Source of the DNA: Vulcanimicrobiota bacterium
GTDB taxonomy: Bacteria > Vulcanimicrobiota > Vulcanimicrobiia > Vulcanimicrobiales > Vulcanimicrobiaceae
Direction: 5' to 3'
DNA length: 64,000 nt
NCBI GenBank assembly: GCA_963714015.1
Contig: OY970223.1
Coordinates: 1,184,001 to 1,248,000 of the forward strand
A model generated the notes under the pieces. It had not been told where the DNA came from. It ran no database searches and saw nothing but the letters and a program-made list of their open reading frames with translations. Both the position numbers and the translations under genes were made by a program. This document shows, one piece after another, positions 1 through 64,000 of the stretch. Position 1 is the stretch's first letter; every line of letters starts with the position of its first letter.

Positions 1-2
1 GC

Positions 3-2453
3 GCCGGCACGGTTGGCTTCGCACTCACTGTTCTCCAACGTCGCCTGGCGTCATCACCTGAGGCGATATACCAATCGTTGCGGCGGCGTCGGGAACGGCT
101 AGAAAAGCGCCTGCGGGAGCTGGAGTTGCTGCAGCGCGGCGCCCATACCGAACTAGCGATTCCCTTCGAGTCCAAGGTGCTCGACGATGATGATATTGAG
201 GATCTCGACGAGGCGCCCGACAACGAGGTCGAGGCCGCCGAAGAACAGATTCTTGATCAAGCGACGGCGGCGCGCACCGGCTCGGAGCTGAAACTAGAAA
301 TTGCGCGATTGCAAGAGCTTGAAAAGCTCGCCGCGGCTGTGCGTCGCAGCGGTGAGGACAAGAAGTGGAGCGAGCTGGCTGCACTGCTTTCGCACGTCTT
401 TGGACCTCGTAGTGGTGTTGAGTCGTCGGTAACTCCGAGCGTGAAGCCGTCGGTGACGCAGAAGATCGTGATCTTCACCGAGCATCGCGACACGCTCAAT
501 TATCTACGAGAGAAGATATCGATGCTGCTCGGGCGTCCGGAAGCTGTGGTCGTGATCCATGGCGGTATGGGCCGCGATGAGCGCTCAAAATCACAGGAGA
601 GTTTTAAGTTCGATCCTGAGGTTCGTGTACTGGTTGCCACCGATGCAGCCGGCGAAGGCATCAATCTTCAGCGTGCGCATCTCATGGTCAACTATGACCT
701 TCCATGGAATCCAAACCGCCTTGAGCAGCGCTTCGGTCGTATTCACCGCATCGGACAAACGGAGGTCTGTCATCTGTGGAACCTTGTCGCCGATGAGACA
801 CGTGAAGGAGATGTCTACCGCACGCTACTCGAGAAACTGGAAAACGCACGGGAAACGTTAGGCGGTCAGGTCTTTGATGTCCTAGGCAAGCTACAATTTG
901 ACGGCAAACCTCTGCGGGAACTGCTTATTGACGCGATTCGCTACGGTGAGCAACCAGAGGTTCGTGCGTACCTTACCAAGGCAATAGAAAACGCGCTCGA
1001 TCGTTCGACGCTGCAGGACTTGCTGGAAGAGCGCGTTCTTGCTCACGATTCTATGGATGCCAGCCGCGTGCATCGCGTTCGCGAGGAAATGGAGAGGGCC
1101 GAAGCTCGTCGGCTTCAACCCCATTACATTGAGTCGTTCTTTCTGGAAGGCTTCAAACACCTGGGCGGCGCCGCAAAGCAACGCGAACCGCGTCGATACG
1201 AAGTAACGCATGTTCCAGCCGCGATCCGCAATCGTGATCGCCTCATTGGCATAGGGGAGGCCGTCCTACCGCGATACGAGCGCATCGCCTTCGACAAGGC
1301 GGTGCTTGCACCGCAAGGTCAAGCGCTCGCAGCATTCGTATGCCCCGGCCATCCGCTGCTCGACTCTACGATTGACTTGGTCCTCGAGCGACACCGCGAC
1401 CTCCTCCGGCGCGGTGCTGTGCTCGTCGATGATCGCGATTCATCGCTGAATCCGAAGATGCTCTTTTTCATTGAGCACGCGCTGCAGGATGCCGAGCAAA
1501 CACGTTCGGGCGAGCGGCGGACGATTTCGAAGCAGATGCTGTACGTCGAACTTGATGCAACGGGCTCGGCTCGGCACGTGCACTATGCACCGTATCTCGA
1601 TTACAGGCCACTTCGAGCCGATGAACCGCCTGTTGATGAAATCCTAACGCGAAGTGAGTGTGCGTGGCTGGCCCGAGGTCTTGAGCAACAAGCTCTCGAC
1701 TATGCCATCGCTCACGTAGTTCCGGAACACTTGTCCGAAGTGCGAAATCGTAAGATTCACCTCTTGGACAAAACGGAAGCCGCTGTCAAAGATCGGCTCA
1801 CTAAGGAGATAAGCTATTGGGATCACCGTGCCGAGGAATTGAAATTGCAAGAGCAGGCAGCGAAATCGACATCGCGCCTAAATTCCGGCGAAGCTCGTAA
1901 GCGCGCCGATGATCTTCAAACACGATTATCGCGTCGTCTCGATGAGATAAAACGCGAGCGACAAATCTCGCCCCTACCGCCCAATATACTTGGCGGTGTT
2001 CTGGTTGTGCCTGCTGGCTTGTTGGCCGCAATGCGCGGCATTTCCGCATTGCGCGACGGTCAAGCGGAGATTGATCGTTTAGCCGTCGCTGCCCGAGCTC
2101 GAGAGGTCGTAATGGATATGGAACGTAACCTTGGCTTCATTCCGGTTGATCGTGAGATTGATAAATTGGGATACGACATCGAAAGCCGCGATCTCTCGAC
2201 GGGGCGCCTCCGCTTTATTGAAGTTAAAGGACGAGCCGAGAGCGCTGATACCGTGACCGTGACGAAGAATGAAATCTTATATTCGCTCAACAAGCCAGAA
2301 GATTTTATCTTGGCCATCGTCGAGTTCAAGAACAGCGGTCACCATGCGCTGCATTACATTCGTCAACCGTTTCATCGTGAGCCAGACTTCGGAGTGACCA
2401 GCGTCAATTACGATTTCGCCGAGCTGCTAAGAAAAGCAAGCGCACCACAATAG
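3..2453 (+). CDS. SNF2-family helicase with C-terminal DUF3883/NOV-like PD-(D/E)xK domain (5' truncated by the window)
   Basis: Frame is open from base 3 (LQRRLASSPEA). Helicase C motifs IFTEHRDT, ATDAAGEGINLQ, YDLPWNPNRLEQRFGRIHRIGQ; C-terminal GYDIES...RFIEVKGR. Confidence 0.92.
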   Translation, partial: AGTVGFALTVLQRRLASSPEAIYQSLRRRRERLEKRLRELELLQRGAHTELAIPFESKVLDDDDIEDLDEAPDNEVEAAEEQILDQATAARTGSELKLEIARLQELEKLAAAVRRSGEDKKWSELAALLSHVFGPRSGVESSVTPSVKPSVTQKIVIFTEHRDTLNYLREKISMLLGRPEAVVVIHGGMGRDERSKSQESFKFDPEVRVLVATDAAGEGINLQRAHLMVNYDLPWNPNRLEQRFGRIHRIGQTEVCHLWNLVADETREGDVYRTLLEKLENARETLGGQVFDVLGKLQFDGKPLRELLIDAIRYGEQPEVRAYLTKAIENALDRSTLQDLLEERVLAHDSMDASRVHRVREEMERAEARRLQPHYIESFFLEGFKHLGGAAKQREPRRYEVTHVPAAIRNRDRLIGIGEAVLPRYERIAFDKAVLAPQGQALAAFVCPGHPLLDSTIDLVLERHRDLLRRGAVLVDDRDSSLNPKMLFFIEHALQDAEQTRSGERRTISKQMLYVELDATGSARHVHYAPYLDYRPLRADEPPVDEILTRSECAWLARGLEQQALDYAIAHVVPEHLSEVRNRKIHLLDKTEAAVKDRLTKEISYWDHRAEELKLQEQAAKSTSRLNSGEARKRADDLQTRLSRRLDEIKRERQISPLPPNILGGVLVVPAGLLAAMRGISALRDGQAEIDRLAVAARAREVVMDMERNLGFIPVDREIDKLGYDIESRDLSTGRLRFIEVKGRAESADTVTVTKNEILYSLNKPEDFILAIVEFKNSGHHALHYIRQPFHREPDFGVTSVNYDFAELLRKASAPQ

Positions 2454-2471
2454 GGCCCTTCTGAGAAAATT

Positions 2472-5356
2472 ATGGAAGCCGTAATCCCAAAAAAGAAGCT
2501 GATTGAAGTGGCATTGCCACTTGATGATATCAATAAGGCGTGTGTGCGCGAGAAGTCCATTAGGCGCGGCCACCCATCAACGCTGCATCTGTGGTGGGCG
2601 AGACGTCCTCTTGCGGCTGCGCGCGCCATAATCTTTGCGCAGATGGTCGATGACCCATCCGAGCACCCAGAGATGTTCGCAACGGAGGGAGAGCAAGAAC
2701 GCGAGCGTGAGAGGCTTTTTGGAATTCTTCGCAGGTTGGTTTCTTGGGAAAGCACCGCCGATGAGGATATTTTAGGCGAGGCGCGCGCCGAGATCTTGAA
2801 AGCCTGGCGTCTAACGTGCGCTGAAAATCAAAGCCACCCGCGGGCGTCTGAGCTGTTTGATCCTAAAGAGTTGCCGGCCTTTTACGATCCGTTCGCTGGC
2901 GGAGGTTCACTGTCGTTGGAAGCGCAGCGTCTAGGCCTTGTGTCAATTGCATCAGACTTGAATCCCGTGGCTGTGCTGATCAATAAGGCGATGATAGAAT
3001 TGCCGGCGTGTTTCTGTGGATGCACACCAGTTAATCCGGCTATCGCCACAGATCGGCAGTTGGTTAGGCAAAGTTGGAAGAGAGCAAGCGGCCTTGCGGA
3101 GGACGTTCGTTACTATGGCCGCTGGATTCGCGATGAGGCAGAACATCGGATCGGACGATTTTATCCAGATATTTCTATATCATCTACCATGGCGGAAGAG
3201 CGTCCAGACTTAAAACCGCTCGTAGGAACAAAAGCAAAGGTAATTGCGTGGCTTTGGGCACGCACAGTGAAAAGCCCGAATCCAGCGTTCGCTTCCGTCA
3301 ATGTCCCCCTCATTTCCACGTATATGCTTGCGACTAAACCTGGGACTGAAGCGTATATTGAGCCGCGACTTTCCGGCGAAAGTTTCGAATTTTCTGTGAA
3401 AATGGGTGTGCCGGCGAATCTAGAGGACGCTTCGTGTGGTACGAAGGCTGAAAAGCGCAGCGGGTTTCGCTGTATTTTATCTGGTGCCCCAATAACGTTC
3501 GAATACATTCGCGGTGAAGCGGCGGGCGGAAGAATGTCGACACGTCTAGTCGCCGTCATTGCTGAGTCACGACAGGGCCGTATTTTCCTATCCGCTGACG
3601 ATGATATGGAAAGGCTGGCACGAACTGCGGAACCGACCTGGGTGCCGGACAGCGCGACGGCGGGGAAATGCCGCGTAAACATCGGCCTTTACGGGATGAC
3701 GACGTGGGACACGCTCTTCACCGCTCGCCAGACTTGTTGCATTGACGACTTTCGCCGATCTTGTTGAGGAAGTTCGGAATACGATTATTTCGGATGCCAT
3801 AGCGAGCGAAGGTGATCGCGGACCACGTCAGATCGACGCTGAAGCGTACGCTAACGCCGTCTGTGTGTATCTAGCGTTCGCAATAAGTCGTATGGCGGAT
3901 CGTCACTCCACTTTGTGCCGGTGGGATCCCAATCCGAGTGGTTATGCGCCGAAAATTGCAAATACGTTCGGCCGACAAGCGCTTCCGATGGTATGGGATT
4001 TTGTAGAAGGCAATCCCTTTAGTCCGTCTTCCGGTAATTTTATCGACGCCATTGAGTGGATTGTGGATGTTATGAAGACATCGCTGCCGGCCCAACCAAA
4101 AGGTGTCGCAGAAATGGCTGATGCGCGCGTGCAACGGTTGAGCGTCGACAAAGTGGTTAGCACAGACCCGCCATACTTCGATAACATCGAGTATGCTGAT
4201 TTGTCTGATTTCTTCTATGTCTGGTTGCGTCACGCACTGCGGAGTAGTCAGGCGGCGTTGCTTAAGACAATTGCGACGCCGAAGGAGGCGGAACTTGTTG
4301 GGACCGCGCAACGGCACGGCAGCAAGGCGAAAGCCGAGCGGTTTTTCTTGGATGGAATGACCGAGGCCATGAGTCGACTCGTGGAAACCTCACACCCGGC
4401 ATTCCCCGTCACGATCTATTACGCGTTCAAGCAGTCCACGACGTCAGAGAATGGTACTGCCAGTACGGGTTGGGAGACGTTTCTCGAAGCCGTTATTAGG
4501 GCTGGATTTGCGATCACCGGAACATGGCCGGTGCGCACAGAGTTACCGAACAGAATGATTGGCAAGGGTGCCAATGCTCTTGCCTCCTCGATTGTCCTGA
4601 CTTGCCGTCCACTCGTGAAGGATAGGGCAAGCGCTACGCGACGCCAATTTTTGAATGAACTGTCGGCGGAACTGCCCGTAGGCTGTCGCGCATTTGCAGC
4701 GCGGCAATATTGCGCCAGTTGATTTAGCGCAGGCCGCGATCGGCCCAGGAATGGCTGTGTTCACACGTTACGCGAAGATCATTGATGCGGATGGCCGTGC
4801 CTTGTCGATCCGAGAAGCGCTAGCGCTCATCAATGAGGTTCTTGACGAAGCGCTTGCTCAACAGGAGGGCGATTTCGATGCAGAAAGCCGCTTTGCCATT
4901 GCATGGTTTGAGCAATCCGGTTTTGAAGCCGGCGAATTTGGTGTTGCGGATGTCCTTGCGCGGGCTAAGGTTACAGCTGTATCGCAACTGGTCGACGCAC
5001 ATATTGCGGAATCGCGTCACGGAAAATTCCGGCTCTTAAGACCGGACGAATTCTCGCCGGAACGGGACGTAATCGATTCAAGAACAAGTGCGTGGAAATT
5101 AACGCATCGGCTTATCAATACGTTGAGCACGGGGGGAGAAAGCGCTGCCGCTTTCACCGTGGCACAAGTTGGCGCCGTAGCCGACATTGCGCGTGAACTC
5201 GCGTACCGGCTCTACACGATAGCAGAGCGAAAAAAACGCGCTTCTGACGCTCTGTCATATAACGCGCTTGTGCAAAGTTGGCCCGAGATTATGCACCTTT
5301 CGCGTGATGGTTCGTCGAGAACTGACCATCCTACCCTGTTTGGAGACCAGGAATAA
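2472..5356 (+). CDS. DUF1156-family adenine DNA methyltransferase (frameshifts near 3730 and 4680, probably sequencing errors)
   Basis: N-terminal KKLIEVALPL...LHLWWARRPLAAARA, SAM-binding DPFAGGGS, catalytic TDPPY. Three consecutive ORFs (2472-3767, 3742-4722, 4694-5356) join into one protein. Confidence 0.9.
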
Positions 5357-8300
5357 TGGCAATTACGAATGCGGAACGCGTCGGCAAGGCACTGGATCTT
5401 CTACAGACGGGCTCCGTCCATACGTTGAGCGCGAACTCCGAGCGCGTTACCCTGGAACATGGGCGACTGAAGTTAAAATATGCCTCAATGACACTCGATT
5501 AGGCGCCGGCACGACGAACGGCACGATGCAAGATCCCGCAGCGTTGCTTGTTGTCATGGATAGGAAATGGGGCGAAGTGTTTCGGGAAACGCTCGGAAAG
5601 GCCGAACGGAGTCTCGTAAATGAAATCATAGACATACGAAACCGCTGGGCGCATAAAGAGGCATTTTCCGGAGACGATGCTGATCGCGCGCTGGACTCGG
5701 TAGGTCGGCTACTAACCGCCGTCTCCGCTACGGAAGCCGATGAAGTTAACAAGATGAAGATGGAGCTTCGTCGCACGATTTTCGATGAGCAGATGCGCCG
5801 CGAGAAACGCAAGGGCGCTAGTTCGCTGATCGAGACGGCAGCGTCAACGAACATCAAGCCGTGGCGCGAAGTAATGACGCCGCACAAGGACGTTGCTAGC
5901 GGCAATTATCAGCAGGCCGAATTTGCAGCAGATCTATGGCAAGTCGCGTCTGGCGAGGCAGCACGAGTACCAAAGCCGGTGGAGTTCTTCCGCCGCACGT
6001 ATTTAACTGAGAGTCTAAAGCAACTCCTCGGTAATGGCATAAAGCGTCTTTCAGGTAGGGTGGCGACCCTGTAGTTCAACTGCAGACCAATTTCGGTGGC
6101 GGCAAGACGCACTCGATGTTAGCGCTCTATCATCTGTTCTCGGGCGAGAAGGCCGGCGATTCCTTGGCATCGACACGGTCTTGGCGCAAGCTGGAATCGC
6201 AACCATTCCCCACAATGTAAAGCGCGTGGTGATCGTCGGCAATAAGATCTCGCCAGGAAACCCAAGTGTAAAAGCGGATGGCACGATTGTTCGAACCCTA
6301 TGGGGCGAACTCGCTTGGCAACTCGGAGGCAAAGATGCGTACCAGCGCATCGAGGCAGATGATGAGCGCGCAACCAGTCCCGGCGATATGCTGCGGGCGT
6401 TGTTCAACGAATATGGCCCGTGTCTAATCCTTATCGATGAGTGGGTAGCCTATGCGCGTCAACTTCACGATGATACGGAGTTGCCCGGCGGCAACTTCGA
6501 AACCCAGTTCACGTTTGCGCAGGCGTTGACGGAGTCAGCGAAGGCTGCTAAACAGTGTTTGCTTGTCGTCATCCTTCCGGCTTCGGACGCTGCCGCATCT
6601 CCTCACACTCAAGCGGATGATGTAGAGGTGGGCGGCGTCCGTGGTCGTGCCGCCTTAGACCGTCTGCAAAACGCCATCGGCCGCGTTGAGGCTGCTTGGG
6701 GACCAGCGACAGCTGAAGAGGGCTTTGAGATTGTCCGCCGCCGCCTGTTCGAACCGCTCGCTGACCAAGGAGCAGTTTGTTGCTCGAGACCTTGTCGCGC
6801 GCGAATTCGCAGACATGTATCGCTCGCAGCAACAAGAATTTCCGCCCGAGTGCCGCGGCGCCGAATACGAGAAACGTATTAAAGCAGCGTATCCTATTCA
6901 TCCGGAAATATTCGAACGGCTTTACACTGATTGGTCGACGTTAATCCGTTTCCAGCGCACGCGCGGCGTACTGCGCCTTATGGCTGCAGTTATTCACAGT
7001 CTATGGATGAATAACGATCGAAACCCGTTGATTCTTCCCGCCACGATTCCCATCGATGATCCTCGCGTGCGTGACGAACTTACCAGATACTTACCCGACA
7101 CATGGAAGCCGATTATCGAGAAGGACGTTGACGGGCCGAACGCACTACCACTTCTGATCGACTCCGAGCTTCCGAATCTCGGAAAGTATGCCGCATGTCG
7201 GCGCGTCGCACGCACGATTTACTTAGGGTCTGCCCCGACGTCGGATGCTGCGCATAGAGGGCTTGAGGATCGTCGTGTGCGGCTGGGATGCGTTATGCCG
7301 GGAGAATCGCCAGCAATATTTGGGGACGCACTTCGACGCCTTGCAGCTCATCAGCCACGTACCTCTATCAAGACGGACCCCGTTACTGGTATTCCACACA
7401 GCCGACTGTAACAAAAGTCGCGGACGATCGCGCTGAGCAGTCGAAGCGTGACTCCGACAAGGTGGTTGCCGAACTAAAACGGCGCCTCGACTTGGATTTG
7501 AGGGAGAAGGGCGCATTTCAGCGGGTTCACGCGTTGCCGACATCCGGCGCGGATGTTCGCGACGACATGAGTGCGGCTCTCGTCGTGCTTGGACCCGAAT
7601 ATCCTTACACGAAGGATTCTGGAAATAAGGCGGAGGCTGCCGCGAAAGCAATACTGGAGTCGCGCGGCGGCGGACCGCGACTCTTTGCTAATTCGCTTGT
7701 GTTTCTCGCTGTAGATGAGGCACGTCTTCAAGACCTTGACGAGGCTATTCGTCGATTTTTGGCTTGGGACTCCGTTGTGGCGGACACGCGTTCGCTCAAT
7801 CTTGATCACCAGCAACATACGCAGGCGGAAAATCAAAGAAAATCCGCCGATAGCGCCGTTGCTTCGCGGATTCCAGAGGCATATCAGTGGCTACTCGTTC
7901 CGGTCCAGCAAACGCCCCAATCGTCGGTGGAACTGCAGGGCCTTCGTCTAACATCACAAGGCGCACTTGCAGCTCGTACATCGGATCGACTTCGCAAGGA
8001 AGAAATGCTCGTTGCTTCGTTCGCAGGGACACGCCTTAGGATGGAACTTGACAAGATTCCACTTTGGCGCGGCGACTACGTTGAAATTGCTCAATTAATC
8101 GAGGATTTCGCGCGGTACATTTACCTACCGAGATTGACGATGCCACCGCAGGTTATTGGCGGAGCCGTTAGAGATGGTCTAGGGCTGCTTCTTTGGAATC
8201 ACGAGTCCTTCGCGTATGCAGATAGCTACGATGAGCAGGCCGGTCGTTTTCGCGGTTTGCGGGCAGGACCGGCAGAAACTGCGAGCGTGGACTGTAACAC

Positions 8301-8697
8301 AGGACTGTTGATAAAGCCGGAAGTTGCTGAGCGTCAGCGCGCGGCCGAACCGCCTGCAGCACCCGGAGGAGCCGGTAGTGGTCCCTCAGGCGGAGTTACA
8401 CCGCCTGCCGCAGGCACTGCTGGATCTATTGCCGGAAACGGTGAGCCACTGTCCCGGCAACTACCGACGCGATTTCACGGGTCGGTGCAGCTCGACGCGA
8501 CACGTGTAGGGCGTGACGCCGGCCGGATCGCGGAAGAAGTGATTACTCACCTAGCCGGCCTAGTTGGAGCGCAAGTCACCGTCACGCTCGATATTCAGAC
8601 TACCGTATCGGATGGTGTTCCCGATAATGTAGTGCGTGTTGTGACCGAAAACGGGCGTGCGTTGAAGTTCCAGAGCCAAGGCTTCGAGGAAAGCTGA
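5356..8697 (+). CDS. Swt1-like HEPN + DUF499 AAA+ ATPase (several frameshifts)
   Basis: ATG overlaps the methylase stop (TAATG) and reads [20 protein letters not shown] motif RNRWAH, KPWREV..PH.DV, EFAADL, Walker [11 protein letters not shown] (~6083-6112), Walker [17 protein letters not shown]. Confidence 0.88.
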
Positions 8698-8738
8698 CAG
8701 TACGTGTATTCCATTTGACCAACGGCTGTTAGAAACGA

Positions 8739-9167
8739 ATGTTGCGTTGCCTTTCCATTCGCCCGCCTTGGTCGCTTGTTGTTGCCGATGGACGCAAGAC
8801 GATCGAAAATCGGTCGAGGCGGACGCGCTTGCGGGAACGGATTCTGATTCATTCAGGGACAAAATACGTTGATGATGCGGAAGACTTCATCCGCAATGCC
8901 TGCCGAAAACTGCGCCTACCAATTCCGTCGATCGAAGAACTTCGTACGACTCCGCGCGGCGCGATCATCGGTGCTGCAACGATTGTCGATTGCTTAGATT
9001 TGGACGATGTGCCGAAGGGACGACAACCGTGGGCTCTGGGGCCGTACTGTTACATTCTTGAAGACGCGGAACTCTTCAAAAAACCAATCCCCTATCGCGG
9101 CGTCCTGGGTTTCTTTAACGTCGAGGACGAAGTTGTTCGGCGGGCGCTAAGCAGCGTTCGCCGCTAA
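8739..9167 (+). CDS. ASCH (PUA-like) domain protein
   Basis: LSIRPPW...GRKTIENRS..T..R..ILIH and GAIIG...IVDC..., P.PYRG.LGFF motifs typical of ASCH. Confidence 0.88.
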   Translation: MLRCLSIRPPWSLVVADGRKTIENRSRRTRLRERILIHSGTKYVDDAEDFIRNACRKLRLPIPSIEELRTTPRGAIIGAATIVDCLDLDDVPKGRQPWALGPYCYILEDAELFKKPIPYRGVLGFFNVEDEVVRRALSSVRR

Positions 9168-9272
9168 ACTTGCTGGCGCTGTGCGACCGGTGAGTCGGAC
9201 GTCGCTGCAGCCCTTTCAGCGTACTGATGCTCGACACCAGCACGCGTAATCGTAACAAGGAGGTTTTGAATA

Positions 9273-9662
9273 ATGGAGTCTTTTCTTACGCTAGGTCGCG
9301 TTGCATCATTTGCGGGTAAACCGGAGCCAGGCGGATATAAGATCTATCTGACCGATGGTCGCAGTCAATGGGTCGAGTTAGGCGGCGGTGGCGCAGTGGG
9401 CAATCCCCACGGGCTGCTTCGCCAACGGCAACGTGGACTCGACACCGCGGAGAATGCTTGGGACTTCGCCCACGAGTTCCTTATCTCGCATCCCGAGGTC
9501 TCGCGGAATCCGCTTAAGTTCCATCGCCTGTATTCGTACGCGGCGAGCGGTGAACTATATTTCGACCGTTCCGTTTCGATAACGACGTTTCTATCGCGCA
9601 GGCGCCAAGGTACGCTGGAAGCGGAAAACCGCGCCTTGGTGGAAGGCAAAACTGCAACCTAA
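9273..9662 (+). CDS. Hypothetical protein, 129 aa
   Basis: Strong RBS AAGGAGG ~9 nt upstream of the ATG; no recognised domain. Confidence 0.65.
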   Translation: MESFLTLGRVASFAGKPEPGGYKIYLTDGRSQWVELGGGGAVGNPHGLLRQRQRGLDTAENAWDFAHEFLISHPEVSRNPLKFHRLYSYAASGELYFDRSVSITTFLSRRRQGTLEAENRALVEGKTAT

Positions 9663-9707
9663 GCGCGCTTTGTGCGGAACGGGGTGCGTAAACTTCGGTG
9701 AAGCACC

Positions 9708-10889
9708 TCATTCATCGTCTTCATCACTCCACGGTGCCCCGGATGGATCTGCCAGATTTGTCAGATGGTGCATACCGTTGCCGGATGGCACCAGCGCAAA
9801 TTGCCGTGCGTCTATCATAGCGAGGGTATCCGGTGCTAGCGGTGTGCGCGCAAACGGGTTAAAGAAGATGTCGAAGTGAGGATACCGCTCGCTGTGTGAG
9901 AAGCGGCGGTTGTAGTAGGCCACAGCGCTGATTCGCCGGCGATGGCGAGGTGAGAAGACGCCATCGGGATTGCGCACCGGCACTGCCATGCCATCGACTA
10001 TTACAAATTGGTTACTTGTTCCGAAGCACGCCTCACGTAAGTCATCGACATCGAGCCACTCGGACTCTGACGCGTCAATAACGATAACTCCGGCTCCATC
10101 GGGTGGTAGTTGCGGCACGGCGGAGCAAATCTTTTCGTAGACGCGTTCCGCGCCTTCGTTCTCGAATACGAAACCGTGTTCCATCGTCCCGATGTAGCCT
10201 TTACCTGGCGAGTTGCGACTTTTTACGGATATCTGTATGCCGGCGACTTCGAACCTGTACGGTACGCGCATTCCCTTGCGGTGCAACGTGATGATCCGCT
10301 GGCGGATTTCTTTGATCGTAAGGTCAATATTGATGTCATCATCAACAGCGACGTCTTCAACGTTAATCATGAACGGGTGCTTAAGGCCATCTAGGCGATC
10401 CTGAAACTTGTGGAGCACCTGGCTACTGAGACGCACGCGTTCAATGTCCAGCACCGTCTTGACTTCCCAGAACGTACGCGGCGCCGTGTCGGCGGAAAAC
10501 TCGCAGTGTCTTAGCCCATCGTCGGGTGGGAAATCGATGCGGACGCCTGCCCTTACGAATCGGGCCATCATATCTAGCTCTACTCGTGCCGTCTCAATCT
10601 CGGTGCTAGTCCTGCAGCGCAGGCGGCCTTCGAACCGCTGCCACGCGCGCTCACCGAGAACGTCTAGATTCGATATGATCTCGTTCCAGAAGTTTGCCGT
10701 GTACTCGTCAGCCGGCTCTTGGACGAGGGGCCATAGTAGAGTGTTTACGCTCGTCGCTTTGGAGGTTAGGTCGTCTATAAAATCATCGCTGTAAATCCGC
10801 CCTAGCGAAGGAAACCGTGCGAGGGTCGCTTGCGCCTTTTCATAAAGCTCTGCTTTTGGAGTCTGACGGAGTTTGAAAATACTTGGCAT
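9708..10889 (-). CDS. Hypothetical protein with a possible PD-(D/E)xK restriction-endonuclease-like fold
   Basis: 393-aa ORF with E...(RH)CEF...WEVKT and C-terminal NPFARTPL pattern. Confidence 0.6.
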   Translation of the reverse strand: MPSIFKLRQTPKAELYEKAQATLARFPSLGRIYSDDFIDDLTSKATSVNTLLWPLVQEPADEYTANFWNEIISNLDVLGERAWQRFEGRLRCRTSTEIETARVELDMMARFVRAGVRIDFPPDDGLRHCEFSADTAPRTFWEVKTVLDIERVRLSSQVLHKFQDRLDGLKHPFMINVEDVAVDDDINIDLTIKEIRQRIITLHRKGMRVPYRFEVAGIQISVKSRNSPGKGYIGTMEHGFVFENEGAERVYEKICSAVPQLPPDGAGVIVIDASESEWLDVDDLREACFGTSNQFVIVDGMAVPVRNPDGVFSPRHRRRISAVAYYNRRFSHSERYPHFDIFFNPFARTPLAPDTLAMIDARQFALVPSGNGMHHLTNLADPSGAPWSDEDDE

Positions 10890-10963
10890 GTCACGATCCT
10901 TAAGAACCTTTGTGGACTGTATTGGATGTCCTCAAATTCGTCTGTGCAGGCGGCGACTCGCAC

Positions 10964-11560
10964 TTACGGTTCAACGTCTGGTGCGACAGCAACCGCGAAA
11001 ACCCGCAAGTTGTGATGCGCTGGCAAGCGCGCGGCATGCACAATCGTGACGCAAAGGCCTTGCGTGAGAGCGGCACGGTTGCGCAACGTGGCTGATTGTT
11101 CGGAAAGCAGTGCCGCGTCAACGATGCACTGAGTTCCAGATACGGCGCCGTAGAAGCCCATTTTCGTCCGAAGCGCCGAGCGTTCAAAGTATCCATGCAT
11201 TTCGTCGTCAGTGACGTAGACGACGTACCGCAGGCGGTACTGCTCCGGAAGCGCCGCCATCCGAACAAAGTCATGGATGAGTGCGCCCGCTTTCATGGGC
11301 ATCGGCGCGTTCATCTTCGCGCGTCGATCGTACTTGAATTCAATCGCCAGCAGCGCACCGTCGGAGCCGATCGGCGCAACGAGATCTACACGCTTGCCGC
11401 TAATCGTGGGATGGGGCGCCTCCACGACGATTTGTGCTGGCGATATGGTTTCGCTGAGTGCATGGAAGAGGGTGTAGCGGACGCTGTCCTCCGTAGTAAA
11501 GGTCCCACGTTCAAAGCGGTCGTGTAAGTATGACGCAAATCGCTCGAAGACCTCGTTCAT
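10964..11560 (-). CDS. PD-(D/E)xK nuclease-like protein
   Basis: TEDSVR...VEAPHP...KRVDLV...AIEFKY fits the E...D...ExK arrangement. Confidence 0.7.
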   Translation of the reverse strand: MNEVFERFASYLHDRFERGTFTTEDSVRYTLFHALSETISPAQIVVEAPHPTISGKRVDLVAPIGSDGALLAIEFKYDRRAKMNAPMPMKAGALIHDFVRMAALPEQYRLRYVVYVTDDEMHGYFERSALRTKMGFYGAVSGTQCIVDAALLSEQSATLRNRAALTQGLCVTIVHAARLPAHHNLRVFAVAVAPDVEP

Positions 11561-11718
11561 GCCTTATTTTTACCGCTACGCGTCGATTCCGAACCATTAG
11601 CGCGTCTTCGAGTCGGCGGCTTGCTCCGTTTTGCGACATGAGATTCACACACACAACTTGGCGGCAGCGCAGACTCGCGGAGCGCCTTGGCACGCCTTAA
11701 GGTGTTTCGGTAAACCGA

Positions 11719-11763
11719 TGGTGGCGGTGGACTTCATGACACGTATGAAGTCCACCACCACCA
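11719..11763. repeat. 19-bp inverted repeat (1 mismatch, 7-nt loop) overlapping the ATG at 11745
   Basis: TGGTGGCGGTGGACTTCAT-gacacgt-ATGAAGTCCACCACCACCA. Confidence 0.9.
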
Positions 11764-12218
11764 AGAGCGATCTCCCGAAGGAATCACAATTCCGTGCGCT
11801 TTTCAACTTGGCCCACTTAGCCGGACTCGAAGCTGCGCGCCGTGCGCGGCCGCGGCTTACGCAGGTCGTGAAGATTGAGGCGAAAGGCGCGATGATTAGG
11901 TATGCCCCTGACTGGGCCAGCGATGACGCAGCGATCGGGCACTGTGGTTACGCTTGGGTCCGAATTCGACCAGCAACCGCTCCTTTTGCGAAGTGGTGCA
12001 AAACGCAAACCATGGCGCAGTTCGGCTTTAAAGATCGTCCGTGCGCTGAATACGACAACCATCTGGGTGGCGTCGTGATCGATGTGAATGTGCAAATTCC
12101 GACGTCGATAGATCGCAGTCGACAATCATATGAAATAAAATTCGCGTATGCGGAGGCGTTTGCAGCGGTTTTACGATCCGCAGGCTGCAATGCTTTGGCA
12201 GATGGGAGACTGGATTAA
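11745..12218 (+). CDS. Phage-type conserved hypothetical protein (start at 11736 or 11745)
   Basis: CGYAWVRIRPA..PFAKW...QSYEIK.AYAEAFAAVL...G......RLD resembles a widespread phage protein family (recalled, not searched). Confidence 0.7.
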   Translation: MKSTTTKSDLPKESQFRALFNLAHLAGLEAARRARPRLTQVVKIEAKGAMIRYAPDWASDDAAIGHCGYAWVRIRPATAPFAKWCKTQTMAQFGFKDRPCAEYDNHLGGVVIDVNVQIPTSIDRSRQSYEIKFAYAEAFAAVLRSAGCNALADGRLD

Positions 12219-12303
12219 CGACCGTACAATCCACCGAGGCCGAGCTGGAGCGTGATCACGAACCCGTTATGATGAGAGGCCGCCGGCGAGTAGGCGGCCC
12301 CGC

Positions 12304-13012
12304 TTATTCGCCGGGCCAGTTTTCCCAGTAGCGCTCGATCGACGGGAGTGCACGAAGTACGATTAGCAATTCCCTCTTAGTGAGCGTGAAAGAATTTATG
12401 AGAATGCCGGCAACGTAGATCGTCGCATGCGCGACCTCGCGCAGCGGAGCCTTAGGGTGCACTGAGACACCGAGCTCTGTATTGTGCTTGGCACACTGCG
12501 GCGCAAGATTACTGGGGTGACAGCTCGCCTCCGAGGGCCACGGGCACCAAGTGTCCGATTTCGACCGCCGACGTGGTCGACCCGGGCGGGCAATCGACGC
12601 AGCGCGTTGCGGACTGGAACGCCTTGCGATCGCGTCGCCCAACATTACCGCCGCAAGCCCGCAATCTAGCTTTGCGGCGCAACTGACTTTCGCGCGCGTA
12701 TTCGGGATGCGCCTTCTCATACTCGCGCCGGACGCTCCGTCGTCGCTCACGATTCTTGGCGACCCATTGCCGATTCGCCGCATCGCGTTCCGCTTTATGT
12801 TTCTCGTAGTTACGTTTATTGCGCTCTTTAAAGAGTTTCGGATTCAACCGATACTGTTCGCGCTTTTTAGCAAGCAGTTGAGCCTTATTTTTTTCACGGT
12901 ACGCCTTCGCCCTAAGATTGCGGCAAACGCGGCATCCGGGCTGGCGGCCGCCCAGCGCGGAGCAAGCCCGGCAAATATCTTGCGGCTCGTCTGATGACCC
13001 AGACGCAATCAT
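12304..13012 (-). CDS. HNH endonuclease with a basic coiled N-terminus (frameshift near 12520)
   Basis: CxxC pairs, Lys/Arg-rich helix, CVDC...EIGHLVPVALGG, continued in another frame by SNLAPQCAKHN. Confidence 0.8.
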
Positions 13013-13574
13013 GGACGTGCCTCAGACTCCAGAGCGCCATTACGGCTAATCTGAAAGATTGCGTTCAAGCATTCCGTTGCGAGCCACAACGACCAATTGT
13101 TCTGACGCGTGGTGACTCTCGCGATGTTACACGGCATCGCCGAGCGGCACTGCTGTAAAAACTCCATCGTTCAAAACGTCTCCTTTCGCGGCTTTTCGTT
13201 GCGCCAAAATGCGCGCGTTGCGAAGAGCCTACGAATCTATCGGACGTTTCCAGCGAGCACCGTACTCCTTTACGACATGGTGTCATGGCCAAGACGCCTA
13301 CGCCTAAGGGGAAGCGATTTTGTTCTATCTACCACGGTGTTATTTCGACCATCAAAAGAACTCGGGTTGCTCACGCTGATGAGATGGTTCAGCGTGATCC
13401 AGGCGAAGCCTGAGGCCCTCAACTGAAGACACACGCTTCGCCGAAAGAGCCCATAAGGTCGGACGATCGCGATGCGGCTAGCATAAACGCCGAAGCCTAG
13501 CGAGCGCAGATCACGGTAGAAGGCACGCCGATACGCCTTTTCACTATCGCTAACGGATAGAGAAAGGCGTATTC

Positions 13575-14285
13575 CTATTGAGCGGCCATCCAGCGCTTGA
13601 TCCATGCTTGCGTGGCTGCGGACATATGCGGATACATCGCGCGATACTGCTCACCCGCTTCGATGTTCTTTTGGACGCTCGGCGGGTACGCGAGATGGCT
13701 CTGCGCCCACCCGTATCCTCCGAACGCTCCGGCTGAGCTGAGGCCGAGCGCGAATAGTAATGTTGTGAACCGCGTTGTCAGTGTTAGTCGCGTTTTATCA
13801 ATGCGTACTTTCTCAGCAGTGTTTTGAGAAACGCTCCGCATTACAGTGAGTGCGACGGTGCGTAGTTGCCCTTCGAATTCATTGAGTGTGCTGCGGCGCG
13901 CTTCAGCCAAATCGTCGAGCTGGTTTGCAGCGCTTGCTAACGCCATTGCTTTTGCCTTGTCGTTAATCTCCGGAATGATCGTCAGGAGCGCACCGCGGAA
14001 CGTCGCGAGCATCTCGGGCGGCAATCCGCGCCATTGTGTGACGTAAAATCCGAAGCGCTTGTCGATCTCAGACAGAACGTCATTAAGTCGAAGCGGGATT
14101 TGGTCGCCGACCTTTATGGTTTGGTCGCTTACGTCTAACGCGAGTTTGAGAACGCGCAGAAGTTTGAACAACGGATCGCTTGCATCATAATGCCCGCGCA
14201 GCAGCTCGCCCAGAATGGACGCGCGCGCCTCAGGCGTTTGCGCCGCCAATAGCGCGTCGAGGTCGTTCGATTCGGGTTTACGCAC
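13575..14285 (-). CDS. TraM/MobE-like mobilisation protein (helical, C-terminal TM)
   Basis: Third gene of the operon leaving oriT, after a TraL-like ATPase; C-terminal hydrophobic segment. Assigned by synteny. Confidence 0.55.
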   Translation of the reverse strand: MRKPESNDLDALLAAQTPEARASILGELLRGHYDASDPLFKLLRVLKLALDVSDQTIKVGDQIPLRLNDVLSEIDKRFGFYVTQWRGLPPEMLATFRGALLTIIPEINDKAKAMALASAANQLDDLAEARRSTLNEFEGQLRTVALTVMRSVSQNTAEKVRIDKTRLTLTTRFTTLLFALGLSSAGAFGGYGWAQSHLAYPPSVQKNIEAGEQYRAMYPHMSAATQAWIKRWMAAQ

Positions 14286-15084
14286 GTGGCTGCTCCGCGA
14301 ACCGCAATAGCGTTGATCTGTTTAACTGTGCAAGCAAATGATCCAACCACACGCGGATGCGATAGTGGTGGCCCGGCGAGAGATTAGCCATGCCCTCTTC
14401 GAACGTGAAGTTCTTGTTGTCGAGCGTTTTACGCGTCTCGGCCTGCAGCGCCGGCATCGTAATAACCTCGCCGCCGTGCTGTTCCAGCAGTTTACGCGCG
14501 GTGCCGTCGTAATGGACGTTGTCTTCGTCGCCACCATCGAACGGCTTGAAATCTTCGTCCGGGTCGACCGGCACGCCGATGCCGAGATTCTTCACCGCGA
14601 TATACTTCGCGGTGTCGCCGAACGTGTTGATGACCTGGCCGATCGTACGGGTCGCGACCTTCGCATCTTTCGAGAGCAAGAATACGACGATGACCTCGTA
14701 GCCGTTCTCTGCATACGCCTTGAACAGCGCCTGGCCGTCGCCGAGGACTTCCTCGAGCTCGCCCACGGCGCCACCCGGCAGGTCCATCAGTACGATGTCA
14801 CCGCCAGTGACGAACGCGTCGATCAGACCGTCGCGCTCGGCCGACGTACGAAGGTCGAAATAGCCAACACCCGTGAACGGGTCTTGGTCGGCCACGAGTT
14901 GACCGTTTTCATCGCGCGTTCCGTAGTACTGCATCAGCGAGCCGACACGGCTGTCCGTGTCGTACGCCGCGGTCCGCAGACCGGCCGTGCGATAAAGATG
15001 CAGCAGGCCGCGCGAGAAGGTGGTCTTCCCGACGCCGCCCTTTTCCGCGCAGACGAAGATCGCGCGTTTCTGAACGTCAGACAT
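14278..15084 (-). CDS. TraL/MobD-like ParA-type P-loop protein
   Basis: Deviant Walker A AEKGGVGKTT, YDTD, MDLPG; position within the mob module. Confidence 0.75.
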   Translation of the reverse strand: MSDVQKRAIFVCAEKGGVGKTTFSRGLLHLYRTAGLRTAAYDTDSRVGSLMQYYGTRDENGQLVADQDPFTGVGYFDLRTSAERDGLIDAFVTGGDIVLMDLPGGAVGELEEVLGDGQALFKAYAENGYEVIVVFLLSKDAKVATRTIGQVINTFGDTAKYIAVKNLGIGVPVDPDEDFKPFDGGDEDNVHYDGTARKLLEQHGGEVITMPALQAETRKTLDNKNFTFEEGMANLSPGHHYRIRVWLDHLLAQLNRSTLLRFAEQPRA

Positions 15085-15575
15085 TAGTAGTTATCTCCTA
15101 GCGACGCGTTGCTGCGCCGTTTTGTGGAAGAGAGCACCGGGGACGGACGCTGACCAGACGTCGTACCGACAAGCGGTCCACCTTGCGGCGGTGTCGACGG
15201 TTCAACGGTGGGTTTCGCGTGCGGCGGTGCGGGTGGTTCGGGAGTCGGATTCTTCGCTGCCGGCGATCCCGGCGTCGGCTTGACCGCGGCTCGTGGCCGC
15301 GCTGTTGCGCGGCGAGTGCGAGAGCGTTTGCGCTTTTTGGGTGCTAGGCTCCGGACAAACTTGGTGACGCGCCGTTGCCCGAGCGGAATGCCCTCAGTCC
15401 GGAACGACTCAATTATTTGTTTCGGCGAGCAGCCTTGACCGAGTTTTACCTCCACGATCTGCCGAGTCGCCTCAAAGACGCGATCCGCATCGCCGCCAGC
15501 GCGTGTGGGTTCCAGCGCTTGCAGGGCTGCGAGCAAAGACGCGATGTGCGAGTCAGTTATGTTATGTGGCACCAT
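15084..15575 (-). CDS. TraK/MobC-like oriT-accessory DNA-binding protein
   Basis: First gene diverging from oriT; short helical domain plus Pro/Arg-rich tail. Assigned by synteny. Confidence 0.5.
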   Translation of the reverse strand: MVPHNITDSHIASLLAALQALEPTRAGGDADRVFEATRQIVEVKLGQGCSPKQIIESFRTEGIPLGQRRVTKFVRSLAPKKRKRSRTRRATARPRAAVKPTPGSPAAKNPTPEPPAPPHAKPTVEPSTPPQGGPLVGTTSGQRPSPVLSSTKRRSNASLGDNY

Positions 15576-15871
15576 GAGCTCCTAACTGCCCGCCCGGAAA
15601 TCGCGTCGAATTAGCATCGATGGGCATGCACTTCCGCGGCGGGTATCTGCCTATCGGCACAAATGGCTCACCCTTACACCCCTAGCCGTAAAAGTTGCTC
15701 TGGTGTAAACGCTAAGTAATTCGTCCGCTGAACGGGGGCGCCGACGAACGGCGAACGCATCGCCGTCTAAATCGGCTGCCATCTAGCTGACGCCACTGCG
15801 CGCATCAGTAGGAATCACGGTAGACAAACCGTGGCCATACAGATGCCGTGGTCTACTGCCGATAGGGCAAT
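15576..15871. other. Probable oriT with divergent promoters
   Basis: Intergenic region between divergent mob operons. IR CACGGT-agacaa-ACCGTG (15816-15833) is followed on the minus strand by ATTCCTAC, loosely like the MOBP nic YATCCTG^Y. Confidence 0.6.
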
Positions 15872-16123
15872 ATGAAGAGCGAAATATTCAAGTTGCCCCT
15901 CACACCGGAGCAGCGTCGCCGCCTCCACGCCGAGGCGAAACAACATGGCGAATCGGCAGCGGCGTTCGTACGCAGGCGCCTGTTTTACGAGACCAACCTC
16001 GGTGCATACCATCTCATTTATGAGAGCTTGATGGAGGCGCGTCAACGGGAAGGCGCGTTATCGGCTGTGTTGCTCGAGGCCTATAAGAAGATTATCGAGG
16101 CGCTGGCTCCGCCGCCATGCTAG
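15872..16123 (+). CDS. TraJ/MobB-like ribbon-helix-helix relaxosome protein
   Basis: IFKLPLTPEQRRRLHAEAKQHGESAAAFVRR RHH pattern; overlaps the relaxase start. Confidence 0.7.
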   Translation: MKSEIFKLPLTPEQRRRLHAEAKQHGESAAAFVRRRLFYETNLGAYHLIYESLMEARQREGALSAVLLEAYKKIIEALAPPPC

Positions 16124-17998
16124 CCATTGTCATGACGCGGAAACCAAAAGCCGCGCGCGTCGTGCGTTTTGGCGATATTGCCGCCTACATTGGCCACAAT
16201 AGCAAAGCCATCGCCGTTTGGACCTCGCCAAGTATCGTGTCGGCTTCGACAGCCGCCTCTGACATGAATATGGTGGCCGACGTCGCCGCCATTCGTGGCA
16301 AAGAGGTACGCAACCCGGTCTATCACTACGTGCTTACATGGCCAGCCGATGATCGCGTTTCAGAGCAACACGCCTTGGAAGCAGTTCAAGGGTCGCTCAA
16401 GGCGCTCGGCGTCGCGGAAGATCACCAATGGGTCGCGGCACTTCACGGGGACAGCAATTACCGGCATGTGCACGTCGTGGTAAACCGCATCCACCCGAAG
16501 ACGTTGACGGCGTTCACCCCATACCGCGATTACTTGAAGCTTTCGCGCTACTGCCGGGAATCGGAAATTCGCCAAGGTTGGAAGCGTGACCACGGGCTGT
16601 ACACGACGCACGCCGACGGGGCGATCGTACCCGCTAGCCGATCTTCGACGGACGCCTCGATCAAAGCGCGAGCTGCGGATAGCGAGGCGTGGACGGGAAT
16701 CATGTCTTTCCAGCAATGGCTGGGCGGGCACCCTTCTGCTGCGATACGCGCGGCGCTCGCCTCGCAGCCAAAGACGTGGGAGACCGTCCACGTGGTTCTT
16801 GCGAGTTTTGATCTTGCGTACGTACCTTGGAAGGGCGGCGCAGCGATCATCGATCGTTCGCACGCGAACTATCGAGCGAAGGCGAGCCATCTCGGCAGCC
16901 GTCTCTCGCACGTTACGCTGGAAGCGGAGTTAGGCCCCTACGAGCCGCCTAAGGCCAGCCATTCAGTCTTGCAGTGAAATCACGTATCCGCACTTGCGTC
17001 GAAGCAGTCAACTCGCAACAGGAATCGTGCTGGACCCGCGCATCGCGCCTCTGCACGCCAAATACAAAACATTGATGCATGAATGGCGCACGTCGGGAAA
17101 ACGGCGCCGCGCCGCTGTGTTTCTGCGCATTCGCAATGAAGCCCGAAACCGCATTGCTTCTCATCGGCTTCTGGCTAGGAACTTTATCGCAGCCCTCAAA
17201 GGCGGTGGTTTTTGGGATGCAACTACAGGCGACACTATCGCAGCACGCGACGTCCAAAGGGCGATTCTTCGCGTCTTAGGCGAACGGCTCGCGGGCGTCC
17301 GACGCAAGAACAAAGAGGAACGTGCGGTCGCGCAGAGCCGTCACCGCGCGCCTCCAGCGCTCTTTCGCACCTGGCTGAAACAACAAGCGGCGTCAGACGA
17401 TCCCGCGGCGATACAAGCTTTGCGGATCGCTCGCGCCGGCAAGGCCCGGTCAGGCGTTCACTCTGGTGAGCGCGTTCGAGTAATCGAAAATAGGACACCG
17501 GCAGCGCAGGCGCAGGCACTGGAACAGCTTGCCGCTCCAAACAATGCTTCCGGCCGGTTGCAGACAGGTAAAAACCAGGAGTTTCTTGGCGAAAGCGACG
17601 TCGCAGAACAAGTCCGTGCCGGAGGACTGCAAGCTCGTCGTCGCGCCATTGAACGCCCAGGCGAAACCAACCGCGCCAGCGGCGCGGATGGCGCGAACAG
17701 AGTAGCGCAGGATAAGACGGCAATCACGATCGCGCGTGGCTGTGGCTATAACGTCAATGAGGTCGTACACCACGGGCACGGGCTTGAGGGCACCATACGG
17801 CGAGCATGGTTGGCGACCGACACAATAGGCTACGTCATCATGGAGACGCGTGTGCTTGGCTTCCGTTTGCTCGAAGTTCCCTCGTCGGAGGCGTTACGCG
17901 CGCAACGCCGCAACGGCGAACCTCTTGAAGTACTGTCGCGCAACGGTACGACGACACTCATTTTGAGCCCGCAACGTACGAAGCAACGCGAGCGCTAG
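16117..17998 (+). CDS. MOBP (TraI/MobA-like) relaxase; C-terminal half in a shifted frame (16994-17998)
   Basis: Motif I Y (AAYI), motif II VYHYVLTW, motif III HGDSNYRHVHVVVNRIHP; C-terminal FRTWLKQQAA..DPAA..ALR as in TraI-like proteins. Confidence 0.88.
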
Positions 17999-18099
17999 GG
18001 ACAGCAAGGGCGGCAAATCGCTAAAACGACCGCGCCGGTAAACAGCAGCATTAGCCCACGCACTGGTTCACGCGAGCCTGAATCCTGTGGCAGGCTCGC

Positions 18100-18748
18100 G
18101 TGAACAGAAACGTGAGCCGTACAAGGAAGGCGGTTGTTGCTGTGCTCTTAGATCATATTAACTGGATCGCGCTCGACTGTGAAACTACCGGGTTGGATCC
18201 GGAATGGGATCGCGTAGTCAAGGTAGTCTGCGATCCTGTTTCGAGGACGGCGGGAGCGGAAGCGTTTTGTTTCATTGGTAAAGGCCGATATCCCGATCCC
18301 TATCGAGGCCTCGCGCATTCACGGAATAACGCGCGACGATATCGCGAGTGCTCCCTCGTGGGCAGAAGTCCTGGCGCAACTCCGGCAATTTATATCGCAT
18401 GACGCCCTCGTTGTTGCTCATCACGCGGCCTTCGACCGCGCCTTCTTGCGCGGTATACCTGATGCCGCATTCGTAGATACCGGCGCGCCAATACCATACC
18501 GTTGGGTGTGTACTCGCACGCTCGCCAAACGACTACGGCCTGAGGCCGCCGAGCGAAGTTTGTCGGCTCTTCGAGATTATTGTCGCATCGAAATACCGGA
18601 GTATACGCGACCGCATCGAGCGTTGGATGACGCCATGGTCGTCGGTGCGCTATTCCAGCACCTAGCCGATGTCTATGAAAATCGGCAACCGATACACCTT
18701 CAAAGCGTCCGGCAATTCATTGCGACTGGCCAAGAGCCACTGCCATAG
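18100..18748 (+). CDS. DEDDh 3'-5' exonuclease (DnaQ-like), frameshift near 18230-18270
   Basis: ExoI LDCETTG, IHGIT, ExoII AHHAAFD, ExoIII HRALDD. Confidence 0.85.
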
Positions 18749-19010
18749 GGCTCCCCGACGCGCTGAACGTCCAGCAACAGCTGAATGCCGGAAACTATGA
18801 GCGGCACTCTAAGCGCGCGTGAGGTTCGTCGCTCCAGAGTGTCTGACTTATACCACGCGCCTTGGTGTCATAGCCTAGACTACTAGTCGCAGATTGATTC
18901 AAAAAAAGCGTTTCTAATAGGTGTGGTTTTCCGTCGCACGCGCCGATAGGAACCTGTCAGCCACCTCGCCGGCTGCCGAAAAAACAAACTAAACCAAGGA
19001 GTTAAGGAAC

Positions 19011-19304
19011 ATGGATGCTCAGCCGGTGATGACAAGGTCGCCAAAACGAAGGGCGACTACAGGCGTGCGGGGAGACGAAAGTGCGTCATCACGCTATGAG
19101 GGCGCTGAAGGGCGCCTCTGGACCGTCGACGAGGTGTGCCAGATCCTGCACGTCGGGCGCTCCACGTTGTATGAACTGATGGCCAACGGCCGGCTTCTGT
19201 ACAAGCCAATCACTACGCGAATTCGGCTTATTTCAGACCGCAATCTGCAGCAGTACTTGGATGGATGTCAGTCACCTTACGGGCAACGCTGGGGTAGATG
19301 TTAG
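19011..19304 (+). CDS. Excisionase-like HTH_17 protein, 3' end formed by IS21
   Basis: LWTVDEVCQILHVGRSTLYELMANGRL; RBS AAGGAG; stop codon lies inside the IS left end. Confidence 0.8.
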   Translation: MDAQPVMTRSPKRRATTGVRGDESASSRYEGAEGRLWTVDEVCQILHVGRSTLYELMANGRLLYKPITTRIRLISDRNLQQYLDGCQSPYGQRWGRC

Positions 19305-19377
19305 CGCCGGAGTAAAATTGACCCACCCCGCCGGATGAAAATTGACCCACCTGACTCTGCGCGAACACTAGTTCGCG

Positions 19378-21190
<1,813 letters not shown>

Positions 21191-21464
21191 ACCGGCGATC
21201 CGCTAGGAAAGTGGGTCAATTTTCGCCCGGCGTCAACATCCGCCGCCGCATTGGGGGCAGGTGATGGTCTCCGTCTATTCGGCAGTTGGTGCAAAAACAC
21301 CGCAGGAATATTCGGCCGTCCGCGTTCTAATGAAATCTCCCGCCGCTGCCACGTTCTTGAATAATGCCCTATCAGGCGATTCAAGACGTGTGCAAAAAGC
21401 GAAACTGATCATCTCGGCGACGGCCGCCAGGCAAGCCGTAAAGCAACCGTAGTCGCCTAGCGAA

Positions 21465-22674
21465 ATGCCTAACCTCTTAAAACACTTCCTACCCAGCCCA
21501 CGAGCCCAGATTGGCCTCTACGGCTTCATCTTGTTGGGTATTGGCATTTACTTAACTGTTCAAATATTTAGCCGGTACGACCGCCCGTGGGCAACTACGT
21601 TGCCTCGCATCGGATCTCTGACAGAAGAATCAGCGATTTGGCAGACTCTGGGAAAAGTAACTCAAAACGGCAACCTTATTCCCGGCGCTGTTCGACCCAT
21701 TGTCCGATTACGACAACCCAATGCTGCGGATGTTACTGTGACCCTTGTAGAAGGAACCTTGCATGCTCGCGAGATTCTGCCGTCGACGCGTTGGTCGCAC
21801 TGCGCAAAAACCTTTGGATCCTGAGTTCGGTCAACGAACGTGAAGCGCCATATAGTCCAAGTATCAGCGCTGTGATACACGAGGGTTGCGGATCGGAGCC
21901 TGACATTGAAACGCTAGGACTCGGCGACATACATCCTCACGCCTGTACCGGCCCCTATGCAAGGTATGGAATTTCACATGTTGTAAACATGGCACTTATT
22001 GTCATTCGGAACTATCGTTCGAAGGAGCCCTGCCGATTTGGCACGCCAAACTTCGCGGAGTGCATGAACCGCGTATTAACAACGACTTTCTCAAATGATT
22101 TTTCCTTAATTGAGCAACAGCCCTCCGACGGGTTGATCGTGCCTGCAGTGACGACTGTCAGGGACGGTCTGCCAAAGGACGTTTTTTATGACACATTTAC
22201 AGACAGTCTTCTTCAATCGCTGCAAGAAACGCTCTCGGATAGCGAGACTTCGTTTGCCCGAACATATCCATTTACATGTATGGTCCCAAGACACTGTGAG
22301 ATGGCCAACGACACGCCTTGCAATACGGGATTCAATGGGGAGCCTGGTTCGACGATGGAATCGAACGCACCACGAAAACGACGTCGATAAATGGGCTCCT
22401 CTGGCTGGGACGTGCCTCGGATTCGGAGTTTTCCTGCTACTCTTGGCGCTGTTCTTTCCGGGATCGCTACCCTCTCATCCGCGGCCATTGGGCTTGGTTA
22501 CCCAATGGCTCTTATCGTTGTGGCGTGGTCACTTCTTTGTGGGTCCTTGTTCCAGCACTTTCCAACACTGGTAGTGCCGGTGTACCGATAGTGGGTAGTC
22601 TGTTACTGGCTCTCGTAGGTGGGCTCGTGCTGCTCACATCTGAGGGCAGTTTCCAAAGACGATCCGCCGGTTAA
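21465..22674 (+). CDS. Membrane protein with a macro-domain-like core (reconstructed across ~4 frameshifts)
   Basis: N-terminal TM (IGLYGFILLGIGIYLTV). Core VTLVEG..., VDALV, SISAVIHEG, HVVNM, LIVPAVTTVRDGLP, IHLHVW. About 3 C-terminal hydrophobic segments. Confidence 0.5.
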
Positions 22675-23161
22675 GGGCAATAGACCTCGCGATTGCGATA
22701 GCCAGGATGGAACGCCGGCAGGGCTCACGCCTCGCGCAACGTTTCTACGCGAGTGTCCTCCTGTGAACATACGCTCCTACATTTGGCCTCTCGTCGAAGC
22801 CGCTGGTTGGAGAGAGAGGGTCTTCAGCAACGTTTGCGCCCTCCCGGCGAATGAGAGCGCATTGAAGACGCGTCATCGAGGCAGCGCGAGACACAGCCCC
22901 AGCGGACCTCGTAATGCCCTGCGAGTATGGAAGAAGTGCAGCGCCGATGGTCGCCAGCCTAGAATGTGACTCGCCACTGAGCGATCGGTCCCTACTCGGA
23001 GCGCGCTGTTGCACGGCCGCTGCACGAACATTCCGGCCCATACCTTTGAGGCCGGGGTCCGCCATCAGCTTTGAACGGATCGCAAATAAGGGAAGACACC
23101 AGCAAGGTCGTAACGCCCCCCGCTCCACCACGGCGGTTTTCATGATGGTTTTTAACTGGTA

Positions 23162-23190
23162 TTGACATGGTCTAAGGGTTGTGATAGAGT
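23162..23190 (+). promoter_or_regulatory. Sigma70-type promoter of the TA operon
   Basis: TTGACA-N17-TAGAGT with an extended -10 TG. Confidence 0.65.
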
Positions 23191-23261
23191 GGGTTTGGGC
23201 TCAGTGCCGTGGATCTGCCCCACGGGCAATTGCTCGGCCGGATGCGCCTAATGAGGAAGTC

Positions 23262-23655
23262 ATGTTTAATTCGCGGGACCATGAATCCGCTGCCGCTGCC
23301 ACTGCCGGTGCGGATGTAGACGGAGTCCTTAGACTTTTCTATGCCGGAGGTCGCCAAAGAGCTTGTAGAGACCCTTGGCGCTCGGCTTGCGGCGGCAATT
23401 GGCGGTGCGCAAGAGGCGCGCCGCGCTCGTGAATGGGCCTCCAACGTGCCTCCCCAACGGCCGGAAAACCTACGCACGGCTTTGCAGGCGACTCGGTGCA
23501 TAGTTGCGTTCGCTGGCCCCGAGACTGCAAAAGCGTGGTTCGTGGGTTGCTCAAGCCACCTCGATTACGAAGCACCTCTGACCGTGCTAAGTGAAAATTC
23601 GTCCGATTCGCGTACCAAGGTTCTACGTGCAGCTATACATTTCTCGCAGCGCTAG
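23262..23655 (+). CDS. Xre/MbcA/ParS-type antitoxin (extra T near 23336; ORF track starts it at 23341)
   Basis: LVETLG..LAAAIGG...REWA...AKAWFVG.SSHL...APL; RBS GAGGAAG before ATG 23262. Confidence 0.75.
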
Positions 23656-23676
23656 AGCTCTTAATTTCGCTCACTA

Positions 23677-24358
23677 ATGTCTTACAAGATGATAGAGGTT
23701 CCTCGGAATCTGTATCGATTAAGCTATGGACCCGACCCCCTGGCCCTGGCGCCGCTCGAACGTATCAAAGAGAGTCCTGGTCGATGGGATCCCTTGAACT
23801 TCGACTACAGGTGCCTTTACGCAAGCTCAAGCCTGGAGGTTGCCTATATAGAATCGCTGGCTGACCTTCGCCCCAACGCTAAGGCGTTACACTTACTTGC
23901 TGACGTTATAATAAGCGAACCGGAAGAAAGCATTGCGATAAATTATGGGGACGCGATTAGTCAATATTTGTCGCGCAGATCGGTTGCCATTATCATTGTA
24001 CCCCAGCGAACTGCAGCTCGTAGATATTGTTGCTCCCCAGTCGCGATCAAAATTGCAAACGCAGACTTCGCCTTCACCGTACGCTGAAAGTAGGGGATCT
24101 CACCGGCAGTGACCTAGCAATTCCGCGTCGGTGCTCGCAACTTGCAAAAGACTCAGGTTGTATTGGAATTGCGTCACCTTCAGACTGAGGCGTCCCCTTT
24201 TGAATCGGAAGCGAAAAATTTCACGGTTTTTGAAACAAATATCGGTTCCAATGAGCTTATGGCGCACCTGGTCAGCTCACACGGTTGTCCCGGCGCTTGA
24301 CGAGAAGATTGCGCTTAACGCGGCCATTCTAATCCTGGGAATTGACGCGCGTTTCTAA
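23677..24358 (+). CDS. RES-domain toxin (frameshifted)
   Basis: LYR...GRWD...YRCLYASSSLEVAYIESLA motif; lies directly after the antitoxin. Confidence 0.75.
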
Positions 24359-24417
24359 TCATCACTCTGTGAATCAAAAAAACATATCACTAACGTTTTT
24401 TTGGACAAGGAATTGTC

Positions 24418-26718
24418 GTGCCAATAGATATCAAATATAACCCCTTCGACCATATGAATGCGGTCAGTGATCCCACTCTTTTTATTGGTCGAGAGCAGGA
24501 GCTCAAAGACATCAGATACTATTTTGAGCAGTCTCGATTAGCGCCACGCCCATTTCACTTGGCCATCATCGGTGAGCGCGGCTCGGGGAAAACAAGTGTT
24601 TTAAATATGGCCGAGCGCACCGGAAGGGAATGTGGATTCTGCGTCGCTCGCATCAACCTGAATGAATCGAACGTAAGCAGTACCCTTCAGTTTCTCTTTA
24701 AGATCTTTAGCGCGATAATTGAAGCGGTAATACGGCTTGACTGCACTGAGGGCGGGGCATGCCTCGGTGGTCCCAATGGTCCGATCTACACAACGTATAT
24801 CGATACAATCACCACTTATACCGTCCCCCCGCCGGACCAGCGCACCTTTACGTTTCCTGTTCAATACGCAATGGCGATGTCCGCTGGCCGCAACGATGCG
24901 CCTATAATCGAGGACGCATTCGAATCTGATCTTAAAAAGTTGCACGCGGCCGTGCAACGACCGATTGCCCTTCTTTTTGATGAGTGCAATCTACTCGCTG
25001 ACAAACGCGCTGACCTACAGATGCTCCGAAATATTTTTATGAACACCCCCGGATACATGCTCGTGCTCAGTGGAACGCCAGAGATGTTTCCGATTATGAG
25101 CGACGTCTTCTCGCCTATTGCTAGGCAATTCACTCGCATAGAGATCAAACCATTTGCCGATATTATGGAAACCAAACGTGCAATATCTGTGCCCTTTAAA
25201 CAGATCGGGCTGGAACCTGGATTATCTCGCCTACCTTGGATTAATACACGCGACTTGCAGGAAATTCACGAGCTAAGTGGCGGCAAGCCGCATGAGATCC
25301 AGTTAATCTGTCATTGTTTGACGCGTCAGATACAGGAGGGCAAGAAACGAACAGTCGAGATTGATATGGATCTTCTGGACCAGGTTTTGCTGGAACTGCG
25401 AAAGGGCGTGGATCTTTCTCAACATCCCGTCATTTCCGCTATTAGAGAAATGAACGAAAAACAGATCGACGAGTTGGCGATCTTCATGCAGGCTGAAGGC
25501 GCAACCTTCACACAATATGAATTTGTGGAGACGGCGTTTAAGCTTCCCAAGCGGCCTAAGATTAATCGAAAGATATTCGAGTGGGCAATAGACGCCGGCG
25601 TATTTCGATTAGATGACGATAAAATTGTCTTTTGTGGAGACTCATTTGACAAAGTATATTGCCGCTATTATGCGAGTCGTCGTGGCGCAACGATCTATTT
25701 CAATTTTCTCCCGGTGGACTTATACTTAGCAACTCGGATGGCACGGTATGCCCACGATGAAATGGGTCTTGATCTGCTAGGATGGCATGATCCGGAACAA
25801 AGCATCTTAGTTGCAAGAAGCGCCCGTCCGGTTGACAATGACGAAGGCAGACCTGTAGTCACCATTAGCCCGATCGCACTGCGCCGGCTGTTTTTTGCTG
25901 AGTTTGAGGCAGTGCATTGCGGGGTTGCGGGGTTTCCAAATTATTCCGCCATTGTAAAATATGGAGGCGTTTCGGCGGCTGCTATATTCCTGCCCTCCGA
26001 AATTCGGAAGTTTGACCCAGCGCTGGCGGACGTAAAGTTTCGGAACCTCAGGCAGCGCCTGGAGATTCTTGGGGCGGAATTTACCTATACTAGTGGCGAG
26101 GTTGACTCGACGACGGTTGAACAAATATATGAGACTACTAAGGCATTTCTTTCCGGAAGTCCTACCACAGAATGGGAGGCTGAGACCGAGCGCGAGTTTT
26201 TTTCATTTTTCATCGGTGTGTATACAGAACGGCATGACATAATCCTTGCGCGAGCATACGCGGACGCGCTATCAATTGCGTTTGATCGTACTTCGGCGGA
26301 GATGGCCAACAATATAGGATACTTCCATATGGCTGTCAATAATTTGCCGTCCGCAGCGTTGTATTTGGAGCGTGCAGAATCCCAACTTGAGGATGAAGAC
26401 AACGATTCTCGGAGACTTGTGTCATATAATTTAGCGATTTTGCGGCTACTTCAGGGGAAGTTTAGTGAGAGCCGTAAACAATACGAGATAGCACGTGAGG
26501 TGAAAAATACTCCGGTAGACTCGGCGCAGTGTCTGCTGGTTCCGGAGATTGAGTCGAAAGCGGTGCGCCTGCGTGAACGGTGGAATCCGAAGTACAAGTT
26601 TGCCTTTGAAGCGCTTGATCGTGCGCTACAGAAGATAGCGGATGAAACTGTGCACATCGACGTACCTGCGCCCATAGTCCTAGAGAGCGACTCACCCAAC
26701 GTGTCATTTCATAAATGA
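24418..26718 (+). CDS. STAND-like / AAA_16 NTPase with C-terminal TPR-like repeats
   Basis: NPF...FIGREQEL, GERGSGKTS, LLFDE, SGGKP; C-terminal ANNIGYFHM...AALYLERA...SYNLAILRLLQGKFSESRKQYE. Confidence 0.8.
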   Translation: MPIDIKYNPFDHMNAVSDPTLFIGREQELKDIRYYFEQSRLAPRPFHLAIIGERGSGKTSVLNMAERTGRECGFCVARINLNESNVSSTLQFLFKIFSAIIEAVIRLDCTEGGACLGGPNGPIYTTYIDTITTYTVPPPDQRTFTFPVQYAMAMSAGRNDAPIIEDAFESDLKKLHAAVQRPIALLFDECNLLADKRADLQMLRNIFMNTPGYMLVLSGTPEMFPIMSDVFSPIARQFTRIEIKPFADIMETKRAISVPFKQIGLEPGLSRLPWINTRDLQEIHELSGGKPHEIQLICHCLTRQIQEGKKRTVEIDMDLLDQVLLELRKGVDLSQHPVISAIREMNEKQIDELAIFMQAEGATFTQYEFVETAFKLPKRPKINRKIFEWAIDAGVFRLDDDKIVFCGDSFDKVYCRYYASRRGATIYFNFLPVDLYLATRMARYAHDEMGLDLLGWHDPEQSILVARSARPVDNDEGRPVVTISPIALRRLFFAEFEAVHCGVAGFPNYSAIVKYGGVSAAAIFLPSEIRKFDPALADVKFRNLRQRLEILGAEFTYTSGEVDSTTVEQIYETTKAFLSGSPTTEWEAETEREFFSFFIGVYTERHDIILARAYADALSIAFDRTSAEMANNIGYFHMAVNNLPSAALYLERAESQLEDEDNDSRRLVSYNLAILRLLQGKFSESRKQYEIAREVKNTPVDSAQCLLVPEIESKAVRLRERWNPKYKFAFEALDRALQKIADETVHIDVPAPIVLESDSPNVSFHK

Positions 26719-26746
26719 TATCCTAAATCTCCAAGTATCGTACACG

Positions 26747-26935
26747 TTGCGAGTTGTCACCATGCGCCACACTGCTAACACGTTACTTCTTTCGGAGCGA
26801 GTTAGACCGAACGTTGTAGCCGAGCGTATGGGTCATTCCACGACGAGGACGACACTGGACACTTATGGCCACGTTCGGCCCTCAGATCATCGGTACGCCA
26901 ACGAGCGACTTGACGATATATTCGCGGAGTTTGGT
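26747..26935 (+). pseudogene. Tyrosine integrase C-terminal remnant
   Basis: MRHTANTLLL...VVAERMGHSTTRTTLDTYGHV (RH...GH...Y). The N-terminal part is absent. Confidence 0.85.
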
Positions 26936-26952
26936 GGTCAAACGGTGGTCAA
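26933..26952 (+). repeat. Tandem GGTGGTCAA repeats, probable integrase arm-type sites
   Basis: GGTGGTCAA-ac-GGTGGTCAA about 75 bp from the tRNA 3' end. Confidence 0.55.
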
Positions 26953-26980
26953 GGCGTCGCCAATGCATTTGCGTGGAACC

Positions 26981-27020
26981 AAAAGAAAAACCCGCATCGT
27001 CAATATCGACGCGGGTTTTC
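26981..27020 (-). terminator. Intrinsic terminator downstream of tRNA-Ala
   Basis: Minus strand GAAAACCCGC...GCGGGTTTTTCTTTT. Confidence 0.75.
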
Positions 27021-27026
27021 GGACTC

Positions 27027-27100
27027 TGGAGATGGGGGGACTCGAACCCCCGACCCCTTACATGCGAAGCAAGTGCTCTACCAGTCTGAGCTACATCCCC
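27027..27100 (-). tRNA. tRNA-Ala (anticodon CGC), CCA not encoded
   Basis: GGGGATGTAGCTCAGACTGGTAGAGCACTTGCTTCGCATGTAAGGGGTCGGGGGTTCGAGTCCCCCCATCTCCA; G3:U70 alanine identity pair. Confidence 0.97.
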
Positions 27101-27171
27101 AAAGTTTCTGTGCCTCGCCGCAGGCCGTGGCTTCGACGGGTCGCCACACCGCCGCGAAGGCAACGCGGGTG

Positions 27172-27201
27172 ATTATACGGCCGGTGAGGGGCCCCTGTCT
27201 A
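27172..27201 (-). promoter_or_regulatory. Sigma70 promoter of tRNA-Ala
   Basis: Minus strand TAGACA-N18-TATAAT. Confidence 0.7.
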
Positions 27202-27223
27202 CACGAGGGGTCCTAACGCTGTC

Positions 27224-27253
27224 TTGAGGATGATTTTGCCAATGGTTCGCAAA
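27224..27253. promoter_or_regulatory. Candidate Zur/Fur operator
   Basis: Palindrome TTTGCCAA-tgg-TTCGCAAA and overlapping TTGAGGATGATTTTG directly upstream of zur. Confidence 0.5.
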
Positions 27254-27263
27254 TTAGGCCGGC

Positions 27264-27648
27264 GTGCGTTCGCAATACATAACCCGGCCGAGGGAGCAGA
27301 TCTCCGCCGTTCTGCGGCGCGAGCAGCGCTATCTCTCTGCCGCTGACGTCTTCAACCTGTTAAAGAAGGCCAGGGCCGAAGGTCTCGCTCTCGACGGTTT
27401 ACCGGACGCTGGGGATGCTCGAATCGAAGGGCGAGGCGAGCTCGCGCCTTGATGCAAGCGGCGAGGCAACCTACGTCAGCTGCGCCCCTACGCATCATCA
27501 CCACGCCATTTGCAGTAAATGCGGGCGTGTCGACGAGGTTGCGTGCGAGACGATCGAGCGGCTCGCGAACGACCTCGTCAGTCACCACGGTTTCGAATTG
27601 GAAGATCACGCTATGGAATTTTTCGGGCGGTGCGCGTCGTGCCGCTAA
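27264..27648 (+). CDS. zur: Fur-family regulator, probably Zur (frameshifted)
   Basis: TRPR...SAADVF, HHHHAICSKCG, GRCASC; heads a znu operon. Confidence 0.8.
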
Positions 27649-28556
27649 GGTATATTGCAATCTGCGCGGTGCTTGTGCTGACAGCTTGCGCGTCGCCCAC
27701 CAGAACCTCGGACCGGCAATCAACGACGTACTCATCTGCCTCCGCCAGTGCCGCCGCTCATGGTGCCACGATAAAAGGTCGTTACGACATTCTCGACGTT
27801 GAATTCGTTCGTGGAGGGCGTCGGCGGAAATTTGGTGCAGGTTCACAATCTCGTGCCGGTTGGGGCTTCGCCGGAAGATTACCAGCCTGCGCCGCAGGAC
27901 GTTGCCTCTCTCGCCGATGCTCAGCTCGTGGTGGAAAACGGGACCGGCATCGAAGTGTGGCTGCAACGGACGATCTCGGACAGTGCGACCAAGGCGCGCG
28001 TCCTCGTGCTCTCCGACGGTCTTCCGCATATCGATCACAATCCGCATCTATGGATGGACCCGGTCAATGCGCGCGTCGTACGTCGGCAAGATTCGCGACG
28101 CGCTGATTGCCATGGATCCGGCGCACAAGGCACAATATACCGCGAATGCGGCGAGCCTACGACAAGCAGCTGCGTCGCATTGCAAACATGGATTGGGCGG
28201 CAGATTCCGCAGATACCCGCCGCCCAGCGGAACATGATCATCTTTCACAACGCGTTCGACTATTACAACCGCCGGTTCGGAATTCGCACCGTCGGCGTGA
28301 TCGAACTCTCGCCGGGCCAGGATCCCAACCCCGCGTACATCGCGCACTTGTCGATCTGGCGCGCGCCAACCACGTTCGAGCGGTCTTTTCCGAACCGGAG
28401 TATAGTCCAAAACTTGCGCAAAACTTGGCAAAGAGCGCCGGTATTCGGGTCGTGACCGATCTGTACGATGATTCCATCGGCAACGACCCGCGCGTTCACA
28501 ACTACGTCGACATGCTGCACTACGATACCGGCGTGATCGTTCGAGCCCTGAAGTGA
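27639..28556 (+). CDS. znuA: Zn/Mn ABC substrate-binding lipoprotein (frameshifted)
   Basis: Lipobox LTAC, LVPVGASPEDY, NPHLWMDP, FHNAFDY. Confidence 0.85.
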
Positions 28557-29292
28557 CGCGCGGCCGTCCGCATACAGGACTTGGTCGTGCGCTACGACCG
28601 GCTCGTCGCGCTCGCCGGAGCGAGTTTGGAACTGAATGCCGGCGAGGCACTCGGCATCGTCGGCCCCAACGGGTCGGGCAAGTCGACGCTGCTCAAGACG
28701 GTTGCAGGCCTCTTGGAACCCACCTCCGGAACGCTCTCGGTTTTCGGAAAGGTGCCGCGCACGTTGCCGCCGGGAACGATCGCGTACGTTCCGCAGATCG
28801 AAGACGTCGACTGGACGTTTCCCGCCTCCGTCTGGGACGTCGTCGCAATGGCGCGATTTCCGCAAATCGGTCTTTTCGGACGGTTCGGGAAGCGTGACAC
28901 GCGCGGCGGTCAACCGCGCGCTCGAACTCGTTCACATGGGGGATCTCGCGAAGCGGCGTATATCGGCGCTCTCGGGCGGCCAGCAGCAGCGCGTTTTCGT
29001 AGCGCGTGCCATCGCGCAGAATCCGAAGTTGCTGCTGCTCGACGAGCCGACGACCGGCGTCGATGCCGCAACCGAAGAAGCGCTGCGCAAAGTCGTGCGT
29101 GCATTGGTCGCCGAAGGGATTGCCGTGCTGATGAGCACGCACGATCTGGACCGTGCATCCGATTGGTTCGATCGATTGATGGTACTGGATCGGCGCGTGC
29201 TTGCGATCGGCACGCCGGGCGAAGTCCTCGAGTCGGGCGCCTATGCCGGCATTCGGGAACACACGCATACGCACGGGCATATGCGCGTCTGA
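28553..29292 (+). CDS. znuC: Metal ABC ATP-binding protein (frameshifted)
   Basis: GPNGSGKST, LSGGQQQRV, LLLLDEP, His-rich tail. Confidence 0.88.
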
Positions 29293-30132
29293 TGCAGCAC
29301 CTCGCCGATCCGTTTCAATACGCGTTCATGCAACGGGCGTTCGTTACGGCGCTGCTGGTGGGCGTTCTGTGCTCGGCCATGGGCACGTATGTCATTCTGC
29401 GGAAGCTCTCGTTCATCGGCGACGGCATCGCGCATGCTTCGTTTGCCGGGATCGTCATTGCCTATCTGCGCGGCATCGATTATTACGCCGGGGCCGGCGG
29501 CGGTTGCTATCGTCACGGCAGTCGGAATCGGCTTCGTGCACCGCAAGGGCCGGATCGCGCTCGACACGGCGATCGGCGTGCTTTTCACCGGAGCCTTCGC
29601 CCTGGGCATTTTTCTCATGAGCCGGCAGCGAACGTACTCCGTCGATCTCCAGAGTTTTCTTTTCGGCGACATTCTCTCAGTAGGCCCGAGCGATGTCTGG
29701 ATGATCGTTGCGCTTTCGCTCGTGGTGCTCATCGTTACGGCGCTCATGTACCGGGCGTTATTGTATACGTCGTTCGATCCGGTGGTGGCCCAAGCCAGCG
29801 GCATTCGCGCGCCGTTGGTCGAGTACGTCTTGCTCGTGCTGCTCGCGCTCACCATCGTCATTTCGCTGCAGGCGGTCGGCATTGTCTTGGTTGCAGCGCT
29901 GCTCGTCACGCCCGCTGCCGCCGCTTATCAACTAACGTCGCGCTTTCGAAGTATGATGGCCCTCTCCGCGTTCTTCGGCGCGATGTGCGCGGTCGGCGGC
30001 CTGTATCTTTCGTATTACCTGCAGAGTTCGAGCGGCGCGACGATTGTGCTCGCGGCAACGATTCTCTTTTTTGCCGCAATCGGCATCAAGCACGCCGGAT
30101 CGTACGTGCGCTCTATCGCGAAGCAATCGTAA
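29292..30132 (+). CDS. znuB: Metal ABC permease (frameshift near 29500)
   Basis: GDGIAHAS, FLFGDIL, SFDP, VGIVLV. Confidence 0.88.
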
Positions 30133-30844
30133 ACGGGGCCGTATACGTCGCGGTTCCTTGGCGCAATTGCACCCACGCGCGGTAGAAACCGGCCGGCATT
30201 GCCGGCAGCGCGAATACTCCCTGCGCGTTTGCGCTGGGATGCAGATACTCCAGATTCGATACGCCGATGATCGTCATCTCCATCGGTACGCGTGTTCTTG
30301 CGCCATCGCGCGAGAGTGTTACCGCGAGCGTACTCGGACGATTCACCGGCAGCGCCGCCGTCGAGATAGCGACGTGAAAGGGACCGGCCATCACTCCGCG
30401 GTTTCTCGCGGCGACGGTGGTAACTTGGTGGCGCGGCGCACTTGCCTGCAGCACGAAACGGAAGACTTGCTGCCGCATCTCGAACGGGGTGCTGCTCGCA
30501 AAGGCATAAAATCGATGGCCCGGCTGGAGTGTAATCGAGGTTCGAAAATGTCCGTCGCTTTGCATTTGCGGGTGCACGTGAAAGAACGTCGTAAAGTCAT
30601 CGCGCACGAGAACGAAGTGCATCGTCTCGCCGCCGTACGACGGCACGTAACGTCTAAGCGGCGATTTGGATCCGGGACGGTATTGCGCGAGATCGACTTC
30701 GCCTGCACCGACTCGGGTCAAAACCGACGTCACTTCGGATTTGCCGCCGAACAGCGCGAACTGACCGTTCTGCTGTTTGGGCGCCGCAGCCAGTAAGCCG
30801 ATCGCCGCGATGGCGGCTAACCGGCAGAGCGTACCACTCGCCAC
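30113..30844 (-). CDS. Exported hypothetical protein with His motifs (possible metal binding)
   Basis: Signal peptide; MHFVLVRDD...FHVHP, YLHP. Confidence 0.6.
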   Translation of the reverse strand: MASGTLCRLAAIAAIGLLAAAPKQQNGQFALFGGKSEVTSVLTRVGAGEVDLAQYRPGSKSPLRRYVPSYGGETMHFVLVRDDFTTFFHVHPQMQSDGHFRTSITLQPGHRFYAFASSTPFEMRQQVFRFVLQASAPRHQVTTVAARNRGVMAGPFHVAISTAALPVNRPSTLAVTLSRDGARTRVPMEMTIIGVSNLEYLHPSANAQGVFALPAMPAGFYRAWVQLRQGTATYTAPFTIASR

Positions 30845-31882
30845 GATTCGTCTCCCGTGCGTTCCAGAAAGCCGCCCGCAGTCAGTGCTTCCAGCGCTTC
30901 TTGCATGGCGGCGCGTTCATTCTTATTCGGCATTCCGGCCCAGCGCATTGCCGCATCGCTCAGGTGCACGTCGCTTCCGGGCCGCAGCAGTTCCGCCAGA
31001 AAGGCGGCCGGCAGTTTCACGCGCTCCATACGCCGCGCAACCGGTTCCAGGGCTGCTTCGAATGACGTGCTTTCAACGACCTCAACGTTCTGGGCGGGCG
31101 CTTGTGCTGCGTGGGAGTTTGGCGGAGCCGCGGCGGACGGACTTGTCCGTGAAATACGGAAGCCACTCGCCCAGAATCGCACCCAGCGTGTGCCACGGAA
31201 CGGCAAGCAGTCTGCGCGGCCGCCGTTTGACTGCGTGCATGATGCGCTTCGCAACGTGTTCCGGTTTTACCGGCACCCAACTGGGGCCGTACGCCGGAAT
31301 GCCCGCCGTCTTTGCAAAGTTCGTCTGCACCGACCCCGGATCGATGAACGTCACCGCTACCCCCGAGCCTTGCAGCTCGCGCCCCAGTTGCGTTGCGAGC
31401 GCTTCGATTGCGGCTTTTGCGGCGCAGTAGGCGCCGTAGTAGGGAACCGGTACGCGCCGCAATCCCGAACCGACGAACATCACTTGTCCATGCGAAGCCT
31501 GGAGCAGCGCAAACGCCGCGCGCGTAATGCGCAAAGGCGCGGCGACGTGCAGCTTCCACTGTCCGTCGATCTGCTCGTCGGTTTGATCCAGCAGCATTCC
31601 GCCGACGGCCGCTCCGGCGCAGTGAACGATGACGTCGATTCGACCGAAGCGCGTCTGCGCCGTGCCGACGATGCGCGCCGGCGCGTCTTGGGCGGTAACG
31701 TCGATGACGAGCGGTACGCAAGTGTTGCCCTCGCTCGAAAGTTCGGCGCAGACACGTTCCAGTTCGGCCTTCTCGCGGGAAATCGCGACGACCGCATACC
31801 CGGCTTCCGCGGCCTGCACCGTAAGAGCGCGCCCGATTCCGGAGCTCGCGCCCGTGACAATCATAACTTTGCGATCAGACAT
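30817..31882 (-). CDS. SDR oxidoreductase, probably with a C-terminal extension joined by a frameshift near 31140
   Basis: TGASSGIG, YCAAK. The downstream frame LEPVARRMERVKLP...WAGMPNKNER has no start of its own. Confidence 0.8.
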
Positions 31883-33125
31883 TGACGCTCGAATACATAC
31901 GCAAGTATTCTTCGTACATCCGCTTCTGATACGCCTTGTCGGCGCGATTGGCATACCAGTCGTCCTCTCGAACGATGGGCGGCGGCGCAGGAACGACGCG
32001 GCGTCCTTCGGCTGCAAAGGCTTTGAGCGTCAGCGCCACCGGTTTGTCGCTGCCGTCGGCGCGAATCATGCCGAAGCTCATTTCGTGGTCGGCCCGGTCG
32101 AACGGCGGCGTATCCGCCAAGCTTGCATCGTAGTTTGCCCAATTCCACCAGAAAGCGCCCAGAGCACCGCGCCGGTGCAGCCGCTCCAGCACTCGGCGGC
32201 AGTAGTTCGCCATCTCGTCCTCAGTCAAACACGCGTAAGGCGCAGCGTTTGATGGAATGCGCGAGGCGTCCGGGGGCGGATCGCCCGGAAGCGGTTGGCG
32301 ATCGTAAGGCGAGACCGTACCCGGTGGACACGTCGGATTTCCAAATTCGTTGAAGAGTACCGGTTTGCCGGACATCGATTGCCAGAGCTGACAAAGAAAC
32401 GGCACGATTTCCGGATCGGTACGGCCGCGCGAAAGTTCGCCGTAGACGGAATATCCGTGCATGACGGCGCACTCGTGCGGCGCGCAGAACGACGATGGGC
32501 GAATGCCGCGATCGTCGGTGATATCCTCGCCGTGTGTGCCGGCTAAGCAGCCCACGCCGGAAACCTCGCGCAGATCGTCGGTGAGCGCACGCGACCACTC
32601 CGCCGCATCTTGTGGACTTGGGGCGCTTCGCACGTTGCTGAATTCGTTTCCGAGATCCCAAAGATAAAGCGCGGGATGCCGGCACGCCCGCTCGCCGATC
32701 GATCGAACTTGAAACCGCAGCGCGTCCCGTAGCGGCTCGACGTAAAAGTCGCCTGCGCCCCAAGGTAACTGCACGCCGCCTGCTCCGAACGTCCGGAAGC
32801 GGCCGTGCGGCCGCGACTTGTCCAGCGCCCACTCCGGCAGAAAATTTACGCCGCTCATGTGCCCGGTGAAGAACGTCGGCATCCCGCGCAGGCCCGCAGC
32901 GGCGAGGGCGTCCATGAACGCGTCGAACCGGCGCAGCATCTGCGGGTCCATGCGCTGCGGTTCGGGCTGAAAGTCGTCCCACATGATGAAAAACCGCACC
33001 ACCGGCAGCCCCAAATCGCGAATGTGCGCGAAGTCCTCACGCAATTCGCCGAGGTCGAAGCGTTCCCACATGTACATGGCGCTGCGGCGCGGCCAGTAGT
33101 TGACGCCCAGCAGAAACGTGTCCAT
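31875..33125 (-). CDS. Clan GH-A glycoside hydrolase (GH5-like)
   Basis: GVNYWP, WDDFQP, WDLGNE, MHGY, NEFG. Confidence 0.85.
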   Translation of the reverse strand: MDTFLLGVNYWPRRSAMYMWERFDLGELREDFAHIRDLGLPVVRFFIMWDDFQPEPQRMDPQMLRRFDAFMDALAAAGLRGMPTFFTGHMSGVNFLPEWALDKSRPHGRFRTFGAGGVQLPWGAGDFYVEPLRDALRFQVRSIGERACRHPALYLWDLGNEFSNVRSAPSPQDAAEWSRALTDDLREVSGVGCLAGTHGEDITDDRGIRPSSFCAPHECAVMHGYSVYGELSRGRTDPEIVPFLCQLWQSMSGKPVLFNEFGNPTCPPGTVSPYDRQPLPGDPPPDASRIPSNAAPYACLTEDEMANYCRRVLERLHRRGALGAFWWNWANYDASLADTPPFDRADHEMSFGMIRADGSDKPVALTLKAFAAEGRRVVPAPPPIVREDDWYANRADKAYQKRMYEEYLRMYSSVNV

Positions 33126-33184
33126 ACCCGCCGTTTCCCCATTGCACAGGCTTGTCATGCGCGTGACGTCGAAGCAAGCGCGCG

Positions 33185-33673
33185 ATGGAAGATGCGCAAA
33201 AACCTCTGGTCGGCATCATCATGGGCAGCGTTTCGGACATGGAAACCATGTCTGCCGCACGGGACATGCTGGAAGATCTGCAGATTCCGTTCGAGATCAA
33301 CGTGATCTCGGCTCACCGCACGCCCGATGAAATGTTCCGCTATGCCGAACAAGCGCAGCAGCGGGGGATCAAAGTGATCGTCGCGGGTGCAGGCGGCGCG
33401 GCGCATTTGCCGGGGATGACGGCGGCGAAGACGCTGCTGCCGGTCATCGGCGTTCCCGTCCAGTCTAAGACGCTGAAGGGCATCGACTCACTGCTCTCGA
33501 TCGCGCAAATGCCGAAGGGCGTTCCGGTTGCGACGGTTGCGATCGGCGGCGCAGCGAACGCCGCACTGCTCGCCGCGCGAATCCTTGCATTGGGCGACTC
33601 GGAAATTGAAGGCCGTTTGAATGCGTACGCCGCCAAAATGCACGATGAAGTCGTCGCGATAGCGCTGCAGTGA
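33185..33673 (+). CDS. purE: N5-CAIR mutase
   Basis: [23 protein letters not shown]. Confidence 0.97.
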
Positions 33674-34822
33674 TCTCGACGATCGGCGTAATCGGCGGCG
33701 GTCAGCTCGGGACGCATGCTGACGATCGACGCCAAACGAATGGGCTACGACGTCATCACGCTCGATCCTCAGCCGCGTTCGCCCTGCGGCCAAGTCGCCG
33801 ACGAACAGATCGTCGCGGCTTACGACGACTTCGAGGCTATCGACGAATTGGGGCGCCGTACCGACATCGTCACCTACGAATTCGAGAACATTGCGATCGA
33901 GTCGATAGTTCGCTTGGAGAAGGACGGCTACGGCGTTACGCCGGGCAGCGACGTGCTTGGCATCACCCAAGATCGACTGCTCGAAAAGCAGTTCGTGCGC
34001 TCGTGCGGCATCCCGGTCACCGAATTCCAAAAAGTCGACGACGTTGCCGAGTCGCGTACTGCGCTCGCGCGCGTCGGCTCTCCCGCTATTTTCAAAACGG
34101 TGCGGGGCGGATACGACGGCAAAGGCCAGTGGCGGGTTACGAGCGCACGCGAAGCAGAACAGGCGGTCGAGCAGGCGCGCGGAGCGCCGCTGATCGCCGA
34201 GCAGTTCGTGCCCTTCGCCTGCGAAATCAGCGTCATCTGCACGCGCAACGTGCGCGACGAAACCGTTACGTACCCTCCCGCCGAGAATATTCACGACCAC
34301 GGCATTCTGGCGATGTCCATCGTTCCGGCACGCGTGGATGCACGCGTGGCGCAGCAAGCCCGCGACTATGCTGAGCAGATTGCCGCCGCACTCCGGATCG
34401 TCGGAACCTTTTGCGTCGAGTATTTCGTCACCAAGGACGGCGGACTGCTCGTAAACGAGATCGCGCCGCGCCCGCACAACAGCGGGCACTACACGATCGA
34501 CGCGGCAGTCTGCTCCCAATACGAACAGCACGTGCGCGCTATCTGCGGCCTTCCGCTCTCGCCGCCGCAGCTGTTGCGCAACGCGATCATGGTCAATATC
34601 CTCGGAACCGGCACGGGTAACCATCTGGACGGAACGAGCGAGCTCCTTGCAGATCCCTCGATCGTGCTGCATATGTATGGGAAAAAGCATGCCGTCAACC
34701 GGCGGAAGATGGGGCATTTCACGATGCTTTTTCAGGAACCGATCTCGGAGGAGTCGATTGGCCGCGCGCGCGCCGCGCACGATTTGCTGCGGTGGGTCGA
34801 ATATGCGCCTGCTCGTTGTTGA
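33670..34822 (+). CDS. purK: N5-CAIR synthase (frameshift near 33712)
   Basis: [31 protein letters not shown]. Confidence 0.96.
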
Positions 34823-35477
34823 AGACGACCTGCGCCTATGCGACGTCCTGCGCAGAGGCCTGTGCGAACAGGGCCACGTGGTAGACGTCGCGCACGACGG
34901 CGTCGACGGAGAACGCTGGGCATCAGAAGCGGGTTACGATGCGATATTGCTCGACGTCAATCTCCCCAAGCGGGATGGTTTGAGCGTCGTACGCGCGCTC
35001 CGCGCGCACAGCATCGCAACGCCGGTGCTGATCCTCACCTCCCGTGACACGGCACAAGACGTCATCGAAGGGCTCGACGCGGGAGCGGACGATTATCTGC
35101 GAAAACCGTTTATATTCGGCGAACTCGAAGCGCGGCTGCGCACGATTCTGAGGCGCGGCGCCCGTGAGACGCTCGACGCCGAATTGCGAGTCGCCGACGT
35201 GCGGTTCAATCTGAGTTCGCGGCGCATAAGCCGCGGCTCGCGCGAGATCGACCTGACCGCACGCGAAAGCGCATTTCTGGAGTACTTCATGCGCAACGCC
35301 GGACGTCTGCTCACCAGACCGATGATCGAGGACGCCCTCTTCGATCGGGAGAGTGAGACGGTTTCGAACGTCGTTGAAGTATACGTCAGCCGCGTGCGTT
35401 CGAAGCTGACGGCCGGCGGCGAACCGCAGCTCCTGCACACCGTGCGCGGCGCCGGCTACCGCTTCGAAGCGCGATGA
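34803..35477 (+). CDS. OmpR-family response regulator
   Basis: LVVEDD, LLDVNLP, GADDYLRKPF, HTVRGAGY. Confidence 0.95.
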   Translation: MRLLVVEDDLRLCDVLRRGLCEQGHVVDVAHDGVDGERWASEAGYDAILLDVNLPKRDGLSVVRALRAHSIATPVLILTSRDTAQDVIEGLDAGADDYLRKPFIFGELEARLRTILRRGARETLDAELRVADVRFNLSSRRISRGSREIDLTARESAFLEYFMRNAGRLLTRPMIEDALFDRESETVSNVVEVYVSRVRSKLTAGGEPQLLHTVRGAGYRFEAR

Positions 35478-36694
35478 ATCGTCCGCGCCTGAGCGCCGCC
35501 TATGCGGCTTTCATGTTCGCGGGATTGCTCATCTTTGCAGCGGCCGCGGTCGTCTCGATCGATCGCACGCTGCGATCGACGCTCGATTCGCGGCTTTCTA
35601 CCGAAGCGAACGCGACGGGCGCATTCATCGACGTCAAACACGGCGCCATCGCAATCGACAGCGACGATCGCAAGCAGTTTCTCTCCGTGCTGAGCGTAGC
35701 GAGCAACGGCGTCGTGCTCGACCGCTCCGGCAACGTATTGCTCTCCAGCAGCGCCAATGCTCCGGCTGCAGTTCGCGCACTGGGAGCCGATTCGGGCGGT
35801 TACTACACCGTCGGCAGCGGCGACACGGCACTCAGGGCTTTCGCCGCGCCGATGTCCGCGGACGGTAAACGGATTGGAACCGTCGTCATTTGGCGAAGCG
35901 TTGGCTGGATTGGCGAAACCGATCGCGAATCCGCGACTGCTTTCGCCGCGGCGGCATTGGTGATCGCGGTGCTCGCGTTGCTGGCCGGCGATCGCGTAAC
36001 CCGCCGCGCACTCGACGACGCCTTTCAACGCCAGCGCCGTTTCACCGCGGACGCCTCGCACGAACTGCGCGCACCGCTTGCCGTGATTCGCGCGGAGTCC
36101 GACCTGGCTTTGCGACGTGAACGCGATCCCAGCGAGTATCGTGCGGCGATCCAAACGATCGCGGCGGAAACCGATCGCATGGAGGGTCTCATCGGCGATC
36201 TGCTTTCCGCGGCGCGCGCGGAGAGCGGAAGGTTCAAACGCGAGCGCACCGACTTGTCCGCGATAGTGACTCGGGTCTCGGAGCGGCTGCGTTCGACACT
36301 CGCGGCAAAGCAGAGCGCGATCGGCGTCGACGTTCCGAGTGCCGCATACGTCCTGGCAGACGAAAAAGCACTCGAGCGAGCGATCATGGCTGTGGGGCAT
36401 AATGCCGTGCAGCACGTTCCTAAAGGCGGGCGCGTGCAAATGGAACTGCGCAAAGACGGGGCATGGTTCGAGGTCGAGGTTCAGGATTCGGGTCCCGGGT
36501 TCACTGCGTCGGCCCTAGCGCACGCCTTCGATCGTTTTTGGAGAGAGGGAAGCGCCGTTCACGAACCAGGCACCGGCCTGGGACTGGCGATCGCAAAGTC
36601 CATCGTGGAGTCGTGCGGGGGGCAAATCCGGCTTACGAACCAACCCGATGGCGGCGCCCGCGTGCTCATGCGTCTGCCGGCCAGTTCAGGCTAG
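35474..36694 (+). CDS. Sensor histidine kinase
   Basis: Two TMs, DASHELRAPL, DSGPG, GTGLGLAI. Confidence 0.95.
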   Translation: MNRPRLSAAYAAFMFAGLLIFAAAAVVSIDRTLRSTLDSRLSTEANATGAFIDVKHGAIAIDSDDRKQFLSVLSVASNGVVLDRSGNVLLSSSANAPAAVRALGADSGGYYTVGSGDTALRAFAAPMSADGKRIGTVVIWRSVGWIGETDRESATAFAAAALVIAVLALLAGDRVTRRALDDAFQRQRRFTADASHELRAPLAVIRAESDLALRRERDPSEYRAAIQTIAAETDRMEGLIGDLLSAARAESGRFKRERTDLSAIVTRVSERLRSTLAAKQSAIGVDVPSAAYVLADEKALERAIMAVGHNAVQHVPKGGRVQMELRKDGAWFEVEVQDSGPGFTASALAHAFDRFWREGSAVHEPGTGLGLAIAKSIVESCGGQIRLTNQPDGGARVLMRLPASSG

Positions 36695-36781
36695 GGTCAG
36701 ATTCCTACCGTACGATCCCGCATATGATCTTGGTCAGGGAACAGCGGTTCCTTAGGAGCTGAGCCGATTAACATTTCCGGC

Positions 36782-39700
36782 TTGGGACTGAGGCACGAAA
36801 AAACGATCGTCTTCCTCGTCGCAGTCCTCACTGTTTTGGGCGTCTACGCGTACACGACGATCCCGGCGAGCATCTTTCCGACGATGACGTTCGCGCGCAT
36901 CGACGTCGTCGCGAATTCGGGGAATTTGCCGCCGGAGCAGATTCGCGTAGCCGTCGCACTCCCGCTGGAACGCGCTTTTCAAGGTTTGCCCGCGGTTACG
37001 CGCGTCTTGACGACCGATGGACAAGGCAACGCGGAGTTCGTCGTCGAGTTCGATCCGAAGAGCAGCGTGCAAACGGATCTGACGTACGTCGATCAGGCGG
37101 TCTCGCAAGTTCGCGGTTCGTTGCCGCCCCAGACGGACGTCGAGTCGAATATCATCAATCCGAACAGCGAGCCGATCGTCTCGTACGCGCTGACGTCGAA
37201 CTCCATGTCGCAAACGCTGCTCTCCGAGCTGGCGACGCAATCGATGGTACCTCGATTTTACGGTGCGCCGGGGCTTGCCCGCGTGACCGTCGCGGGCGGA
37301 GCGCAGCGCGAGTTTCACGTTACGCTCAATCCAAGCGCGCTCGCGCAGTATGGGCTCACCGCGAGCGGCGTCGATCAGGCGCTGTCCCAAGCCACCACGG
37401 TAACGGCACTGGGTCTTCAGAGCGAGCACTATCAGCGTAACGTCGTGGTATTGGATGCGGATATCCGGACGGCGGGACAGCTCGGGCGGGTTACGGTGCC
37501 GACGTCGCAAAAGACCGCCGTGCCGCTTTCCGCTCTGGGAACAGTGACGCTCGGCATCGCGCCGCTGACCGATCAAGTGAGCTTCGATGCGCATCACGCC
37601 GTCATTCTCAGTTTTTACGCGCTTCCGGGAGCCGATGCAGTGAAGATGGCGGACGGAATCGCGCAGCGCGCGAGCCCACTCGAGGCTGCATTGCCTGCGG
37701 GGACGCGGCTGATCCGGTTTTGGGATCAGACGACGCTGGTGAAGGATTCGCAGGCCTCGCTGCGCGACGCGATTCTGCTCGGCGCGCTGCTTGCCATTCT
37801 CGTGATATACTTATTTCTGCGCAACCTGCGCATGACGTTGGTCGCGGCAATCGTGATTCCGATTGCCATGTCAATCGCCATCTTCGTCATTGGGCAGGCG
37901 GGCGAGACGCTGAATTTGATGAGCGTGGGCGGTTTGGCAATTGCCGTCGGCCTCATCATAGATGACGCAATCGTGGTCATCGAGAACATCGCCCGTATCC
38001 ATCATCAGAATGCGGGAATGCCGATGCGCGACGTGGTTGCCGTAGCGATGGCGCAAATCGGGCCGGCGATGATCGCCTCAACCACGACGACGGTCGTCGT
38101 CTTCCTTCCCCTCGCGCTGCTCTCGGGAGTGAGCGGATTCTTTTTCCGCGCACTCGCAATGACGCTGGCATCGGCGCTCGTCGTTTCATTGCTGCTCGCG
38201 CTTTTCGTCGCACCGGTATTGGCAAAGTGGCTCGTGCGTCCGCAGGATGAAGACGTCGAAGATCACGGGTTGATCGCCGGCGCGCTGGCGCGATACGAAC
38301 CGCTGCTGCGCTGGGCGCTGAATCACCGGCCGCAGATGTACGCCGCATCGGTTGCGGTGCTCGTCGTCACGGTGTTGCTGCTCTCACACATGCCCAGCGA
38401 TTTTCTTCCGAAACTGGACGAGGGACAGTTCGAGATCGGCTATCAATTGCCGGTTGGAACGACGCTCGCGGCGACCGACGCGGCTGCAACCCTCATGGAA
38501 CGGATTATCAAAGCCGATCCGGCCGTCGTTGCCGTCGGGAGATGGACCGGTATCGACACGAACGGCTATTCTCCCACACCGCAGAACGCCGGTGCCATTC
38601 GCGTGCGGCTAAAAGCCCCAAGCCGGCGCGCAAGCTACGACGCCGTGAGCGCTCGTCTGCGCGATCGACTCACCGCGGCGGTCCCTTCCGCGCAATACGA
38701 CTTTCATCAAATTCTCGAAGACATGATTAACGACGTTTCCGGCGCCCCCGCTCCGCTCGAAATTTCGGTGCGGGGACCGGATCAAGCGCAGCTGGTGCGG
38801 ATTGCGTCGACCCTTTCCGGCAAAGTCAGCGACGTTCCCGGCGTGTCGGACGTGTTTTCCGGCGTCGTCTATACGGACCCCACGATTCGAGTTGCGCCGC
38901 AGCTGCGGCAGCTCGCAGCGATCGGTATGCAGCCCTCGGAGTTCGGCGAAGCCGTTTCGGCGCAGCAGCAGGGCACGGTTGCGGCGGACGTGCCGGGGCA
39001 ATACCAAATGGTGCCTGTCCGGGTTACCGTCGATGGCCAGGGCAATTTGAGCGAACAGCATGTAGTAACACCCGGCGGTGTCGCGGCGCTGCAAACGATC
39101 GCGCAAGTGCAGCATGCGGGCCTGGCCTCGACCGTCTACGAAGAGAACGGTGAACGCATGTTGCGCATCACCGGAACGATAACGGGAAATCTCTCGAGCG
39201 TGGTCTCGCGCGTGCAAGCAGCGATTGCCGCGGCGGGCGTTCCGCCGGGCTACAGTACGTCGATCGGCGGCGAATATCAAGAACAGCAGCAGTCGTTCAA
39301 AGAATTCGCGGCCGTCGTCGGCATTGCGGTTGCGCTCGTGTTCGGGGTCGTGCTCGCGACTTTCAAATCTTACCGGCTGCCGCTGGTCATTCTCACCGCG
39401 ATACCGCTCGCGCTGATCGGCGTGGCGCTCGGCCTGTTCATCACCGGCACGCCCTTTAACGTCTCCTCGTTCATGGGACTTCTGCTGCTGGTCGGGATCG
39501 TCGTGAAGAACGGTATTCTGCTCGTCGACGTCGCGAATCAAAGGCGGATCGATGGTGACGACGTCGTCACCGCGCTGGTCGTTGCGGGAAAGATGCGCTT
39601 GCGTCCCATCGTCATGACGACGTTCGCCGCCATCGGCGGTTTGCTGCCGCTGGCGCTTGGCATCGGTCCCGGCGCTGCAATGGAACGACCCCTCGCGATT

Positions 39701-39796
39701 GCGGTTATTGGAGGCCTCTCGACGGCGACCGCCTTTACGCTCGTGGTGATTCCCGTGCTGTATTCTGGAATCGCCGTCAAGCGGCGAGCCGTATGA
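36782..39796 (+). CDS. RND efflux permease (AcrB/CusA family)
   Basis: 1004 aa; VGLIIDDAIVVIENI, GIVVKNGIL, RLRPIVMT. Confidence 0.95.
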   Translation: MGLRHEKTIVFLVAVLTVLGVYAYTTIPASIFPTMTFARIDVVANSGNLPPEQIRVAVALPLERAFQGLPAVTRVLTTDGQGNAEFVVEFDPKSSVQTDLTYVDQAVSQVRGSLPPQTDVESNIINPNSEPIVSYALTSNSMSQTLLSELATQSMVPRFYGAPGLARVTVAGGAQREFHVTLNPSALAQYGLTASGVDQALSQATTVTALGLQSEHYQRNVVVLDADIRTAGQLGRVTVPTSQKTAVPLSALGTVTLGIAPLTDQVSFDAHHAVILSFYALPGADAVKMADGIAQRASPLEAALPAGTRLIRFWDQTTLVKDSQASLRDAILLGALLAILVIYLFLRNLRMTLVAAIVIPIAMSIAIFVIGQAGETLNLMSVGGLAIAVGLIIDDAIVVIENIARIHHQNAGMPMRDVVAVAMAQIGPAMIASTTTTVVVFLPLALLSGVSGFFFRALAMTLASALVVSLLLALFVAPVLAKWLVRPQDEDVEDHGLIAGALARYEPLLRWALNHRPQMYAASVAVLVVTVLLLSHMPSDFLPKLDEGQFEIGYQLPVGTTLAATDAAATLMERIIKADPAVVAVGRWTGIDTNGYSPTPQNAGAIRVRLKAPSRRASYDAVSARLRDRLTAAVPSAQYDFHQILEDMINDVSGAPAPLEISVRGPDQAQLVRIASTLSGKVSDVPGVSDVFSGVVYTDPTIRVAPQLRQLAAIGMQPSEFGEAVSAQQQGTVAADVPGQYQMVPVRVTVDGQGNLSEQHVVTPGGVAALQTIAQVQHAGLASTVYEENGERMLRITGTITGNLSSVVSRVQAAIAAAGVPPGYSTSIGGEYQEQQQSFKEFAAVVGIAVALVFGVVLATFKSYRLPLVILTAIPLALIGVALGLFITGTPFNVSSFMGLLLLVGIVVKNGILLVDVANQRRIDGDDVVTALVVAGKMRLRPIVMTTFAAIGGLLPLALGIGPGAAMERPLAIAVIGGLSTATAFTLVVIPVLYSGIAVKRRAV

Positions 39797-41002
39797 TTTC
39801 AGCGCTGGCGCTTTCGGTGACCATGTTTGCCGGCTTACCGCTTGCACAGGCGCAGTCGCGCGCGCTGCAGGGATCGCCGGACGTGCAAATCGCGCTCGCT
39901 AAAGTCGACGAAGCGCAAGCGCTCTACGATCAGGCACGCAGCTGCGTTCGGCCCATCGATCGTCGGTAATTACGTGGAAGGGCCGCAAGGTGCGCCGCAA
40001 GGAACGATCGCGCAGCGGCTTACCACGGTCGGTGCTTCCGTCACGCTCGGCGATCTGATCGCGCATTCGCCCGTCGTTGCGCAGGCTTACTCCGCGTTTC
40101 GCGCCGCTTCTTTCGATTACCAGAATGCGATACGGATGGAGCGCATCAACGTGATTCATCTTTATTTCGCCGCTCTCTCCGCCAATGCGGCCTCGAATGC
40201 ACGCGAGCAGCAACTCTCGAGCGCGCAGGCACAATTGCGGGCGGCGCAACTGCGTTTCAACGCCGGGGATGCGCCGCATCTCGACGTCGTGCGCGCGGAT
40301 GTTGCGCTCGCGCAAGCGCAGGCGTCGCTCGCGACGGCGCAGGCGGACCGCCGCAATGCCTATCAGGCGTTGGAAGCCGAAGCCGGATCGAACGATGCAG
40401 AACTGGCGCGTTTGACGCAGGCCGCGCCGAATGCGCTTGCAGTGCAGGTGCCGAATTCCGGAGCGGCGACCGTTGCAGCACTGGCCAATCGTCCGGAAAT
40501 TGCGTCGGCGCGCGAGAACGTGCAAGCCGAAGAACGGGCCGTGCAAGTGGCTCGGCGTGGCGGGCTTCCGGTTCTGACGTTGACCGGCGGTATGACCAGC
40601 GGTTCGGATTCCGGCTATCCGGTCTCGGGGCCCTCCGCAACGGCGAATTTGAGTTTTCCGATCGGCGGAGCCGCTCACGCGCGCGTGACGGCAGAAGAAG
40701 CGCGGCTCGCGCAAGCGCGCGCTCAGCTCGGCAAGGAGACGCGCGACATCTCGCTCGAGGCCGCATCGGCGGCGCGCACCTACGCCGCGCAGCAGACGGC
40801 GCTTCAGGCAGCCGATCGCGCTTTGACGGAAGCAAGTGCCGAATTGCACGCAACGCAGATTGGTTATGCGAGCGGTGCCAGTTCGAGTTTGGACGTCGAG
40901 ACGGCACGGACAACGTATACGCAGGCGTTACTCGGTCAAATTTCCGCGACCTATGCGATGGCGGAAGCCGGCGCGACGCTGCAGCTGTTGACCGGTCGAT
41001 GA
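39793..41002 (+). CDS. TolC-family outer-membrane efflux protein (frameshift near 39930)
   Basis: Signal peptide; RFNAGDAPHLDV and GYASGASSSLDV repeats. Confidence 0.88.
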
Positions 41003-42237
41003 GAGGAGCGTTGTTGGGTAACCGACGTTGGTGGATTGCCGCTGCAATTGCAGCACTGGCAGTCGTTGTCATCGTTCTCGTTCGGCGGCATGGTGAGCCG
41101 GTCGATACCGCAGCAACGACGGCTCCGGACGTGAAACTCGCCACCGTTCGCACGGGTGAGTACGCCGTCATGTTGCGTGAAGCAGGGCATGTCGGCGAAC
41201 CGGCGGGGACGGTCACGAAACCTGCATTTGCGGTGGCGGGAATTTTGCAGACGGTGTTCGTGCACGTCGGCGAGAGCGTTTCGCAAGGAGCACCGATCGC
41301 GGAGCTCGATACGCGAGCCCTCTCCTTGGATGCGCAGCAAGCGCAGGCAGAAGCCGCTGCCGCGCAGGCAAGCTATGCCGGCGGTGCAGTACCGGCGGCA
41401 CAGCTCACCGGCGCGCAAGCCAATGCGCGCGCCGCGCAGGAGCGGGCGCAAGCGGACGAGGCGCAGGTCGCACGCGAACGGCGGCTCTACGCCGCCGGCG
41501 TCTCCGCGCTCAAAGACGTCCAAGCCGCACAGGCGCAGCTCGCGGCGGATCGCGCCGCGGCAAGCGTCGCAGCAGCCGATGCGCGCGCGGCAGCATCGCA
41601 GCCTCAAGTAGTCGGTGCGCAGGCTCAGGCGGCTCAAGCTCGTGCGGCGGCGGCACAGCATATGCTCGATCAAGGGACGCTGCGCGCGCCGGTTTCGGGA
41701 GTCGTCACGGCGGTTTACAAACGCCCCGGCGAATCCGTCGACCCGACCACGCCCGTGCTCGCCATCGGTCCGTCCCAGCAAAACGTAGCGACTCTGGACG
41801 TGCCCTCGGGCGACGCGCAGCAGATCGCCCAAGGGAATCCGGTCACACTGACGATTGACGGCATGTCCGAGCGCGGAGAAGGCGTCGTAACGGCGGTCGT
41901 GCCGTCGGTGGATCCGGCGACGCAGAACGCGACAGTCGTCGTGTCCGGCGTTCCGGCGGGGTCAGTCGCCGGAAGCGCCGCCCAGGCGCAGATCGTGGTG
42001 GCGCACGTTCGCGGCACGCTCATTCCGGAAAATGCGATCGTTCAAGATCCGCAGTCGGGCGAGAACGTCGTCTTTGTGCAGCAGCGGCAGTCCGACGGCA
42101 GCGTGAAGTTCGCGCAGCGCGCGATAACCGTTCTTCACGAAGACGGAACGACCGCGGACGTGTCGGGGCTCTCGCCGGGCCAGCGCGTCGCCGCGCAAGG
42201 CGCGTTCTCACTGCTCGCGCCTGCGGGCGGCGACTAA
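40999..42237 (+). CDS. RND periplasmic adaptor (MFP)
   Basis: N-terminal TM, lipoyl halves (VHVGESV..G, LRAPVSG), Ala/Gln coiled coil. Confidence 0.92.
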   Translation: MRGALLGNRRWWIAAAIAALAVVVIVLVRRHGEPVDTAATTAPDVKLATVRTGEYAVMLREAGHVGEPAGTVTKPAFAVAGILQTVFVHVGESVSQGAPIAELDTRALSLDAQQAQAEAAAAQASYAGGAVPAAQLTGAQANARAAQERAQADEAQVARERRLYAAGVSALKDVQAAQAQLAADRAAASVAAADARAAASQPQVVGAQAQAAQARAAAAQHMLDQGTLRAPVSGVVTAVYKRPGESVDPTTPVLAIGPSQQNVATLDVPSGDAQQIAQGNPVTLTIDGMSERGEGVVTAVVPSVDPATQNATVVVSGVPAGSVAGSAAQAQIVVAHVRGTLIPENAIVQDPQSGENVVFVQQRQSDGSVKFAQRAITVLHEDGTTADVSGLSPGQRVAAQGAFSLLAPAGGD

Positions 42238-42254
42238 TTCACAGATTCGACGGG

Positions 42255-43175
42255 CTATTTCCCGGTGTAGGTAAATCCCTGGACGAAGTCGGGGCCGGAC
42301 GTCGAGCCCCACTCGACCCATAGGCGTCCGGTCTTGGGGTCAACGCCCACGTTATGCATTTCATCGTGCACGTGACGGTACGCAACCCGTACCGGATTGC
42401 CGGTTGCCGGGATGCGGTAGAGCGCGATGCCGCCATTCGCCGCGCAGGCGAGCTGCTGGCGCTGCTGGTCCAGCGAGCACTGATCGACGCGCGGCGGCAG
42501 CGACGTCGTTCCAATCCGCTTGCCGTCCAACGTATAAACGCTCAGTACGCCGGTTCCGCCCACGAGCAGCGTGCGGTACGCATCATCGAACTGCAGCGGA
42601 TGGTTGTTTTTGATGTCCGGCGTCTTAATCGTTCGCACGACCTTCAGCGAATTCGGATCGATCACTGCGATCTCGCTCGCACGAGCGACGTTTTGATACA
42701 GCATGTGCGTCTGCGGATCGATCGCGAGAAACTCCGGCTTCACGCCGGGCAGCGCAATGGTCTTCACCCATTTAAACGTCGTCGTGTCGATGACGAAGAT
42801 CTTCGTGCCGTCATCTTCGTCGCCATAAATGCGGTGATATTTCGCATCGTACGCAATTGCGTCGACCGGTCCGCTGACGCTGACCCGGCGGATCTCTTTC
42901 ATGGTCACCGGATTCACTTCGGAGAGCGCCTTGTCGTCGCCGTCGCCCGTGTACACGTTTCCGGTTGCCTCGTTCACGGCGGAACCGGCCATCGGGCCGA
43001 CCTTCACCTGACCGAGCACTTTGCCCGTATCCGCGTTGACGATCAGCAGCGCGTTGTTGCCGTCCCCGTGGGCCGCGTAGACGCGCCGGCGCAGCGCATC
43101 GACGCTAACATAGTCGAATCCGTGTCCGACCGTAGCCGTCACCGGCTGCGGCGGAACAAAAGGAAGAATTGGCAT
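42255..43175 (-). CDS. YncE/YVTN beta-propeller protein
   Basis: GFDY, RRVYAAH, repeated DP.T..Y blades. Confidence 0.8.
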   Translation of the reverse strand: MPILPFVPPQPVTATVGHGFDYVSVDALRRRVYAAHGDGNNALLIVNADTGKVLGQVKVGPMAGSAVNEATGNVYTGDGDDKALSEVNPVTMKEIRRVSVSGPVDAIAYDAKYHRIYGDEDDGTKIFVIDTTTFKWVKTIALPGVKPEFLAIDPQTHMLYQNVARASEIAVIDPNSLKVVRTIKTPDIKNNHPLQFDDAYRTLLVGGTGVLSVYTLDGKRIGTTSLPPRVDQCSLDQQRQQLACAANGGIALYRIPATGNPVRVAYRHVHDEMHNVGVDPKTGRLWVEWGSTSGPDFVQGFTYTGK

Positions 43176-43205
43176 TCGATAAGTCCTTTCTACAGAAGTT
43201 CTAGG

Positions 43206-44894
43206 CTACGGCTTACCGCCGGTCGCTCTTGCGCGAAATCCTTTGGGCGGGATGTTCTCGCTGGGAATCGCTGCCGGCGTAATCCCGAGCGAGGCACAGT
43301 TCATCGTGGTCGGAATGCGATTGACGACGCCGGCGGGGATCTCCGCGGCGGCTGCCGGAATCGCAGGTTTCGCGCCGGCTAAACGTTCGGGGTCGAATGC
43401 GCCGAAGAGGTTCGTAATGGCCGGATTAGCGTCGCGCGGGCCTTCGGGCATAACCGGCCGCTCGTCCGGCAGCGTAGAGAGCGGCGGCGTACCGAACACT
43501 GCTTCGGCAAACTTCACCACGGAAGCCGTGTCGCCGGCGTCGTGCACGACGACCCCCGATTTTGCGTATGGCGAGATAATCAACATCGGAACGCGAGGAC
43601 CGTCGCCGCACGCATGACCGTCGGAGCAGCGTTCGAAGTTGGGCGGCGGAACGTGATCGTAATAACCGCCCCCGTCGTCCCAAGCAATGACGATCGCGGA
43701 ATCTTTCCAGTATTTGCTGCGGGCGATCGCGTTTACGAACGTCGCGACGAACGCTTCACCGACTTCGTGATCCGAATCGCTCACGCCGGGATGATCGTCG
43801 TCACCGTAGGTGTGCGACTGTACGACCGGGTCGTCGTCGACGGGTCTCCATCCGAATGAGTTACGATCGCTGCCTTTGATGTAAAAAATGCCGCGTGAGG
43901 GAAGCGTGCCGTTTTGCAATTGACTGAGCATCAGCTTGAGCGGATGCTCGTTGTTCCAAAACACCGCATTCTTGCGCAGATAACCAAAGTATTGCGGACC
44001 GTTGTGATGGGTCACGTAACCGGCGTCGGCGGGCACATCCGGACCATTGTAACCTTCCTGATACCAGCCCCAAGGAATGGGGGCCCGGCCGCTGCGCGAG
44101 GCCGCCGCCAGGTCTTGGCGTACACCCGCGGTGTCGGCACTTGCGGCCGCGTCCGATTTTCCGCCCAGCGTAAGCATCAGCGTTGCGTAACGCTGGTCGA
44201 TCTGCAACGTCTTGTCGGCTTCGCCGCTTTCGTACGGCCCGAATGCCGGGTCGGCGTCTTGGTAAATCGGGTCGCCGACGCTCTTCGGATTCTTTGCGCG
44301 ATCGGCGGGGAAACGCGCCGCTTGACTCTGTCCGTCCTGCGCGGCAATGATTTCAACGTTGTTCGGCGTGGACGGTCCCGCAAGCGCTTGAAAGAAATGA
44401 TCGAACAACGTGAACGTCTTCGCGTATTTCCACAAGTAGGGCAGCGTGCCGCAGTCGTAGTGCGACATCGTCAGCAGACCGACCGCCTCGGCGCCGGACG
44501 AGTCGTATTCTTTCGCGGACGACTTTTCTTGCGCGGCCACAAACTGATCCATCGCACCGCCGTTCATCTTGGCCTCGACGACCTCACGGGCTTGCGACGG
44601 ACCCGACGTATCGGGGTCCGTGATGCGGAACGGCGTCACCCACTGCTTTCCAATGGGATCGTACTGGCGAAACCCGTGCGCGCGGGCAAGCGCAGTCGTC
44701 AGATTCTCGGCTCCGGGATACGTGCCGAAGTAATTGTCGAACGTGTGGTTCTCCTGATAGATCACGAAGACGTGTTTGATGCGCGACCGCACGAGTGAGG
44801 CGTCGGGTGTTGAAGGCGCGGCAGCGTAGAGTTGGCCGGAGCAAGCGCATAGCAAAGACGAGCACAGAAGCGGCAGAAGTGTACGCAACGTCAT
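43206..44894 (-). CDS. Phospholipase C / acid phosphatase (phosphoesterase family) lipoprotein
   Basis: IKHVFVIYQENHTFDNYFG, GPSTPN, DDGGGYYDHV, GPRVP. Confidence 0.92.
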   Translation of the reverse strand: MTLRTLLPLLCSSLLCACSGQLYAAAPSTPDASLVRSRIKHVFVIYQENHTFDNYFGTYPGAENLTTALARAHGFRQYDPIGKQWVTPFRITDPDTSGPSQAREVVEAKMNGGAMDQFVAAQEKSSAKEYDSSGAEAVGLLTMSHYDCGTLPYLWKYAKTFTLFDHFFQALAGPSTPNNVEIIAAQDGQSQAARFPADRAKNPKSVGDPIYQDADPAFGPYESGEADKTLQIDQRYATLMLTLGGKSDAAASADTAGVRQDLAAASRSGRAPIPWGWYQEGYNGPDVPADAGYVTHHNGPQYFGYLRKNAVFWNNEHPLKLMLSQLQNGTLPSRGIFYIKGSDRNSFGWRPVDDDPVVQSHTYGDDDHPGVSDSDHEVGEAFVATFVNAIARSKYWKDSAIVIAWDDGGGYYDHVPPPNFERCSDGHACGDGPRVPMLIISPYAKSGVVVHDAGDTASVVKFAEAVFGTPPLSTLPDERPVMPEGPRDANPAITNLFGAFDPERLAGAKPAIPAAAAEIPAGVVNRIPTTMNCASLGITPAAIPSENIPPKGFRARATGGKP

Positions 44895-45177
44895 CTCCTC
44901 AATGTGTCATCGGAACCTGAACGGCATATTAACTGAGCCGGCTGCGAACGCATGCCGATTTCGCAATTTAAATCGACGTTCTACGGGCCGGCGGGGCGGC
45001 CCGTACAGGTCCTTCAACTTCAAACTGGGCGAAGAGCGTCTAATGGCTAACCGGATTGCGTTGTTCTGTTGCACATCGACACCATACGCACCGTGCCCTG
45101 ACGCGTTGGCGAGAGCTTGCCGAACGGCATAACGCGTGCTAACATTTCGACACACCGGCCTTGGTTAGGGGACGCTG

Positions 45178-45912
45178 ATGTCGCGATTCCTTTTTGCTCT
45201 AGCGTGTGCTTTGGGATTGGCGCTGACGGCATGCGGCGGGAGCTCTAACGGCACCGTGAGCCCGGGAACGAAGCCTTCAGGCAACGGTTCGGGAGGCTCG
45301 ACTGCGGCGTTTTTGAGCATCGCACCCACGAGCATTCCCTTTGTGCCTAGTCACCACGAACAGGCATCATTTACTGTATCGGGCGCAGTGCTGCCCGTTA
45401 CCGTCAACGTTTCAAACCCCGATCTATTCGACCTCAGCGCTCCTAGTCAAAACGGGGCATCACTCACTTACACCGTTACGATTGTGGCAGGTTCGCAGGC
45501 TCCAGCTACCATTTCCCTCCGGGATTCGTCCGGAGCGAAGGGAACCGTGAGCGTCATCACGCCGGACTGTCCGATTCCTCCGCCGAATATTTTCGAAGCT
45601 TTTCCCCCAAATCAGTCAACCGGACAAAACCCAACCTCGATTTATTTCGCCGTTAATAACGCCTATTCGCAAGAATTTGCGCCAGGGCTTACGTTGCGAA
45701 TGTTCGATGGAAACGGTAATGTTTCGTATGGGTCCACATTGATGCCCGCTGCTTCATTGCCGAAAGGCTCCGCAAGTCCGCCGCCGGGATATTCTATCTA
45801 TTTCAGCGCCGCCGCGCCGGCGCTCACTCCTTCAACGACATACTACGCGCAGGTCATAAGCAAAGCTTACCCATGTCTGGATCCAATGGTTACCGCAACG
45901 TTCTCTACGTGA
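45178..45912 (+). CDS. Ser/Pro/Thr-rich lipoprotein, unknown function
   Basis: Lipobox LTAC-GG; beta-rich Ig-like pattern. Confidence 0.75.
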   Translation: MSRFLFALACALGLALTACGGSSNGTVSPGTKPSGNGSGGSTAAFLSIAPTSIPFVPSHHEQASFTVSGAVLPVTVNVSNPDLFDLSAPSQNGASLTYTVTIVAGSQAPATISLRDSSGAKGTVSVITPDCPIPPPNIFEAFPPNQSTGQNPTSIYFAVNNAYSQEFAPGLTLRMFDGNGNVSYGSTLMPAASLPKGSASPPPGYSIYFSAAAPALTPSTTYYAQVISKAYPCLDPMVTATFST

Positions 45913-45997
45913 CGTGAAGGCCGGGCTGTCGTTTAGCGAACTGAACCCCGACTCTCTTGAATCGGGGTGCTATTTGGCCACCTAACGGAGAACCGTT

Positions 45998-47161
45998 CTA
46001 GTCTTCGAAGCGTAAGCTCGCCGGTTTTGGCGGGATCTCCGTATAAGCCATCGGACGATCCCACCAATCATGAGCGCGCCGGCGGATCTGCTCCGGCGTG
46101 GGCTCGGGCGGCTTTTTCAACTGCAGCGCCAGATCGTACGCATCGGCGTACCGGTCGATCATACGTTCCACTGAGAACTCGTCCTCGACGCGCTTGCGGC
46201 ATGCGGCGCGATCGAGACGCGCCAGTTCGGGAACGCGCGCCGCGGCATCCTCGACCGAATCGCAGACGAACCCCGTAACGCCGTCGACGACGACCTCCGG
46301 AACGGAGCCCATATTCGCGCCGATCACCGGTGTGCCGCAAGCCATTGCTTCAACCATCGTCAGGCCGAAGCGTTCGGGACGCGTCGTCATGTGCACGAGC
46401 GCGAGCGCATTGGTGAGCAGCTCGTCTCTTTCCCGGCGGCGCACTTCACCCAAGAATTGAATCTGCTCGCCGTCGATGTGCGGCTCGACTTGCGTGTGAA
46501 AGTACGCGTCGTCTTGGGGAATCGCTGCAATTTTCAGTTGTTTGCCCGAGCGTTTGGCGATTTCGATGGCCAAATGCGTGCCCTTCTCGGGGTGGAAGCG
46601 TCCAAGGAAGACGAGATACTCGCCTGCCTTTGAACTAAACGTGAACTCCTGCGGGTCGATCCCGTTATACGTCGTCGCCAAATACGACAGTCCCGGATCG
46701 CGATCGGCGTCGCTTATGGAGCAGTAGAAGCTGCGATTGGCGCAAGCATAGTACGCTGCGAGTATCTGCGGGCTTGAAAAACCGTGCACGGTCGTGAGCA
46801 TCGGCGGCGATGCGCAAGCCATTGCGTACGTCATCGGCTTCCAGTCGAAGTTGTTGTGGATCAAGTCGAAGTCGCCGGCCCGCTCCATCAGACGCGCGAT
46901 GTGCAGCGCCGAGAATACCTCAGCATTCAGCGCCGGATCTTCCGCAATGCCTACCGAGACGACGGATTCCAGACGTCCTTCGAACTGCGAATTGCCCGGC
47001 GCGAAGAGCGTGACGTCGGCGCCCCTGCGCCGCATGCCGTCGGCGATGTTGAAGGCGATTTGCTCCCACGGTCCATATCCGGGAGGCGGAACGGGCCACG
47101 TGATCGGAGCCAATACGGCGAGGCGAAGTCCCTGCAAACTCACGGCAGGGGCTTTACCCAA
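45998..47161 (-). CDS. Glycosyltransferase family 4
   Basis: VPPPGYG, FLGRFHPEKG, ERFGLTMVEAMACGTPVI. Confidence 0.92.
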   Translation of the reverse strand: MGKAPAVSLQGLRLAVLAPITWPVPPPGYGPWEQIAFNIADGMRRRGADVTLFAPGNSQFEGRLESVVSVGIAEDPALNAEVFSALHIARLMERAGDFDLIHNNFDWKPMTYAMACASPPMLTTVHGFSSPQILAAYYACANRSFYCSISDADRDPGLSYLATTYNGIDPQEFTFSSKAGEYLVFLGRFHPEKGTHLAIEIAKRSGKQLKIAAIPQDDAYFHTQVEPHIDGEQIQFLGEVRRRERDELLTNALALVHMTTRPERFGLTMVEAMACGTPVIGANMGSVPEVVVDGVTGFVCDSVEDAAARVPELARLDRAACRKRVEDEFSVERMIDRYADAYDLALQLKKPPEPTPEQIRRRAHDWWDRPMAYTEIPPKPASLRFED

Positions 47162-47171
47162 TTCACCACCC

Positions 47172-48008
47172 TCAAACGAATTGCGACGTCAAAAGCTGCA
47201 GCTTACGCTCCGACTCAGAACCGGGTTCCGCGGTATACACGATGAGCCGCATATCCGGAAAGTCCGGCACGAAGAGCGTCGTGTGATCCAGGATCATCTC
47301 GCCGACTTGAGGATGAAAGAACTGCTTCATCCCCTGCGTGGCATCGCAAACGTCGTGCTGCGCCCACCAGCGCCGAAAGTGTTCGCTTTGCGCCTGCAGC
47401 TCGGAGATCAGCACGCGAAACTTGGCGTCGTCCGGATAACGCGCCGCCACCGAGCGCACTTGAGCGACGATGTTCGGACCGATGGCCTCCCATTGCGGAT
47501 GACGTTGCCGCGACTTCGCGTTCATGAAGAACGACCAAAGCATGTTGCGCGGAACTTCTTCGTCCTGCGGCATGTAGCAAAGCGTCGCGCGCCAAGAGCG
47601 GTTGAAAGCGAGCAGATCCCAGCGGCGTCCGCGAATGTACGCCGGCGCAGGATTGAGCGCGTCCAGCGTGCGTCGCAGCACCTCGCTCACGATCTCGTCG
47701 GGGGCGTCCTGGGTCTCCGGAATTTGGTGACCTGCCAGCGTGAACAAATGTCGCCGTTCGGTTTGCGTGAGGCGCAGCGCTCGCGCAATCGCCTCCAGCA
47801 CGTCGCTCGAAACGTTGATCGGCAAACCTTGTTCGAGACGCGTGTACCACGTCGATCCCATGTTGGCGAGAAGGGCGACTTCCTCGCGGCGCAACCCCGG
47901 CGTGCGTCGGCGCGGTCCTTCTAGTAGACCTACGTCCGAGGGCGCGAGACGCGCTCGCCGCGTGCGGAGAAAGTCGCTTAGCTCCTCACGCCGGTCCGCG
48001 TCCCCCAT
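47172..48008 (-). CDS. XRE/MmyB-like transcriptional regulator
   Basis: LSDFLRTRRARL, RRTPGLRREEVA, WYTRLEQG. Confidence 0.92.
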   Translation of the reverse strand: MGDADRREELSDFLRTRRARLAPSDVGLLEGPRRRTPGLRREEVALLANMGSTWYTRLEQGLPINVSSDVLEAIARALRLTQTERRHLFTLAGHQIPETQDAPDEIVSEVLRRTLDALNPAPAYIRGRRWDLLAFNRSWRATLCYMPQDEEVPRNMLWSFFMNAKSRQRHPQWEAIGPNIVAQVRSVAARYPDDAKFRVLISELQAQSEHFRRWWAQHDVCDATQGMKQFFHPQVGEMILDHTTLFVPDFPDMRLIVYTAEPGSESERKLQLLTSQFV

Positions 48009-48186
48009 CGGGACGTTCAGTCCTAGATTCGTGTTTTCTGCCAATTCGATGCCTCCCCGAAGAGCGCGGCCAGGTAGGGGACCACTCGCAGTACTAGGAT
48101 AAAAGCGGTCTCGTCGTAGTATCCTGTAGCGGCTATCATAGCACCTAGGGCGCAGATCGTCTACGCGTCCAGGAGATTCCCACTCG

Positions 48187-49755
48187 ATGCAAACCGCAGT
48201 GCGCACGCCGTTGCGCGCCGAGTTTCCCATTGCTAAAAGGCCGCCGCATCTGCACGCCGTCGTCCCGGCCTCGCTGGTGGAGTACGGCGCGCGGCGCATC
48301 ATCGTCGTCGCCGGCGTCATGCTGGCGGCGCTGCTGCAGACCATCGACACGACGATCGTCAACGTCGCGCTGCCCACGATCCAAGGCAATCTCGGCGCTT
48401 CAGTCGACGAGGGGGCTTGGGTGGTTACCGCCTACGTCATCGCCAACGTCGTGGTCATTCCGCTGGCGCCTTGGCTGCAGCGGCGGTTCGGGCGCAAGAA
48501 CTACTTCATCGTCTCCATTATCGGATTCACCGCGGCCTCTATGCTCTGCGGTCTGGCGACCAGCTTGCCGAGCCTCATTCTGTTCCGAATCGTCCAGGGC
48601 GCGTTCGGCGGCGGACTGCTCTCGACGGCGCAACTGATTCTGCGCGACACGTTTCCGGCCGAGCAGCTGGGCACGAGCCAGTCGATCTTTGCTTTCGCGA
48701 CGATCATCGGTCCGTCGGTCGGACCGACACTCGGCGGGATCATCACCGACAACGCGTCGTGGCCCTGGGTCTTCGACATCAATCTGGTTCCCGGCGCCGC
48801 CGCCGTGGTGATCCTGTGGTTCTTTCTGCGGGATCACACCAAACCGCAGCGCGAGAACGTGGATGCAGTCGGAATCGGGCTGCTCATAGTGACCGTAGCA
48901 TCGCTGCAGTTCGTGCTCGATCAGGGCCAGCAGTACGACTGGTTTTCCGATTCGCGAATCGTTTTCTGTTCCTTTACGGCGATTGCCGGCGCCATAGCCT
49001 TCGTTTGGTGGGAGCTCACCGTCTCCTCGCCAGTCGTCGATCTGCGCGTGCTGCGTCATCGCCCCGTCGTCGTGGCTTCGCTCGTCGCCGTCGCGAATGC
49101 CGTCAGTGTCTTCGGCGTCGGCTTGCTGCTGCCGCAGTGCACGATCGATCTGCTCGGGTTCACGTCGACGCAGGCCGGTATGCTCATCGGTGCGCGCGCC
49201 CTGCCGATAGCACTGCTTACGATTCCGATTGGACGAATCGCCAACGCGAAAGGCATCGATTTGCGCGTAATGATCGGCGGCGGACTCTTCATTGCGGGAC
49301 TCGGCGCGCTTTGGGTTTCTCAAACGCTCACGATGCAGACCGACTTCGACTCGCTGGTGTTGCCGCTGATGTTCTGCGGGTTCGGCATCGCATTTATCTA
49401 CTCGCCGCTTCTGGTTGCAACGCTCCGATCCGTGCCTCCCACTGAGGGTCCCAAAGTGGCTGCGTTTCTGATTCTTGCGCTCCAACTGGGCGGTTCGGCG
49501 TCGATCGCGTCGCTCGTCGCCCTTGCGGATCGCCGCACCCAGCTGCATCAGAGCCAATTGGCGGCGCAAGCGACGCTGAGCCGGCCGCAGATTGCAGCGT
49601 TCCTTTCCTCGCATCCGGTCGCCGATCTCTATCACCTGATCGCTTCGCAATCTGCCGTCATGGCCTACGCCGACGTGCTGTTTGCCGCAGGCTGCATTGC
49701 GGTCGTTTTTTCACCCTTCGTCTCTTTGCTTACTCAGAAAGGATCTGCACGATGA
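48187..49755 (+). CDS. DHA2 (EmrB/QacA) MFS transporter
   Basis: DTTIVNVALP, WVVTAY, FRIVQG, GPTLGG. Confidence 0.93.
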   Translation: MQTAVRTPLRAEFPIAKRPPHLHAVVPASLVEYGARRIIVVAGVMLAALLQTIDTTIVNVALPTIQGNLGASVDEGAWVVTAYVIANVVVIPLAPWLQRRFGRKNYFIVSIIGFTAASMLCGLATSLPSLILFRIVQGAFGGGLLSTAQLILRDTFPAEQLGTSQSIFAFATIIGPSVGPTLGGIITDNASWPWVFDINLVPGAAAVVILWFFLRDHTKPQRENVDAVGIGLLIVTVASLQFVLDQGQQYDWFSDSRIVFCSFTAIAGAIAFVWWELTVSSPVVDLRVLRHRPVVVASLVAVANAVSVFGVGLLLPQCTIDLLGFTSTQAGMLIGARALPIALLTIPIGRIANAKGIDLRVMIGGGLFIAGLGALWVSQTLTMQTDFDSLVLPLMFCGFGIAFIYSPLLVATLRSVPPTEGPKVAAFLILALQLGGSASIASLVALADRRTQLHQSQLAAQATLSRPQIAAFLSSHPVADLYHLIASQSAVMAYADVLFAAGCIAVVFSPFVSLLTQKGSAR

Positions 49756-50030
49756 TTCCATCCGAAGCCATTCCGTCGTGCCGCGAGTCTGCTCGTTGCG
49801 CTGCTGGAGTTCGCCGACGGCGATCCGGCGCCGCGCCGCCACGCCGCTCACGTCTACCGCGCTTATCTGCATGCGCTGCGCGCCGAATCATCCACTGCGC
49901 GGGAGCGTCGCTGGAAGCGCTTCGTCAACGCGCTGGCCGCGCACATCGGCTATGCGGGCGACTCAAACGCGAACGCTTCCATCCTTCACGAAATGGTTGC
50001 CGAGAACGCGGATCTTCTGGAAACTTCTAC
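49752..50030 (+). CDS. Small helical hypothetical protein (frameshifted; end approximate)
   Basis: ATG overlaps the MFS stop; the shifted frame reads LLVALLEFADGDP...ILHEMVAENADLL. Confidence 0.4.
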
Positions 50031-50983
50031 ACTGTGGCGTTTTCGTATGCCAGCACGACTTGACGCGCATGCTCTATCGCGTCTTGCCGGAGCTGCGGCG
50101 GGTCGATGACCCGCACGCACGCGCCCCACGAAGCAACGCTTGAGAGCGCCATCCGGTACTCCGGAAATCTGACGCAGAGCGTCTTTCCATGCGGTTCTTC
50201 CCGCAGGACGTCGACGTCGCTGTAGGCGGTCATCGTAACCATTTCGACCCATTCGGTTGGAACGAATACGATGGCTTCGCAGGCGTTCACCGTACGCTCG
50301 ACCGCGCTCATCGAGGAACGCCAGTGCTGCTCCAAATCAAAGTCCGCCGGACGCTGGAACACCGTGATCAGCATTTCCACCTCGACGATGCGATCGACGC
50401 GGAACGAACGCATGTCGCCGCCCGGCTCACGCGCGATTAAATACCAGATCCCGGCTTTGGAGACGAGGCCGAACGGATCCGCGATACGGTTCGTCGAGTT
50501 TCCCGCGCGGTCGCGGTAGGCGATCCGCAACTGGCGGTCGTCCCAGACGGCGCGCCGCAATTCTGCAAGAACGGGCGCGGGCTGCGCGGTGCGATACCAC
50601 TTATTGTGATCGAGAAAGATGCGCTGACGGGCTTGCTCGGCGGCGCGGCGCTGCAGCTCGGGTAATGCGCCGGAGAGCTTGACCAGGGCGTCGCGATGTC
50701 CGGTGACGCCCAGTTCGGAGAGAGGATCGGCGGCTGCGAGAAAGAGCGCGTGCAATTCGTCGGTGTTGAAACGCGTGATCGCTTGGCGATACCCCTCGGC
50801 CAATGCGATTCCGCCGTTGCTTCCGCGTTCCGCATACACCGGAACGCCCGCAGCACCCAAGCTGTCGGCGTCGCGATAAACCGTGCGCTTCGATACTTCC
50901 AATGCGCCCGCAAGCTCGCGCGCGCTGCGCGGACTACGCGCCTGCAGCATCAGCAGCATCGATAGGAGTCTGTCGGATTTCAT
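50027..50983 (-). CDS. HTH-WYL (YafY/PafB-like) transcriptional regulator
   Basis: ELAGALEVSKRTVYRD, PFGLVSKAGIWYL, RSFRVDRI. Confidence 0.93.
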   Translation of the reverse strand: MKSDRLLSMLLMLQARSPRSARELAGALEVSKRTVYRDADSLGAAGVPVYAERGSNGGIALAEGYRQAITRFNTDELHALFLAAADPLSELGVTGHRDALVKLSGALPELQRRAAEQARQRIFLDHNKWYRTAQPAPVLAELRRAVWDDRQLRIAYRDRAGNSTNRIADPFGLVSKAGIWYLIAREPGGDMRSFRVDRIVEVEMLITVFQRPADFDLEQHWRSSMSAVERTVNACEAIVFVPTEWVEMVTMTAYSDVDVLREEPHGKTLCVRFPEYRMALSSVASWGACVRVIDPPQLRQDAIEHARQVVLAYENATV

Positions 50984-50992
50984 TTTGAAAGG

Positions 50993-51311
50993 CGCTCCGG
51001 CCTAGCCTCCGCGCCCCCCACGCTAAAGCGCGGGGCCCCCATCACCGTGGCGCGCGCACGATTCGTTCTTACGGAAGCCTCCCCGTGGGCGCGCCGAACA
51101 AAGATTTGTGCAACTCGCTCCGGCCTAGCCTCCGCGCCCCCCACGCTAAAGCGCGGGGCCCCCATTTCCGTGGCGCGCGCACGATCCGTTCTTACGCGAG
51201 CCTCCCCGTGGGCGCGCCGAACAAAGATTTGTGCAACTCGCTCCGGCCTAGCCTCCGCGCCCCCCCCGCTAAAGCGCGGGGCCCCCATTTCCGTGGCGCG
51301 CGCACGATCCG
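50993..51311. repeat. Tandem 123-bp structured repeat, ~2.6 copies
   Basis: Units start at 50993, 51116 and 51239 (CGCTCCGGCCTAGCCTCCGCGCCCC...), near-identical. Confidence 0.95.
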
Positions 51312-51314
51312 CGA

Positions 51315-52220
51315 TCATCCCGCGGCGCGCTCCATGGCTTGAAAAGCTTTGCTGGTCAGCTCGTGATCCAAAACGCCCGCGATGAAGCGCGAGGCTGCGC
51401 GAACTTTCGTCAAATCGACGCCGGTCCGGATCTGCATGCCGTGCAGCATGTACAGCAGGTCTTCGGTGCCGAGATTTCCGGTGGCTCCGGGCGCGTAGGG
51501 GCAACCGCCCAGACCACCGCTGCTGGAGTCGAAGATTTCGATGCCGTGCTGAAGGGCGGCGTACACGTTTGCAAGCGCCGTCCCACGCGTGTCGTGAAAG
51601 TGCATGGCGAGCTTCGAGATCGGAATCTCTTGCCGCAGAAGCGGAACGAGCTCGTCAACCTGCGAGGGAACGCCCACACCGATGGTGTCCCCGATCGAAA
51701 TTTCGTCGCAGCCGAGGTCTAAGAGCCGCCGCGCGACCTGCGCAACCATCACGGGCTCGATTCGATCTCCGAAGGGCGAACCGAAAGCCGTGGACACGTA
51801 ACCGCGCACCCACATGTCGTTTTCCTTCGCGTTGCGCACGACGTCGCGAAACGTTTCGATCGACTGGTCGATCGTCATGTTGATATTGCGGCGGGTGAAC
51901 TCTTCGGATGCCGCCGTAAATACGCCGATAGCGTCTGCACCGGCGGCTTTCGCGCGCTCTAATCCTTTGACGTTCGGTGCGAGTACGGGATAGCGCACGC
52001 CGGAGCGCCGGTCGATCTTCGAAAAGACTTCCGCCGCGTCCGCGAGCTGCGGAATCGCCTTTGGGCTCACGAACGACGTCGTCTCGATCAGCGGCAGTCC
52101 GGATTCGGACAGCATGTCGATGTAGCGCACTTTATCGGCGGTCGAAACGACGGTGTGCTCGTTCTGAAGTCCGTCGCGCGGGCCCATCTCGCAAACCCGG
52201 ACGGCTGTTGGCAGACTCAT
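51315..52220 (-). CDS. Hydroxymethylglutaryl-CoA lyase (LiuE-like)
   Basis: GPRDGLQNE, SFVSPK, HFHDTRG, GGCPYAPGATGN. Confidence 0.95.
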   Translation of the reverse strand: MSLPTAVRVCEMGPRDGLQNEHTVVSTADKVRYIDMLSESGLPLIETTSFVSPKAIPQLADAAEVFSKIDRRSGVRYPVLAPNVKGLERAKAAGADAIGVFTAASEEFTRRNINMTIDQSIETFRDVVRNAKENDMWVRGYVSTAFGSPFGDRIEPVMVAQVARRLLDLGCDEISIGDTIGVGVPSQVDELVPLLRQEIPISKLAMHFHDTRGTALANVYAALQHGIEIFDSSSGGLGGCPYAPGATGNLGTEDLLYMLHGMQIRTGVDLTKVRAASRFIAGVLDHELTSKAFQAMERAAG

Positions 52221-53008
52221 TGCCGGACGGGTTCGACGGCGGGCTGGGGCTGTGCTCCCAAGAAACGCGTCACAGCGCGCAGCGTCACCGGCCAAACCCG
52301 GTCGTTCGCCAAAAATCCTTTGCTGAGCATGATGAAACGGTCGAAGTGACCGATGATGTTCATGTGGTTGGCGTGCGGCCCCGAGATGTAGTGGGCCGGT
52401 ATCCGGCTGCCCAGCGAGGCGGAGTCGGCCCACACGAGGCCGTCGTTGTCGCCGCCGCGCGAAGGAATCATTCCGGCGATCGACAGGAGGCGCACGCTCT
52501 TGGGGCCGACCCAGGGCTCGCGGTCGAGCACCCAGTCGCGCCACCCGCGTGGCGTCAGTTCCCAATGGCCGCCGGTTCCGTTCAGCCACCGCATGAACGG
52601 TGAATAGAGATCCATGTCGCCAAAGGCTTTGTCCGGAATGCGCAGCATCGCATAAATTTGCGGAAGGGCGTAGGTTTGCACGCCCCAATTCGGGGTCGCG
52701 ATCATGATGGAGTGACTGACGTCATGCGCCCGGTGTTCGTAACGCCGCAGAAATCCGCGCACGACTAGTCCCCCGAGCGAGTATCCGAGCAGCACGATGG
52801 GAAATTGGCGTCCCTCACCTTTGAGCCGGTCGATGAACGCGCAGAACCGGTCGATACGCTCGCTCAGCGTGTCGTTGAACTCGCCGAACGTGAGCGAATT
52901 GATTCCGTAGTGATCGAGGCCGGGAACTTGCGCGGTGCCGCGGCGGAGCAAATCGAAATGCTCGGGCGGCTCGTTGTAGCCCGGAACCATAATAATGGTC
53001 AGGCTCAT
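52217..53008 (-). CDS. Alpha/beta hydrolase (lipase-like)
   Basis: GYSLGG nucleophile elbow, ATPNWG, NDGLV, NH. Confidence 0.85.
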   Translation of the reverse strand: MSLTIIMVPGYNEPPEHFDLLRRGTAQVPGLDHYGINSLTFGEFNDTLSERIDRFCAFIDRLKGEGRQFPIVLLGYSLGGLVVRGFLRRYEHRAHDVSHSIMIATPNWGVQTYALPQIYAMLRIPDKAFGDMDLYSPFMRWLNGTGGHWELTPRGWRDWVLDREPWVGPKSVRLLSIAGMIPSRGGDNDGLVWADSASLGSRIPAHYISGPHANHMNIIGHFDRFIMLSKGFLANDRVWPVTLRAVTRFLGAQPQPAVEPVRQ

Positions 53009-54906
53009 TGCAAGTCGATGAGCGGCGCATCGGCGCCCACGATATCCCCCACCTTGACGTGCAGCGCGCCTACCTTACCATCGGAGGACGCCTCGATGCG
53101 GTGCTCCATCTTCATGGCCTCCAGAACGATCAGCAGATCGCGCGTCTGGACCGCCGCGCCCGGCTCGACGGCGATTTTCACGATCTTTCCCGGCATCGGC
53201 GAGGCGATTCGGCCCGGACCCGCGCCGGAAGCGTGCGAGCTGTTCGCATCGACCGACGGCGGCGGCGCAAACCGCAGATGCCACGTTCGTCCATCTCGAT
53301 CGACCGTTACGCCGCCCGCCGCGACCCGAGCTGTCGAGTTTGGCGCATCGATGCGCACTTCGCCGGTAAAGTCGCCCTCGAGACGCCACACTGCCGGATC
53401 GGATGTGGCCGTTGCCTCCGATGCGATGCGCTTTCCGGCCGACTCGAGCGCGATCGGAACGCCCACTCCGCCGATGCGCCAAGGCGCGCGGCGTTCGCGC
53501 AGCAGCGCGGCAGCGGCCTCTGCGAAAATTTCTTTGGGAACCTGCGCGGGTTTTGAAAAGATCGTCTCGTCCAGATGTTCGTTAAGGAAGCTCGTCGGCG
53601 TGTCACCCGCGCGGTAGTGCGGTTCGCGCGCGATCCACAGCAAGAGCGGAACGTTGGAACGGATGCCGTCTATCGCAAAATCAGCTAGTGCCGTCTCCAA
53701 TCGGGCGATTGCGGCTATGCGATCCTCGCCCCAAACAATCAATTTTGCGAGCATCGGGTCGTAGTAGACCGACACTTCACTGCCGGTCTCGACGCCTGCG
53801 TCGACCCGAATGCCCGGACCTTCGGGCGGCTTCCACACCTCGATCGTTCCGGTCGAGGGAAGCATATGGTTCGCGGGATCTTCCGCATAGATGCGCGTTT
53901 CGATCGACCATCCGCGGGGCCGCGCTTCGCGTTGCTCGAGCGTCAAACGTTCGCCCTGCGCGATGCGCAGCTGCCAGTGTACCAAATCCACTCCGTACGC
54001 CAGTTCCGTAACGGGGTGCTCCACTTGCAGACGCGTGTTCATCTCGAGAAAATAGAACGTGCCGTCTTCGTCGAGCATGAACTCGCACGTGCCGGCGTTC
54101 ACGTAGTCGACCGATTTTGCGGCGCGCACGGCAGCGGCGCCCATCTCGTCGCGCAGCTCCGGCGTGAGTGCGACCGAAGGCGCCTCTTCGACGATTTTCT
54201 GATGCCGGCGCTGAATCGAGCACTCGCGCTCACCCAAGTGAAGGACGTTGCCGTGCGCGTCCGCGAGAATCTGGAATTCGATGTGCCGCGGACGGCGCAA
54301 GTAGCGTTCCAAGAGCACAGCGTCGCTGCCGAAGGCCGCGAGCGCTTCCCGTTTGGCTGCTTCGAGCGCTTCGTCGAACTGACCGATCGCCTCGACGACA
54401 CGCATACCCCGGCCGCCGCCTCCGGCGCTCGCTTTGATGAGCAGCGGAAAGCCGACGTCGTGCGCCTCTTTGCGAAGACGCGCGGGCGATTGATCGTCAC
54501 CGTCATATCCGGGCACCACCGGCACGTCGAACCGGCGCACGCGGCGCTTCGCTTCGATTTTGCTGCCCATCGCCTCCATCGACTCCGGCGAAGGTCCCAC
54601 GAAGGTCAATCCGGCATCGCGAACGGCGCTCGCGAATTGCGCGCGCTCCGAAAGGAACCCGTAGCCCGGATGCACCGCGTCGGCGCCGAGCGACTTGGCG
54701 GCCGCAACGACGGCCTCGACGTTCAAGTACGACTCCGCAGCTTGAGGCGGTCCGACGCACGCGGCCGCTTCCATGAATTTCAGGTGGTAAGAACGCGCGT
54801 CCGCCTGTGAGTAGATGCCGACCGGCGTAATACCCATCTCTCGTGCGCCGCGCGCGACTCGCACCGCGATTTCGCCCCGGTTGGCGATCAGCAGCCGGCG
54901 AATCAT
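53005..54906 (-). CDS. Methylcrotonyl-CoA carboxylase alpha (biotin carboxylase + carrier)
   Basis: ANRGEIA, HPGYGFLSE, RECSIQRRHQK, EAMKM. Confidence 0.93.
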   Translation of the reverse strand: MIRRLLIANRGEIAVRVARGAREMGITPVGIYSQADARSYHLKFMEAAACVGPPQAAESYLNVEAVVAAAKSLGADAVHPGYGFLSERAQFASAVRDAGLTFVGPSPESMEAMGSKIEAKRRVRRFDVPVVPGYDGDDQSPARLRKEAHDVGFPLLIKASAGGGGRGMRVVEAIGQFDEALEAAKREALAAFGSDAVLLERYLRRPRHIEFQILADAHGNVLHLGERECSIQRRHQKIVEEAPSVALTPELRDEMGAAAVRAAKSVDYVNAGTCEFMLDEDGTFYFLEMNTRLQVEHPVTELAYGVDLVHWQLRIAQGERLTLEQREARPRGWSIETRIYAEDPANHMLPSTGTIEVWKPPEGPGIRVDAGVETGSEVSVYYDPMLAKLIVWGEDRIAAIARLETALADFAIDGIRSNVPLLLWIAREPHYRAGDTPTSFLNEHLDETIFSKPAQVPKEIFAEAAAALLRERRAPWRIGGVGVPIALESAGKRIASEATATSDPAVWRLEGDFTGEVRIDAPNSTARVAAGGVTVDRDGRTWHLRFAPPPSVDANSSHASGAGPGRIASPMPGKIVKIAVEPGAAVQTRDLLIVLEAMKMEHRIEASSDGKVGALHVKVGDIVGADAPLIDLQ

Positions 54907-55688
54907 GCGATCCAGTTCGCGCTGCGGCGTTCCAAGAAAGCGCGCAGACCTTCTTGACCTTCGGCGGAAGTTCGCTGCCGCGCTATCGCTTCTGCGGTAA
55001 CCTCCAGCGATTCGTCATACGGTGTTTGGCGAACGCCGTGGATCAACGCTTTGGCGGCAGCGGCAGCAGACGGCCCTGCCGTTAGAACCTCGCGGACGAT
55101 CCGCTCCAGACAGACGTCCAGGGTATCGCCGACCACGACTTCGTGCACCAGTCCGATGGCTTGCGCGCGTTTGGCTTCGAAGCGCTCCCCCGTCAAAAAC
55201 AATGCTCGCGCATTGGAAACGCCGATCTTCGCGAGCACGAACGGTGAAATGACCGCCGGAATGATCCCGAGCTTGACCTCAGTAAAACCGAAGATCGCAT
55301 CGGAGCTCGCTATTGCAATATCGCATACCGCCGCGAGTCCGGCTCCCCCACCCAGCGCAGCGCCGTGAATGCGCCCGATAACCGGCTTCGGGCAACGATC
55401 GATCGTGCGGAACATGCGCGACATCGCTTCGGCGTCGGCGACGTTCCGATCGAAGTCCAGCTCCAGCGAATCTTTCATCCACGAGATGTCCGCGCCGCCG
55501 CAGAAAACTTTGCCCTCGCCCGATAGGACGATGGCGCGAACTTGCTCCTCCTCGCCCAGCCGGCGGAAGACTTGAGTCAATGCGGCGATGAGCTCGGCGT
55601 TGAAGGCGTTGCGAACCTCGGGGCGGCTGAGCCGCACGCGGGCGACGGAGCCTTCCATCTCGCATTGTAGTGAGGTAGCATTGGTCAT
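54903..55688 (-). CDS. Enoyl-CoA hydratase (methylglutaconyl-CoA hydratase-like)
   Basis: RPEVRNAF, FCGGAD, GGGAGL, EVKLGIIP. Confidence 0.9.
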   Translation of the reverse strand: MTNATSLQCEMEGSVARVRLSRPEVRNAFNAELIAALTQVFRRLGEEEQVRAIVLSGEGKVFCGGADISWMKDSLELDFDRNVADAEAMSRMFRTIDRCPKPVIGRIHGAALGGGAGLAAVCDIAIASSDAIFGFTEVKLGIIPAVISPFVLAKIGVSNARALFLTGERFEAKRAQAIGLVHEVVVGDTLDVCLERIVREVLTAGPSAAAAAKALIHGVRQTPYDESLEVTAEAIARQRTSAEGQEGLRAFLERRSANWIA

Positions 55689-55757
55689 GGCCCGGCGACG
55701 TTCGCGCCGGGGCCGGGCCTTTCATCCGGGACATCCCGGCGAGCGTATTACCTTAGT

Positions 55758-56561
55758 ATGGAAGAGCGTAAGATCGTCTACCGCCATTCGAGCGCCACGC
55801 GGATCACGCACTGGGTGTTTTTCATTGCGTTTCTTGCGCTGGTCAGCAGCGGGCTGCAGATCTTCAACGCCGCGCCGTATCTGGATGCTTCCGACAAGAC
55901 CAATCCATCGCACCGAGTGCTGCAGATAGGATCGCCTTCGGACGGCGTCGGGACCACCACCATTTTCGGACACACGTTCACCACGACGCGATGGCTGGGT
56001 TGGACCGACGACGGAATGGGCGGGCAAGGCCCGCGGGCGTTTCCGGGGTGGATCACGATTCCGTCATACCAGGATCTTGCCGACGGGCGCCGGTGGCATC
56101 TCTTCTTTGCGTGGTTCATGATTCTGTGCGGCGTTGCGTACGTCGTTGCGGGACTAGCGCGACGCGATCTGCGCCAGTTGATCCTGCGTCCTGCCGACGT
56201 TCCAAAGATTTTGCCGATGCAGCTCTATTATCTACGCTTGCGCAAGGAAGCGCCCCAGCACGGCAAATACAATCCGCTGCAGAAGACGGCATATACGCTG
56301 GTGCTTTTTGTTTTCGCGCCGCTGATCGTACTGAGCGGCCTTGCGTTGTCGCCCGGCTTCGACGCCTGGATGCCTTGGCTGGTGCATCTGCTGGGCGGAC
56401 GGCAATTTGCGCGGACGTGGCATTTTGCGGCGATGATCGCGCTCATCGGGTTCTTCGTCACGCACGTCCTTTTGGTCGCGACCACCGGCGCATGGAATCA
56501 CGTGCGCTCGATGGTCACGGGGCGCTATCGTCTGAGCTCGCACGACGGAGTCGGCATATGA
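55758..56561 (+). CDS. Cytochrome b/b6-domain membrane protein
   Basis: RITHW, RRWHLFFAW, YNPLQK, ARTWHF. Confidence 0.88.
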   Translation: MEERKIVYRHSSATRITHWVFFIAFLALVSSGLQIFNAAPYLDASDKTNPSHRVLQIGSPSDGVGTTTIFGHTFTTTRWLGWTDDGMGGQGPRAFPGWITIPSYQDLADGRRWHLFFAWFMILCGVAYVVAGLARRDLRQLILRPADVPKILPMQLYYLRLRKEAPQHGKYNPLQKTAYTLVLFVFAPLIVLSGLALSPGFDAWMPWLVHLLGGRQFARTWHFAAMIALIGFFVTHVLLVATTGAWNHVRSMVTGRYRLSSHDGVGI

Positions 56562-57298
56562 AGCGGCGGCTCTTTTTGGCGAGCAGCCTTTCGGCCGCGC
56601 TCGCTTCTTGTTCGCAGATCGGCACCAAATTGAATGACAACGGCGGTTTTCATCGCGCGCTCGAGAGTGCCGAATGGGTCAATCAGCGGCTCATCGGCAC
56701 GCGCGGCCGCGCGCGCGAATACGGGCCGGCGGACATCTCCAAGGATTTTCCGATAAACTCACTTCCCACGCCGAAAGATTCTCAATACTCGGATTTGGCT
56801 CGCGACGGATTCCATTCGTTCCGTTTAGTCGTGGATGGTGCCGTAGAGCATCCGCTTTCGCTGCCGCTTGCGCAGCTTCAGCACATGATGGACGTTTCGG
56901 AGATCACGCGTCACGACTGCGTCGAAGGCTGGAGCGTCGTCGCGCAGTGGCAAGGGGTGCGACTGGCAGACCTGATCGCGCTCGCTCGGCCGCGCCCGAA
57001 CGCGCGTTTTGCGGTCTTCCACACCTTCGACGTCGATCAGCAAGGCGCGCCGTACTATGAAAGCCTCAGTTTAACGCAGGCCGCGCATCCGCAGACGCTC
57101 CTGTCGCTGCGCCAAAACGGCAAGCCGATCGAGGTCGATCGCGGCGCGCCGGTCCGTTTGACGGTACCGACGCAGCTAGGCTACAAGAGCGCGAAATGGG
57201 TCAGGCGTATCGAGATCGCCGATTCGATGCACGCTCTGTACGGCGGCAAGGGCGGCTATTGGGAAGATCAGGGCTACGAGTGGTACGCGGGGATTTGA
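56558..57298 (+). CDS. Molybdopterin-dependent oxidoreductase (sulfite oxidase/MsrP-like)
   Basis: Tat-like KRRLFL, RHDCVEGWS, GAPVRL, GYKSAKW. Confidence 0.9.
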   Translation: MKRRLFLASSLSAALASCSQIGTKLNDNGGFHRALESAEWVNQRLIGTRGRAREYGPADISKDFPINSLPTPKDSQYSDLARDGFHSFRLVVDGAVEHPLSLPLAQLQHMMDVSEITRHDCVEGWSVVAQWQGVRLADLIALARPRPNARFAVFHTFDVDQQGAPYYESLSLTQAAHPQTLLSLRQNGKPIEVDRGAPVRLTVPTQLGYKSAKWVRRIEIADSMHALYGGKGGYWEDQGYEWYAGI

Positions 57299-57324
57299 CG
57301 TGCAGTCTCAGCTGCCGCTACAGC

Positions 57325-58215
57325 CTACGACCGTAACGATCTCGGCTTGCTCAATGCAATCCATACGCCCGCGATAACCAGTGCCGCGCCGAAGGTTTCA
57401 CGCAAACCGAACGCTTCGCCGCCCGCAAAGACTCCCACGAGGACCGCGATCACCGGAATGATCAATGCGCTTAGGCCGACGATCCACGCGGCGATGCGAT
57501 GCAGCAGCCACAAATTTGCGAAGAACGCCACGCCGCTTCCGAGCACGGCCAAGTAAAGAATGGCGCCGGCGGACGCCACCGAAGCGGCGCGTGCCGGATT
57601 TGGGTGTTCGATGAGAATGCCGGCGATCGCCACCGCAGTTCCCGCAAGCAGCATGGCCGGCGGAAGCGTTACCAGCGGGTCGTGATGGGAATGCCGTTTG
57701 GCGTAGACGTTTGCGAAGGCCGAAGAACAAGCCGCCGCCACGGCTGCCAGCGCGTACCAGATGGATCCCTGCAGTGAGGCGGAGAGCGAGATTGCAAAGA
57801 CGCCGGTAAAGGCGAGCAATCCGCCTATCCAAATCCTCGGCGTAGTACGTTCGCCAATCAGATAATGACCGAACGCGAACATGAAGAAGGGCAACACGCC
57901 GAAGAGCACGGCCGTCAAACCGGACCCGACATGAGTCTCGGCGACATACGTGAGTATGTAATTCAACCCGAAAAGAAAGCAGCCCAGAATCGCGACCAGC
58001 TTCCACGGTACGTCTTTCGGCGCGCGAAGCTTTCCGCTCATTGCGGCCGCAGCGTACATAAGGAGTCCGGCGATCACGAAACGCACTCCCGCGCCGGAGA
58101 TTGGCGGAACGTAACGCAGGCTGATCTTGATGCCCAGCCAGGTAGTGCCCCAAATGCCGCACATAAGCGCATAGGCTCCAACGATCCCGGCTCGGGCCTT
58201 CAGGGAGTCGCGCAT
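57325..58215 (-). CDS. EamA/DMT transporter
   Basis: IWGTTW; about 10 TMs in two repeats. Confidence 0.9.
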   Translation of the reverse strand: MRDSLKARAGIVGAYALMCGIWGTTWLGIKISLRYVPPISGAGVRFVIAGLLMYAAAAMSGKLRAPKDVPWKLVAILGCFLFGLNYILTYVAETHVGSGLTAVLFGVLPFFMFAFGHYLIGERTTPRIWIGGLLAFTGVFAISLSASLQGSIWYALAAVAAACSSAFANVYAKRHSHHDPLVTLPPAMLLAGTAVAIAGILIEHPNPARAASVASAGAILYLAVLGSGVAFFANLWLLHRIAAWIVGLSALIIPVIAVLVGVFAGGEAFGLRETFGAALVIAGVWIALSKPRSLRS

Positions 58216-58232
58216 CGGATTCCTTATTAGCC

Positions 58233-58262
58233 TTGACAGTCCCGCCGGGCCTGTGCTTTGAT
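58233..58262 (+). promoter_or_regulatory. Promoter of the leader-aroH-tyrA operon
   Basis: TTGACA-N18-TTTGAT with an extended -10 TG; predicted start just before the leader ATG. Confidence 0.6.
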
Positions 58263-58271
58263 CGCCGGTAC

Positions 58272-58337
58272 ATGCACGGCGTACTTTCGCAGTCGTATTC
58301 GTATGCCTATTACCGGCCGCTTCGCGGAGCCGGTTGA
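58272..58337 (+). CDS. Tyr-rich attenuator leader peptide MHGVLSQSYSYAYYRPLRGAG
   Basis: 4 Tyr codons within codons 9-14; upstream of tyrosine biosynthesis genes and of a terminator. Confidence 0.85.
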   Translation: MHGVLSQSYSYAYYRPLRGAG

Positions 58338-58372
58338 GCGCTCATTGCAGTAACGGCTTACGTTTTTGCAAG

Positions 58373-58407
58373 AAGCCTCGCCGGTTCCGGCGGGGTTTTT
58401 TCGTTTT
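58373..58407 (+). terminator. Attenuator terminator
   Basis: AAGCCTCGCCG-gttc-CGGCGGGGTTT followed by a U-tract. Confidence 0.88.
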
Positions 58408-58420
58408 GAAGAGGGACTCG

Positions 58421-58804
58421 ATGAATCAACTCAAGGTGCGAGGCATTCGCGGTGCGGTCACCGTGGAGGAAAACGTGCCCGAACAGATCGGCGCCGCCAC
58501 GAAGCGGCTGCTCTCGGAAATGATCGGCCGCAACGCGATTGAGACCGCCGACATTGCCTCGGTGCTGTTCAGTCTGACTCCGGATCTGCAGTCCGCCTTT
58601 CCGGCGCTCGCGGCGCGCGAAATGGGTTGGGTTCACGTGCCGATGCTGCACTTCAGCGAGATCGCGGTACCGGGAGCTATGGCGCGCGTGGTGCGCGTAT
58701 TGATGCACGTGAACACCGTGCGCGGACAACAGGAGATCGAACACGTCTACCTTGACGGAGCGGCGGCCTTGCGCCCCGATCTCTCGCGGCCGGTTGGTTC
58801 GTGA
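58421..58804 (+). CDS. aroH: Chorismate mutase, AroH class
   Basis: VRGIRGA, FPALAAR, VRVLMH, VYLDGAAALRPDL. Confidence 0.95.
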   Translation: MNQLKVRGIRGAVTVEENVPEQIGAATKRLLSEMIGRNAIETADIASVLFSLTPDLQSAFPALAAREMGWVHVPMLHFSEIAVPGAMARVVRVLMHVNTVRGQQEIEHVYLDGAAALRPDLSRPVGS

Positions 58805-59577
58805 GCGTGACGGGCACCATTGGGATCCTCGGCACCGGGCTGATCGGCGGATCGATAGGGCTGCGCGCGCGTGAAATCGGCATGCGCGTTCTGGGCTGCG
58901 ATGCCGACGCGGAGGCGGCGCGTGAAGCGCGGCAGCGCGAAATCGTAGATCAGCTTGCGGACAGGAGCGAGATCTACGGGTCGTGCGATACAGTCGTGCT
59001 CGCCATGCCTGCTGCTGCGGCGGTACGCGAGTTGCAATCACTAGATCGCACTCAGGTTTCGCGCGTTTCGTTGATTATCGACGTCGCCTCGGTGAAAACG
59101 CCGGTTGTCGAAGCTGCGCGCGGAATCGCGTCCTTCGTTGCGACGCACCCGATGGCGGGAAATGCCGGAAGCGGCCCTCATGCCGCCGACGCTGCAATCT
59201 TTGACGGCGCGACGTGGGCATACGTTGCGCAGCAAGACGAAAAAGTGACGCAGCGGGCGGTGGAGTTCATTGCCTCGATGGGAGCGCACCCGGTGCCGGT
59301 TGACGCGCAGCAGCACGACGCAATCGTTGCCTTCACCTCTCACATGCCGCAGGTCTTCGCATGGCTCTTTGCCGAGCGGTTCACGCAACTGGACTCCGAA
59401 ATTGCCGAGGCGCTGTGCGGTCCCGTCGCGCGTGAATTGCTGCGCATAGGCCGCACGCGCCCGGCGTTCTGGAACGACGTGCTCGAGCTCAACGCGGAAA
59501 ACTTGAGCCGCGAGCTGCGCCGGGCGGCTGGAGCACTCGACGAAGCAGCGGCAGATTACATTCTGAAAACGCCGTAA
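58801..59577 (+). CDS. tyrA: Prephenate dehydrogenase
   Basis: [21 protein letters not shown]...AFTSHMP. Confidence 0.92.
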
Positions 59578-61142
59578 CGCGTATGTTCGATGGGTGCGTG
59601 CGCCGCTGCGTCCAGTCCCATCGCGATAACTTTGCGCGTGTCGAGGGGATCGATGATACCGTCGTCCCACAAGCGCGCGGTCGAGTAATACGGGCTTCCC
59701 TCGTGCTCGTACTTCTCGAGAATCGGACGTTCGAACTCGGCTTTTTGCTCCGCCGTCATCTCGCCTTTGACCGTTGAGAGCACGCCGGCGGCTTGCGGTC
59801 CGCCCATGACCGAGATGCGCGCGTTCGGCCACATCCACAATTGTCGCGGCGAATACGCGCGCCCGCACATGCCGTAATTCCCCGCGCCGAAGCTTCCGCC
59901 GATCACGACCGTGAATTTCGGGACCTCAGCGCAGGCCACGGCGGTGACGAGTTTGGCGCCGTCTTTGGCGATGCCGCCGTTCTCGTACTGCTTGCCGACC
60001 ATAAAGCCGGTGATGTTCTGCAGAAAGAGCAACGGCGTGCCGCGCTGGGTGCAAAGCTCGATGAAGTGCGCTCCCTTGAGCGCGCTCTCGCTGAACAGAA
60101 TCCCATTGTTCGCGATGACGCCGACGGGGTGTCCTTCGATGCGCGCAAAACCGGTCACGAGCGTCGTGCCGTAGCGCGCTTTGAATTCATGAAACTCCGA
60201 TGCGTCGACCAGACGCGCGATGACCTCGCGCACGTCGTACCCGATTCTGCTGTCGGCCGGGATGATGCCGTAAATGTCGCGCGGATCGTATTTCGGCGCT
60301 CGCGCCTCGCAGGAATCCCATTGCCGCGGAAGCTCGCGATGCAGGTTCGCAACAATGGATCGCACCAGGGCCAGCGCATGCTCGTCGTCTTCCGCGAAAT
60401 GATCGGCAACCCCGGATATCCGCGTGTGCACGTCGGCGCCGCCCAGTTCTTCGGCGGTGACTTCCTCGCCGGTCGCGGCCTTGACCAGCGGCGGACCGCC
60501 TAGGAAGATCGTTCCGTTACCCTTAACGATGATCGCCTCGTCGGACATGGCCGGAACGTACGCTCCTCCCGCCGTGCACGAACCCATAACGGCAGCGATC
60601 TGCGGGATTTTTTTACCCGACATGCGCGCCTGGTTGTAAAATATCCGTCCGAAGTGATCGCGATCGGGAAACACCTCAGCCTGCAGCGGCAAAAACGCAC
60701 CGCCCGAATCCACCAAATAGATGCACGGCAAATGGTTTTGCTCCGCAATCTCTTGCGCGCGAAGGTGTTTCTTTACCGTCATCGGGTAGTATGTGCCGCC
60801 TTTGACCGTTGCATCGTTTGCAACGATGATGCAGTGCTGGCCTTCGATTGCGCCGATCCCGGTAATCATGCCGGCGGCGGGCGCATCGTCACGGTACATC
60901 CCGTTGGCTGCAAGGGCGGAGAGCTCCAGGAAATCCGAAGCGGGATCCACGAGCCGATCGATGCGTTCGCGCGCGGTGAGCTTGCCTCGCTTGCGGTGCT
61001 TGGCAACCGCGTCGGGTCCGCCCCCGTTGCGGACTGACGCCAAACGTTCGCGCAGGTCCGCGACGAGGCGGTTCATGCGCTCGAAGTTTCGATCGAAATC
61101 GCCGTCTTGCGGGTTCAGGCGTGTCGGTAGAACGGAAATCAC
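59556..61142 (-). CDS. Methylcrotonyl-CoA carboxylase beta (carboxyltransferase)
   Basis: [34 protein letters not shown]. Confidence 0.94.
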
Positions 61143-61207
61143 GCTGGCCGCGTTCTTTTTCAGACGGCTTTAACCCCGTTTGGGCGGAGGTTCGATAGAC
61201 TAACGAT

Positions 61208-62699
61208 ATGGCGACCGCGCAGATTCCTCACACCGACGTTGCCGGCATGACTCGTCCCGCCGGCCGGCTCGATTTGGCCGCCGCGCTGGAACCGTACAAC
61301 GGCCCATGGAACCGCCGGTTGGCCGCACATCTTCTGCGGCGGGCGGGCTTCGGTGGAACCAACGGACGAGATCGGCAGTCTTGCGGCAAAGCCCGTGCAC
61401 GTCGCCGTCGATTCGGTGCTGGGCTTGCCCTCGGCCGAGGGCATCGACGCACCGCCCGACCTGTATAGTTTGGCTGCTGCGATCGCACAGTATTTTCCGA
61501 ACGGGCGTCCTCAGGACGTCGACGACATGACGCGCCGGAAAATCAACCAGCAGATTCGGCTGAACGAGCGCGACTCGATTGCCTCGCTGCAAAACTGGTG
61601 GCTGAACCGCATGCTGACCACGCCGGCGCCGCTGCAGGAGAAGATGACCTTTTATTTTCACGGTCACTTCACGACGGCGGCAATCCAAAAGGGCGTCGAT
61701 CCGCTGATGGTCTTCAACCAGAATCAACTCTTCCGGCAGTACGCGCTTGGAAATCTGCGCGAGCTCACCTGGGCCGTCTCGACCGACCCCGCGATGCTGA
61801 TATACTTGGACAACGCAACCAACGTCGCGAAGCATCCGAACGAGAATTATGCTCGCGAACTGATGGAGCTTTTCACGCTGGGCGTCGATCACTACACGGA
61901 ACAGGACGTTCGGGAAGCAGCGCGCGCCTGGAGCGGCTGGATCGTGAACCGTAAGACCGGACAGGCGCGTTTCGCGCCTCGCCGGCATGACGACGGTACG
62001 AAGACGTTCTTAGGGCAAACCGGCAATTGGAGCGGCCAAGACATCGTCGACATCATCTATCGCCAGCCGGCGTGCGCCGAGTTCTGGGCGAACAGTCTTC
62101 TGAACTTCTTCGTGTACAACAATCCCGAACCGGAACTGGTCACCGCGGTTTCGGGCTTGATTCGTTCGCACGACTACGAGCTGCATCCGGTCATGTCGAC
62201 GCTTCTGCGCAGCAATCTGTTCTTCTCGCCGCGCGCGTATCGTGCATTGGTGAAGAGTCCCGTCGAGTTTCTCGTCGGTACGTATAAAGCGTTCGGCGTT
62301 CCTCAGATCGGCGATCAGGGTCAGCGCGCGTTGAATCAGATGGGCCAGGTGCTCTTTAATCCTCCGAACGTCGCGGGCTGGCCGGGCGGCGCCAATTGGC
62401 TGACGAGTCAAACGCTGATAGCGCGTCAAAATTTCGTCGCCGGTCTCGTCAACTCGCCCGCAATGAGCGACGCAGGTTGGATAGCCCAGGTTCCGATGAA
62501 CGCTGCGGCCGCCGCATCGACGATCGTGCAGAACGTTCTGATCGGCGATGCTTCACGGCAAGATCTCCTGCAGCTGACCGACTATCTGAACGGCGCAAAC
62601 ACCTCCGCACTGGGAGTGCTCTCGGCGGAAAACTACCAAGAACGCGTGCGCGGCGCGGCCTACCTGACGACGGCGATGCCGGCGTATCAACTGGGGTAA
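61208..62699 (+). CDS. DUF1800 family protein (frameshift near 61360)
   Basis: HLLRRAGFG, LQEKMTF.FH.HF, NENYARELMELFTLG, PPNVAGW. Confidence 0.9.
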
Positions 62700-62705
62700 A
62701 AGTTC

Positions 62706-63926
62706 ATGAAACGATCGGGATTTCTCGCCGGTGCTCTGAGCGGACTGGCCGTCGTGGCAAACACTCATCACGTCTTTGCGCGAGCGCTCGCCGATTCGCC
62801 GCTCCCGGGTCTGCCGGGCAGTGAAGACCGGTGCCTCGTGCTGATAAATCTGCAGGGCGGGAACGACGGTTTGAACTGCATCGTGCCCTACGGTGATCCG
62901 CAATACTACACCGTACGCCCGACCATCGGCGTTCCGCAGAGCGCCGTACTGTCCATCGACAAACAGATCGGCTTTAATCCGGCGATGCAGTCGTTGAAGG
63001 CAATGTACGACAAAGGAATGGTCGCCGTCGTTCAGGGTGTCGGATACCCGAATCCCGATCATTCGCACTTCCGTTCCACGGAGATTTGGCAGACCGCGGC
63101 TCCCGATCGTTACGAACATACGGGCTGGTTGGGCCGGTATTTGGACGACGCCGGGTTGCCCAAAGACAATCTTTTCAACGGCATCGCGATCTCGCAGGTT
63201 CTGCCCGAGGTTCTGGTGGCCAATCATACGGACGTGCCTGCAATCGCGCAGGTGCACGGGTACGGTCTGGTGAGCGACCGCAACAGCGCCGCCCGCAGTG
63301 TCTATTCAAATCTGCTCGCAGACAGCCGCTTGCCTTTTACGTCGCCGTACTTGGCTCACGTGGCGGAGATCGAAGATCATGCCCAACGCGGATCGGAAGA
63401 ACTTCCCAAACTCATTGCCGGCTACAAACCCGCCGGAGCGTATCCGGCAACGCCGCTGGGCCGGAGCCTATCCCTCGCCGCGCAGATCATCGGCAGCAAC
63501 GTGCGCACCCGCGTGCTCTACGTGGCGCACGGTTCCTTCGACACGCACATCAGCCAAAAGGCTACGCAAGATCGTTTACTCGGGGAGTTCAGCGACGCGA
63601 TGAAGGCGTTTTACGACGACCTCGCCGCTCACGGCAGCGATAAGCGCGTTTTGACCATGACGTTTTCGGAATTCGGCCGGCGGATCGAGGAGAATGCAAG
63701 CCGGGGAACCGATCATGGGGAAGCGTCCCCGCTCTTTCTAGTCGGCGGCGGGGTAAAGGGCGGGGTCTACGGCACATATCCCGATTTGAGCAAAACGAGT
63801 ATCGGCAACGTCGGCTTCACGACCGACTTCCGAAACGTTTACGCCACGGTGCTCGAGCGGTGGCTCTCAAGGCCTTCGCAGACCGTACTCCAAGGCCGGT
63901 TCAACCAGTTGTCCATGCTTGCTTAG
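62706..63926 (+). CDS. DUF1501 family protein
   Basis: GGNDGLN, SHFRS, FDTH, SEFGRR, GTDHG. Confidence 0.92.
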   Translation: MKRSGFLAGALSGLAVVANTHHVFARALADSPLPGLPGSEDRCLVLINLQGGNDGLNCIVPYGDPQYYTVRPTIGVPQSAVLSIDKQIGFNPAMQSLKAMYDKGMVAVVQGVGYPNPDHSHFRSTEIWQTAAPDRYEHTGWLGRYLDDAGLPKDNLFNGIAISQVLPEVLVANHTDVPAIAQVHGYGLVSDRNSAARSVYSNLLADSRLPFTSPYLAHVAEIEDHAQRGSEELPKLIAGYKPAGAYPATPLGRSLSLAAQIIGSNVRTRVLYVAHGSFDTHISQKATQDRLLGEFSDAMKAFYDDLAAHGSDKRVLTMTFSEFGRRIEENASRGTDHGEASPLFLVGGGVKGGVYGTYPDLSKTSIGNVGFTTDFRNVYATVLERWLSRPSQTVLQGRFNQLSMLA

Positions 63927-64000
63927 AGCTCACGTCACCAAGTCCGCCATCTCGACGCAGGGCGGTCCCAACCGTATGCCAAATGACCTGCACTGCTGCG

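Follow-up and report, generated by a model that had tools for sequence, protein, structure and literature searches.

The 64,000-nucleotide stretch of DNA analysed here (the window) contains a gene for a monofunctional chorismate mutase, aroH, followed on the same strand by a tyrA-like prephenate dehydrogenase gene. The stop codon of aroH and the start of the tyrA-like gene overlap by 4 nt, and the next gene downstream is convergent, so the two genes form a two-gene tyrosine-branch operon. Both identities bear out the aroH-tyrA assignment of the initial annotation. They are supported by matches to PF07736 and TIGR01796 for aroH and to PF02153 and PF20463 for the tyrA-like gene, and the latter also matches NCBIfam prephenate dehydrogenase models at scores under their cut-offs. 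The spacer between aroH and the upstream EamA-family transporter gene (206 nt, positions 58216–58420) houses the whole leader described below. The transporter gene is divergent, and the hairpin and T run in this spacer are therefore no terminator of the upstream gene, a role that was ruled out because this neighbour lies on the opposite strand. The features of the locus are collected in Table 1.

Table 1. Genes, promoter elements, leader reading frame and RNA segments at the aroH-tyrA locus (positions in the window)
Feature	Position	Strand	Evidence or remark
Divergent EamA-family transporter gene	57325..58215	-	PF00892, E 1.2e-32
-35 element TTGACA	58233..58238	+	Read from sequence
TG-n and -10-like hexamer (TGC TTTGAT)	58254..58262	+	18-nt spacer from -35; 9 nt before ATG
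Leader ORF MHGVLSQSYSYAYYRPLRGAG, 21 codons and TGA, without Shine-Dalgarno sequence	58272..58337	+	Translation; homologous ORFs of relatives
Candidate regulatory Tyr codons: Tyr9 TAT 58296, Tyr11 TAT 58302, Tyr13 TAT 58308, Tyr14 TAC 58311	58296..58313	+	
1:2 hairpin (anti-antiterminator), CCGGCCGC / GCGGAGCCGG	58312..58334	+	-12.2 kcal/mol
Segment 2, antiterminator 5' strand, holding the leader stop 58335-58337	58325..58342	+	Folding
Central hairpin inside the antiterminator	58345..58371	+	Folding
Segment 3, antiterminator 3' strand, overlapping the terminator 5' strand	58374..58389	+	Folding
Predicted intrinsic terminator: 8-bp GC-rich stem 58376-58383 / 58388-58395, GUUC loop, T6 58396-58401	58376..58401	+	
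aroH ribosome-binding site GAGGGA, 4-nt spacer, ATG at 58421	58411..58423	+	Read from sequence
aroH, monofunctional chorismate mutase (AroH type, type I)	58421..58804	+	PF07736, E 4.3e-45; TIGR01796, E 1.8e-40
tyrA-like prephenate dehydrogenase	58801..59577	+	PF02153, E 2.3e-22; PF20463, E 4.8e-8

The layout of the aroH ribosome-binding site and start codon is similar in a relative of the same genus. A TTG codon at position 58334, which overlaps the TGA of the leader ORF, also lies in the aroH frame, 3' of a GGAG. As a start of aroH it is less likely than the ATG at 58421 with its GAGGGA 4 nt upstream, and the N-terminal extension that it would add is not kept in the two closest relatives.

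The genome was searched for a prephenate dehydratase, and the Pfam search gave no match, with all 14 of 14 control genomes positive. When the prephenate dehydratases of two relatives were used as tblastn queries against the genome, the best E value was 0.39. The absence is not proven, because this single-contig genome scores only 89.6% complete. Since no prephenate dehydratase was detected, the chorismate mutase appears here to feed tyrosine only, and a genome of this kind fits a leader with Tyr codons only.

The leader ORF (58272–58337) encodes 21 residues with Tyr at codons 9, 11, 13 and 14, as the initial annotation had read. To judge how unusual this composition is, all ATG-initiated ORFs of 10–40 codons were enumerated in the 3.56-Mb genome, on either strand. 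Among these 29,136 small ORFs, 19 contain at least three Tyr codons within six, and a single one, the leader ORF before aroH, contains at least four. Tyr makes up 2.4% of the residues in the long ORFs of the genome. The Tyr cluster is no chance event. TAT is used for three of the four Tyr residues, against 35% TAT genome-wide, where it is the rarer codon; this preference was dismissed as a signal, as the number of codons is too small.

The Tyr codons also stand out in comparison with relatives. In 11 relatives with a closely similar leader (type A), the four aligned positions 7, 9, 12 and 13 hold Tyr without exception (11 of 11), with both TAC and TAT in use at each. The positions in between differ in amino acid: G/E/V at position 8, S/A/W at 10, F/C/V/S at 11 and C/R/F/Y at 14. 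Tyr is kept through synonymous changes while the intervening codons drift, which points to the Tyr codons themselves as the selected feature. The ORF, the placement of its ATG relative to the promoter, the Tyr codons and the location of the stop codon within segment 2 are all kept across genera.

Upstream of the leader ATG, the promoter elements were compared among the regions that precede such attenuators in relatives, 50 distinct sequences in all. TTGAC occurs at the equivalent place in all 50, with a spacer of 17–18 nt to the -10-like hexamer in 47 and a TG one base 5' of the hexamer in 40. The distance from the end of the hexamer to the ATG is 6–12 nt in 48 of the 50 regions. The SD-like 4-mers GGAG, GAGG and AGGA are found in none of the 50 between positions -18 and -3 of the leader ATG. 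Given a conserved promoter 6–12 nt before the ATG and the absence of a Shine-Dalgarno sequence, the leader ORF is probably translated from a leaderless or almost leaderless mRNA, with a start site that we infer from the promoter geometry. This supports the suggestion of a leaderless transcript made from the window alone. At position 2, most of the hexamers (TTGCAT, TTTGAT, TTCTAT and others) carry T instead of A. Two runs of a consensus promoter and terminator scanner reported neither a promoter nor a terminator at the locus. For the promoter this is probably explained by TTTGAT, which lacks the A at position 2 and is thus a non-canonical -10 element that a consensus scanner refuses. For the terminator, we suspect that extending the stem to its maximum shrinks the loop to 2 nt, below the 3–8 nt that the scanner accepts.

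The three alternative structures that had been proposed for the leader RNA (1:2, 2:3 and 3:4) were all recovered at their positions by folding and by a repeat search. The 1:2 hairpin forms in a folded truncated transcript. The 2:3 antiterminator pairs 58325–58342 with 58374–58389 through 16 bp and has a stability of -39.9 kcal/mol, including the central hairpin. The 3:4 terminator with its A/U extension has a stability of -19.8 kcal/mol, and the repeat search detected it as an inverted repeat (58370–58384 / 58387–58401). The antiterminator and terminator share segment 3 and are mutually exclusive. The whole leader folds with a z-score of -3.25, and none of 200 shuffled sequences was as stable. 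RNA that is not being translated adopts, at minimum energy, a single long hairpin spanning 58319–58395 (-56.3 kcal/mol) rather than the combination of the 1:2 and 3:4 helices (-48.4 kcal/mol). The long hairpin abuts the U tract and may thus itself terminate transcription.

Taken together, these elements very probably constitute a ribosome-mediated, leader-peptide attenuator that senses charged tRNA-Tyr and is predicted to control aroH-tyrA. Transcription would begin at the ATG at 58272, or 1–2 nt before it, and the leaderless mRNA would be translated. When Tyr-tRNA is plentiful, the ribosome would reach codon 17 or the stop codon and mask segment 2 (58325–58342). Segment 3 would then be free to pair with segment 4, forming the terminator (58376–58395 followed by U6), and transcription would stop at about 58400. 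When Tyr-tRNA is scarce, a ribosome stalled at Tyr13 or Tyr14 would mask the RNA as far as about 58323, segment 1 included. In this stalled state the 2:3 antiterminator would form, the GCGGGG at 58390–58395 would stay single-stranded, and the polymerase would enter aroH-tyrA.

The effect of the ribosome was modelled by keeping every base unpaired between the 5' end and a point 10 nt past the A-site codon. For the leader in the window, the probability of the terminator helix is 0.00 with no ribosome. It is likewise 0.00 with the A site on Tyr9, Tyr11, Tyr13, Tyr14 or Arg15, is 0.01 on Pro16, and rises to 0.86–0.99 when the A site lies anywhere from Leu17 to the stop codon. The modelled values (0.00–0.01 against 0.86–0.99) agree with the earlier proposal that a stall on the Tyr codons would allow antitermination and arrival at the stop codon termination. 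The placement of the Tyr codons and of the stop codon suits such a switch in the mask model, a result that depends on the assumed footprint. In the same-genus relative G001, the terminator probability is 0.87 with no ribosome, 0.03–0.05 with a ribosome on Tyr11 or Tyr12, and 0.87 at the stop. In G013, a relative from another genus, the corresponding values are 1.00 with no ribosome, 0.00 on Phe7, Phe8 or Tyr9, and 1.00 at the stop.

The individual Tyr codons do not behave alike in the model. With stalls at Tyr9, Tyr11 and Tyr13, the modelled stem of the window leader still grows to within 1–2 nt of the U tract, and with a stall at Tyr14, 6 nt are left unpaired before it. Only Tyr14 and nearby stalls would clearly leave a gap, which hinges on the assumed +10 nt footprint. 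As the gap arises late in the Tyr cluster, Tyr13 and Tyr14 are probably the effective codons, given this footprint.

The terminator of 26 more distant relatives is very stable (-23 to -37 kcal/mol), and equilibrium folding of the full leader gives terminator probabilities that are mostly 0.8–0.99 in most stall states. Because the terminator dominates these equilibrium folds, switching in the distant relatives has to be kinetic. When their transcripts are ended before segment 4, segment 3 is paired with a probability of about 0.7–0.8 in the stalled state and about 0.2–0.5 at the stop. In the model, this contrast on shortened transcripts is the kinetic logic of classical attenuators.

The distribution of the element was examined in two sets of relatives. 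The first set comprised 61 genomes, the own genome included, of which 44 contain aroH; 30 of these loci were inspected. A leader with a terminator lies before aroH in three of the 30, namely in the own genome, in G001 (leader MHASSSYSSAYYRPHVRTAGSSLR) and in G013 (leader MRTIASFFYAHYFSTARRGALRA). A further member of the genus, G002, carries the same promoter directly before aroH and no leader. As G002 lacks the leader and the closest clade consists of only three sequences, the element is dispensable. In most of the other sampled loci, aroH follows without a gap on a gene for DAHP synthase, EPSP synthase or pseudouridine synthase.

The second set was a named collection of relatives from the Eremiobacterota (Baltobacteraceae), in which an aromatic-rich leader ORF and a terminator precede aroH in 27 of 80 loci. 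Eleven of the 27 leaders are of type A (MWTLGSYGYSFYYCRLRGR), nine are of the type MWRCYLSFCYRHTRSW, six are singles and one is identical to that of G001. Nineteen of the other 53 loci were viewed by eye: in ten the promoter immediately precedes a leaderless aroH, in two a short in-frame ORF runs through the hairpin, and in seven aroH directly follows another gene. The remaining 34 were covered by the automated screen alone (ATG ORFs with at least three aromatic codons in seven), which weaker leaders could escape.

A structure-blind alignment of 29 leader sequences (A3) was made with MAFFT. The terminator helix forms standard pairs in 96.8% of 403 cells, compared with 43–51% when the partners are slid. 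Four of its pairs change on both sides, and its covariation score was reached by none of 500 shuffles. The antiterminator forms standard pairs in 92.0% of 437 cells, compared with 32–46% when slid, a pairing conservation qualified by the overlap of its 5' strand with the leader ORF. Covariation in the antiterminator is weak, with three pairs that change on both sides, a number also attained by 303 of 500 shuffles. Both tested structures derive from a single A3 sequence, which favours them over the slid controls. Judging from the alignment, the helices are clearly maintained, mostly through conservation and G-U wobble. The 27 loci and the 29-sequence alignment support the conservation of a Tyr-rich ORF and of the stems in relatives, which had been proposed as a check on the attenuator.

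The features of the locus can also be read without a tyrosine-sensing ribosome. The hairpin might be a constitutive, factor-independent partial terminator or a stabilizing structure in the 5' UTR of aroH, with the ORF untranslated and its Tyr codons idle. That the minimum-energy long hairpin ends at the U tract would suit this view, as would the non-canonical -10 element and the fact that translation of the leader ORF is a prediction. However, an idle ORF would hardly be conserved across genera together with the placement of its ATG, its Tyr codons and its stop in segment 2 while the neighbouring codons drift, nor would its composition be met by only one in 29,136 small ORFs, and we consider this explanation very unlikely. 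Antitermination might alternatively be brought about by a ligand or a trans-acting factor (a riboswitch, a T-box for tRNA-Tyr or an RNA-binding protein) with no translating ribosome. A terminator and antiterminator pair is in itself silent on what flips it, and tyrosine genes in other phyla are controlled by T-boxes or protein regulators. T-boxes are recognized by a specifier loop and a T-box sequence that pairs with the acceptor end of the tRNA. Yet a cmscan of positions 57000–60000 at E values up to 10 matched no leader, T-box or riboswitch family of Rfam; the sole two matches, to one miRNA and one snoRNA model, scored far under the respective cut-offs. Moreover, the RNA of about 130 nt from the ATG to the terminator is mostly filled by the ORF and three helices, and the conserved ORF with its Tyr codons would be left unexplained, which makes such a mechanism extremely unlikely.

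A third possibility keeps the translating ribosome and changes what it reports. The attenuator could respond to general translation capacity or to another amino acid, so that readthrough would follow from any slowing of the ribosome in the second half of the ORF. Stalls at Arg15 or Pro16 likewise block the terminator in the mask model, Tyr occurs alongside Phe and Trp in leaders of relatives, and the Tyr codon in the aroR leader of Corynebacterium glutamicum gives no Tyr response according to the excerpted text of PMC11802643. Against this, no other small ORF of the genome has such a Tyr cluster, the Tyr positions are kept through synonymous changes, and the operon belongs to the tyrosine branch in a genome in which prephenate dehydratase was not found. 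We regard this third possibility as very unlikely, and favor the reading of the element as an attenuator that would respond to charged tRNA-Tyr.

The relation between codon content and operon was followed across the family. In the aroH-tyrA leaders of the own genome and of G001, Tyr is the sole regulatory aromatic residue. In G013, the operon consists of aroH and a prephenate dehydratase gene (pheA; PF00800, E 8e-38), and the leader contains FFYAHYF. Operons that begin with pheA have leaders that mix Phe, Tyr and Trp, and the pheA leader of G001 (YFFAYYYF) has four Tyr codons. As the pheA leaders of relatives are also rich in Tyr, codon content is no clean marker of specificity family-wide.

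A covariance model (R1) built from A3 found matches at E values up to 0.01 in 93 of 151 family genomes and in 63 of 96 high-quality genomes; not all of these matches are Tyr attenuators, and some are bare terminators at model positions of about 96–131. Of the best 30 R1 loci, 20 have a prephenate dehydratase gene as their first downstream gene, four have aroH and one has a DAHP synthase gene; the five without an identification have leaders rich in Leu, Val and Ile. Further R1 copies in G001 precede genes that we take, from their N-terminal translations, to be acetolactate synthase-like, cysteine synthase-like and homoserine dehydrogenase-like, and the leader before the cysteine synthase-like gene is rich in Cys. 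The tallies of 61 and 151 genomes include the unpublished genomes G010, G030, G059, G067, G077, G144 and G165, and no specific claim rests on those genomes alone.

In the own genome, R1 matched the present site alone at E values below 0.01. Outside the window, at genome position 1960970, the genome contains a second aromatic leader, MTLSAARYSYWWYVTALAVPVS (YSYWWY), with a terminator, situated between a trpG-like glutamine amidotransferase gene and a DAHP synthase gene. A genome-wide screen for a small ORF followed by a terminator and a long ORF gave 71 candidate entries (ORF by residue), of which the present site and the DAHP synthase leader were the only convincing ones. Candidates rich in His, Thr, Leu or Val were dropped for want of a promoter or a suitable gene context, and the region upstream of trpE showed no leader rich in Trp. 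The aroH-tyrA element does not stand alone but belongs to a set of probably leaderless attenuators spread across the lineage.

A more far-reaching reading, which we put forward tentatively and hold to be possible but rather doubtful, is that these elements share a lineage-specific modular chassis in which the codons are swapped and which in many relatives is fused with the controlled gene. The constant parts would be the leaderless promoter, an antiterminator strand encoding 'R-P-x-G-R stop' and a GC-rich terminator. The swapped codons would place Tyr, mixed Phe/Tyr/Trp, branched-chain, Cys and homoserine-branch genes under control. In many relatives aroH would have no start after the terminator and would instead initiate inside the antiterminator strand, beside or overlapping the leader stop. 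Readthrough would then depend on the ribosome that translates the leader, and the same ribosome could also hand over to translation of AroH through the terminator. The TTG at 58334 may be a relic of such a fused arrangement of leader and aroH.

Textbooks describe attenuation by leader peptides for Trp, Phe, His, Leu, Thr, Ile/Val and some other amino acids, and Rfam holds amino-acid leader families for Trp, Phe, His, Leu and Thr. The initial annotation had called a Tyr attenuator little documented, and this holds for the literature searched: a full-text search, which older comparative-genomics papers may have escaped, found no tyrosine-specific leader-peptide attenuator. The full-text search also found no description of leaderless translation in the Eremiobacterota. 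The locus and its roughly 27 relatives would provide a Tyr case with good conservation, open to direct tests with simple constructs. Eremiobacterota, a soil phylum represented almost only by metagenomes, probably use leaderless attenuators widely for the control of amino acid genes. For gene calling, such leader ORFs, and in relatives the true starts of aroH, get missed. The locus also bears on how the metabolism of uncultured bacteria is read, with a chorismate mutase that would serve tyrosine only if prephenate dehydratase is truly lacking. It may further give insight into how attenuators diversify, by codon swaps on a fixed RNA scaffold.

The pheL-pheA and trpL-trpEDCBA leaders of E. coli are described as classical ribosome-mediated attenuators in the excerpted text of PMC11802643. 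The present leader resembles them in its short ORF with clustered codons for the pathway product, its four segments with 1:2, 2:3 and 3:4 alternatives, its predicted intrinsic terminator before the first structural gene, and a leader stop at or in segment 2. It differs in using Tyr in place of Phe or Trp as regulatory codons, and in that it has no Shine-Dalgarno sequence, with an ATG 9 nt after a -10-like hexamer and a transcript that is probably leaderless. The antiterminator is here far more stable than the terminator (-39.9 versus -19.8 kcal/mol), and the leader belongs to another phylum (Eremiobacterota) and matches none of the Rfam leader families.

The aroR leader of C. glutamicum, which precedes aroF (DAHP synthase) and contains Phe-Tyr-Phe, is reported to respond to Phe and not to Tyr (Neshat et al. 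2014, as cited in the excerpted text of PMC11802643). From that description, it shares with the present leader the attenuation by a leader peptide, the link to aromatic biosynthesis and a Tyr codon in the leader. In contrast, the leader described here has four Tyr codons with no Phe or Trp and lies before the chorismate mutase and prephenate dehydrogenase branch. Leaderless leader ORFs are reported for the attenuators of C. glutamicum ilvBNC (in the excerpt of PMC11857589) and Sinorhizobium meliloti trpL, or rnTrpL (in the excerpt of PMC6614838). As those excerpts describe them, their transcripts start at or beside the leader start codon and need no Shine-Dalgarno sequence, a likeness that for the present leader follows from promoter geometry; unlike it, they sense branched-chain amino acids or Trp. 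The Acholeplasma uORFC-13-1 motif upstream of aroF, before DAHP synthase, was also found by comparative genomics, and according to the excerpt of PMC8632094 it too combines a conserved upstream ORF with a terminator before an aromatic biosynthesis gene. It has a ribosome-binding site and Phe codons, and no sequence relation to the present element. By analogy, the mechanism proposed here is that of trpL, pheL and hisL and not a new one; what is new within this familiar mechanism is the predicted specificity for Tyr, the probably leaderless start and the phylum.

The start of aroH was surveyed in 26 relatives among loci L044-L103 (for example L046:558-701 and L067:600-700), 25 of which could be evaluated. 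In all 25, the stretch from the terminator loop to the conserved AroH residues RGIRGA holds no ATG, GTG or TTG that could open aroH, and the sole in-frame starts lie at most 14 nt from the leader stop codon. These starts are preceded by GAGGGA in 15 relatives and overlap the leader stop in the nine loci of the type-B leader group, and at one locus (L077) the start falls within the 3' strand of the terminator. Apparently, then, translation runs through the terminator and its U tract and gives AroH an N-terminal extension (...PADPAGVRVF-RGIRGA).

The window itself contains a TTG at 58334 that overlaps the TGA of the leader ORF as TTGA and sits 4 nt downstream of GGAG. This codon shares the frame of aroH, and the resulting ORF (58334-58804) encodes 156 aa. 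The TTG is not kept in the same-genus relative G001 or in G013, a relative from another genus. This TTG, in the region 58334-58420, may be a relic of the aroH start arrangement of the relatives.

The attenuator is gone in some relatives (L079, L087, L088, L090, L092, L093, L094, L098, L099 and L032), where the same promoter lies about 7 nt ahead of an ATG or GTG that opens aroH directly (MFFRGIRGA). Such an aroH would be leaderless. At L084 and L095 the hairpin is retained, yet the leaderless ATG reads in frame through it into aroH.

The divergent neighbor of aroH encodes an EamA/YedA-like exporter, and the pairing of the two genes is maintained in G001 and in G002, a congener that lacks the leader. 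The match of this protein to the model of the aromatic amino acid exporter YddG is weak (E 1e-6) and far below the cut-off; export of aromatic amino acids is conceivable. Elsewhere in the window, a small ORF with 4 His in 6 codons is followed by a hairpin and a T run, and it lies 20 nt ahead of a 234-aa ORF resembling a lipoprotein. Because no link of this small ORF to histidine genes was found, it is probably a chance occurrence.

Features located in the window and elsewhere in the genome
Feature	Location	Strand
EamA/YedA-like exporter gene, divergent neighbor of aroH	57325-58215	-
TTG-started small ORF MRCSVAHRHHTHRALTRWRELAERHNAC	window ~45056-45230 (genome 1229056)	+
Second aromatic leader, own genome outside the window	G000:C1:1960925-1961130 (= L141:2869-3074)	

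The genome possesses aroH, tyrA, DAHP synthase and trpE/trpG. Prephenate dehydratase (PF00800) was not found across the whole genome by Pfam search or tblastn, and none was seen in two relatives, G002 and G138; it is present in G001, G013 and G070. Its apparent absence suggests phenylalanine auxotrophy or else an unrecognized route.

A second aromatic leader in the same genome has the order TTGACA, 17 nt, TATTGT, 7 nt and an ATG ORF reading MTLSAARYSYWWYVTALAVPVS, with a GC-rich hairpin and a T run on its 3' side. The gene directly downstream encodes DAHP synthase (PF00793). On the 5' side lies a trpG-like glutamine amidotransferase gene, whose TGA overlaps the leader ATG as ATGA. The chassis of promoter, antiterminator and terminator seen at the aroH leader also occurs with other codons (L144-L146 in G001, and L128, L129, L133, L137 and L139). 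It carries a Leu/Val/Ile-rich leader ahead of an acetolactate synthase-like gene, a Cys-rich leader ahead of a cysteine synthase-like gene and a Met/Cys/Ile/Thr-rich leader ahead of a homoserine dehydrogenase-like gene, these genes being named from their N-terminal translations alone.
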